From: Macrostomum hystrix
Taxonomy: Eukaryota; Animalia; Platyhelminthes
Assembly (NCBI GenBank): GCA_950097015.1
Contig: CATNEN010000024.1
Location: forward strand, 1,488,001-1,552,000
Reading direction: 5' to 3'
DNA: 64,000 bases
Both the position numbers and the translations under genes were made by a program. Positions 1 through 64,000 of the stretch are shown here, piece after piece; position 1 is the first letter of the stretch, and the number at the start of each line of letters is the position of its first letter. The notes beneath the pieces are model-generated. The model ran no database searches and was not told the DNA's origin. It was given only the letters and a program-made list of their open reading frames with translations.

Positions 1-596
1 ATCTTCAGGTCTGATAGAATCCCTCAGCCTCGGATCTTTAGGTCTGATAGAATCCCTCAGCCTCGGATCTTCAGGTCTGATAGAATCCCCTCAGACTCGG
101 ATCTCCAGGTCTGATAGAATCCCCTCAGACTCGGATCTTCAGGTCTGATAGAATCCCTCAGCCTCGGATCTTTAGGTCTGATAGAATCCCTCAGCCTCGG
201 ATCTTCAGGTCTGATGGAATTCCTCAGACTCGGATCTTCAGGTCTGATGGAATCCCCTCAGACTCGGATCTTCAGGTCTGATAGAATCCCTCAGACTCGG
301 ATCTTCAGGTCTGATAGAATCCCCTCAGCCTCGGATCTTCAGGTCTGATAGAATCCCCTCAGACTCGGATCTCCAGGTCTGATAGAATCCCCTCAGCCTC
401 GGATCTTCAGGTCTGATAGAATCCCTCAGACTCGGATCTTCAGGTCTGATAGAATCCCCTCAGCCTCGGATCTTCAGGTCTGATAGAATCCCTCAGACTC
501 GGATCTTCAGGTCTGATAGAATCCCTCAGACTCGGATCTTCAGGTCTGATAGAATCCCTCAGACTCGGATCTTCAGGTCTGATAAAATCCCTCAGG
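1..596. repeat. 33/34-bp minisatellite (CTCGGATCTTCAGGTCTGATAGAATCCC(C)TCAGA), about 18 copies, in STAT intron 4
   Basis: Direct tandem periodicity, truncated by the window start. Confidence 0.97.
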
Positions 597-622
597 GAGT
601 TGCCTTTAAGTCACTTCATTAC

Positions 623-3600
623 CTTCTTGAACTCGTCGGACTGAAACTCTGCGAACACAACTAAAGCGAATTTTTTGTGGCACACGCCCCCGCCTCCGCC
701 ACCACCGGTGCTGCTGCCGCTGCCACTGCTGCTGCCACCGCTGCCTGCCATCTCCCTTGGCAACGAGGTGAATTTCATCTTCAGAACCGGTCCGTCCCGG
801 CTCTCGTTCGGACTAGTCGCGGATCCGCAAGGACTCCAGGTGCACCTACCGCTTTGGTTCTCCAGTCCGGATTCGCTGTGCAGCTTCTCCAGCTGGTTCA
901 AATCGATGGACTCCAGTTCCTTAGCCTGATCCTCGGTGAGCACGGCAACGCGCAAATTGAGCAGTCGTTGAGTCAGGTAGCGAGGGCACAGGTGACGCAG
1001 GCGCAACTCGTACTTGGCCTTGCCTTTTTTAATTACACGATCCGACTGAGAAGTTATGACTAGGCAGCTGCGGGAATAGACATGAGCCATGGGATCTGCT
1101 GGAGATCACAGCTGCGGAGATAGACATGAGCCATGGGATCTGCTGGAGATAACAGCTGTGGGGATAGACATGAGCCATGGGATCTGCTGGAGATCACAGC
1201 TGCGGGGATAGACATGAGCCATGGGATCTGCTGGAGATCACAGCTGCGGGGATAGACATGAGCCATGGGATCTGCTGGAGATCACAGCTGTGGGGATAGA
1301 CATGAGCCATGGGATCTGCTGGAGATCACAGCTGTGGGGATAGACATGAGCCATGGGATCTGCTGGAGATCACAGCTGCGGGGATAGACATGAGTCATGG
1401 GATCTGCTGAAGATCACAGCTGCGGGGATAGACATGAGCCATGGGATCTGCTGGAGATCACAGCTGCGGGGATAGACATGAGCCATGGGATCTGATGGAG
1501 ATCACAGCTGCGGGAATAGACATGAGCCATGGGATCTGCTGGAGATCACAGCAATGGGAAAATGGCCAATGAATTGAATCTGAAGCTGAATTTAAGCTAA
1601 GCAAACGAATAAAACGTACCTAGCTAACAAAGACAAGCCGAAAGTACCCGCCTCATCAGCGCTGAGCAGTTTGCAGTTTTGGAGCCTCTCCAGACTCTCT
1701 AGCGTGTCCACGGTGTCACTGGCCAGCTGGGACAGCTCACTCTCGCACACTTCATTTACAAAGGCCAGCTTGGCGCGCACTGACAGTTTGGTTAGCAGCT
1801 TGGCATGCGTGGCCTGGATGCTTGTCGATAACTGCTGAAGCTCGAAAGCCTGATTTACGGCGTAAAATTTGCTTAAGGAGAGTATCGAAGCAAGGTGTCA
1901 GGAGAGGGAGCGAGGTGTCAAGAGAGGGAGAGAGGTGTTAGGAGTGGAAGCGAGGTGTCAAGAGAGGGAGTGAGGTGTCAAGAGAGGGAGTGAGGTGTCA
2001 GGAGAGGGAGTGAGGTGTCAGGACAGGGAGCGAGGTGTCAGGAGAGTGAGTGAGGTGTCAAGACAGGGAGCGAGGAGTCAAGAGAGGAAGCGAGGTGTCA
2101 AGAGAGGGAGCGAGGTGTCAGGAGAGGGAGTGAGGTGTCAGGAGAGGGAGCGAGGTGTCAGGAGAGGGAGTGAGGTGTCAAGAGAGGGAGAGAGGTGTTA
2201 GGAGAGGAAGCGAGGTGTCAGGAGAGGGAGTGAGATGTCAGGAGAGGGAGCGAGGTGTCAAGAGAGGGAGAGAGGTGTCAGGAGAGGGAGCGAGGTGTCA
2301 GGAGAGGGACTGAGGTGTCAGGAGAGGGAGTGAGGTGTCAGGAGAGGGAGCGAGGTGTCAGGAGAGGGAGTGAGGTGTCAGGAGAGTGAGTGAGGTGTCA
2401 AGAGAGGGATTGAGGTGTCAGGAGAGTGAGTGAGGTGTCAGGAGAGTGAGTGAGGTGTCAAGAGAGGGAGTGAGGTGTCAAGAGTGAGTGAGGTGTCAGG
2501 AGAGGGAGTGAGGTGTCAGGAGAGGAAGCGAGGTGTCAGGAGAGGAAGCGAGGTGTCAGGAGAGGAAGCGGGGTGTCAGGAGAGGTATTGAGGTGTCAGG
2601 AGTGGGAGCGAGGTGTCAGGAGAGGGAGTGAGGTGTCAGGAGAGGGGGCGAGGTGTCAAGAGAGGGAGTGAGAATTCAGGAGAAAATAAACCAGAAGAAG
2701 GTGGCGTGGGTTAAATTATTTTTTGTTGTCTCCAGAATTAAACCTTCAAGCAAAACTTTAAGCAAACCTGAGCCTTAGAGCTGAGATTGGACAACAGATT
2801 GTTTAACAAGATGTTGTCCCGCCTTGCATCCGACTGCTGCATCCGTGAACGCTTGCTAGGAGGACGGTCGTCGTCTTCGTTGCGGTCAGTAGCAACAGGC
2901 AAGAAAGTCTCGTAGATGTACTGCTCACTTAACAGACAATCGCGCACCATGAGAACAAATTCCAGAGGAGACTTCTCGTATCGGCTCAGAATACAGTCGC
3001 GATAGCGCTGTCGATTGTCTACATCCAAAACCGACTCAGCCTCACCAAGCACCTGCGACTCTAGGTTAGCTATCACCCGAGCCAGGAAAGTGCTGGCGAA
3101 CTGGCTGAACTGCTGCTGGCTCTCCACTTCTTCCAGGCCAACGCTTGCTATCTGCGGACCGGTCAGAGCACCACGATTCAATGATGATGATGACTGAGTA
3201 GTCTGTATGATGACTGAGTAGTCTGTATGATGACTGAGTAGTCTGTATGATGACTGAGTAATCTTTATGATGACTGAGTAGTCTGTATGATGACTGAGTA
3301 ATCTGTATGATGACTGAGTAATCTTTATGATGACTGAGTAATCTGTATGATGACTGAGTAATCTGTATGATGACTGAGTAGTCTGTATGATGACTGAGTA
3401 GTCTGTATGATGACTGAGTAATCTGTATGATGACTGAGTAATCTGTATGATGACTGAGTAATCTGTATGATGACTGAGTAGTCTGTATGATGACTGAGTA
3501 GTCTGTATGATGACTGAGTAGTCTTTATGATGACTGAGTAATCTGTATGATGACTGAGTAATCTGCATGATGACTGAGTAATCTTTATGATGACTGAGTA

Positions 3601-6600
3601 ATCTGTATGATGACTGAGTAATCTGTATGATGACTGAGTAGTCTGTATGATGACTGAGTAATCTGTATGATGACTGAGTAATCTGTATGATGACTGAGTA
3701 ATCTGTATGATGACTGAGTAATCTGTATGATGACTGAGTAATCTGTATGATGACTGAGTAGTCTGTATGATGACTGAGTAATCTGTATGATGACTGAGTA
3801 ATCTGTATGATGACTGAGTAGTCTGTATGATGACTGAGTAATCTGTATGATGACTGAGTAATCTGTATGATGACTGAGTAGTCTGTATGATGACTGAGTA
3901 GTCTGTATGATGACTGAGTAATCTGTATGATGACTGAGTAGTCTGTATGATGACTGAGTAATCTGTATGATGACTGAGTAATCTGTATGATGACTGAGTA
4001 GTCTGTATGATGACTGAGTAATCTGTATGATGACTGAGTAATCTGTATAATGACTGAGTAGTCTGTATGATGACTGAGTAATCTGTATGATGACTGAGTA
4101 GTCTGTATGATGACTGAGTAGTCTGTATGATGACTGAGTAGTCTGTATGATGACTGAGTAATCTGTATGATGACTGAGTAATCTGTATGATGACTGAGTA
4201 ATCTGTATGATGACTGAGTAATCTGTATGATGACTGAGTAATCTGTATGATGACTGAGTAATCTGTATGATGACTGAGTAATCTGTATGATGACTGAGTA
4301 ATCTGTATGATGACTGAGTAATCTGTATGATGACTGAGTAATCTGTATGATGACTGAGTAATCTGTATGATGACTGAGTAATCTGTATGATGACTGAGTA
4401 ATCTGTATGATGACTGAGTAATCTGTATGATGACTGAGTAGTCTGTATGATGACTGAGTAATCTGTATGATGACTGAGTAATCTGTATGATGACTGAGTA
4501 GTCTGTATGATGACTGAGTAGTCTGTATGATGACTGAGTAGTCTGTATGATGACTGAGTAATCTGTATGATGACTGAGTAATCTGTATGATGACTGAGTA
4601 ATCTGTATGATGACTGAGTAGTCTGTATGATGACTGAGTAATCTGTATGATGACTGAGTAATCTGTATGATGACTGAGTAATCTGTATGATGACTGAGTA
4701 ATCTGTATGATGACTGAGTAATCTGTATGATGACTGAGTAATCTGAATGATGACTGAGTAATCTGTATGATGACTGAGTAATCTGTATGATGACTGAGTA
4801 ATCTGTATGATGACTGAGTAATCTGTATGATGACTGAGTAATCTGTATGATGACTGAGTAATCTTTATGATGACTGAGTAATCTGTATGATGACTGAGTA
4901 ATCTGTATGATGACTGAGTAGTCTGTATGATGACTGAGTAATCTGTATGATGACTGAGTAGTCTGTATGATGACTGAGTAATCTGTATGATGACTGAGTA
5001 ATCTGTATGATGACTGAGTAATCTGTATGATGACTGAGTAGTCTGTATGATGACTGAGTAGTCTGTATGATGACTGAGTAATCTGTATGATGACTGAGTA
5101 ATCTGTATGATGACTGAGTAATCTGTATGATGACTGAGTAGTCTGTATGATGACTGAGTAGTCTGTATGATGACTGAGTAATCTGTATGATGACTGAGTA
5201 ATCTGTATGATGACTGAGTAGTCTGTATGATGACTGAGTAGTCTGTATGATGACTGAGTAGTCTGTATGATGACTGAGTAGTCTGTATGATGACTGAGTA
5301 ATCTGTATGATGACTGAGTAGTCTGTATGATGACTGAGTAATCTGTATGATGACTGAGTAATCTGTATGATGACTGAGTAGTCTGTATGATGACTGAGTA
5401 GTCTGTATGATGACTGAGTAATCTGTATGATGACTGAGTAATCTGTATGATGACTGAGTAGTCTGTATGATGACTGAGTAGTCTGTATGATGACTGAGTA
5501 GTCTGTATGATGACTGAGTAATCTGTATGATGACTGAGTAATCTGTATGATGACTGAGTAATCTGTATGATGACTGAGTAGTCTGTATGATGACTGAGTA
5601 ATCTGTATGATGACTGAGTAATCTGTATGATGACTGAGTAATCTGTATGATGACTGAGTAATCTGTATGATGACTGAGTAATCTGTATGATGACTGAGTA
5701 ATCTGTATGATGACTGAGTAATCTGTATGATGACTGAGTAGTCTGTATGATGACTGAGTAATCTGTATGATGACTGAGTAATCTGTATGATGACTGAGTA
5801 GTCTGTATGATGACTGAGTAGTCTGTATGATGACTGAGTAATCTGTATGATGACTGAGTAGTCTGTATGATGACTGAGTAATCTGTATGATGACTGAGTA
5901 AGTCTGTATGATGACTGAGTAGTCTGTATGATGACTGAGTAATCTGTATGATGACTGAGTAATCTGTATGATGACTGAGTAGTCTGTATGATGACTGAGT
6001 AGTCTGTATGATGACTGAGTAATCTGTATGATGACTGAGTAATCTGTATGATGACTGAGTAATCTGTATGATGACTGAGTAATCTGTATGATGACTGAGT
6101 AATCTGTATGATGACTGAGTAGTCTGTATGATGACTGAGTAGTCTGTATGATGACTGAGTAGTCTGTATGATGACTGAGTAATCTGTATGATGACTGAGT
6201 AATCTGTATGATGACTGAGTAGTCTGTATGATGACTGAGTAGTCTGTATGATGACTGAGTAATCTGTATGATGACTGAGTAGTCTGTATGATGACTGAGT
6301 AATCTGTATGATGACTGAGTAATCTGTATGATGACTGAGTAATCTGTATGATGACTGAGTAATCTGTATGATGACTGAGTAGTCTGTATGATGACTGAGT
6401 AATCTGTATGATGACTGAGTAGTCTGTATGATGACTGAGTAATCTGTATGATGACTGAGTAATCTGTATGATGACTGAGTAATCTGTATGATGACTGAGT
6501 AATCTGTATGATGACTGAGTAATCTGTATGATGACTGAGTAATCTGTATGATGACTGAGTAATCTGTATGATGACTGAGTAGTCTGTATGATGACTGAGT

Positions 6601-7679
6601 AATCTGTATGATGACTGAGTAATCTGTATGATGACTGAGTAATCTGTATGATGACTGAGTAATCTGTATGATGACTGAGTAATCTGTATGATGACTGAGT
6701 AATCTGTATGATGACTGAGTAGTCTGTATGATGACTGAGTAATCTGTATGATGACTGAGTAATCTTTATGATGACTGAGTAATCTGTATGATGACTGAGT
6801 AGTCTGTATGATGACTGAGTAGTCTGTATGATGACTGAGTAATCTGTATGATGACTGAGTAGTCTGTATGATGACTGAGTAATCTGTATGATGACTGAGT
6901 AATCTGTATGATGACTGAGTAATCTGTATGATGACTGAGTAGTCTGTATGATGACTGAGTAGTCTGTATGATGACTGAGTAATCTGTATGATGACTGAGT
7001 AATCTGTATGATGACTGAGTAGTCTGTATGATGACTGAGTAGTCTGTATGATGACTGAGTAATCTGTATGATGACTGAGTAGTCTGTATGATGACTGAGT
7101 AATCTGTATGATGACTGAGTAATCTGTATGATGACTGAGTAATCTGTATGATGACTGAGTAGTCTGTATGATGACTGAGTAATCTGTATGATGACTGAGT
7201 AGTCTGTATGATGACTGAGTAATCTGTATGATGACTGAGTAGTCTGTATGATGACTGAGTAATCTGTATGATGACTGAGTAATCTGTATGATGACTGAGT
7301 AATCTGTATGATGACTGAGTAGTCTGTATGATGACTGAGTAATCTGTATGATGACTGAGTAATCTGTATGATGACTGAGTAGTCTGTATGATGACTGAGT
7401 AGTCTGTATGATGACTGAGTAATCTGTATGATGACTGAGTAGTCTGTGAGTAGTGTGTATGATGACTGAGTTGTATGATGACTGACAATGCTCACAATCC
7501 AAAGTGTTCAATCTCACAGTCAGAGAATAGTCGTCGGTGTCCAACACTGGATCGATGACCTGCCTCAATTCCAGGCCCATAACGCCGCTCCACAGTCGAT
7601 CGTAGAGTGCCCTGAGTTCTCTGTGCGCACTCTGGCTAGTGTCGCATAGATACTGTAATTGTTTTGCAGTTGGCCACAT
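623..7679 (-). CDS. STAT: Divergent STAT transcription factor, 5' part (exons 7679-7518, 3151-2768, 1849-1620, 1067-623; continues beyond the left edge)
   Basis: Exon 1 LYDRLWSGVMGLELRQVIDPVLDTDDYS resembles the STAT N-domain ([23 protein letters not shown]). Exon 2 RYEKSPLEFVLMVRDCLLSEQ resembles [21 protein letters not shown]. The exon 3/4 junction LSLLAS-CLVITSQSDRVIKK resembles LVTSTFIIEKQPPQVLK. VAVLTEDQAKEL resembles ATIISEQQAKSL, and VCHKKFALVVFAEF resembles VTEEKFTVLFESQF. All junctions are GT..AG and phase-consistent (0,0,2,0). The exon 3 acceptor is the least certain. Confidence 0.85.
1066..1552. repeat. 44-bp minisatellite, about 11 copies, in STAT intron 3
   Basis: Unit GCTGCGGGGATAGACATGAGCCATGGGATCTGCTGGAGATCACA; CATGAG recurs at 1081 and 1125. 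Confidence 0.97.
1893..2672. repeat. 20-bp purine-rich minisatellite (GAGGTGTCAGGAGAGGGAGY), about 39 copies, in STAT intron 2
   Basis: Direct tandem periodicity. Confidence 0.97.
3186..7486. repeat. 20-bp satellite (ATGATGACTGAGTA[A/G]TCTGT), about 215 copies, in STAT intron 1
   Basis: Highly homogeneous 4.3-kb array with one common A/G variant site and a 1-nt insertion at 5901. Confidence 0.99.
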
Positions 7680-9315
7680 TGCTGTGTTATCTTGCCAACT
7701 TTGACTATTCGCTTAAACAGCTGGAATAGAAAGTGAAGCCATCCTCAGTACATTCACTTAAGACAATGACCGCGATCTATTCAATTCTCTTTGATTGGCT
7801 ACGGAGACTTAAGTAGGTCAGCCTCGTTCATTTATTGAATGTGTTAACAGTAGAACTACCAAGGGTGAGGGATTTCCCCCCCCTGACAACTTTTTTGCTG
7901 CACCCGAACGGAACAATGCAAGCACACGAAACTCAAGAAAACGGGCCAACTTTTTGCTGCGCATCTTCTGAAACAAGAAATAAGTCGCCAGCTCTTCAGA
8001 CCGTCGAGATATTCAATGTTTCTGGCCGAAGGTCCGATTTTTCCCATAAGAGCTAGTGTATTTCATACACCCCTATACACGAATTTGCACTGCGGCTCAG
8101 TGCGGCCTTTCCAGACCTTCAAACTTTATCAGCATGTCACCCGAATGTGCTTGAATCATCTCCGACTTCGGCGGTCACCGACCTTTATCTATATCTATCT
8201 CTCTTATCTATCTAGACCTTCAAGAGTTACAACAGGTGGAACAAGGCCACTATGGACACCCTGACGCGAATTTCTCCAATTTCACTGATCAAGCCTAACT
8301 GTAAGGCGCAGCTCAACCACAGTACACCCTCGACTAGTCTGTCAACCAATCAGTCACCCCAAAGCATTTAGGCGCTGGCAAAAACATTTTCGATTCCCCC
8401 CTCTTGGTGTAAAAACGGGCGGCAAAATGGCTTGGTAGTCCTACTGTTGAACAAGAGAGGTTTCCCTAAATACATGAGAATTAGTACTGACTGCGCCGTA
8501 AAAAAAAAATTCGGCTCACGTTTCATCAAAAGGAAAGAAGCAAATCGTCTTGGATTGGATTGGATTTTGCCTTTTTATTTCTCCAAAATACTCGCAGTTT
8601 GCGAGAATAAAAGGGTAATTCAGTTCCGCATTTCTCAAAGCAGTAACATGCTGGCCTAGCGGCCTCAAGGCTAATTTCTTTTTGGCCAAAAATGCAGCTC
8701 AGTTATCAATTTAAGCAGGAAAGATAAATATTAGCTATAGAAAAGCTTTGTAAAATAAAACAACTTACCAGTAACCAAATGTAGAAGCATGGCAGGTGGG
8801 TGCCACTTGAAAGAGGGAGGTTATAGCCCAGTAGTTGGAGCTTTTAAACAATATTCTGAGAGGTCCGGAGTTCGATTCTCAGCCCAAGAGAAAAGTTCCC
8901 CATCGCTTGAATTGATGACTGAGTGTCATCTATTCTATTATTTTAAGAGTACGATTCGAGAGGCAATCTCATATCTGGGATTTAGGCACGACAGAGGCAT
9001 CATTTAAATAGGGAAAGTCTTGAAGCAGAATCTAGAGGTAAAAAAAGATGCTCAATTCTTTTCTAATAGAAAAATTCAAGCGGCCTTGCGGTGTGTAATA
9101 ACTTATATAAGAACTAACAATCCGTGAAAATCTTGTACAAATGACGACCGTCAAAGTTTGATTGACAAATGACAACAAATGACTAATCATATGCCAGGTA
9201 GAAAAACGAGAAACAATTTAATTTTACACACTGTGCAAGGAATAAGCTATTCCCTCTAAGGTTACAGAAACTAATTTAGTAAGATAAACTGAATTTAAAC
9301 TAAGATTAACGACTA

Positions 9316-11260
9316 CTGCTGCGATAGTAGCTAATGCTCCTGCTGCGATAGTAGCTAATGCTCCTGCTGCGATAGTAGCTAATGCTCCTGCTGCAATAGT
9401 AGCTAATGCTCCTGCTGCGATAGTAGCTAATGCTCCTGCTGCGATAGTAGCTAATGCTCCTGCTGCGATTGTAGCTAATGCTCCTGCTGCGATAGTAGCT
9501 AATGCTCCTGCTGCGATAGTAGCTAATGCTCCTGCTGCGATAGTAGCTAATGCTCCTGCTGCGATAGTAGCTAATGCTCCTGCTGCGATTGTAGCTAATG
9601 CTCCTGCTGCGATAGTAGCTAATGCTCCTGCTGCGATAGTAGCTAATGCTCCTGCTGCGATAGTAGCTAATGCTCCTGCTGCAATAGTAGCTAATGCTCC
9701 TGCTGCGATAGTAGCTAATGCTCCTGCTGCGATAGTAGCGATAGTAGCTAATGCTCCTGCTGCAATTCTAGCTTTTGCTCCTGCTGCGATAGTAGCTAAT
9801 GCTCCTGCTGCGATAGTAGCTAATGCTCCTGCTGCAAGTCTAGCTAATGCTCCTGCTGCGATAGTAGCTAATGCTCCTGCTGCAATTCTAGCTTATGCTC
9901 CTGCTGCGATAGTAGCTAATGCTCCTGCTGCGATAGTAGCTAATGCTCCTGCTGCGATAGTAGCTAATGCTCCTGCTGCGATAGTAGCTAATGCTCCTGC
10001 TGCGATTGTAGCTAATGCTCCTGCTGCGATAGTAGCTAATGCTCCTGCTGCGATAGTAGCTAATGCTCCTGCTGCGATAGTAGCTAATGCTCCTGCTGCG
10101 ATAGTAGCTAATGCTCCTGCTGCAATAGTAGCTAATGCTCCTGCTGCGATAGTAGCTAATGCTCCTGCTGCAATTCTAGCTTATGCTCCTGCTGCGATAG
10201 TAGCTAATGCTCCTGCTGCGATAGTAGCTAATGCTCCTGCTGCGATAGTAGCTAATGCTCCTGCTGCGATAGTAGCTAATGCTCCTGCTGCAATAGTAGC
10301 TAATGCTCCTGCTGCGATAGTAGCTAATGCTCCTGCTGCGATAGTAGCTAATGCTCCTGCTGCGATTGTAGCTAATGCTCCTGCTGCGATAGTAGCTAAT
10401 GCTCCTGCTGCGATAGTAGCTAATGCTCCTGCTGCGATAGTAGCTAATGCTCCTGCTGCGATAGTAGCTAATGCTCCTGCTGCGATAGTAGCTAATGCTC
10501 CTGCTGCAATAGTAGCTAATGCTCCTGCTGCGATAGTAGCTAATGCTCCTGCTGCGATAGTAGCTAATGCTCCTGCTGCAATAGTAGCTTATGCTCCTGC
10601 TGCGATAGTAGCTAATGCTCCTGCTGCGATAGTAGCTAATGCTCCTGCTGCAAGTCTAGCTAATGCTCCTGCTGCGATAGTAGCTAATGCTCCTGCTGCA
10701 ATTCTAGCTTATGCTCCTGCTGCGATAGTAGCTAATGCTCCTGCTGCGATAGTAGCTAATGCTCCTGCTGCGATAGTAGCTAATGCTCCTGCTGCGATAG
10801 TAGCTAATGCTCCTGCTGCGATAGTAGCTAATGCTCCTGCTGCGATAGTAGCTAATGCTCCTGCTGCGATAGTAGCTAATGCTCCTGCTGCGATAGTAGC
10901 TAATGCTCCTGCTGCGATAGTAGCTAATGCTCCTGCTGCGATAGTAGCTAATGCTCCTGCTGCGATAGTAGCTAATGCTCCTGCTGCAATAGTAGCTAAT
11001 GCTCCTGCTGCGATAGTAGCTAATGCTCCTGCTGCGATAGTAGCTAATGCTCCTGCTGCGATAGTAGCTAATGCTCCTGCTGCGATAGTAGCTAATGCTC
11101 CTGCTGCAATTCTAGCTTATGCTCCTGCTGCGATAGTAGCTAATGCTCCTGCTGCGATAGTAGCTAATGCTCCTGCTGCGATAGTAGCTAATGCTCCTGC
11201 TGCGATAGTAGCTAATGCTCCTGCTGCGATTCTAGCTATAGCTTCTACTGCGATTCTAGA
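9316..11260. repeat. 24-bp minisatellite (GCTGCGATAGTAGCTAATGCTCCT), about 80 copies, intergenic
   Basis: Five units per 120 nt; 9-nt insertion near 9738. Confidence 0.98.
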
Positions 11261-11804
11261 TTTAGCTTCTGGCTTCTAAGCATGTTAATTCTGTGAATGC
11301 CTTTATAGATTCATTTGGCACTGGAAAATACATGTAGGCTAGGTACTAGAGTTAAAGGCGGATTCCGTGAAACACAATGACTAACAAAATGAGTTGAGCT
11401 GCAGTACAATTTATATACACGATACTAATTTTATGTGATTAACAATGAAACGAGTTCCATCACCAAAAACGGTTATAAATGACAGTTTTGTGACTCTATG
11501 GTACACAATGAGTCCAGAAAGCGTGCCTGCATCAAAGTAGCTGGAAGCGTGAATGATAGTGAACAGTTCAGAAACAGCAAATTATCCGTTTCGCACCATG
11601 ATCAGTGCAGAATTAGTATAATCAATATTAGCAAAACAAGACTCAATTTCCTGCAATAGCAAAATAGTAAGGGATATAAAAATATGTTTTTAGATAGCAT
11701 CTGTAAGTAAAAAACGTTCAAAGTCGTTTAGTCAGATTAAGCTTAAGTTCACAATTACAATGGTAAGTCGTAATTTCGAGTGGCCAATAAACTGTGGATG
11801 TGAG

Positions 11805-12055
11805 CTTGGCTAGGCTGAGAGCAAATGTACATTAGGAGGTGGGGTTGGCTAAAAGCAAATGTACATTAGGAGGTGGGGTTGGCTGAAGCAATGTACATTA
11901 GATGGTAGGGTTAGCCGGGAGCAGATGTACATTAGGAAGTGGAGATGTCTGAGAGCGAATGTACATTAGGAGGTGGGGTTGGCTGAAAGAATGTACACTA
12001 AAGTGATGAGGTTGGCCGAGAGCAGGTATCTGGTTAAAGAGGTGGGGTTAGCTAA
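11805..12055. repeat. Degenerate 34-bp tandem repeat (GCAAATGTACATTAGGAGGTGGGGTTGGCT...), about 7 copies, downstream of the USP gene
   Basis: GCAAATGTACATTAGG at 11821 and 11855, followed by further diverged copies. Confidence 0.85.
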
Positions 12056-12310
12056 ACGGGAACAGAGAGTGGGTGTGCATTTCGGGAGATAGTAATTTGA
12101 CTGAGAAGGATGTGAAGGCGGTATAAACAAATGAACAGGAGTGAATAATCATTTGTTAAAAATATTCTTAACTAAGAAAAAGTTGTTAAAAATATTGAAG
12201 CCGTTCTGAGTCACAAACATGTGGTCGGAAAGGCGACACAAAATGGTAGGGCTCAACAATAAAGACTATTGGCTAAAATAAATAAAAATACATCAGCATA
12301 ACTAAGTGGC

Positions 12311-14824
12311 TCAGTCAGCGTGTCCATTGCACTGCGCAGAGTACATGCCATTAACAAGCCTATCGGTGTCTGAGCCGCCACGTTGCTTTAACAGTTTAAG
12401 CAGCCTCAGCTTTCGACGCACTAGCTTGGCCTCCTTACGGCGCCTCTTGGCGTCTCCGCTGCTACAAGCCTCGTCGCCGGGCTCGGCAGCGGGCTGACGA
12501 ATGAGCGGCTGCTGCAGCGAACAACGAGAGTTGGATAGAACTAATTTACTGGCCTTTCTAATTGGATATACACAGCTAAATATGGATAACTTGGATACCT
12601 TGTCAGTTGCGTCATATATTTGGGAAGAACCTTCCGACGACAAGCTGCCATTCGCTTTCCGCTTTTTGCTGGCTGATTCTCCGTTAGGTAGCCGCAGATG
12701 GTCAGGGGACTCGGGGCTCAGCTCCGGCAGTTGCGGGACTGCGACGCTCCATGGCAACGGTTCGGGCCGCATAGGCCTGGCGGACATCAGCTGGCGCAGC
12801 TCTTTATTAGGTCTGGAACGCGATTGGCTAGACGGAGCAACGCTTTTGGTTGCCATGGTAACAGCTGGCGAAGGAGACAATTTGGATTTAGCATTTTCAT
12901 TGACTTCCGTTGCCGTGGCAACACTTGACGAATGGAAGAACTTAGAATTAGCATTCTTCTTAATTTCCATAGCCGTAGCGACAGCAGATGAATGAGATAA
13001 TTCGGATTTGGCTTTCTTATGACCTCCTATTTCCGTGGCAACGGACGGCGCGTGCAAAATATTTGGATTAACACTCTTCTGAACCTCATTCGCTTTAGGA
13101 ACAGTCGATTGAAGATTGGCAGTGGTTGGGTTTACTTTACTGGTTGTCAAAGCAGCGTGCGCCGCTTCTTTGGCTTTCTCACCATTCTGGCCTACAGTTG
13201 ACGCGGCAACGGTGTGCGCAGACTTTAGCGGTTGGCGATGAAAGCCAGTCTGGCTTGACTCGACAGTTGTCCCGACAGCCGTGTCAACAGGTGACAAGTG
13301 GTGCTTAGCAACAAACTTGGCGAGAGCGGAGAATGTCGATTTACCAGTCGAGTTAGCCGACGCCGGTTCAACAACAGAGCTGGCCGGCAGCTTGGCAGGA
13401 GAGGAGGCGGCGGACTCAGCGTTAGGGCCAATCAGCGGACTCAGATCAGTGCGCTTGTACAGCAGAATGTAGGGGCAGGACTGCAGCACCCGAGATTCGG
13501 TGATGCGATCAACGCATGAGTCGTTAAGAGACCACCAATCTCTGCCCCGCCTGGCGTAGCAATAATAGTGACCGAATTTGGTGCTGGAGCCCTGGTGAAT
13601 CACGACAGCGTACAGTTCGTACAGTACAGGTCTGCCCGGCTTGGACATGTAGGGCCGGATGTCTATGCTTAGTGGGAACTGCACAAATTTGCTGATCTTG
13701 TTGCTGTGACCCCACTGGAAACGGTTGAGCTGCACAGTTAAAATCGGCGGCCCAGAGGCGATGCTGAAGCTTTTCTTGGCCGTCACCTTGGCGCGGCACT
13801 TGTCGCATTTGTAGGCATTGGAGTCTTTTAGCAGATCCGGGGAGACAAATTTGCGCAGACAGTCGGCCAGGCTAGAGCTAAACTGAATGCACAGGCTCAG
13901 GTCCATGAAGTCTTCGAATGTGCGCGACTCCGTGCCGCATCTGGTGCACACAACCGAAGATTTCAGCCTGCCGCCGAACAAGACCCGGATGGCATTAGAG
14001 GCCAACTTAGGACCGCCGCGTCCTCTGCTGCCGCCGCAGTTGCCCTCCATATAGTCTAGTAGGCATCTGAGAAATTCGTGCGCATCCTCCTGACGATTGC
14101 TGCGAAGGGTCGGTGAAACTGTTGTCACGCGGGCCATGAAGGCGCGTGGGTAGGCCGGCCCGCCGCCGGTAGCTCTCTGGGCGTAGGCGCCGAACTCGCA
14201 AATGGCGCACCAACGACCGCCGAAATTCTGCTGATGATGCCGCTGCTGATTGTTAAAGTGACTGCGCTGAGCCGGCTGCAGCAGGGATTGCCGGCAGGTG
14301 GATGCTGCTCGGTGTTGGCAAGCGAAATTAGCAAACGGTGCCGTGTGCAGCAGCGCCTGCAGCACGGAGATCATATAGCAATAGTTGCCCTCGTTAACAA
14401 AGCCATACGGCTGCCCAGTGTAGGACCTGTCAAGTTGCACATCGGAGAAGGAAAACTGCGCCGGCTGCTTGACAACAGCGGAAACTGGCCGGGACTGCTG
14501 CGGCTGTTGAGCAGACTCAAGCTTTGCCTCGCTGGCAACAGACACATTGTTGCCATTCAGCAATACCTGATGATGCGCTGCTACTGGGGCTGTAGTCAGG
14601 ATAGTGGCGCCCAACAGTTTTAACTTGTCTAACACTCTGGCATCCCAGTTGCCAGGTGAAGGGACAAACTCCAGCCGCTGTTCAAGTAGGTGGCCAATTA
14701 GGGGATTTCGAACCAGCCGGCTTGCTTTTTGGCCGCCGCCATTGCAGCCAGATTTGCGCAGCGAGTCCCGCACAGCCGTTAGTAGGCATGCGCCACCCTC
14801 ACTAGACTGATTGCCTAACTGTAG
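12311..14824 (-). CDS. USP36: Ubiquitin-specific protease, USP36/USP42 family (large terminal exon; start codon not located)
   Basis: Cys box GFVNEGNYCYMISVLQAL, QEDAHEFLRCLLD, His box YELYAVVIHQGSSTKFGHYYCYAR and WWSLNDS. N-terminal LLEQRLEF resembles USP36 LLQKIEF, and there is a basic C-terminal tail (KRRRKEAKLVRRK). The frame stays open up to a TTCACTGCAG acceptor at 14826-14825. Confidence 0.85.
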   Translation of the reverse strand, partial: LQLGNQSSEGGACLLTAVRDSLRKSGCNGGGQKASRLVRNPLIGHLLEQRLEFVPSPGNWDARVLDKLKLLGATILTTAPVAAHHQVLLNGNNVSVASEAKLESAQQPQQSRPVSAVVKQPAQFSFSDVQLDRSYTGQPYGFVNEGNYCYMISVLQALLHTAPFANFACQHRAASTCRQSLLQPAQRSHFNNQQRHHQQNFGGRWCAICEFGAYAQRATGGGPAYPRAFMARVTTVSPTLRSNRQEDAHEFLRCLLDYMEGNCGGSRGRGGPKLASNAIRVLFGGRLKSSVVCTRCGTESRTFEDFMDLSLCIQFSSSLADCLRKFVSPDLLKDSNAYKCDKCRAKVTAKKSFSIASGPPILTVQLNRFQWGHSNKISKFVQFPLSIDIRPYMSKPGRPVLYELYAVVIHQGSSTKFGHYYCYARRGRDWWSLNDSCVDRITESRVLQSCPYILLYKRTDLSPLIGPNAESAASSPAKLPASSVVEPASANSTGKSTFSALAKFVAKHHLSPVDTAVGTTVESSQTGFHRQPLKSAHTVAASTVGQNGEKAKEAAHAALTTSKVNPTTANLQSTVPKANEVQKSVNPNILHAPSVATEIGGHKKAKSELSHSSAVATAMEIKKNANSKFFHSSSVATATEVNENAKSKLSPSPAVTMATKSVAPSSQSRSRPNKELRQLMSARPMRPEPLPWSVAVPQLPELSPESPDHLRLPNGESASKKRKANGSLSSEGSSQIYDATDKVSKLSIFSCVYPIRKASKLVLSNSRCSLQQPLIRQPAAEPGDEACSSGDAKRRRKEAKLVRRKLRLLKLLKQRGGSDTDRLVNGMYSAQCNGHAD

Positions 14825-15549
14825 CTGCAGTGAATATAGTAGGTTAACGCAATCAGCTTATGAGCCATATAACAATTCTATAAAAAAAGACTTAAACTAC
14901 TTGCCTTAATTGGTATAGTGGCACGTAAGAACAAACATAATTTATAAATAATCACTAGCTTAACAGATATAGATACACGCTTGTAGCTAATTCAAAGCCC
15001 TATAAAACAACTATATTGTCTGCTGCCTGCTCCCTCATAAGAAATACTTATATTTATACATTTATACATTCTGCAGTCATCAAATTTACTAAAAATATAA
15101 CCAATCTTCTCTGGGAAATATAACTTAGGTATCTCTAATTGTTTACTTTCCAAACTCAGTCCACCTGTGTGGCAAAAAATAGGACTAATTCAGAATTTTG
15201 GGCAAAAATTGGCATAGAATATAAACAACATGTATGCTGCAAGTCACGAAAGCTAAACAAAATGGTAAGGTTCAAGGTTTTTTTCAGAATTTACCAATGC
15301 CAGTATAATAATACTCTTTCTCTCTGGTCTGCTCCTCAGTCGATCATTTCTAGCTTACTTGCTCAAACCATTGTGGTACAGCTTGCTTTTAACCTTAGTA
15401 CCCTCAAGCTACCCCTACGCGATTCTTCAAGGCATTAAAATAATGAAACAGAGAGAGGTTGTTGTGGACTTCTTTAAAGCAGGAAAGTCAGTTTTGGAGT
15501 GCTTGAGGCACTAACAATACATTTACTAGGACAAATCTTTGTCCAGAAT

Positions 15550-16430
15550 GCAAGTTTATCACATCTTCAATCAACTGCGCTCTGGCCATGATGGCTCAGA
15601 TGGTCACAAGAAGGCATTTACAGGTAACAAGAAAATTTATCCTTCGGAAGGCAGCTATGTCTTTTGAGAGCAATGCCTACATTCATCATATTCATCAAAC
15701 AGAAATAAGGGCAAGATAAATACATATCATCAATCACAGTTTTGGCATATGAAAGTGCTCCAATAGCAGACAGGGCTTTCTGTGGCAATTCAGTACCTGA
15801 ATGTTTAAAGCAGCCCTTCAGTCAAAAGTTTTTAGAGATGCAAAGATCATTCTTTGATAAAAGTCAACAGATTGTGTCTAATTTGAGGATGTGTACTGTG
15901 TGTAAATAAAAATTTGCCAGTGTCTTCTTTGTGGAGGAACGGAACCAAATGTGCCAGAGATGTAAAAAAGACAAGTTTATCCTAAAGGCCTTTAGTGATG
16001 CCAACACAAACCCATGCTGTCATGTGATGCTCACAAATAATTTATCTGTTTCTAAAAGTTTGGTAAATGGATCTACTGGAACTATTCGTGCTTTGCTCAT
16101 GGTACAAAGCCCTCAAGTCTTCCTTCATTAGTGTGGGTTGAATTTGACAAGTACTGTGGTCCAGTAATGGATAATTTTAAAAGTGCAGAGGAACAGGAGC
16201 AAGAATGGTGACATTTTCCAATATTGCATGCTTTGCAACCCATATCAGAAGATAACAGTGTCAAGTATTCAACAGTTGCCATTGAAGCTGGCATGGGCAG
16301 TCACAGTAGATAAATTGCAAGGACTTAATTTAAACAATATTTTTGTGGACACTTATGGTAGTCCATAATTTGTTTGCACCAGTAAATCCTTATGCCCTAT
16401 TAGGATTAAAATCTGTTTATTTATAAAATT
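15550..16430 (+). pseudogene. Decayed PIF1-family DNA helicase (probably a Helitron-like element remnant)
   Basis: Fragments VMLTNNLSVSKSLVNGSTG, LPSLVWVEFDKYCGP (shifted frame) and QQLPLKLAWAVTVDKLQGLNLNNIFVD match PIF1 C-terminal motifs (QFPL-LAWA-T-HKSQG-TL). Stops and frameshifts interrupt them. Confidence 0.75.
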
Positions 16431-18616
16431 ACATTCTCCTGGTTGTAAATTTCAGTTTTCATACAAAAGCTAATTTCTTTATGTATGAACAGAAAAATTA
16501 AAGCCATTAAAACTAAAGACAAAATGTCAATTTAGGGTTAGACTTTCCTTTCACTTTTCCTAGAAAGAAGAGCTGAAACCAGGTTCAGAGATCAAATTTC
16601 CACTTCTTGTCCATGGTGTACAAGGTTGCCTTATTGTCAAGTTGTTTGCAGGCAGATCAATGATTGCATTTTATGTAACTTTTATATAACCAATGTAATA
16701 AATTCTTCTGGTAGACATTTTCTTTGTGGATTGCTATTTACAGATTTAAATACTGACATGCAATTCTTTTACCTATTGTTACTCATTTGCCAACTGCATT
16801 AATATCTAATTTACCTACATTTCTTTACCTACATAAAATAGTGAACATTAAGTTTGGTGTCATTTTTTTATTCAACTTTAAAATGGATATATTTGTATAA
16901 TATAAGACACAAGTTCTAATTTTGAATTCTAGCTCCAAAGTTGGGGTCACATGGTAAGAAGTAGCTGAAAGCTGCATGTTTTTATTTTATAAAGCTTTAT
17001 ATCTCAGCATATATTGATCCTAAACAGTCCAGAAAGGTATTAAATTGTGGAGAACATATAGTTTTATAAATATTTGCATTCCAAATGCATTTCAGCTTCA
17101 TTCATTCATTATTCAATTTAATAAGTCAAAATTTTAAAGACGCCATCTGCTGGCCCTTCATCTGCAACACCAAAGCACCAAAAATGAGGTGCAGTAAAGC
17201 TAAAGTGTTCAATAAAGGAGGTGATTGACCTTGAAAAGCAGCTGGCCAGTGAGTATGCTTCAGTTGATCATTGGGGTGATGGAGTTCTGGATTGCCTCCG
17301 CTACAGTCATAAGCCACTTGATGAACAACAGAAGTGAAATCTGCTGAGGTGCATCTCAGCTCTGGATAAAACAGCTAAACAGCTATTTAAGTCCCACAAT
17401 TGAGAAATGATCAGTGGTGAATCTCAGTACAAACGATTCATTGAAGCTGACTTTGAGCCAGGCCTACCTGTTCCTGACTATGTGACTCAAACTCCTGTAC
17501 TGCAGCCTACTGCTTTGCTGTCAACAGAAGAGCAGCATGGTGTTGAAGCTTCCCTCTGAGAAGAGATTCTTGTCTTGAAGCAGGAACAGACCAAGTTCTA
17601 CCTGCAGTTACAGCTTGTGACGAATGTGTCTGCCAACTCCAATGAAAGCTGCAGATCAGCCACAAGCAAAGTACATAAATCAGCGGTTTAATTGGCTGAA
17701 AGAGCACCTTCACAACTTGCGATTTGAAGTGCAAATGTAGGCTACGACCATCTGGCAGCTTTGAATGCAGGCAAAGTATAAGAGCTGTCAAGGCTGCGCA
17801 ACTAAAGAGACCAAGAAAATCATTTCGGACCTTTGGTGAAAAGTTTGAGTTCTGCACAGCTAGCTCAATGATGCTTATGAGTGGCTGGATGAGGACTTCA
17901 TGTTCAAGGTCTTGACAATGGATGCTAGGCCAAAAGGTGGACTGCGGTACTCCATGTTGTGTTTTTATGTGCTTTATGTTTTTATGTATATCATTGGCAC
18001 TTATTATTGGCACTGTTAAATCATTGCATTATGGTAGCATTGGATGACTATCCTGGAAAGGAATACAAGTACAACCAATATGTAAACTTCATGAGAAAGG
18101 ATCTGTACATTCTTTCAAGACCTGACGAGAATCTGAGTCATCAGAGTCAGAGGATGAAGTTGAAGAGGAGTACAATTCTGATGGCCATGATTAATAATAT
18201 TGACATTAAATCGTGAACCTCTCACTAAACTGGAATACTGGGAATACACACTTGTTTATAATCAATCAGTGCTTTATTAGACTGTTCAAACTGATCATAT
18301 GCCAATGCATTAAAGGTAAAGAATAATGCATATGTAATAGGCATTATTTCGTATGATACTGTATCTATGCTTATTTCTAGGAAAATGTATAAATTAATTG
18401 TTTGTTTAAATCCGAAACATTGTTTCATGAATTCTCTACCACCTCAATTTTATGCTATAAATATATGCGAGCTACAAGGGAGAGAATTAACTTTGGGACT
18501 TAAAACCAAGTTCAAGAATAAAACTTGCTGAATGTATGCATATTGAGTTCTTTGAGTTAAAACTGTTATAAGAGGAAATAGCATTGAAACTACATAAATT
18601 GTATTGAAGGATAGTA

Positions 18617-19334
18617 GACGATTTTCCTCTTTCGTTCGCTAAATTATTTTTTCGATTTGAATCGGTGCGTAGACGCGAAAAAGTGACGTTGCAGCATTTG
18701 AAATTGTGCCTATTGAAAAAATGATGTGGCAGTAGTGGAAAGGACATGGGGTTGCTGCTGACACATGTCTATGGCACTACTCACCTACTCGGTTCGTGGC
18801 GGAGTATAGGCAGCAGCTTGCACTCGCTCCTTGCTCCCCTTCCCACTCTCGCATGAGCTTTGACTTATCGCATTGAGTCTTCACTTGTTAAATTTTATTA
18901 AATTTTACTCGAACTGCAACATGGCTGGGCGCCCAGTGGCACCTACATTCATCGTCCCTCCTGGACAACTGCGTCCCTCGCTGGAGCTGTGCGACATAAA
19001 CTTTACGATGCGGGAGCTGGCCAACATCACCCAGACGCCTAGAGACTGCATCAACTGGATGGCAACCTTCCATCTCCAGTTGAACCATATTGGACTTTGT
19101 GAGACTCTCTGTATGCCAGAGCAAGCTACGGGACACAGTGCCCTATTGTTGTCATTTACTGTCGTTACATGTCGTTTACCATTACCATTTGTCTTTAGTT
19201 AAACAACTCCATCCAACTTTCCGAGAAAAATTTAAGTCCCAGCATCCCATTACTGTCATTTTCTGACATTACTCAGTAGTCACAACTTGTTTCTGTCGAA
19301 AAAATAATTTAATGAACGAAAGAGGAAAATTGCC
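18617..19334 (+). mobile_element. Non-autonomous Merlin/IS1595(ISXO2)-like DNA transposon, 718 bp
   Basis: 39-bp imperfect TIRs (18617-18655 and 19296-19334, 35/39 identical) and an exact 8-bp TSD GGATAGTA (18609-18616, 19335-19342). An internal ORF from ATG 18921 contains MRELANITQTPRDCINWM...LCETLC, resembling Merlin transposase N-termini. The superfamily call is inferred from the TSD length and this motif. Confidence 0.8.
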
Positions 19335-21149
19335 GGATAGTATATTACTAAGACAATAGCATGAAGCCAGTTTTGGACCGAAAATAATATGTGTATGACT
19401 GGTACCCTCCAATCCATTGGAGCCTTTTAAAGACTGGTTATAACAAATAATATTAAAGAGTATTTCTATACAGTTTGGGAGTTAAAGTGTCTTACTGCTC
19501 AGGCACTTGTGATTTGCTACCACAGTTATTGAATATACATATATATACTTAAAGTGTTATTTACTTCCCTATAATTGGGTAAATTTAAATATAACGAAAG
19601 TTGACTATTAACTAAGCATTTTTGCAGTGGATAAATAGGCCTATAACTAAGTAATTTTAGGAGGAAGGAGCCCTACGACAGTTAGGCCTACCCTAACCTT
19701 ATACCCATAATGTTTGATGAGCTATGTCATAACATACGGCACAACTTAGCACTTCAAAACTGTTTCTATTCTAATTGTCTTCCTATTTAATAAATTCTGA
19801 TGATTTTATATGATTCAAATGGGAAAATAAAACAAGAATAAATAATTTCGCACAATAAAACAAGAAATAATAATAATAAAGGAATATCTCATTGCGACAT
19901 CCCTTTCAATTATGAATAGAAAAATCTATTTCTGGCTCCTAGAGTACTACAATAGACCTAGACTGAAAGTCTGAAATAAACAAACCAATTATTGTCACTT
20001 TGTTTTGTTTCGTTTCGTTTCGTTTCCATTAATTTCTAAATAATATAAAATAAGCCCTCCTAATACGACGTCACGTCACGTCATGTCACGTTAGTCGGAG
20101 TCAGTCATTTTACCTGACATTGAAATAATCGTCGCGGTTTACAAATGAAGCCTCTCTCGGTCAGAATCTGAACGCACCCTCGTGACACATTTCGTGATTT
20201 AAAATAAGAAAAGCTTTTCCTTGTTTTTTTTAACAAAAGCTTTTTAACCCAGCAATTTATATGCTTTGCCGTTCATTAAACTATATTCACCTCAAAATTA
20301 TCACATAATTTCATAATTGCTTACTAGTAAATTTTAAACTGACTCGCAAAACGTTATTTTCACATTTAAACTTTACAACTTTGCTATTATTAAGCAAGGC
20401 CTGGTTTTACACGTATGTAAGTGCTTCCCTTTACGTCCATTTAGAAAAAGTAAAAATCTTACCATGATGAAGTTGATTTCACGAATAAATAATGTCAGTC
20501 TATTATGTACCGCATAATACAACGAAAATACCACATTATGGACAGAATAAAACTATTTAATGCTATACTAATACTAATTTAACATTATACGTGACAATTT
20601 ATACTCAGGGAGTATTAAGTAGCACCTGGGAGTATTTAGAGGCTGTTACTGTTCGAATCGATCGCTTTCACTTGCAACACAGACTAATATCATTGAGAGA
20701 AGACTGTCGAGAGAATGGACGAGAGCATAAAAACTGCCAGATTGCATGGAGACGTGATCAGGAGAAATTGACAGTGCAGGGCCTTGGACTGAAGAGTTGA
20801 ATAAATGGAAGCAAAACTTGCTATCTTCTCAATGCATTTTTTGCTTATAATCTGTCTTTAACTACATGTATTTTTTCAACGAACCGAGAGTCTTGTGTCG
20901 TTATACTTGAATTGCCCTTGCATGATATAATTAATTATACATTCTAGAAGCATTTCGGGTGATTTTATTGAATAAATGTATGTGCGTGGCAGCAGTACAG
21001 CCGGCATATACTGTAGAACCGAATACGAACATGTAAATATGTGTGACAGCGCAATTACAACTGTACATTTACGTGAAGTTATAGGGCATATTATTACAGT
21101 AATATTATTTCTAATTAATAATTCATAATTGATTACACTTGCCCCTATT

Positions 21150-21407
21150 TGGCCTGATAAGCAGCCGACAGCACAGCCGCAGCTTTTACGCAACGCATCT
21201 GAAGGCTGCGAACGGCTGTTCAGTCCAGAAGGACGCCTCACCCAACCCTCTCAACTAATGATGGTACCCATTTAACAGTGAACTGAAGCGATGCAGAGTT
21301 AAGCGACTTTCTTAAGAACAGAAATTGGTCAGTGGAGTCGCGAATCGAACCCCCGATCTTCAAGTCGTGAATCCGATCGACGCTCTAACCACAAGCCTAC
21401 AACCTCC
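21150..21407 (-). mobile_element. tRNA-derived SINE copy (degenerate)
   Basis: The minus strand has an A-box-like TGTGGTTAGAGC (21393-21382) and a B-box GGTTCGATTC (21351-21342). These are followed by TGTTCTTAAGAAAGTCGCTTAAC...TAAATGGGTACC, which resembles the conserved central body of invertebrate SINEs. No full tRNA cloverleaf is seen. The 3' boundary is approximate. Confidence 0.55.
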
Positions 21408-21910
21408 TTGTAGAGAAGGGAGTAATTGCACTATTTGTAAGCGCCAATTGTTTTAGGCGATGGCAAAGCGTCCCATGACCATTAGCGCCTTGATCATTTA
21501 AAAGCAGGCCAATTCAGATTGATTGCAATGGCATCTTCTCTCTGCAGATGCCAGTAAATATTATATTATTTCAACTTGAATTCGGAAATAAACGAAAGGT
21601 CATTCTGTATCGTATGCAGCTTAGGGCCATGTAGTGACTAAACTTATAGTGACTATTCGAAGTTTATTTATGATTTACAATCGATTGGAACTGATTTGCA
21701 GTCACGTATATAGCTCGTACGATTATAGACAAACAAGCAGCAGCCTATCAGTTGGTTGTGGAGCTATGCCACTATTGAAATGTAAGCCTAGGCTTGTTCT
21801 TTAGTGGGCACTGATAAACAGAGAGCATCTAGCTAGATATACCCCTCAAGAGAGCATCAAGGCATATTAGAGTGGAACGGGGTCAGTGCGCGTGCAGAAG
21901 CGTTTGCAGC

Positions 21911-22006
21911 GAGTGACGTCACTCTTCGGCTATCCAATAAGCCTCTTGCATTGGGCGCAGCAGGCAAAACTTTCTACTGGGCCAAAGCTAGAAAAAGTTT
22001 TATAAG
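21911..22006 (+). promoter_or_regulatory. Candidate proximal promoter of the serine protease: CRE palindrome, CCAAT and TATA-like elements
   Basis: Perfect 14-bp palindrome GAGTGACGTCACTC (21911-21924) containing the CRE TGACGTCA, CCAAT at 21934 and TTTATAAG at 21999-22006, all 80-175 nt upstream of ATG 22086. Confidence 0.5.
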
Positions 22007-22085
22007 CGGTAGTCCGCCACATCCATCGCTGGTTCGTAACTGCAATCCCCACTGACAAATTCTACATCGCTAACACATAGACCGC

Positions 22086-23336
22086 ATGGAAACTGCTGCA
22101 TTTTCACCAGCAGCTTCGCGGCTGCCCAGACTGTGCGCAGCGTTTGCTCTAGTCTGCTGCGGCTTTCTGATTGGAATGGCTGACAGCTCTGACGCATTCG
22201 ACCCTTATGTAACCTACGGGCCGTGGAACGCCTGGGGCTTCTGCACCAGCGACTGCAAGCAGTACAGGCGCCGATCCTGCAAATCCAGGAACTTCCTCTG
22301 GCCGTGCAAAGATGTCTTTCAACAGCAGAGCTGCTCCATTGGGAACTGTATTGAAACAGACCTGCGAACTCTGGACTGCGGCAGGAGGCGCACTTTGCAG
22401 CCGGTTGTCCAACGGATCTTCGGTGGTGTTGAATCCCAGCCGCACAGTTGGCCCTGGCATGTAAGCTCGAGTGTTGATGCTTTGAGCATATATATTAGAT
22501 ATATTCGAATCTTCAGTCGTATAATTTGGTCAATAGGAGATATTATAGAAGCATATAAAGTACAGCAATTCCTTACCCGACGTACAATCCCGTAGGTTAG
22601 CCTCGTGCGCAGTCGACATCGGCCACAGCAGTTCTGCGGCGGCACCCTGATTCATCCGCAATTCGTGTTGACTGCGCGCCACTGTGTAGTCGGCAACAAC
22701 AGGTACGCGCGTCAGCTGTTCGCCCTTGTCGGCGACCACGACACCCGAGTCAAGCATCCGAACGAGCGTCTCCACCGCGTGGAGAAGATTCGCACACATC
22801 CGAGCATTCATGCCGGCAATCTAGAGTTTGACGTGGCCCTGCTGAAGCTCGAGGAGCCGGTGACGCTCAGCGAGCACGTCCGACTGGCTTGTCTGTCACC
22901 TCCAGACCACCAGATGGCCAGCGTCCCAGTTAACACCATGTGTACCGCCATCGGCTTTGGTCGTCAAGGCCGAAGCATTGCCGATGGGCCGATGTCGCCG
23001 ACACTGCGCGAGGTCTATCTCTACCTGACTGACAACAGGAAGTGCGAAGAAGAGTATACAAGGACTAGCGTGAGCATCAACCCGCAAAGTCACGTATGCG
23101 CCTCAGCCGTTGGCAGGGATACCTGCTCAGGCGACAGCGGCGGTGGCCTGTTCTGCTCCTTCTATCCAACGACTCCTTCCGTGGGCGTGGAGCGCTGGTA
23201 CCTGTACGGCATCACCAGCTTCGGGCATCCGCGCGGCTGCGGTTATCACAGCGGTGTCTTCCAGCGAGCCAGCGTCCTGTTTGACTGGGTTCAGAGCTCC
23301 ATCAATGCCGATCTGCGAGACCGACGACGAGTCTGA
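22086..23336 (+). CDS. Secreted trypsin-like serine protease with an N-terminal TSP1 domain (exons 22086-22460, 22596-23336; 371 aa)
   Basis: Hydrophobic signal segment, TSP1-like YGPWNAWGFCTSDCKQYRRRSC and activation site R-IFGG. Catalytic triad LTARHC / FDVALL / GDSGG, with S1 Asp in RDTCSGDS. Phase-0 intron GTAAGC..CCCGTAG. Confidence 0.93.
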
Positions 23337-26300
23337 TCAGAAGTTCAGTTTGATGCCGAAGCTTATCGTAAATAATATTTTTCGTATGCTTTAACAACTG
23401 ACCTTCCCGAGACAACACTCAGTTTGCATATTGCTAATGTTATCGAAACCAGTCAATTTTAACACCACAATTAACGAATTTGAATTTGAAAACGCTTTTA
23501 GTAAACTACCACGCGGTGGCCTATTTCTTTTCATAGCTGCCACTTTTTTATACGTACAAACGGAAACTATATCTGTTCAAATGCGCAGTGCAAAAAATAC
23601 ATAACTAAGCTAAATTTACCTGTTTCATTAAATCAATTTTAGCTACATTTTGAATTAGGTTTGCCTACACTTAATTAAAACATTAGGAAACGAGCAAAAG
23701 TAAAAACATTGAATTATTTAACTAGCCGTAAGTTACAATTACTTAAGTAATTCTTGTTCGACACCATTAGAAAGGTCCCAAGCTACGAGGCGGGGACGAC
23801 CGTCTGTGGGCTGTCAGAAGGTCCAAATACTGGCAAAGTGCCAATAGGTCGCATAACCTTTGAGCTGGAGAAACTATTTGCCTTTCTTGACTATTCGATT
23901 TGGAAAAGCAGCCCGACTCACTCGTCTTGCTCGGCAGAATATGCTAGCTTGAAAACGCTAAGGCGCTTATCAGTATTAGCATTAGTTTAGAGAAGCTAGT
24001 TAAGTGTGGCTGTGGACGATCGCGCGCTGTCTTAGTGAATGAATCACACTCTTAATGTTACATGTAGCAATAATTATGAACGTTCTGGGTGCTTCGCCTG
24101 CTACATAAACTGTGAAAAGAAAGCTGTGTGAAATGCTCGCTCATTTTTGTCCCTTTCAACGGCACATACCAGGCCAGAAGTACTGGAAATAAGCTGGCGA
24201 CGAAAACAGGACTCTGGAGCATTTGGTATTAGACCTTATTCCTCGTCGGTAATAGCCGCATTCCAAGCATGCCCTTCTTTGATGGACGCTGTCTGTATGT
24301 GGCGGCATTCGGGCTGCCTGTTACTACAGTTACATCCATAATATAGAACGTCCTATCCGGAAGGCGAATACACAAAACTGCGAGGTTGGGAAGTCGCAAT
24401 GCACCAAACGTTTGTGTCACGTGCCCTGCGGTGGTCGTCAAAAGTTAACGAATTCCCGGTGCATAAGGCTCTCCCGCATAGTCGCTAACGGCCTTAAAAA
24501 CTCGAAGGAATTTAGTCTAGAAGCAATAGCATGCCTGCATAGCTAAAATGGGGAAACTGGTTTGTTAACTAACGGCCTGCGGCTGCAACCAAAGATTGTT
24601 AAAGAGATGTCCTACCGTCTTCCCTACAAGGCTCAAGGGTGAAGCCATTGCGGCATTCTACCTATGACAGCTGATGCATGAATACTGACTGCTTGTACGT
24701 GTTGGCATGCCGGTCTGTCGAACCTTTTCATTACGACACGTTGCTTCTTATGCAGTGCCAGGGCATTCGATAATGGTTGTTATTTTTATAATGCTATGTA
24801 AGGAAATTAAAGCATGAGGTCTTGCTGATTTATAGTGCATCCCCTTAAGTACACACATGATAGCCAAGAAATATGTAGCTCATGGGAATATTTAATACTT
24901 TGTGAAGTGAATAGAGTATAACAGCCCCAATCACTGGTCAGGAAACACAAACGAAAGCAGGTTTTAAAGCACTTAGCAACTAATTTAGCACCACAAACCC
25001 AACTATTTAATTATAAAGTGGTATGTTTTCAATGAGCCAATTGACCCGCAAACCATTAAAATTTATGTAAGTGGCTTGCACTGAAATGGCTTATTGCGAA
25101 TCGGAAACAGAAAAAGCAGACAGCTGCACAATGCGAAAAAAGATCTGACCATTTTACATTTCAATTTTCACATTCCACAATTTTAAGGGCAAAATAATGA
25201 GCATACTCATGAATTGATCTGCTTTTATTTGCGGTTCAAATTTATACTTTTATTTTTGCCACACATCCGCTGGTTCTACTATCAGTAGTGCATAAACACA
25301 GTATCGATTGCTAACTCAATGTGCGACACTCCACATTTGAGAGTACATGGGAATGTCTAGCTAAATAGTTGGGCAAATCAATGAATAGCATTATCGAATA
25401 AATAGGCTTCCCCAGCGCTGTTTAATCTCCATTATCAGGTCGTGAAAAGGAGATAGAGAGACTGTGACGGAGAGAGGTAAAGTAGTAAACACACTAATAG
25501 AGAAAGATAGATTAAATAGTATTACTTCCGGGGGCAGAAAGGTCATATCTGTGCGAATTTCGATTACTAGATCAGTCTGCAATAAATACAATATATGCTG
25601 GATAAAACAATAGAGATGAGGCGGTAGGTGGGAGCTAATCAAATTGGGCAAATAGTGCAGTGCTACCAGACACTGACCTGTTCGGGAGACAGTCCGATAG
25701 GCGAAAGGCAGATTTAGGTTAAACAAAAGCAAAATAAAAGAAGCAGAACACAAAATATTCAGGAAAAAATAGACCAGAACTTACATAGCCGAATGCTGAA
25801 CAAAACACTTGGAGATGAACGAAAAGGGCCCGAGTACGTACATTGTCGGTGAGGAAACGCAGGGATTTAGGGTGGCTATGAGGGTCTCTGATTTTTACAA
25901 ACGAAAGTCGGAGACGAATGCCTAAAGAGTGGCGCCGTGTGCGCTTTGTGATTCCTTCACCAGAAAAGATGAGATCTGGTCAATTATGAGTCATATCAGT
26001 CACAGAGAAACCTTGCTAATTAGCACAATTATCAATCCATCTACAAAAATTACATCTCAATTAAGGAAACACAAACATAGTGCAGAAAACCGAACAGACG
26101 CAATGCAAGCCTTTCTGTACGGCAGGACACAAAAATTACAATGGGCACAGCAGAAAAAAAACAAACCAAATGAAAACATGCAAAACAGCACGACTGTGTT
26201 AATACGAACAATTCTTAAGCAAAGAAAGCAACAAACACACAAAAAACAACTCAAAACAATATATTTAGTGTATCATTTATTCGCTGATATTATTTTAAGA

Positions 26301-26500
26301 ATCCCAGGGCACATTTGCATCACACATAGGCGTATCCTGTGTACACAGAATCGTAGAATTTTCTCCCCTGATGACAAAGCTTTTGATAAAAAGCAAAGAA
26401 ACGTTACATTTTCCTTAGAAAAACTATGGACAGAAGAGCTTTGAGATGTTACTAAGTCATAAGTCATGGCCATGTAGCCATGCCATTCAGCAAAGTCCCC

Positions 26501-30837
<4,337 letters not shown>

Positions 30838-33800
30838 TTAAAATTGACTTTCTTTTACTTCACCAAAACTAACAGAAGCCTGGCTTTTAAGCAGATTTAA
30901 GAAGGAGTTTGATTTTGCTGAAAAAAACAAGATAAAAATTAATTTAAGAGCATCTGACTTCTGACCAAGAGGGGCTAAGAAAAGTAATTGCTTAGTACCA
31001 ATGCTGACAGCCTGACTTATTATGCCTAATATACTGTTATACTATTTTGCTATATATTTTTATATCTGGATGTCATGAACTTCCTAAAGAAGGCTCTTAC
31101 AGTCTTACAACTGCTTGCTGCTTGCTAGATCAAATCAAGTTAAAATGTTTGTCAGGAATTAACAGTAGGAGATAAGTAAACCAGAAAATGAAAAAAAATA
31201 TATATATGTCATGACTATGGTAAAAAATAATCAATGATAGCAAATTTAATTTTTTGCCCTATGTAAACACACTAAACAGACAACAATAGATTGTGATGGG
31301 ACTACAAAGGACAGCAAAGGAAAACCCATTCATATTTTATTTTAATAATAAATATTTTTCTAATACACAAGTTCTAGAATTCTTATCTGAATCTGGATTT
31401 CTTTTAAAGAACTTAATTGCAATAGGACCACAATGAGACCTCAACAGGAGTACTTGCTAGTTGCTACATGTGCAAATATATATTGAATAAATGATTGTAT
31501 TACAGCATTTACATGGACCCTAGCTGTAATTCTAGCACTACCTTATCGAGTGCAATGAAGAAATTTGAAACTTATAAAATAATTCAACACCAACCATATA
31601 TTTTAAAGACATTGTGTCACTTAACAAAAGTATAAATACCGTTAAATTATTGGTTTCAATTGTGTTTTAACTCCAACAGATGATGAAGTTGTTAAATACA
31701 ATGTTGTTATAACTACAATTACAATTACAAAGTAAAATTAAAAGTAGTAAATGCAAAACAATGAATATAATAAGCAATACAAAAAAGGCCTTATTCAGTA
31801 TTCTGTTATTTTTATATAAGCACTTTCACAAGTTGGATAGGAACAAATAGCAAAAACAAAGTACAATGATTAAAAAACTTTAAAATTGTAATAATTAATT
31901 TTTAGGTAGCTGTTTTTTGCTTCTACACAATTGGGCATTCTTTTAAAATCATTATTTTAACAGTTTTTCTGAAAAGTTTCATTTCAAAAGGATGCACTGA
32001 TTGATCACATCAATCAAATTTCTAAACACTTAACAAACAGGGGCTGCTTCTGGGGTTCTATGGAACTTGTTTGTAGCAAATGTTCAGTGCAGGGGAGATG
32101 AAAGCAAAATTTTTGACATGCTTGATAGTGTCTATGGCCAAAAGGGATAAGCTGGTTAGTTGGAGGGGAAGTATTAGCACATTTTCTGTGTTCTGCTAAC
32201 ACACTACTAATTTTCTACTATTAACTAACATACACTTGTCTATTAACACCATGCCAGTAGGCCACCTGGCAGCACCATCAGATATTGTGGAACCAAACTC
32301 CCTTATTATTACCCCTGCTACCCACATGCAATCCTGCAGAATTTGGACATGACATTTGACACTCATCATATCCTTATTTAATTGTTTCCCATTGTTTCAA
32401 AATGATTTGCCAATGTTTTGGCATCAATTTGAACATACATGCGCAACACCCGGCCAACCCGGCCGAACCGGCTGGGTGAAACGAGGGCCAAGCAAGGTAA
32501 GTCACAAAAACCAATTGAAAAAAAATCAAAGGGGGGACCAAGGGACAAAAAAGAAAGGTGTGAACTGTGAAAAAAAGGAAAAAGGGGAGAGAAAAAAGAG
32601 AGCAAATGAGAGCAAACTAAGTTGTAAATAAAGCAATGAAATGAACTAAGTCGCAAATGAGAGCAAAAACTAAGTTGCATGGCCAGCTAAGATTTGGGAG
32701 GTTGCGCATGCATGAATTTGAAATGAAACTTTACTGAAAAACTGTTTAACGAACGATTCAAAAAGAATGCCCAAAGTTGAGACAAAAAGTAGGCTAAGAA
32801 TAAATAAATACATTATCTAGCTACTAGCTTGGCGGCCTTGGCATTGGGGTGCAGCGAAATACTTGAAAAAAATAATAAGATCGATTCCATCAGACATGTA
32901 ACAAAATATTAATATCTAATTATGCAATCATGTACAAAAAAGTACTAAGCGCATTATATGCAAATAATTCAGCAATGCTTTCACGAAATAAAAATGAGAG
33001 GGTAGAGCCTGTAGAGGGACCTAAGCTTGGATTGGACTATAGTCGTTTAGACAAGGTTTTAGGCTTTAGACAAGCTCGCTTGCTTTACTATGAGAAACTA
33101 TAAGATGGAGGACTAGATTATGACTGCTTTCAAAGAAATCTCTAAATAACAGTTCGACATAACTCACTTCTTTTTGCCTTGCCTTATTAAAAGCTATGTG
33201 TACAAATGCAATAAAGTTCTCGGTTAGACAAATTTAGAAATTTACACTCATTTATGCTGATAAAGTTGCAAGTCTGTGTACTATTACATTGAGGTTAATT
33301 TTTTTATCAGTTAGGTCAGTAAACTTATCTGCTAATTTATTTATCTACAGTACTAGAGAATAGATGGCACTTTAAATTTGTTTTACATTGCACAAATTTT
33401 GAAGACTTTCAAAAAGAGCGAAGCAATCGCGAACCCTTAAACGTATAGCTAGCACTAGCAGTACGCATCTCAGACAAAACATTTTTATTTGCAAATTATT
33501 TCATCATCTGGGGCGAGGTGGCTGCCACCCTCATTTTCTGTCGTGGGTCGGCGGGTCTTAAGAGTTGTGTTCGACCTGAATTATCATATGGACAGAGCAC
33601 ATGTATTTCATATGAAAATTACAAACTATCATGTTCATTCACTTTTCATATACTCGTACTTTAATGCTATGCAACTACTTTTTTGGAGGCTGTATTGGTA
33701 TTACTTCGCTTACTTTGAGATGAGAAGCGTGTGGAGGTGCTAAATGTGGCAAGAAGGCTACGACCGTTTATTCTGATTACTTTGGGCTGCATCTATCTGG

Positions 33801-34897
33801 CTAGTGGCTTAAAGTTCATTTACTCATTTTTATAATACTGTTTTAGACAGATAAGCCTGGATGCTGGAAAAGCATACCAATACGAGTACTTAAATTAAAA
33901 CATTAGTGTTGTATGAATTCTTATCCGTGTGGCTACACAAATATCTGACTCCACGACATTGCTTTACTTCATTACCATTTATACGTAAATGTGTAAAAAA
34001 AGCAATACGCTAGCTAATTATTGTCACTTTAAAAAACACAAACAAGATCGCTCTATTTTGTTTGAGGACACAGGCGGCAGCATAATTTTATTAGAATGGA
34101 TATATTTGCATTTAAAATGAAGGTATGCATGCAGTTATGCTAAGCATTCTGCAGGTAATTGAGAAATGACATGCAAGGAGTGGCAGTGTGCAGTAATTAG
34201 TAAGAGTTTTCATTGTCTGAAAGCGTCAAGTCTAGACAACTTACTTTACCGTAAGTTATTAATTAATTCCATTATTATATAAAGGAAAGAAGCTGTATTT
34301 AACATTATAGAACGATGCATCATTTCTCATAATTGTGAAAGCAACATAATATTTTTCTAGGCTAAAAAGGCCAGGAGAAGATTGTACACGAGAAGGTAAA
34401 GAAATGCTTGCAATGTAAGAAACCGGGATTGGTCACTCCTTTTGTACAAGTCGCTTCCGCGCTCCACTACGGCCGACGTCAACCTCGGGCCTGTAGAATC
34501 GGAAAAAATAGGTGCACCGCTTTCGCATGCTGTATCAGGATATCAATTACATATAGATATTATAGATCAACCAGACTGACATTTTCCATAAAGAAACATC
34601 TTAAGCTCAAAGTGTGATGTTAAGAGTTAACTATTAGCTGAAATAATCTCCATACCACTACCACAGTGCAAATGGTAATTGCTTTCTTATACCGGCACTA
34701 AAGATAAGTAAAAGTACAGCAACTTGTGCAGTAAGTAATTAAGTAGCTTTAGCTCATGTACCGCATACAGTTGAACATGCTATCGGCTAGCAAAATCCTC
34801 GCTAGCAAACTTCAGCTAGCAGATTTATCGTTAGCAAACTTTCCTGCAGCAAAACTTATAGCCCCTTTTTGTTTCAGATAATATCTAGAAACAGTAC

Positions 34898-36955
34898 TTA
34901 CGCGCGATTTTCTTGCGCGTAATCATCCGGAGCATCTAGATCCACTAACTCGGGCGGCTCGTCGCTATCCTCGCTCGGTGGAACGGTGTCCCGCAGTGTG
35001 GCAGCAGGCGTCGCATCCTTAACTAAATCATCGTAGTCCTCATCGTCGTCATCTTCGTGCTCGTCCTCTTCGTCGCTTTCCAAGTGCGCTGTCAACACTT
35101 CGTCCTCGCCGTCTCCGTCAGTCTTTTTATGCCGAGCTCGGACGGCGGCTGAAGCGGAAGTCGAGGAGGACCCCTCGCGTAGGCAGCAAAAGTAGGCTAT
35201 TATAATCACCAGCGGCAGGACGACGCCAACTAAAAGGGCCGCCCAGATCCACGGCCGCTCTCTGCTGGCTTCGCGCACAGCGTCAATCAAAGATTGGAAG
35301 GCCCAGTCGGCCTGGCGTTCCGCCTGCTGTTTAACCTGCCAAGTCTGTTCGGCGAATGCGTCAGCCAGCTGCTTGTGGTCCACTATCAGCAGGTTATCGA
35401 ATGCAGCACCTTCGGTCACAGACCACAGCTCAAGACCGATGGCGCCAATGGGAGCAAAGCGCCAAGGCTCCCTATCGGCGTACAAATCGGGATTTGGGAT
35501 TTTGCGCGGCTGCCAGACGCCTTTGTAGGCTGGATTGTTCACCAGAGGTGGAGACCATTTGCCGCGGTAAAGAGGATTTTTCACCTTTGGCCGAATCCAG
35601 GGACCGCAGCCGGGAGCGTTCTTGCACCTGGAAAGATGCAATTGGGCAATGCGAAGATAGTGGAAATTTAATACACTACCTATCATATTTACTTTTTGGC
35701 ATAAGAGAGGCAACATTTCTCCATCGATTACTTCTTCTTCGAGTAATCGGCTTCTAAATCTTCATTGGCTAGGATTAGATGCTAGACCTAAAACAGTGAA
35801 AGCTCGTATTCACCTAAGTTGAGTATTGTGTAACTTCCATGAAAATCAATAATGTATTTATTAGATGGCTCATGCTTGTGAGCTATTTGCTTACCTGGGA
35901 TTATCTATTCTACCGGGTTCCCAGACGCCGTCCATATCGTCGTCCCAATCTCTAGGCTTCTGGGCCATCGGATCGGGCACTGTTCTCGGCTCGCCGAGCA
36001 GCCAGCCAGGAGGCATGACAGCCTGCTCGTCCTCCACAAACTCCGGCTGCGCCTCGTCCCAATCGGCCGGCCTGAAAGCCTGGGGATCTGGAATCTTCTC
36101 CCGGTCATCCCAATCGGACGGCCTCGCATCGGTCGGATCGTCAACATCCGGATGTGGATTAACGGGCGGCTCGAGGTCCTCCAACAAGCTGCCGCTGTTC
36201 ACAAGGATCCTGTCCACATAGACTTGAAAGCTATTATCTGAATTTATTACCAGAGTGTACAGATGAGTTCGCTTATCGGTGAAGTATGCATCAAGATCGA
36301 CCTTCGGCTTCTTGGAGTGCTTCTCCTCAACAAGGCTGGTGAGAGGACTGCGGTGGCGCAGAATAAAGTGCAGCTTGCTCTCTGGGCCGCACTTGTCCGG
36401 CCCAAACATGATAGTGTAAGGCGTCTTGTCGTTGAAATTGTTCAAATCAAGGCTAGGCTCGTCCGTCAGCAGTTTCAAATAAGCTCCGCCGCACACCATG
36501 CCCTGCTGGAACTTCACCTCATACTGCAGTACGAACTGCTTCTCTGACCGGTCGAACACAAACGGCCGGGTCAGCTTGGCCGAGACTGCATAGTGTCTGG
36601 CCTGGCTCTTCATCACCAGTGCGTAGTCGCCATCCACAACAGAGCTGACAGGCACCTCCACTGACCAGAGGCCGTCATACTTAGCCAGGCTGGAGTCTGT
36701 CTCGTCGTCTTTCTTAGACTGCGATGCTACCAGGCCATGGTCTGAAAGGTTGCCAGGGCCGGGAAAGTATTGCGCATAGTAGACACCATCGGGCAGCTTG
36801 GGTGGGCTGAATCTTAGCTTGGTTGTGGGTCTGACACGATCATCTGCACCCTTAGCTTCATAATTGCTGGTCTCGTGGCCATGCAGGTGCTGAGCTGAGA
36901 CATGTAAAATCAGTAGATAATGCAGCAGTGCGATTGCTTGCTGTAGCTGCATCAT
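34898..36955 (-). CDS. CANX: Calnexin (exons 36955-35895, 35627-34898; 596 aa)
   Basis: Signal peptide, LQYEVKFQ..CGGAYLKLL, IMFGPDKCG and P-domain repeats (IPDPQAFRPADWDE, KPRDWDDDMDGVW). TM segment WIWAALLVGVVLPLVIIIAYFCC followed by an acidic tail. Phase-2 intron GTAAGC..TTTCCAG. Confidence 0.97.
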
Positions 36956-39900
36956 TTATACTGAATTTAGTAGTTCTGCTAAGAGCTGTAAATAATTTGT
37001 GGCAAAACACAATAATTAATTTTTCCTAAATTTGTATAGAAGCTATTATAGCTACTAATAGCTGCTCATTTCTAGCTCATGATTGATATTTATTAAAAGT
37101 CAAAATGACTGAAAAATATTTTCTTTATGGCAATTAATCAAGTAAATAGATAAATAAATTTCAAATTTAAATGAAATCCTGGATTGGATAATATGAAGTG
37201 AATAAATATACCATAGCACACAAAAAGTTTTACATATAGACAATTAGCTATCTAGTAAGCTAGTAGCTACTCTTTTTCTCCACTAGGATCTTATTAGAGG
37301 CATAGGCCTAGCTAGCAAATATTTTTATAACCATAAATAAAATATAATTCTTAATTGTTTACTTGTAATTTAAAAGCTAGCATTTTTTTATAAGTCGTCA
37401 TATGTTTGGCTTTAGCAATCATTATGATCACTCAATCGAGTTATACATAAAATTAATGTGATACTGTTGAAAATATAACAGTGCAGTGCATGTATGCTGT
37501 CAAAATGCTTAAAATGGTACCTTACACTACTGTACAAAAATATATAAGTCTGAACTACAACAAACACAAAATCAAAAGTAGTAGTAAGCTAAATAATAAT
37601 TTGTTGTTTCGAAGAAATATAACATAATTAAATTTAATCATTCTACAAAAAACATTATTTATAAAATGCATGGCTTCTTATCCAATTATTTAAGCATGCG
37701 ATAGTCGATACCTTGCTAATAAGAAAAGTATAAGTATTATTCTGCACTACTATTAAAAATTACATTTAACTTGCCGACTTGAATATATCGATAAAGCAAA
37801 ATTCACTAAAACAAATTAGGATTCTTTATCTACAAATGAAAACCTTAAACCGTAAAAATGAGGTATTTACGAGTTTTTACATGCCTTAACTTTTTAATGT
37901 CTGCTTATCATCGAAGTCCAGCTTATTATTGGCGTAAAATATAGTGCGCTTTGGATATTTTCTTCATGATAATCCCCTCATCGATCGTGTGTAAATGGGT
38001 GCACTTGCACGCTAGCAAGGAAAGAGTGTATAGAAGAAGATAATTAAAAATACTATTTTTGTGTGAAACAAAAGTTATTCTTACCCAAGGACTAATATAT
38101 ATAGTATCCGCGTTACTTTAGTAGTCCTGGATTCTTAATTAACTTCCATTGTGTGTTTTAATACTAACTTATATATACAGAAGTGATTCAATTCCATGAA
38201 ATTTTTCTGGAATTGATATCTTCAGGAGAAAAAATATTACTCTGGCGAAGTGTGCATTATCGCGCCTAACTATCCATTCAGAATAGCTCGAACCAATTTA
38301 CATCGGATCACGGGAGCAAAGAACAAGAGATATAAAGAAAGCAGCAGAACGCCTAAGAAGAATGGCTTCGTGGACAAATGACTGTGGCACGAGACCACTT
38401 TTGTCTGCGATTCTCGGGCTTATGCGAATCTTTTCCACAACATCATGTCTTGAGTATCGAGTTTAGAGTGCGGGAGCATCCTTGTGTATTATACTATGGC
38501 TACATATCGTCCACGCGCTTACGACGTGTTACGCTTATAAATAATGATTTATATATATGAATATGCCTTAATGTAAGAGGTTAGGAGACGAAATTTTAAG
38601 AATACAAAATTAATTATGTGAATGATGTCTTGCTTTGATCTTCAGGTCATGTAATTATTTTGTTTTATATCATTACAAAATGCATATTTGTTTCATTTTT
38701 ATTTGTGTTTGTCGACTATTCGATCCACGAATATCTTGTGCCAATAAATCTGGATGCAAATCGATAGAAAAGTTTCAATATAATTTAGAGTTCGTTTCAT
38801 GCATCCAGCACTATAGAACTCATATGCGGTACTCAACGCTTTGTAATTCAAGCTGCTCAGATAGAACACAGAGAGACGGCAGCAGTTAGCTTGCGGGATC
38901 CTGATCGATTTAAAACAGTAATGGAGACGAAGTAAAAAATATTAATTTAGTCAGGATGCCGAGAAGTCTATTTGAACCTTTCAAGTAAGAGAGATGTTTA
39001 CCAACCAATCGACATTAAGTCATTATCGAAACTTAAAAAAATTGTGTACATGATCACGTGACTTTCAAATGATTGTTTCGCTATTTTAGAAGGTCACCAC
39101 AAGAAGAATCTAGAATTTGCAAAAGTTTGCCTGTTTGTACATCTGTAGAACCTCATGAAGTTTAACAATTTACGCATACAGATAAGCTAGTAGCTATAGA
39201 AAAGTTAAAATGCCACTATTGATGTCATTGTGAAATCACTTGTCAACAACATAATTCTGCACAAAGTACTGGACACTTAAGTGGATGCAGTGGACCTCTG
39301 ATTTGAGTTCTCCATGTACCAGATCTTGGCCGTTGTAGAGTGGGAGGAGGCATCAGATTCAGATATAACTGGGCATTAATTCTTTCTATGTTTTCCTAAA
39401 AAGCTCCACACAAACTATCGATACACGGCCACAAATACCGCGGCAACAATTAAACTGCAGATCAGTTCACTGCGTCCTGTTCAAGCAACAGGTTGCGATG
39501 TAAGGCGGACGGTTCTGCCTTGTTCTTAATAATCGATTCGTAGCACTATTATCAGAGCACTGTGCATGTACGGCGTTCTGGGCGAAGCTTTTAAAGCAAA
39601 TTAAGAAAGGCTACTATTATCTAGAGCAGATCAATGACAAGAAGCAACGATTGACAAGTGAACGCACTACATCACAGTACATGCTAGCACTAATATCGGT
39701 GGTTTAGGAGGCCTGCTTATTTACGAACGTATTCGTATTTTTGTTTAAAAATGTACTTTTTACTTTAAGTAATTTATATTTTTCGTAAATAAAAAGTCAA
39801 TAAACAGTTTCTATCGATAAATTAAACGATAAGAGAGGTGCCATGCAATTCTTGGCTGTTCACAGGAGCAACACTGCATGAGTTATATAGATCAAGGACT

Positions 39901-40447
39901 TAACATTGCGCCATCGACTGCAGTCTTATCGCTAACAAAGTTCTTGCATACAAGTCGCAAAAAAAGATTATAATTTTGATCAGCGCTGCAAACTATATTC
40001 GGCAGTTGAGACAGAAACTAAACCATCCATGGATTGATTGGAACGGGTTTTGAGCACTTCTCATTGGCTGCTTCATTGGGTCTGAGGAACAAATAATATA
40101 GGATCTCTAAATCGCATCCACATCTGTCTACAAGGCTGAATTGAGTTTACTCTCCAACTCTGCGAGTACATTATTTGTTTAAATGCGCGTGAACTATTGA
40201 TTCTAAAGGTAAGTTCGAGACAAGTTTTAATTTATTTCTCCTTCGTTTTGTTATACGAGCGTAGTTTATGCGTAGGAGTCAGGCTTCTAACTCGCAGAAT
40301 CAGAAAGTATTCGTACTTTTAGAGACGGCTAATTTAAGATCAGATAAAGGACAATGACGCTCATGTTCTTCTTTGACCCACCGACCCAGCTACAGTCTGA
40401 CATCAATCACGCATGCGACTAAGCATTTATAATCGGCAATCAGCGAC

Positions 40448-40852
40448 ATGAACAAGAGCAGCTCACCAAAGTTCAGCCTGCATGACCTGGAGCTGATGAC
40501 GCAACCATTCGAGCCGTGGACCAGCCGGCAGTTGAGCACTAACGATGTCGAGGAGAACAGCAGCGAGGCTCCAGTCAGCTTGCCGACCGACTGGAATCTG
40601 AGCCTTCGTCAGGTCTGCGGAGACAGCTGGAGGCTCAGGAGCGATCGCAGTGGCAGCGGCCGCGGCTACAGCATTGGTATCGAAGGTGGCGACGATGGAG
40701 ATGGCGCCGGCGGTTGTCCAGCAGGCGATGCCGGCAAGATTCTGTGCGCCACGCTGGCCTTTCTCAGCTTCCTCGGCCTCATCCTGGTGCTGATGACGGC
40801 GCTGCTGCTGCGTCGCGCGGATTCAAACAAACCTCAAGGCATTTCGGACTGA
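40448..40852 (+). CDS. Hypothetical 134-aa single-pass membrane protein
   Basis: ATG-initiated, GC-rich ORF with C/G-ending codons like the local genes, set in AT-rich flanks. It has one 24-aa hydrophobic helix followed by RR. No family recognised. Confidence 0.55.
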   Translation: MNKSSSPKFSLHDLELMTQPFEPWTSRQLSTNDVEENSSEAPVSLPTDWNLSLRQVCGDSWRLRSDRSGSGRGYSIGIEGGDDGDGAGGCPAGDAGKILCATLAFLSFLGLILVLMTALLLRRADSNKPQGISD

Positions 40853-41165
40853 CTTTCTGAGTACAATTGGGACAATTGAGAAGTAATGGGCACAGCTAGT
40901 ATTTATTGCGACTGAGATGTTGGGCACCGGTAGACTGACTGTTCGAGGATTCGGTAGGCACACCGGTTGCTAATACAGTAGTAGTTTCATTAGTAGTATG
41001 TGCAGCATAAAAGTAAATAGTGTACTTAAGATCGTTTTTTGATTGCACTATCGTGCTCTGCATTCACTGTAAATTTATACACAGAAAAAAATGATACATT
41101 CTATGCATTCAATGACAAAAAAGAGTTGATTTGTTTTTTTTTCGCTTTTTTTCGTCAATTATTTC

Positions 41166-41492
41166 ACACTGAAGGTATGAGGTGTAGCACACTGAAGGTA
41201 TGGGGTGTAGCACACTGAAGGTATGAGGTGTAGCACACTGAAGGTATGAGGTGTAGCACACTGAAGGTATGGGGTGTAGCACACTGAAGGTATGAGGTGT
41301 AGCACACTGAAGGTATGAGGTGTAGCACACTGAAGGTATGAGGTGTAGCACACTGAATGTATGAGGTGTAGCACACTGAAGGTATGGGGTGTAGCACACT
41401 GAATGTATGAGGTGTAGCACACTGAAGGTATGAGGTGTAGCACACTGAAGGTATGAGGTGTAGCACATTGAATGTATGAGGTGTAGCACACT
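41166..41492. repeat. 23-bp minisatellite (CACACTGAAGGTATGAGGTGTAG), about 14 copies
   Basis: Direct tandem periodicity. Confidence 0.96.
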
Positions 41493-42307
41493 ACACCAGC
41501 ACACTAGCACACTAGAAAGTTGTTGCAAATTGTAAAGAAATGATGAAAGAGTGATTGTGGAAATATGCGGCACGAATAGCAACCGTTTGTCTGCTTGATT
41601 CTGTTTTAAAACATTACGCGCGCAGGCCCTTCTAATCTGCTACACACCTGAATACCCAAGCTGCTTTAGTATTATTTATAACAACGCGTCGACCGTAGCG
41701 GAAGGGTAAAGATTTTCCGAACGAGTCGGGATCTGTGGGCCCGGAGGTTGTTGTGCCCGGCTGCCGATTGCATCCGATGGGCACGGCACAGTAAAGTGTT
41801 CAGCCTAACCAATGTGCGCAGCTGATACCCCCCGTGAACTGCATGCAGTATTGATCAGCGCATACCGAAGCAGGCCTGTGCCAGCTTTGCTGCTTTGCCA
41901 TAAAAGGTCATCGCCGTTCCGATTCTTGGGGAGGAGGGGTCTCTGCCTTCTAACCCTCTAACTCTCTCTCTCTCTCTCTTCCCTTCCAAGAGGATCCACA
42001 CAGCTAATATCAGTTTGGTGGGGGCCGAGCTGACTTAGTTTCGGGAATAAAGCGCCTTGTCCCTCGCCGCCATCCGCACTACCTGGTCCAGTTTTGGCGC
42101 GGCATCTCTTTCGCTTGACAGTCTTCCTGCGACTTGGCATTTCGCCTCATTCGGGTAATCCGGACGGGCAGCAGAATTGTGTTTGTCTTTTTATTTCCTT
42201 TGTAATTTCAGTTTTAATGCAGTGACAGCTGTTGTCAAATGCGCGCATTCCATTTCTCGAATTCCAGAAAACGATAACTATTCGCAATTTCAACACTTTG
42301 AAGCACA

Positions 42308-45300
42308 ATGGCTGACGATGTGAGTGGCATTGCGTGGTTCTGCCATTTGAAGTTTCACACCTGGGGTTTCGCAATAAAGTCATCAGTTTTGAAATTATCA
42401 AGCCGTTAAACGACAGTGACAAATGACAGACATTTTGCGTCGATTTTCATTCTGAACTTCAAGACTCAATAGCCTCTAAACTCCCTTTGTAGCTATGGGA
42501 ATTTGGCTTCTCGAGTTTTGCTAGGTTTTCTGGTGTAGAAGGTTGTCAAATAAACTGGGTTGTCAGATAAAGTGGGTTGTCAGATAAAGTGGGTTGTCAG
42601 ATAAAGTGGGTTGTCAGATAAAGTGGGTTGTCATGTGAAGTGGGTTGTCAGATAAAGTGGGTTGTCATGTGAAGTGGGTTGTCAGATGAAGTGGGGGTTG
42701 AATGTGGAATGTCTCGATCTTTCTCAAAGTCTCGAATTTCTTGTGGTACAAATGTCATTGCTTGGCATTGATTTGTTACAAACTGCCGGAATTGCTGCTT
42801 TCAGAAGAAGGAAGGCAAGCGCGCACAGCGGGCCACTTCAAACGTGTTCGCCGCCTTCCCACAGCAGCAGGTGCAGGAGTTCAAGGAGGTGTGCTAGATG
42901 CTGATATTTCTTATATTAACTTTCCACATTTGTTATACGTACTACTAACTTCAGTAGAAATTAATTCAATTGATACTATTATAATTGACAAATGTGCTTG
43001 TACAAAATGACACTGCTAAAATCTATAGGCCTTCACAATGATCGACCAGAATCGCGACGGTTTCATCGACGTCGAGGATCTCAAGGATATGTACGCCTCC
43101 TTGGGTGAGCGAAAGATCTACTGAAGTAGGGTTTGCATGTAGCTTTTGTTATTACTGTTCTTTACAATCCACTAAATCATTGGAGCCTGTGAATTATGCT
43201 GTCCAACAGGTGGGTATCCTGTATAACAGGTGGGTATCCTGTCTAACAGGTGGGTATCCTGTATAACAGGTGGGTATCCTGTATAACAGGTGGGTATCCT
43301 GTATAACTTGTGAGTATCCAGTCTAACAGGTGGGTATCCTGTCTAACAGGTGGGTATCCTGTCTAACAGGTGAGTATACTGTCTAACAGGTGGGTCGTCG
43401 AGACAGTAAGATTTCGATGCTAATTATCTCTTAATTCGAAGAAACAGACAGATATTTTTACTTAAGACAAGCACTTCCCCTCGGCAATCAACTAATTTCA
43501 CAGGCCGTCAGCCGACAGACAAGGAGCTGCAGGAGATGCTGAAGGAGTCGCCAGGTCCTCTGAACTTCACAATGTTCCTTCAGATTTTTGGCGAGCGACT
43601 AACCGGCTCCGATCCAGAAGACGCGTTGCGCAACGCCTTCAAGATGTTCGACGATGTCAACACCGGATTCCTGGATGAGGAGTAGTGAGTTAACTACAGG
43701 TCGGAAAGCTAGCAAGGCTTCGAATATAACGGACTAGTTGAGCCCTGCCAGCTGAAAATGTTCATGTAGAAGGTTGCCAGTTGAAAGGCTGCCAGTTGAA
43801 TGGCTGCCAGTTAGAAGGTTACCAGTTGGAAGGCTGCCAGTTGGAGGGCTGCCAGTTGGATGGCTGCCAGTTAGAAGGTTGCCAGTTGGAAGGCTGCCAG
43901 TTGGAAGGATACCAGTTGGAAGGCTGCCAGTTTGAAGGCTGCCAGTTGGAAGGCTGCCAGTTAGAAGGCTGCCAGTTGGAAGGCTGCCAGTTGGAAGGCT
44001 GCCAGTTTGAAGGATGCCAGTTGGAAAGCTGCCAGTTAGAAGGTTGCCAGTTGAAAGGCTGCCAGTTGAATGGCTGCCAGTTAGAAGGTTGCCAGTTGGA
44101 AGGCTGCCAGTTGGAGGGCTGCCAGTTGAAGGCTGCCAGTTATAGAAGGTTGCCTGTTGGAAGGCTGCCAGTTAAAAGGCTGCCAGTTAGAAGGTTGCCA
44201 GTTGAAAGGCTGCCAGTTGAATGGCTGCCAGTTAGAAGGTTGCCAGTTGAAAGGCTGCCAGTTGAATGGCTGCCAGTTAGAAGGTTGCCAGTTGGAAGGC
44301 TGCCAGTTGGAGGGCTGCCAGTAGAAGGCTGCCAGTTATAGAAGGTTGCCTGTTGGAAGGCTGCCAGTTAAAAGGCTGCCAGTTAGAAGGTTGCCAGTTG
44401 GAAGGCTGCCAGTTTGAAGGATGCCAGTTGGAAAGCTGCCAGTTAGAAGGTTGCCAGTTGGAAGGCTGCCAGTTAGAAGGTTGCCAGTTGGATGGCTGCC
44501 AGTTAGAAGGTTGCCAGTTGGAAGGCTGCCAGTTTGAAGGATGCCAGTTGGAAGGCTGCCAGTTTGAAGGCTGCCAGTTGGAAGGCTGCCAGTTAGAAGG
44601 CTGCCAGTTGGAAGGCTGCCAGTTTGAAGGCTGCCAGTTGGAAGGCTGCCAGTTTGAAGGATGCCAGTTGGAAAGCTGCCAGTTAGAAGGTTGCTAGTTG
44701 GAAGGCTGCCATTTAGAAGGCTGCCAGTTGGAAGGCTGCCAGTTGGAAGGCTGCCAGTTTGAAGGATGCCAGTTGGAAAGCTGCCAGTTGGAAGGCTGCC
44801 AGTTGGAAGGCTGCCATTTAGAAGGTTGCCAGTTGGAAGGCTGCCAGTTTGAAGGCTGCCAGTTGGAAGGCTGCCAGTTGTAAGGCTGCCAGTTGTAAGG
44901 CTGCCAGTTTGAAGTTTGCCATTTGGAAGGCTGCCAGTTGGAAGGCTGCCATTTAGAAGGTTGCCAGTTGGAAGGCTGCCAGTTTGAAGGCTGCCACTTG
45001 GAAGGCTGCCAGTTTGAAGTTTGCCAGTTGGAAGGTAGCCAGTTGGAAGGTAGCCAGTTGGAAGGTAGCCAGTTGGAAGGTAGCCAGTTGGAAGGTTGCC
45101 AGTTGGAAGGTTGCCGGGTCGGTACGATAACAATAACCATTTTCCCATCTTTCCGCCGCCGGTCCAGTTTCCGCGACCTCATGAAGAACATGGGCGACAA
45201 CTTCACGGAGGACGAGATTCGCCAGACGTGGAAGGAGGCGCCAATCCAGGGTGGCAAATTGGACTACAACAAGTTCGTCACGCAGATCAAGCGCGGCAAG

Positions 45301-45312
45301 GAGGACGAGTGA
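42308..45312 (+). CDS. MRLC: Myosin regulatory light chain, invertebrate muscle type (exons 42308-42319, 42805-42888, 43029-43104, 43504-43684, 45168-45312; about 165 aa)
   Basis: MADD|[17 protein letters not shown]-hand [23 protein letters not shown] and [26 protein letters not shown]. All junctions are GT..AG and phase-consistent. The 12-nt first exon is the least certain part. Confidence 0.93.
42545..42697. repeat. 17-bp minisatellite (TTGTCAGATAAAGTGGG), about 8 copies, in MRLC intron 1
   Basis: Direct tandem periodicity. Confidence 0.9.
43203..43395. repeat. 20-bp minisatellite (AACAGGTGGGTATCCTGT[A/C]T), about 10 copies, in MRLC intron 3
   Basis: Direct tandem periodicity. Confidence 0.95.
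43770..45117. repeat. 15-bp minisatellite (GGAAGGCTGCCAGTT), about 90 copies, in MRLC intron 4
   Basis: Direct tandem periodicity with indels and stops. Confidence 0.97.
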
Positions 45313-45864
45313 TCCGGGATTGGGATTTTATCCTTCGTCTAGATAATTAGCGCTACAAGCTCACTTTAGTTCTAAACTGCGATAGACCAGTTCTATACTA
45401 GCATTATCTAATTATATACTTGCTTTATTGAGTTTGTTTTTATTTCAAACTCATATGTAGGCACGATCGCCTACTCGCGCTACTCGCACAACATCAGTAG
45501 TATAGCTTGCATAATTAACTTAACAAATAATTAAAGACTCGAATGTGTTAAGCTTTCAAATTATTATTAAACTTCTCGCAAGATCAAAACCCTTTTTCGC
45601 TTCTTCTCAGCACAGATTAAGTACGCAACATACAGAATAAAGTGCAATGAGTGCGACTATAACAAATATTTGTTGAATAAAGCATAAAACCAATTTAACC
45701 AATATAATCTATCAGTATCAATAAATATACAAGCGTACAAAAGCATACACAGGTATTATTAAATGAAGGTCAATGATTAACATAGTTAACTGCTAAAAGT
45801 GGCCAATATAAATTAAACAGCTGAAGTAAAGCCGTTGCTTCTGGCCTTCAATTTTACTTACCAT

Positions 45865-46734
45865 CAGATCTCTGATGACATTATCTAGTATCCTCAGGTC
45901 TCTGATGACATTATCTAGTATCCTCAGGTCTCTGATGACATTATCTAGTATCCTCAGGTCCCTTATGACATTATCTAGTATCCTCAGGTCTCTGATGACA
46001 TTATCTAGTATCCTCAGGTCCCTTATGACATTATCTAGTATCCTCAGGTCCCTTATGACATTATCTAGTATCCTCAGGTCTCTGATGACATTATCTAGTA
46101 TCCTCAGGTCCCTTATGACATTATCTAGTATCATCAGGTCTCTGATGACATTATCTAGTATCATCAGGTCTCTGATGACATTATCTAGTATCCTCAGGTC
46201 TCTGATGACATTATCTAGTATCCTCAGGTCTCTGATGACATTAGCTGTACCCTCAGGACATTCACAGCATTAGCTAGTACCCTCAGGTCATTCACGGCAT
46301 TAGCTAGTACCCTCAGGTCATTCACAGCATTAGCTAGTACCCTCAGGTCATTCACAGCATTAGCTAGTACCCTCAGGTCATTCACAGCATTAGCTAGTAC
46401 CCTCAGGTCATTCACAGCATTAGCTAGTACCCTCAGGTCATTCACAGCATTAGCTAGTACCTTCAGGTCATTCACAGCATTAGCTAGTACCCTCAGGTCA
46501 TTCACAGCATTAGCTAGTACCTTCAGGTCATTCACAGCATTAGCTAGTACCCTCAGGTCATTCACAGCATTAGCTAGTACCCTCAGGTCATTCACAGCAT
46601 TAGCTAGTACCCTCAGGTCATTCACAGCATTAGCTAGTACCCTCAGGTCATTCACAGCATTAGCTAGTACCTTCAGGTCATTCACAGCATTAGCTAGTAC
46701 CCTCAGGTCATTCACAGCATTAGCTAGTACCCCA
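45865..46734. repeat. Bipartite 30-bp minisatellite (sub-array A 45865-46230, sub-array B 46260-46734)
   Basis: A: TCTGATGACATTATCTAGTATCCTCAGGTC; B: ATTCACAGCATTAGCTAGTACCCTCAGGTC. Confidence 0.97.
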
Positions 46735-47674
46735 GAGCCTTAAGCACAAGCTAATAAAAAATAATCGGAAAATGAAAGTCAGACTTCGTTATAGTTCTGA
46801 GAGCTGATAGTTTCTACAACTGAAAAATTAATTAACAGCAATACAGAAAATATGCCTATTTCAACTGAATTGTACTGTCCCTCGCGACAAAAAACGCAGA
46901 ATTTAGTTGTTTTTGTCTGCTTTAATAAAGCACAAAAACACTAATGCGATCAATATAAATTAACACAATGAAAATATATATTAGTAGATGGCAGAACAAC
47001 ACAGATTGCATTTGTTAGATTAAAATTCCAAACGGTAAATGACAAAGAGTATGTTATATTATGTTTAGCATAAGATACCAACAAGTCTTTTAATCTAGCA
47101 AACAATGAAGCTTAACTAGATTTGCAGGGGTGACAAAAATATAGAACAAAGAAAATCACAAAACCTGTCCACAAAGCAATGAAACATAAAGCAGAAAAAC
47201 GGAGAACAAAAACTTGGTGCATACTACTAGTACCAAAAAGTAGTAGAAAATACTAAATATAGTGGCCCAAAAGCGAAACGAAGCAAGCGGGACATTCTCA
47301 GTCTCTATAAATAAATAAACAATAGTGTGCAGCAACAGTGAGAAATCGGACAATAAAATGAAAATTTCACTGCTACAATCGGCCAAACATATAATAAAGT
47401 TTTTTGGTTTCACAGCAAACCGACCTATTATTACAAATATATATATATATATACCGGAGCCAGAAAAAAGTTGCTAAGAGAAAATAAATATCCAACACAC
47501 AGACACACAAATACACAAACGATACCTACTTAGACACGCACGGAGAGATAACAGTAAAGAAGATGATTTCAATAGTTGAAAAAGTACCGGGCTATGCAGT
47601 TTCAGCTTCTAGAATCATAGAATCACTTGCATAGTGCGTATAATTAGTGGTAAAACATCGTGCTTCATCTCCAC

Positions 47675-48857
47675 ACTTGTGTGGGACAGCTAATCCCAAT
47701 TAATGTGTGAGTGACATAGCTAATCCCCATTCACACATGTGTGAGTGACATAGCTAATCCCCATTCTCACTTGTGGGAGTGACATAGCTAATCCCCATTC
47801 TCACTTGTGGGAGTGACATAGCTAATCCCCATTCTCACTTGTGGGAGTGACATAGCTAATCCCCATTCTCACTTGTGGGAGTGACATAGCTAATCCCCAT
47901 TCTCACTTGTGGGAGTGACATAGCTAATCCCCATTCACACATGTGTGAGTGACATAGCTAATCCCCATTCACACATGTGTGAGTGACATAGCTAATCCCC
48001 ATTCTCACTTGTGGGAGTGACATAGCTAATCCCCATTCACACTTGTGTGAGTGACATAGCTAATCCCCATTCTCACTTGTGGGAGTGACATAGCTAATCC
48101 CCATTCACACATGTGTGAGTGACATAGCTAATCCCCATTCACACATGTGTGAGTGACATAGCTAATCCCCATTCTCACTTGTGGGAGTGACATAGCTAAT
48201 CCCCATTCTCACTTGTGGGAGTGACATAGCTAATCCCCATTCACACATGTGTGAGTGACATAGCTAATCCCCATTCTCACTTGTGGGAGTGACATAGCTA
48301 ATCCCCATTCTCACTTGTGGGAGTGACATAGCTAATCCCCATTCTCACTTGTGGGAGTGACATAGCTAATCCCCATTCTCACTTGTGGGAGTGACATAGC
48401 TAATCCCCATTCACACATGTGTGAGTGACATAGCTAATCCCCATTCACACATGTGTGAGTGACATAGCTAATCCCCATTCTCACTTGTGGGAGTGACATA
48501 GCTAATCCCCATTCACACTTGTGTGAGTGACATAGCTAATCCCCATTCTCACTTGTGGGAGTGACATAGCTAATCCCCATTCACACTTGTGTGAGTGACA
48601 TAGCTAATCCCCATTCACACTTGTGTGAGTGACATAGCTAATCCCCATTCACACTTGTGTGAGTGACATAGCTAATCCCCATTCACACTTGTGTGAGTGA
48701 CATAGCTAATCCCCATTCACACTTGTGTGAGTGACATAGCTAATCCCCATTCACACTTGTGTGAGTGACATAGCTAATCCCCATTCACACATGTGTGAGT
48801 GACATAGCTAATCCCCATTCTCACTTGTGTGAGTGAAGTGGCTAATCCCCATTCACT
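47675..48857. repeat. 34-bp minisatellite with an internal palindrome, about 34 copies
   Basis: Unit GAGTGACATAGCTAATCCCCATTC[T/A]CAC[T/A]TGTG[G/T]. Confidence 0.97.
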
Positions 48858-49137
48858 AAAATTCACGCATCAAAGCATATATAAAACCTGGAAGACACTT
48901 AACACCAAGGAGATAAAGCCAGTAAATTCGCACAATCGAAAACTATGGTAGCTTATTTGTTCAGATTGGAATATTGATAATCCAACAAAGACCACAAGCG
49001 ACAAGCGGAGAGGGAAAAAAGCGTATCAACCAGATAGATAGGAAATGAGCATGAGTGGGGCAATAATTCAATAAAAAATCTGCTATCAATTCGCAGTGGG
49101 AGTTCAAGTGGCCAGGGACAATGGCAAGCCGTTGTCG

Positions 49138-51622
49138 CTACTTGCCGGATGGTCTCTGTCGAAGGCCTTCTAGGCCACCAGAAGTGGCCGAAGATGCGGC
49201 CGACGCAGCCATGGGGGCGCCAATCGACGATGATGAGGTCGACGCCGCCGTTGTCAATGGCGACGCGGCGCCACTCGAACTGTCGGCCTGATCGTCGTCA
49301 CTGTCAGAGTACTCTGTGGGCTGCTCACTGGGCCTGAGCAGCTTGCCAACCAGGTCGTACTTTTCTGTCGGTAGAGCGGAGGCAGGGGAGTGTAGGGGAA
49401 TGTGATCGACTAGTACAGGCGATCATGAGTACTGAGCTAGTACAGGCGATCATGAGTACTGAGCTAGTACAGGCGATCATGAGTACTGAGCTAGTACAGG
49501 CGATTATGAGTACTGAGCTAGTACAGGCGATCATGAGTACTGAGCTAGTGCAGGTGATTTTGAGTACTGAGCTAGTACAGGTGATCATGAGTACTGAGCT
49601 AGTATCAGGTGATCATGAGTACTGAGCTAGTACAGGTGATTTTGAGTACTGAGCTAGTACAGGTGATCATGAGTACTGAGCTAGTACAGGTGATCATGAG
49701 TACTGAGCTAGTACAGGTGATCATGAGTACTGAGCTAGTACAGGTGATCATGAGTACTGAGCTAGTACAGTTGATTTTGAGTACTAAGCTAGTGCAGGTG
49801 ATCATGAGTACTGAGCTAGTACAGGTGATTTTGAGTACTCAGCTAGTGCAGGTGATCATGAGTACTGAGCTAGTACAGGTGATCATGAGTACTGAGCTAG
49901 TACAGGTGATTTTGAGTACTAAGCTAGTGCAGGTGATCATGAGTACTGAGCTAGTACAGGTGATCATGAGTACTGAGCTAGTACAGGTGATTTTGAGTAC
50001 TAAGCTAGTGCAGGTGATCATGAGTACTAAGCTAGTGCAGGTGATCATGAGTGCTTAAAGCTAGCTAGAAAGTGAAAACATGTGGCTACCTTTAAACTGC
50101 AGTTCCCACTCTTTCAGACTCTCTAGCTGCTTGGGATTGAGGTCGCTAAGGTCGTCATAGGTGTCCTTGAGAGCAGAAGAATCCAATGAAAATGTGGCCA
50201 GTGCTCTAGAGGCATCTCGTCCAGCAAAAACTGCATAAGGACTGCCTGCAATGCAGATAATAGTGTGAAGAAATCATGAGAAATATCTCTTAAGCCATCG
50301 AAATATTTTTATCACAATCAAGTAAGAGATCAATCATGTAACTTTAACTTGCTAAACAAAACATATGTATTAAAACAAGGTATATAACCAGTGCATGATT
50401 GCTTGTTCATTCACTCAATGAAGAAGCATGAATGGAATTAGACTGAGCACTGGGTCAGCATCCACCTGTCCCTCCTAAATCTTCTGCCAGTAGGCCTATA
50501 TGCATGCTGTTTCTACTTATTGGCCATTGGTCTCATTATAATTTTCATTGCTTATAATTATGTTAATAATATAAAGATAAATCCATTAAGTTATTCATAT
50601 ACTTCACAAAGTTATAGAAAATTAAAAAATACACTATAAACTCATTTTCAAGAAAAGGCCGTTGGAATTAGGAATATTATATTGAAATGTCTTAAAGAAA
50701 TGTAGCTAATAGATAAAATTAAAAAAAATTAAGTTAATAAAATCAAAGCATATGCCGAAATAAAATAACTACTAAAAAAGTAAATGCCTAAACAAAACAA
50801 CTTGAATACAGAATATATATTTTTTTGTTTAGCTATTGAATTATTTTAATATGAGCTAAAATAAAGCCTAGTCAGCCAAGCTAGACTAAACTAAGTCAAT
50901 AGCTATCAAAACTTATTAAATAACATTGTAATAAACAATGGTTAGAAAATGTGTTTGTAGTATTTGAAATTAAAACAATACAACTTTTACTAGCCGTTTT
51001 TCTATATCATGATACTGCATCCATAGCCTATTTTAAATGATTTTATAATAATGGTTACTTCTGACTGTCTACTATTGTTTACCAAGTATCAAGAAATATT
51101 CTGTAAATTTTAATTACTAGCTAATTTATTTGAAAATACCCATGGCTATGTTTATATATATGCATTTTAAGTTAGCTACATAGTGCATATATGCATATAT
51201 GGCCATATAATATTACCTTGCCTATAAAAATAAGCTTAAACACAAAGCACACATTAAGTATAGAAACACAAATAACTAAAACAGTAAAACTTAGATTACA
51301 CAAAAAACTTACCTTTTCCATACATGTTCCTGCCTTTGTTAGTAACATCAAATACCTTCTGATTAACAGCCACAAGAATCCTTTTTTCTTCATTGGACTC
51401 TCCATTATAAACAGCCAATTCTTCAACAGTAAAGTCCTGCCTTTTCATCTTAGGAAGAATTGGTGCCTTATTCTTGTCTTCACTGGGGTCAGCTGCTGGC
51501 CTTTTGATTTTAAAGATCTTATAAATCAAAAAGAAGCAAACACCAAGCAATAGAAGATTAAGAGGACTTGTAACCAGTTCAGTTATCAGTGATTTTGAAA
51601 CTTCCCACGTTTTAGCAGTCAT
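49138..51622 (-). CDS. PGRMC: Membrane-associated progesterone receptor component (PGRMC/MAPR, cytochrome b5-like heme/steroid-binding; exons 51622-51313, 50245-50090, 49364-49138; 230 aa)
   Basis: N-terminal TM ([18 protein letters not shown]), [49 protein letters not shown] and KYDLVGKLL. Two phase-1 GT..AG introns. Confidence 0.96.
49410..50053. repeat. 27-bp minisatellite (GAGTACTGAGCTAGTACAGGTGATCAT), about 24 copies, in PGRMC intron 2
   Basis: Direct tandem periodicity. Confidence 0.97.
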
Positions 51623-52711
51623 TGTGCTGCGCAGTGAGCAGTGAGCTATAAGCTAGGCGCTAGATAAAGTATTGAGGCAAATGCAGAAGATGCGTTTGTG
51701 AATCTACAAAAAATAAAACAGTAAAGGGCTATACTATCTGAGCAGCTAAAGGAACATTTTTATGAAAAAGAAGACAAGTTTTATTTCTTCACGTTCTATA
51801 ATTGCTTCTTACCAGCTTCCTAATTACTCGACAATTTTATATCGTTTTAGCTTTCTACGAAATTAGTGACGTAGTTACAAGTGTAATAAAATTTTTAATC
51901 TATTTGAAATTGTTATTAAAGTCAAAATATTTCGTGTGTACTGTTATTAAAAATAAATTATGCTAAATCGTCTCATATAACCGGTATTTTCGTACGGATG
52001 TTTTGTATTAATTATGTATTTATTATTTGTTTAAACTACGCTAAGCATGTTATTAAATATAAAGTGACACCAGTTGCAACCGGGTTTCTGACACGCGCGC
52101 GCGCATCGGGATTCTAGCCACTAAGTTTATATAATTAGATTGGAATTTGGCCTGGTCTTATTTAACGAATTGTGGGGAACAGCGCGTGTGTCAGCGAAGC
52201 GGCATTTCTAATTAGCATAACAGAGAAGTAGGCCCTATGACTAAATAATATAATATTAAGCTGCAGCCTTCAAAACGACCTTCAATTTCATTACAAATGG
52301 CGACCACCCACCAATAATTTCATTACATTTGGAACGTTCGAAATTATTCGGTTTTGTCATGTATAACAATATTCTAAAAACCTAGCTCTGTGAAATATAG
52401 GATTATTTATCAGAAATCTTTTTCCCAACAACTTTTGTTCGTACTTCTTTTCCTGCATGTGAATAAATTAATTTTTGAATAAATTTTTGTAATTCCAAAT
52501 AGTTTATCAAGGACCACTACGAGCGTAGAATAAGACTATGTCCTCTTCTTCTAGTGGTTCTTGGTGTGTATATAACTAAACTTTACTTCAAAGGGTTCCT
52601 TAAAATGTTTGTAGCCTTTTCCACCGAAAAAAATACGAGTAATTTGATAAAGCATTAGAAATTGCTCGCTTCTCTGATAAAAATATATAACAAACAATGT
52701 TATGAGAAACA

Positions 52712-52845
52712 TAAGAAATGTCTAATCTCTCCTGTTTCTCATCTCTCCCGTGTCTAATCTCTCCCCTGTCTAATCTCTCCTGTGTCTCATCGCTCTCGTG
52801 TCTCATCTCTCCCGTGTCTCATCTCTCCCGTGTCTCATCTCTCCC
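52712..52845. repeat. Short 16-17-bp pyrimidine-rich tandem repeat (TCTCATCTCTCCCGTG)
   Basis: About 8 imperfect copies. Confidence 0.85.
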
Positions 52846-53756
52846 CAATCTCATATTTATACAGTCAATGCGGCCCGCTGTCGTCTTTTAGGTTCTCTCT
52901 TTGGCCCGCCAGCAAATAAGTTTGCCTACCCCTATTATACACTGTTATTATTAAGTTCATCGACCCAATGAAGTAGCTAGTATAGCTTATATAAACTACG
53001 ACTAGTCTATAAATCGGGTATGAACGAAGAACTCAAAATAAGAGAACCTTGATATAATTTTCCCACGTGTCTGGGATTTAGAACAGGCGCAGCACATCCG
53101 TTTTTAGTTCCACATGCATGTGCAGCTTCTTTATACAGTTGGAAATATAATTATGTGGCATTATATTGATTTTTTCGGTTTTTAGCAGTGCAAACCAGTC
53201 GCTATGACTCATGCGAGTTGGTGACTGGGGCGGAGGAGGATCGACATGCAATAAGCCAAGGGTGGCGCCCTCTCCCCATTTCTGGGAGACGCGGAGGCTT
53301 CCCCTACTGGGAAGAGGCTTTTGGTGGGAGAGGAAAAAAGTGCCCCCGGATCTGCCGACAATAAATCACGCTATGGGAGGTGGGGAACAAGGGAGGGAAA
53401 AAAGTAGTTTTTTTCCTAATCAACCAACCCTCTTTCATCACAATTAGGGCACAGGCCTCTGAAATACCGAATTCCTTAAAGGATTCCTCATAACAAGAAA
53501 TGTGGCGCCGCCATCTTTGTCGTCCTTGATGCTTTCGGAAAATAGGAAACTCTGGGAAACTTGAATCCAGGTGCGCGGATGGAACTAGGGATCCACATTG
53601 GGGTGGGATTTTTGGGGAGTCAATGGCGAATGACCTAGTGACCCAGAACACGCCAAGAAAGACACTTTTCTGACGGAGGATAAAGTGATAAATCACTTAA
53701 AGGGCACAGAAGTTAATGGAGAGTTAATGGGCACAGCTCGAAATTGTTTGTTAGCA

Positions 53757-54566
53757 TGAGGTGGACTGGACTGAGAGATGTGGACTGGACTGAGAAAAAT
53801 GGATTGGAGTGAGAGAGATGGACTGGACTGAGAGAGGTGGACTGGACTGAGAGAGGTGGACTGGACTGAGAGATGTGGGCTGGACTGAGAAAAATGGATT
53901 GGAGTGAGAGATGTGGACTGAACTGAGAGAGATGGGACTGGACTGAGAGAGGTGGACTGGACTGAGAGAGGTGGACTGGACTGAGAGATGTGGACTGGAC
54001 TGAGAAAAATGGATTGGAGTGAGAGAGATGGACTGGAATGAGAGATGTGGACTGAACTGAGAGAGATGGGACTGAACTGAGAGAGATGGACTGGACTGAG
54101 ACAGATGGACTGGATTTAGAGAGATGGACTGGACTGAGAGATGGGACTGGACTGAGAGAAGTGGACTGGACTGAGAGATGGGACTGGACTGAGAGAGGTG
54201 GACTGGACTGAGAGATGTGGACTGGACTGAGAAAAATGGATTGGAGTGAGAGAGATGGACTGGAATGAGAGATGTGGACTGAACTGAGAGATGTGGACTG
54301 AACTGAGAGAGATGGGACTGAACTGAGAGAGATGGGACTGAACTGAGAGAGATGGACTGGACTGAGACAGATGGACTGGATTTAGAGAGATGGACTGGAC
54401 TGAGAGATGGGACTGGACTGAGAGAAGTGGACTGGACTGAGAGATGGGACTGGACTGAGAGAAGTGGACTGGAATGAGAGAGATGGACTGGACTGAGAGA
54501 TGGGACTGGACTGAGAGATGGGACTGGACTGAGAGAAGTGGACTGGACTGAGAGAGATGGACTGGG
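53757..54566. repeat. GGACT-based compound minisatellite (variable 16-22-bp units, GGACTGGACTGAGAGA...)
   Basis: Tandem periodicity with variable spacer. Confidence 0.95.
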
Positions 54567-54943
54567 CTAATAGAGACAAGCGATTTTCATAAAAAGAAAG
54601 AAAAGGAACTCTGAAGTTAAAATTTTATACAGACTTTCTGGATTCTATTATTTCATACATCATGCTAAAAAATACAATCGGCATCAAACGAAAACTAAAA
54701 TCATTCTTTTATGATTTAAAATCATCCTCAATGAGTCACAAATAAACTCCACGCCTTTCACAGAACTTCTCGTTCCCACAAAGTACCACGCAGACTAAGT
54801 TTTATTGAAGGTCGTGGGAGTAGTCGTTGAGGCGTTTCTTAGAAACCGCACGATACTTTTAGAGAAGCATTTTCTCACGAGACTGTATATAACAAACCAC
54901 AATGGGACAACGGATCTTGCCTTTCACTGCTTGCGTAAGTACT

Positions 54944-55039
54944 CCGGCCCTCCGGCCCTCTGGTCCTCCGGCCCTCTGGTCCTCCGGCCCTCTGGTCCTC
55001 CGGCCCTCTGGTCCTCCGGCCCCTGGTCCTCCGGCCCTC
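54944..55039. repeat. 16-bp tandem repeat (CCTCCGGCCCTCTGGT), about 5-6 copies
   Basis: Direct tandem periodicity. Confidence 0.9.
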
Positions 55040-56077
55040 TTTAGACACAACTATAATATACATACACAACTACATACACAACAATGGACAAGCAGGCCCC
55101 AAAAATTCCCCCATTTAGTCTGATAAGGTAAATTAAATCTACCATTTATATTATAGAAGGCTGAATAAAATGAAGTCAACAGCAATTTTCTGTTGGGACA
55201 GCTGATAAAGCTACCACCATATATCAGTGATTACAGCATTCATAAACGATGACGTAATAAATTCTTCGGAGTCCATTGCGCTAGGTCCGCTTTTTTATTC
55301 TGTCTACACAATAAACGGGAGCACATTGAAAGACTGACAAATAATAATGATTCGGCAGTCGCTGTTGCTTATATAGCATTGTCACCGCTTGGTGCATGAC
55401 AAGCCCAATTGACTCTAAGGGCACCTCGAGTCATAAAAAATGTTTATGTCTACTTAATAAAAAACTTCTGTCATGATAACAAAGAGCCGTTGGTGGTATA
55501 ATCCTCAAGTCAGTATAGGCATTTCGATACAATTTTAAAGACACAATATAATCACGTCGTCTATGCTCACTATAAAAAAATAATATAATTATACCAGACC
55601 TGTGGCCTCCAAAAATGCTTCAAAGAAGAGGAATAAAAAACGAAGGCAGACCAGGCCTTAGGGGGGATTTTTTCTTAGCTTTGTGTGAGTTGTGCTGGCG
55701 GAATTTCGCTACACACGGGTCCCAACACGCCATTAAGGAAGGTCGACATTCGATTATGCCCATCGACACAAAGGCAAAAAAGAGAGGATTTATAAGGGCC
55801 CGCAACAGTGCTGACCTGGTTGTGGGATCTTGGCATATTTTAAATTAATGTCCCATGGGACCTAAGGGAGTAGTCCTGCGCCTCGCGTGTCTGGGAAGGG
55901 GGTCCAGAACTGCAACTCTTGTCGCCTAAACGAGTCGACGTCTGCAGTTGCTGACCCAGTTACAGGCTTCGGCAGCTGCCAGCTGAGCAGAAATTCAATT
56001 CGCACAGCTAGGCTGCTTGATTTGCCTTGCCGACATTCTTGCGGCCTTGAAGTCAACTGCAATGGAAATTAGACAAC

Positions 56078-56186
56078 TGTAATACAAGCCTCCAAGCTGC
56101 TAGACAAGCCTCCAAGCTGTTAGACAAGCCTCCAAGCTGTTAGACAAGCCTCCAGGCTGTTAGACAAGCTCCAAATCAGTTAGACA
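56078..56186. repeat. 20-bp tandem repeat (TAGACAAGCCTCCAAGCTGT), about 5 copies
   Basis: Direct tandem periodicity. Confidence 0.9.
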
Positions 56187-57202
56187 AAGTTCTATCTTCA
56201 GTTGGGCAAGCGCAATGTCACCGCAGCCAGTTCTATGGCCAATCTGTTTACCCAGAGGTCACCAAGGATCCAATATAGTCATGTTGGCAAATGGATCGAA
56301 TGAAGAGTCAGTCAGACATCCGCTTGAGGTAAGGCCGGCCAAGTTGACAGCTGATGATGCTGCCCCAATGCTCTCCCTGGGGGCTTGGGGTCAGAGGTGA
56401 GGCGGGATGTCGGCGGGAGTGGGAAATCCCGGAGCGAAAAAATCTTTGGATCTTTAGAAGGCCGCACAATGGATTGTGTAAGTTGTTGTTTTGGACCGTG
56501 CACAGAAATTAAATATCCCCCCACAATGCTAGCACGGAACATTGTTTAGGGATATTTGTTATAGTTTTCGGAAGCTAAATATACGCGATACGTGAGCGAT
56601 GTATGCCCTTCGTGCATACCAGTATATAAAGAAGAGAATTTCGGCTTCAGTCACTATGAGCTGAGTAAACATTATCGAGTTTGTGAACCTACAACAGGTA
56701 AACTTTGCCAGCGTGCTGTGCGCGGTTCCATAAATTTTTATTCATATCGCGTATATTAGACAAGGCGACCAGATGGAGAAATTCATGACCCATCAACAGC
56801 CAGTATTATTGCGAACAAAAAAGAAATAGTGGACTTGCAATCTACTCTGCTGTTTGTCTATCCTTGTCTAGCCATGACCTCCCTGTTCCATTTTAGCATA
56901 AGCCATTTTAGCCGCCGTAGCTGAGTCATCGACTTCCCCAGCGCCATCACGATCCCCACTGGCGGTGGGATTTTGCTTCAAATGTACTTTCCTTACCCCG
57001 ACCGTATTCCTCTAGGGTCGGACCAGCCTCACATCCCCGCAGCCGTATCATTGTATGTAGCAGTATCCAATAGCTTACACATTGACCTAATCATGATTTG
57101 ATGTTTAATTTCGCTTGTCCTTTAACAAAGACATAAACAAAGAGCATATAGAATGCATAAGTCTTTGTCTGCAGGACTGTATTAATTTCTTTTGCCATGC
57201 TT

Positions 57203-57548
57203 ATCTGGTCAATGGTCATACGGAAACGGATCTGTAATCTGGTCATACGGAGGTGGATCTGTAATCTGGTCATATGGAGGTAGATCTGTAATCTGGTCAT
57301 ACGGAGGTGGATCTGTAATCTGGTCATATGGAGGTAGATCTGTAATCTGGTCATATGGAGGTAGATATGTAATCTGGTCATACGGAGGTAGATCTGTAAT
57401 CTGGTCATACGGAGGTGGATCTGTAATCTGGTCATATGGAGGTAGATCTGTAATCTGGTCATACGGAGGTGGATCTGTAATCTGGTCATATGGAGGTAGA
57501 TATGTAATCTGGTCATACGGAGGTGGATCTGTAATCTGGTCATACGGA
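57203..57548. repeat. 27-bp minisatellite (TGGTCATACGGAGGTGGATCTGTAATC), about 13 copies
   Basis: Direct tandem periodicity. Confidence 0.96.
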
Positions 57549-58304
57549 AGTAAATCACCAAATCGTGTCAATTTAAGTCAGTTTTAGGTTTTATTGTGTG
57601 GTTTTCTGGGGTTGTCCTTGTGTGACTCGATAAACTGACTCGTAGTCAATAAAAGTTAATGATAATATCATGTAGCACAGAAGATGCTGGAAACGGAAGT
57701 GCACTACTAAAAATCTGAACGCACACCTGTGCAAACACTACAAAAAGTAATCAAGACATTTCCAAAGCACATGCAGTCATGCAGGTATTCCTGCAGCTTA
57801 ATGTATCCGGCCTTACGAAAGAACTGATGAAAAACTAATGATAACGCAGCCAACTTAATCAGCGACCGGTGTGACACATCAAGGCGTATACTGTCTTCAT
57901 AACAAACACTGGTCTAGAAGCCAATGACTAGCTAAACCTAGAGAGACTTGACAACAGATACCGAAATGACAGTCCATGCAGTTACTATTACAGAACCAAG
58001 TGGGCTTTCAAGCTGCGGCTTGTCTAGACCAAAGTCACTGCGTGGAAACAGAAAGAGTGACGGCTGAGCGTTTGCAGAATTGGATGACTAAATGCAGCAA
58101 TAATTTGCTTGCTACCGACAGTTAGAATAACATCGATCATTCTTATCTTGCGCCACGCACCTGCGACTCTGGCAGTTGTGGAAGTTCCACTTCAAGACTT
58201 AAATTAACTTTGTTCGCTCGTGCACTTACTAAAAATATGAATTGAAATCGCAACATTGCATCAAGAATTTATTGGTTAACAGCAAAGGATGTTTGAGAAA
58301 GTGG

Positions 58305-59110
58305 ACGGGTGGAAAGCGGAAAGGTAGGTAGGGAGAGGAAAGGTACGTAGGGAGCGGAAATGTTGGTAGGGAGCGGAAAGGTAGGTTAGGAGAGGAAAGC
58401 TAGGTAGGGAGAGGAAAGGTAGGTAGGGAGCGGAAATGTTGGTAGGGAGCGGAAAGGTAGGTTGGGAGAGGAAAGCTAGGTAGGGAGAGGAAAGGTAGGT
58501 AGGGAGCGGAAATGTTGGTAGGGAGCGGAAAGGTAGGTTGGGAGAGGAAAGCTAGGTAGGGAGAGGAAAGGTAGGTAGGGAGCGGAAATGTTGGTAGGGA
58601 GCGGAAAGGTAGGTTGGGAGAGGAAAGCTAGGTAGGGAGAGGAAAGGTAGGTAGGGAGCGGAAATGTTGGTAGGGAGCGGAAAGGTAGGTTGGGAGAGGA
58701 AAGCTAGGTAGGGAGAGGAAAGGTACGTAGGGAGCGGAAATGTTGGTAGGGAGCGGAAAGGTAGGTTGGGAGAGGAAAGCTAGGTAGGGAGAGGAAAGGT
58801 AGGTAGGGAGTGGAAAGGTAAGGTAGGAGAGGATCGAGGGAACGCTGGTAGGGAGCGGAAGTACAGGTAGCAAGCGGAAAGGTAGGTAGAGAGTGGAAAG
58901 GAAGGTTGGGAGAGGAAAGGTAGGTAGGGAGAGGATCGAGGGAACGCTGATAGGGAGCAGAAAGGTAGGTAGGGAGCGGAAAGGTACGTAGGGAGAGGAA
59001 AGGTAGGTAGGGAGAGGAAAGGTAGATAGGTACAGTGGAAAGATTGGTGTAGAGTGGAAAGTTTGTCAATGTCCGGAAAAGGCAAGTAGGGAGCGGAAAG
59101 GTAGGCGGGA
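58305..59110. repeat. 19-bp purine-rich minisatellite with a 76-bp (4x19) higher-order repeat
   Basis: The diagnostic TGTT variant recurs at 58361, 58437, 58513, 58589, 58665 and 58741 (spacing exactly 76). Confidence 0.95.
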
Positions 59111-60988
59111 AGTAGAGAAGATTTGAGGAATCGATTCTTGTTGCCTAAAAGTTTTACAAATTAAAATGTTGTGCATTCTCAGTTTTTGTTATCTGATTCT
59201 AAGAAATCTAGGTCTAAGTGCTTTGCACATGATAGTCTATTAGTTCATTCATACCTTACCTGCAATTATCTAGGCCGCTGTTCCTCTAAGTTGGAGTGTT
59301 GATAATTCCTAGTCGTGCACCTACACTTGTGCCCGGCGCCCTGCTGGAAACTCGGGGTCGGGTTGCGGGCGTAGATAGGTTAGGCAGGCTGAGCTGATGC
59401 GTCACACAGACACACGCACACGCTGACACACCGCTGGCAGTGTAACACAATGCTTTTCAGCTCAACTCGATTGAGCACATTTTTTCTGCATTGCATTCCG
59501 CATTTCGAGAGACTCAGCGAAGCGGCATTTTGGTAAGGAGTTGAGAGGCCTGCTGCCTGCTTTCATGGCATGAGAGTTCTGATAGAGTGGCTAGATTAGA
59601 CAGCTTGGAGGTTTGGCGGCGCGGGAGGGGGTTGGCCGTAAGTGATAAGGAAGCCCAGTTGATGTTGAGTGAGTGCGGGCCGGTGTTGTGCCGTGGCGCA
59701 ACCCCTGACCAACCCCAACTATAGCCGGGTAGTCTGGCTTATATTGAAGACTTGAAGTATAAAAAAACTCAGAATTCAATAGCTGCAAGTGTGGGGGCCC
59801 TTCTATGCATGCATTACTTGCTAGACAAAGAGAGCACATTTTGCTGCGCATTCAGAGAAAGAGCGAAAAAAGCTTAGCAATTGGACTTGGAAGGCGGAAC
59901 TATGCAGCGCGGACAATAAAACCGTAAAACTGAGGAGTGGGGGGGGGCAGGGCGGGCAGGCCGAGTCATGCCGTGGCATGCAGCTGTGCATATTAAAATA
60001 GGACCCCAAAGCACTGGGAGGAACATGGCATACGGGGCGCAGAGGGCTCGTCATTCAGCTCTCTTGCTTTTTTATCTCTTTCTCTCGTGTGCTCGTCGTG
60101 GTAGCTGTTGTTCGCGGCGTCCTCGGTGGGTAGGGTAGGCCGACGGTTGGCGGTCTGGTGGGAAGCAGAATTATTTTATTCTAATCCATTTTAAAACCGT
60201 TTTTTAATCTAGACCCTCAGTGAAAAGGCTTTCGGCTTTGTCTGTTATATTATGAATAGATAAGCTAATGATTAATGAAGTCGTATTTTATTTGGCTTTT
60301 TAATAGTTAGTCACTCACTCTAGATTCCAGGGTTTATAGTCAGTGCACTGACTAATAGTGCACTATTGCTGCCATCCGTTCTAAACCAAAGAAGCTTCCG
60401 TTCCGCAATTTACCGAGAAAATATCTAATCAGTTAGACCATCGCATAGGCATGGAATTGGCTATTTGGGGACCGAATGCAATAACATGTTGACTCCATAG
60501 ACTTGATACATCTAGGTAATAAGGACATCCATTCTTTTAATCCCTCCCCTGTGGCAGTGGCTGTGGCAGACTAAAGTGGAGCGATCCAGCTAGGACTTTC
60601 AACCCATTTTCGTCCAATGGGGCTGCACTTCAACCCTCCTCCTCTCTGTCCCTTCTCTTACCCCGTCCGTGGGGTCTTTAAGTTTTTGGATATCGGCGGA
60701 GAGAGGAGGGAGTTGGTCCCCGGGGTTGGCGCACAAACTCAACCCCCCGCCTCAATTCACATCCACCAACCCCCAGTAAGACCCGCCTCCCCTAACCCCC
60801 GGGTTCTGTTTTATGACAGTTGTAGGTCCGTTTGGAGGTAGAGGACAGGGCCTTGTCGGCGCGATAGCGAAGCGAGTCCTCGATCGACTGCCGCGTGTGT
60901 AATGTCATCGGATCTCTGGCCTACTATTACTAGAACATATATATCTGCGGACTGCTTGCCCCTGTAAACTGTCAGCAAATCTGAATAG

Positions 60989-62275
60989 ATGCTAGACTCC
61001 AAGGACAGTGTCCTTGTCGACCAGGCAGAGGCAGACACCGAGGCTGTGGCAGCGCAGGATGTTGAAAATAGTAGCGGCCCAATCGATCTACATTTGTCAA
61101 TACCGGATAAGAAGCTGCCATCAGAATCTGGCTTCGAGGCCAAGCCCGGGCACGTCGCGGAAGACGTAGACGATCGAGACGATGACAGAGGCGGTGACGA
61201 GTACGCTGGCGGTGATATCGACGATGAAGACGATGAACCAACTGAGCATCGTCAACTCCACCATCGCCGGAGGCTGGAAGATGACGGTGATGACGGTGCG
61301 CATCTTGCCGACGAGGACAAGTCCACCTCGAGCCCGTGCTCCGTTCCGGACTCCGCAGCCGGGTGCCGGGATCGCGATCTTCACGATCCCATGGAAATTG
61401 AACGCGCCTGCATGGAAGCGCGGGGTGAGGTGAGCGTCAAGTGGGACATCACGCGCAAAAACAAGACCAGTATAGTCATCAACGGCTACAAGATGACGGA
61501 GAGTCGGGCTGGCAAGGACGGCCGCATCTTCTGGCGCTGCAGCAAGAGGTTCTGCCCGGCCACAGCCATCAGCCTCGGCCAGCGCCTTCTCTCCGTGCGC
61601 CAGGTGGACGAGAACCGGTTTCACAACCATCCGCCCACGGGTCGGGAGGAATTCTTCCGCGGCGACTTCAGCGAGCCCGGCACGCTGACCAGCGTCACAA
61701 TCAAGTGGCCGGTGCTGCGGGCCGCCAGGTCTTCGGGAGCGACGCAGACGCCCAAATCTGCAGCAGCGACAGCGGCAGCGGCAGCGCTAACAGCCGATGC
61801 AGAGCAGGCTGACACGGTTCTGAGAGCCGGACGATCGTCATTCCAGGATGATGAAGCAGCAGCAGCAGTTTCCGCAGCCGCTGCCACGTCGTCCATGCTG
61901 CACTCCTCGCAGGCGCAGACTGCTTCCTCGCTGTTGGCGGCTGCTGGCGCCGGAGTCCCCCAGTTACAGCAGCACCAGCTTTACCAGTATCAGCAGCACC
62001 TGCATCAAAGTGCCAAGCGAATGCGCCACGGCTCTATTGAGAGCGGCTGCAGCAGCACTGGCACTTCAGAGGCCGCATTGTCCGATCCGTTGTGTTCCAG
62101 TCAGCAGCGGCAGCTGGGCCAGCTCAGGGCGACCTCAGGAGGCAGCGGCGGCGGTCTGATGCCAGCCGCGGCTGCGGACGCGCACAAGGCCTTCCTATCG
62201 CTAGCCTCCAGTCTGGGGATGTCCTATCCGGCATTTTTTCCAAATTCCCTGCCAGCTGAGTCAATGCTTCAACAG

Positions 62276-62309
<34 letters not shown>

Positions 62310-62749
62310 TGCATCGTTTACAACAGCAACACCAACAGTTGCAGCAGCAGCAGCAGCAGCAGAGTAGCTACCAACCCATTAACAGCCATCTGAGTGCCAG
62401 CAAGTCCTACCATTCAATATTCAACCCGCCACCGCAGCCCGCTCTGCCGTCACTGGCGCATCAGCCGAGGCTGCATCCGACACAGCAGCCGCCGGTTGAA
62501 GTGACCGCCTCGCCTTTGAAAGAGGCCCTGTCCCAGGTCGACAATTATCAGCTGCAGCGGCAGCTACGCCGACTCGATGGCTACTTTCGCTCGGGCATTG
62601 TTGCCCTAGCTGACAGCCTGACGGTGCGGCACAGCGCCGCTGCCAACGACGCTGAGTTTGTTGCCTGGGAGCGCGACAGCATGAGCCGCCTATTCGCCTA
62701 CATGGACGGGCTGGAACGGGTGCAGAAGCTGGCCAGTGAGCTGGTCTGA
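60989..62749 (+). CDS. FLYWCH-type zinc-finger protein with acidic N-terminus and poly-Ala/poly-Gln tracts (586 aa, uninterrupted ORF)
   Basis: IVINGYKMTESRAGKDGRIFWRCSKRFCPATA...FHNHPP matches the FLYWCH pattern (F/Y..YWRC..C..HNH). GC-rich 1.76-kb ORF. Upstream exons cannot be excluded. Confidence 0.85.
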
Positions 62750-64000
62750 GCACAGACGCTATTCCCTAATGAGAAATCTTGGTTCGCACACGAATCACTG
62801 CGCCAAGCTGTAGAGATAAGTTACTGTGGCTCAATTATCGTTTGTTCGGGTGCTCCTTCAATCAACTGCTCATATCTTGAGTGTTTTCTATTAACTTGTT
62901 AACTATCAATTTAGTTATTAAGTTTTCTACCCTATTTATTGTATAAACATAGGCATTTCCTTTTTGATGATCTTTGGTTTATAAAACTGCGTTTAAGTCC
63001 TGCTAATTATTACTTCAGTTTTTTAAGTAAGTCAATCTGTTTCTTCTCATATTACTTAAGTTTACATAAGATAGTAAATTTTTTGCTTACTACTAATGCT
63101 GAAAATCAGTAGTATAATATGCAAAGTAGCTTAAACAGTTTTTTGCTGTTTTTACTAATCACATTAGCTGTTGGGTCGTCGTAATTTGAAAGCAGCTCAA
63201 TTCATCGCCAACAGTTTATCTGCACTAATTTGCAGCTAGAATTTATGCAGCAATTTTCCCCACTATTGTCACTTCTATTCTCGTTAGTTTTTTGCCTTTT
63301 GACCCGAGTGATTCTGTTTCAGAGAAGCGCTGAAACTGTGCTCAAATTCGCCAATCAAGTGTTTCTTATTTTACAAAGTAGTCTTTGCAAGTTATTCAGC
63401 TAATCTATACTCTTGAACATACCCGCCTTTATTTGCAACCATACCTAATTATTTCACTTTAAATGGCTGTCGGAGTGCATATCAACCGGTTAAACAGATC
63501 AGTCTTCTGCTTTTTGCCAAAATGTCAGCTCCCTTGAATGAGTCCATCATCACAGACTGCTCGGCTAGTAAGCTTGCTAAAATGTAGTTTTCTATTGACA
63601 AGATCATGTGCCACAATTCCCCGTTGCAGGCATCCGAAATGATTGTACACCCGCTGCTGGATCCACGCTCGGTGTTTAATGAAAATCAAGAAACAATGTT
63701 TATTACTAAATTTTAAACTCATTATTCACTGCCGCGCGGAACCATAAATATCAATAACTGATTATTGATTAAGTGAAAATCTAACCCTGGTTGGGTGATT
63801 TCTGACAGTGAAAACTGCTGCGCCCAAAGTGCTTTTCCTGCCTGTACTCCTGTTGCAAGCTTCATCAACAGCCAGAACTCCCGTCCTGAATGACATGGGA
63901 CTTATTCAGAAATATATATGTAGCTGTACGAGAGTTGGCATTAGGTAACACTGGTCAGTGCAGCTGTACCATACGTGCTATGAATTTGACATGAAGAACA

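Follow-up and report, generated by a model that had tools for sequence, protein, structure and literature searches.

STATs are among the most conserved signaling transcription factors of animals, and the length of their coiled-coil, their basic DNA-facing loop, and the glutamate pair (EE) that follows it are usually treated as fixed. Replacing EE by AA in mammalian STAT3 and STAT1 reportedly abolishes DNA binding (Horvath, Wen, and Darnell, in 1995), and the EE-to-AA form of STAT3 is a classical dominant negative. The release of STAT1 from DNA is controlled by acidic and basic residues of the same region, the e-f loop (PMC3507856). Among flatworms, the planarian stat5 genes (Smed-stat5 and Djstat5) are induced in the response to dsRNA (PMC8797187) and needed for regeneration (PMC13662587), which shows that Platyhelminthes have functional STATs. 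Djstat5 is described as having conserved DNA-binding and SH2 domains and as clustering among STAT5 proteins. A literature search returned no described STAT of Macrostomum and no statement that flatworms lack STAT. Here, we analyze a gene of Macrostomum hystrix that belongs to this family and departs from all three of these features.

The gene lies on the minus strand of the window, which is the whole stretch of 64,000 nucleotides that was analyzed, and its limits, 623 and 7679, correspond to the last base of exon 4 and to the A of the start ATG. Exon 1 (7518 to 7679, minus strand) comprises 54 codons from the ATG at 7679, encodes the first helices of the STAT N-domain, and is followed in the sequence by a GT donor at 7517-7516. 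The three other exons, on the same strand, complete the N-domain and add a linker and the start of the coiled-coil (exon 2, 2768 to 3151, 128 codons), a helical coiled-coil segment (exon 3, 1620 to 1849, 230 nt, i.e., 76 codons and 2 nt), and the first two-thirds of the STAT beta-barrel DNA-binding domain (exon 4, 623 to 1067, 1 nt and 148 codons, residues 259/260-407). All four are open and in phase. Spliced RNA contigs from three public runs of one study (X2-X4) confirm the order E1-E2-E3-E4, with GT..AG at all junctions: the joints 1067>1620 and 1849>2768 read GT..AG on the minus strand (CT..AC on the plus strand), and the loose end of the contig past 3151 matches the end of exon 1, at 7518-7547. 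The contigs, which include the pieces 2767-3151 (exon 2), 1620-1848/9 (exon 3), and 623-1067 (exon 4), show zero differences from the window, and no retained intron or additional exon, in the coiled-coil or elsewhere, was found in the spliced contigs of these runs. A run of a second study contributes an exact match of 233 nt to the gene. The transcripts confirm the exon model of an earlier, sequence-only reading of this DNA except in one detail: exon 3 starts at 1849 and not at a later CAG, which adds AFELQ to the protein. Past 623, the transcript extends for another ~920-950 nt, which is enough for an SH2 domain and a C-terminal tyrosine, and the first 30 of these loose letters translate to LSSTATLAIC, resembling LPDGALSLALCC of M. 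lignano. The window covers the 5' two-thirds of the gene, which is expressed and whose remaining exons lie before the window start.

The introns, also read on the minus strand, are packed with tandem repeats. Intron 1 (3152 to 7517) is almost entirely a 20-base minisatellite (TRF period 20, 213 copies, 3187-7447) that is skipped in the RNA contigs; it is open in the frame of exon 1, which results in a mechanical ORF of 1364 aa (3585-7679). Intron 2 (1850 to 2767) contains ~40 copies of another 20-base repeat (TRF, 1893-2683). In intron 3 (1068 to 1619), there are 11 copies of a 44-base repeat (TRF, 1065-1552), each carrying a CCGCAG acceptor-like site, and the site of the last copy is the acceptor that is used. 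The start of intron 4 (1 to 622) has its GT donor at 622-621 and continues to the window edge as a 33/67-base minisatellite (TRF, 1-595).

The closest relatives of the encoded protein are two proteins of Macrostomum lignano, of 624 and 628 aa, which are 47-76% identical to it per exon. One of them, P0001, was found by a word-index protein search that scored residues 1-54 of exon 1 only, and the same type of search with P0001 as the query returned P0001 itself alone. Identity to P0001 is 76% for exon 1 (P0001 residues 1-54), 47% for exon 2 (BLASTP E 9e-31), and 61% for exon 3 (P0001 residues 184-260; BLASTP E 1e-24); exon 4 is 72% identical to its M. lignano relative over aligned positions (BLASTP against P0001, E 2e-52). 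Both relatives have a STAT-type SH2 domain (GFASK...FLLRFSETT) as well as the tyrosine motif DGYVPR; in alignment A1, the phosphotyrosine-binding arginine, R501, is invariant and Y582 nearly so. P0026 (628 aa) also has the DNA loop VVFITHDSQ, the counterpart of the VVxIxHGxQ or VVVISN recognition loop of metazoan STATs, in place of which the P0001 model has VVFIDSQ. The STAT_int and SH2 regions of the relatives score under the Pfam cutoffs, and the linker region of the M. lignano models of this clade (clade 1) has only ~45 residues and no Pfam match, a shortness that may be real or reflect a missed exon. Judged from these comparisons, M. lignano A0A1I8HF71/A0A1I8GXG3 is probably orthologous to the gene in the window. 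We favor orthology over old paralogy because a neighboring USP36-like gene shows a similar divergence from its best match in M. lignano, a comparison that covers one gene only. For the same reason, the possibility that P0001 represents a paralogue of the same genome seems less likely, a single neighbor being thin evidence.

Domain profiles, which the sequence-only reading had proposed as a check, bear out its N-domain and give a mixed answer for the rest. Exon 2 matches the Pfam family STAT_int at 30.8 bits (E 4.3e-07), above the cutoff of 26, exon 4 matches STAT_bind at 19.2 bits, under its cutoff of 27 (E 0.002, over profile positions 2-114 of 133), and exon 3 has no Pfam match at E up to 10, including STAT_alpha, the profile of the four-helix coiled-coil domain of ~180 residues. 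Exon 4 is nevertheless colinear with the DNA-binding domains of 10 canonical STATs (alignment A2). The best sequence match in the PDB is STAT5a (1y1u, E 8.5e-07), and PDB searches with the single sequences of exons 2 and 4 returned only weak or low-complexity matches. When P0001 was compared by HMMER with 1.84 billion representatives, 24 proteins passed E 0.001, Macrostomum STAT-like clusters among them; of the other matches, those that a name or a Pfam scan could place were all canonical STATs, which leaves several matches aside. No canonical Macrostomum STAT was present among the named proteins of these 24, but most canonical STATs of any species also fell short of this threshold, so that one may have escaped the search. 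In the AF2 model of exon 4 (pLDDT 70), the best structural matches are to STAT5a residues 331-455 (Z 6.0), with generic Ig folds only slightly lower (Z 4.5). For the full-length model of P0026, all of the top 46 Foldseek matches in the PDB are STATs (E down to 5.6e-16); a VIA comparison gives Z 21.2 to STAT6 and 19.3 to STAT5a, and the N-domain of the model matches those of STAT1 and STAT3 (Z 12, rmsd 2.5-2.7 A, 124 residues). These models have moderate confidence (pLDDT 67 and 70), and because STAT alignments seeded them, they provide no independent test of the family assignment. By its sequence and predicted fold, the gene is a genuine, very divergent STAT relative.

The order of domains, from the N-domain through a helical bundle to an Ig-like DNA-binding barrel, is like that of vertebrate STAT5a/5b and STAT6 and of the STAT5-like proteins of insects, annelids, and cephalopods, the SH2 domain and the GYV tyrosine being those seen in the relatives. 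The GYV motif of these relatives resembles the DGYVKPQ of STAT5, and the VVxI(T/V)H(D/G)xQ loop of P0026 is of the STAT5/6 type. However, identity to STAT5 and STAT6 is only ~20%, and the core is ~130 residues smaller than that of STAT5a (residues 155-576 of the P0026 model span STAT5a 138-690). One peculiarity is the shortened coiled-coil. The DNA-binding domain had been placed at about residue 259, and it does begin there, residue 259 being the split codon and the domain running from 260. This leaves ~125 residues between the N-domain and the DNA-binding domain, compared with 190-205 in canonical STATs, and makes the coiled-coil region ~70 residues shorter than that of STAT5a; with no hidden exon in the transcripts, the shortening claimed by the earlier reading holds. 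P0001 has no match to STAT_alpha or STAT_linker in Pfam either (E up to 1 for STAT_alpha). In the P0026 model, four short helices (156-178, 184-213, 216-242, and 248-260) superpose on the STAT core starts, and they are roughly half as long as the coiled-coil helices of STAT5 and STAT6. The model suggests that the four-helix bundle is probably present at about half length. Such a short bundle has a precedent in the STAT superfamily, since the core of Dictyostelium STATa (1uur/1uus) is similarly compact and of near-equal size (P0026 model 156-594 versus 253-702, Z 13.8-14.2). Yet Dictyostelium STATa lacks the metazoan N-domain that the window gene has, the identity is 13-15%, and compactness probably arose independently in the two.

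The second peculiarity concerns the e-f loop (TSLPRE...CHKKF, residues 359-392) of the DNA-binding domain. Alignment A2 places this loop where the sequence-only reading had put it, and the replacements that it had claimed there, of the basic loop by Gly and Ser and of EE by HK, set the protein apart from the 10 canonical sequences, all of which have a K/R-rich loop followed by T/M/A-[ED]-[EK]-K. A coding tract of 20 Gly/Ser residues (686 to 745, minus strand) lies inside the loop, and after it the protein reads V-C-H-K-K-F where canonical STATs have V-T-E-E-K-F; in STAT5 and STAT6 the corresponding elements are the basic e-f loop and TEEK. The tract is predicted to be disordered (pLDDT <50, exon-4 residues 106-125), as is the loop in both the exon 4 and the P0026 models. 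Its DNA resembles a microsatellite, with TRF repeats of period 12/21 at 702-750, and it is retained in the RNA contigs. In PDB sequence searches, the tract draws artificial linkers. The M. lignano relative has ETSHSGGG at this position and a Gly/Ser tract of 7 residues; in the BLASTP alignment, the tract of the window gene exceeds that of M. lignano by 15 residues. From this comparison, the length of the Gly/Ser linker is specific to the species and results from the expansion of a short loop. Around it, the window gene retains the consensus QVxK...KF and VRxL of alignment A2 and a lysine-rich a-b loop, IKKGKAKY.

Whether these features belong to one gene or to a lineage can be assessed in M. 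lignano, whose STAT-like proteins fall into three deeply diverged clades. These form one group, apart from canonical STATs, at 99/95 support, a value subject to the caveat of long branches. The lineage-specific expansion that had been suspected is therefore upheld within that caveat. Clade 2 (PAA59492/PAA81626, 658 aa) and clade 3 (PAA55757/PAA49832, ~690 aa) keep the SH2 domain and the tyrosine and are ~24-33% identical to clade 1; clade 2 has an e-f loop that is basic and a linker region of full length, clade 3 has a Ser-rich loop, and the long Gly/Ser tract is found in neither. The EE pair is absent and the coiled-coil is short in all three Macrostomum clades, so both changes are lineage-wide. 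This agrees with the first half of the outcome that the sequence-only reading had named as counting against it, substitutions general for the lineage together with normal GAS binding. By sequence comparison, this is a small STAT family specific to Macrostomum, whose oddities are a trait of the lineage and not a one-off defect.

We consider it fairly probable that the gene encodes a compact, fast-evolving, phosphotyrosine-activated Macrostomum STAT with altered DNA contacts. In this case, the remainder of the barrel, the linker (possibly in a shortened form), a STAT-type SH2 domain, and the DGYVPR tyrosine would come from the missing 3' exons. For the linker, the SH2 domain, the tyrosine, and the last third of the DNA-binding domain, this view draws only on relatives 47-76% identical per exon. 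With such an SH2 domain and tyrosine, the protein would be activated by tyrosine phosphorylation and would dimerize by SH2-to-phosphotyrosine contacts. We assume, against the precedent of the mammalian EE-to-AA mutants, that DNA binding would be kept through the lysine-rich a-b loop and the VVFITHDSQ loop; the e-f loop would contribute fewer contacts to the backbone, which could change the affinity or the off-rate. In the simplest view, the Gly/Ser tract may be a trinucleotide-repeat expansion, tolerated in a loop for which the lineage no longer has a use.

An activatable STAT fits better than a dead decoy because the relatives keep the SH2 arginine and DGYVPR, and P0026 keeps VVFITHDSQ. A natural dominant-negative STAT, which would be phosphorylated and dimerize, possibly with the clade that has a basic loop, but would not bind DNA and would damp signaling, is an unlikely alternative. 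The window gene and its M. lignano relative have neither the basic loop nor the EE pair, the classical dominant-negative STAT3 is an EE-to-AA form, and clade 2 (P0002) retains RSCRRGRAAD before CAQK, so partners of differing DNA-binding capacity coexist. However, the pair is missing from all three clades, and if this were lethal to binding, there would be no DNA-binding STAT among the Macrostomum proteins found. The conservation of the a-b loop lysines and of VVFITHDSQ in P0026 would also be unexpected in a domain freed from DNA binding. The 72% identity of exon 4 to its M. lignano relative over aligned positions likewise speaks against a decoy. A related reading, which we hold to be distinctly improbable, is that JAK-STAT-like signaling in Macrostomum runs entirely on private, compact, EE-less STATs, among which the clade of the window gene would be a phosphotyrosine-dependent modulator without the e-f clamp, acting through heterodimers with the clade that has a basic loop, or through DNA contacts of very fast off-rate. 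If true, evolution would have produced a natural counterpart to the dominant-negative STATs that have been engineered.

In vertebrate STAT1, the dimer-specific import signal sits in the e-f loop region that is lost here, and a constitutively nuclear STAT could have replaced this signal by a classical NLS, PPSKRSR. The motif is indeed located after the N-domain, as previously noted, at residues 151-157 in the acidic/basic, disordered linker of exon 2; the segment aligns with residues 141-162 of P0026, which are disordered too (pLDDT <50), and the lysines of the canonical loop are absent. But its equivalent in the M. lignano relative is PPASKQIRLQ, which makes a conserved additional NLS unlikely, and short K/R clusters commonly arise by chance in disordered linkers, so we regard constitutive nuclear localization as very improbable. 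Nothing found here supports either this reading or that of a decoy. It is hardly credible that the unusual architecture results from an annotation or assembly artifact or from a decaying pseudogene, with missed exons, a retained intron, or frame errors. Such a view could invoke the minisatellite-packed introns, the first of them open in frame, and the linker exon that the M. lignano gene models may miss. Against it, the RNA contigs of three runs join the exons without differences or intervening sequence, the four reading frames are intact, and independent M. lignano models have the same architecture.

On sequence grounds, then, the window gene belongs to a well-known family, from whose other members it has diverged. 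In a flatworm genus that regenerates and is amenable to transgenesis, an expressed STAT family breaks all three rules that are usually taken as fixed, yet its N-domain is retained, as are the SH2 domain and the tyrosine in the relatives from M. lignano. It may therefore serve as a natural experiment on what a STAT can dispense with in its DNA clamp and its coiled-coil.

The interval 623-7679 holds the first four exons of a minus-strand STAT-like gene whose 3' third lies beyond the window. Exon 1 (7679-7518, residues 1-54) was placed from sequence, as was exon 2 (3151-2768, residues 55-182), which contigs confirmed; exon 3 (1849-1620, residues 183-258) has a strong donor at 1620 and shares a split codon (residue 259) with exon 4 (1067-623, residues 260-407), placed by sequence and contigs alike. 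A look-up of public runs found that four runs of one study (X2-X5) match 596-3200, each containing about 0.44 of the sampled words, approximately the exonic share. When contigs of X2, X3, X4, and X1 (a second study) were aligned to this stretch, single contigs spanned 623-1067, 1620-1848/9, and 2767/8-3151 with zero differences from the window, and their joints (1067>1620 and 1849>2768) read CT..AC on the plus strand, which is GT..AG in gene orientation; the introns had no depth in these contigs. Past 3151, a loose end matches the final 30 bases of exon 1 exactly, and X1 supplied an exact 233-nt piece of exon 4. Contigs extend about 920-950 nt past exon 4, where the first 30 loose letters translate as LSSTATLAIC, similar to LPDGALSLALCC after the equivalent exon end of a Macrostomum lignano relative. 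The coverage and joints thus confirm the four-exon model of the sequence-only reading, the start of exon 3 at 1849 being the sole correction, and indicate that the gene continues outside the window. Since the contigs of X2-X4 are spliced and intron-free, they give evidence of an RNA origin for runs whose records carry no library type. The gene is expressed.

Minisatellites dominate all four introns, each with a different repeat: a 20-mer in 213 copies in intron 1 (3187-7447), a different 20-mer in about 40 copies in intron 2 (1893-2683), a 44-mer in 11 copies in intron 3 (1065-1552), and a 33/67-mer repeated 18 times or more in intron 4 (1-595, reaching the window edge). Intron 1 is open in the frame of exon 1, and the resulting mechanical ORF of 1364 aa could mislead gene predictors; every 44-mer copy of intron 3 carries a CCGCAG acceptor-like site, only the last of which is used. 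Separate contigs of X2-X4 (42-70 nt, some with 1-base indels) fall on the intron-2 20-mer at 2319-2575; their likely source is transcription of similar repeats at other places, not STAT intron 2.

Family searches were run exon by exon. Pfam STAT_int matched exon 2 (30.8 bits, cutoff 26, E 4.3e-07) and STAT_bind matched exon 4 below its cutoff (19.2 bits against 27, E 0.002), colinear with profile positions 2-114 of 133; exons 1 and 3 had no Pfam match. In a word-index search where exon 1 alone was scored, an in-frame read-through reference kept full-length proteins eligible, and the search retrieved the M. lignano UniRef protein A0A1I8HF71 (P0001, 624 aa) at 76% identity. Exons 2, 3, and 4 are colinear with P0001 at 47%, 61%, and 60% identity (E 1e-24 to 2e-52; 72% for exon 4 counted over aligned positions). 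Past the exon-4 equivalent, both P0001 and a near-copy of it, P0026 (628 aa), carry the rest of the barrel (a loop reading VVFITHDSQ in P0026, VVFIDSQ in P0001), a short helical segment, then an SH2 domain of the STAT type (GFASK...FLLRFSETT), and a DGYVPR tyrosine motif. In Pfam, P0001 gave weak, ordered matches to STAT_int, STAT_bind, and SH2, all below cutoffs, and none to STAT_alpha or STAT_linker. Searched exhaustively with HMMER, 1.84 billion representatives yielded only 24 proteins for P0001 at E <=0.001, among them P0001 itself and the M. lignano clusters P0002 (658 aa, E 1.6e-40) and P0004 (690 aa); the others identifiable by name or Pfam scan, which leaves aside several short or unnamed matches, are canonical STAT5/6-like proteins of insects, a springtail, a mite, an annelid, a cephalopod, and a fish. 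At about 420-460, P0001 and P0026 have only some 45 residues in place of the roughly 110-residue linker domain of STATs, and clades 2 and 3 of M. lignano are full-length there. A fragment model, P0025, departs right at ...NKPPSLNK; this points to an exon junction there and possibly to a missed exon in the clade-1 models.

The AlphaFold2 model of P0026 (17-sequence alignment, mean pLDDT 67) has an N-domain, a disordered stretch (141-162), four short helices (156-178, 184-213, 216-242, and 248-260), a beta-barrel (263-402) whose loop at 356-365 is disordered, and a short helical linker before the SH2 domain. Foldseek against the PDB gave STATs alone as its 46 best matches (E down to 5.6e-16). 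With VIA-align, model residues 158-588 matched STAT6 129-647 (Z 21.2), 155-576 matched STAT5a 138-690 (Z 19.3), and 156-594 matched Dictyostelium STATa 253-702 (Z 13.8-14.2); STAT1 and STAT3 N-domains matched at Z 12 (rmsd 2.5-2.7 A over 124 residues). The predicted core thus has about 130 residues fewer than the STAT5a core and is approximately the size of the Dictyostelium one. Exon 4 of the window gene, folded with an alignment of DNA-binding domain first halves (pLDDT 70), gave strands flanking a disordered stretch at exon residues 106-125, the Gly/Ser tract. Its best structural matches (STAT5a 331-455, Z 6.0 over 115 residues) are slightly above generic Ig-like folds (Z 4.5), and are weakly consistent with a STAT barrel, though not independent of the seeding alignment. 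Confidence is moderate for both models, each seeded with an alignment of STATs.

The e-f loop is atypical, and its placement by the sequence-only reading agrees with our alignment of exon 4 to STAT DNA-binding domains. All 10 canonical STATs in it read F-R-N-x-x-L-K-x-I-K-R-x-x-[KR]-x-G...V-[TMA]-[ED]-[EK]-K-F, whereas the window gene reads K-F-T-S-L-P-R-E-M-A, 20 Gly/Ser(/Thr) residues, then V-C-H-K-K-F, retaining the flanking V, K, and F. The tract is repeat-like in its DNA (TRF periods 12 and 21 at 702-750) and is retained in transcripts, not spliced out. In M. lignano clade 1 the residues before V-C-H-Q-K-F are just ETSHSGGG, and by this comparison the long tract is an expansion specific to the species of the window. 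In clade 2 the loop, RSCRRGRAAD, is still basic and precedes C-A-Q-K; in clade 3 it is Ser-rich, and neither clade has the acidic EE pair. The loss of this pair, proposed as an oddity of the gene, is real and yet shared by all three Macrostomum clades. The short coiled-coil region also stands: the N-domain end and the DNA-binding domain are separated by about 125, 134, and 147 residues in the three clades, compared with some 190-205 in mammalian STAT3 and STAT5, and the assembled isoform contains no extra coiled-coil exons. DNA-facing segments outside this loop are conserved, namely the a-b loop (R-V-I-K-K-G-K-A-K-Y against a consensus Q-V-x-K-x-x-x-K-F), the V-R-x-L strand, and, in P0026, VVFITHDSQ.

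The window exons thus encode a STAT N-domain followed by a short helical region and then a STAT barrel whose e-f loop is remodelled and disordered. By analogy with its relatives, the protein would be phosphorylated on tyrosine and then dimerise through SH2-phosphotyrosine contacts, and established STAT structures suggest that the replaced loop would correspond to a STAT1 segment with residues adjoining the DNA backbone. This segment also contains the lysines of the dimer-specific import signal. Two glutamates of the STAT1 DNA-binding domain adjoining the DNA backbone control release from DNA (PMC3507856, whose headings name E411); we take them to be E411 and E421 and to fall in the segment that corresponds to the replaced loop.

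How would such a loop affect function? With the EE pair missing from every Macrostomum clade and the other segments that contact DNA still conserved, we moderately favor a protein that still binds DNA, with altered kinetics or specificity, the Gly/Ser tract being a tolerated expansion. A decoy STAT would fit the report attributed to Horvath et al. in 1995, who are said to have abolished DNA binding of STAT3 and STAT1 by EE-to-AA changes; set against the same conserved segments, it seems unlikely to us. We are more doubtful still that PPSKRSR (residues 151-157) acts as an extra nuclear localization signal: it aligns with the disordered 141-162 of the P0026 model, but M. lignano reads PPASKQIRLQ at the same place, so that the basic cluster is not conserved. 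An artefact or a pseudogene, which would account for the unusual loop, is very improbable beside spliced contigs identical to the window.

The idea of a lineage-specific expansion fits a maximum-likelihood tree in which the three M. lignano clades group together against 11 canonical STATs (99/95, a grouping that carries an explicit long-branch warning, the internal branches being very long); the expansion would be that of an already divergent STAT. With one neighbour gene as the yardstick, the window gene would most simply be an orthologue of clade 1: the single-exon USP36/42-like ubiquitin hydrolase at 12311-14773 (minus strand; Pfam UCH, E 1e-52) is 47% identical overall to its best M. lignano match, with a highly similar catalytic core and divergence elsewhere, strong in the tail. 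By this divergence the window comes from a Macrostomum species distinct from M. lignano.

The window carries other genes. A secreted-looking trypsin-like serine protease (22086-23336, plus strand; Pfam Trypsin, E 8e-43) follows a Cys-rich exon whose start resembles a signal peptide. SRP54 (about 26487-30816, minus strand; GTPase domain, E 3e-40) has coding-looking tandem repeats in its introns and flanks that yield long spurious ORFs on both strands, and strong GC and AT skew marks 26-30 kb. A calnexin/calreticulin-family gene of at least two exons (34898-36955, minus strand; Pfam Calreticulin, E 2e-103) encodes a transmembrane segment and an acidic tail, and a single 586-aa ORF (60989-62749, plus strand) with an acidic N terminus encodes a FLYWCH zinc finger (25.7 bits, cutoff 23.6) as well as tracts of poly-Gln and poly-Ala.

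Our literature search found no paper on a Macrostomum STAT. Among other flatworms, planarians have functional STAT5-like genes: one is induced during the response to dsRNA (PMC8797187), and Djstat5 is required for regeneration (PMC13662587). Compact or truncated STATs have precedents in Dictyostelium STATa, which is compact, and in the poorly annotated nematode and rotifer clusters among the Atlas neighbours. Nematode STATs that lack the N-domain are a further precedent. Hence, the gene is a new structural variant inside a known family and not a new kind of system.
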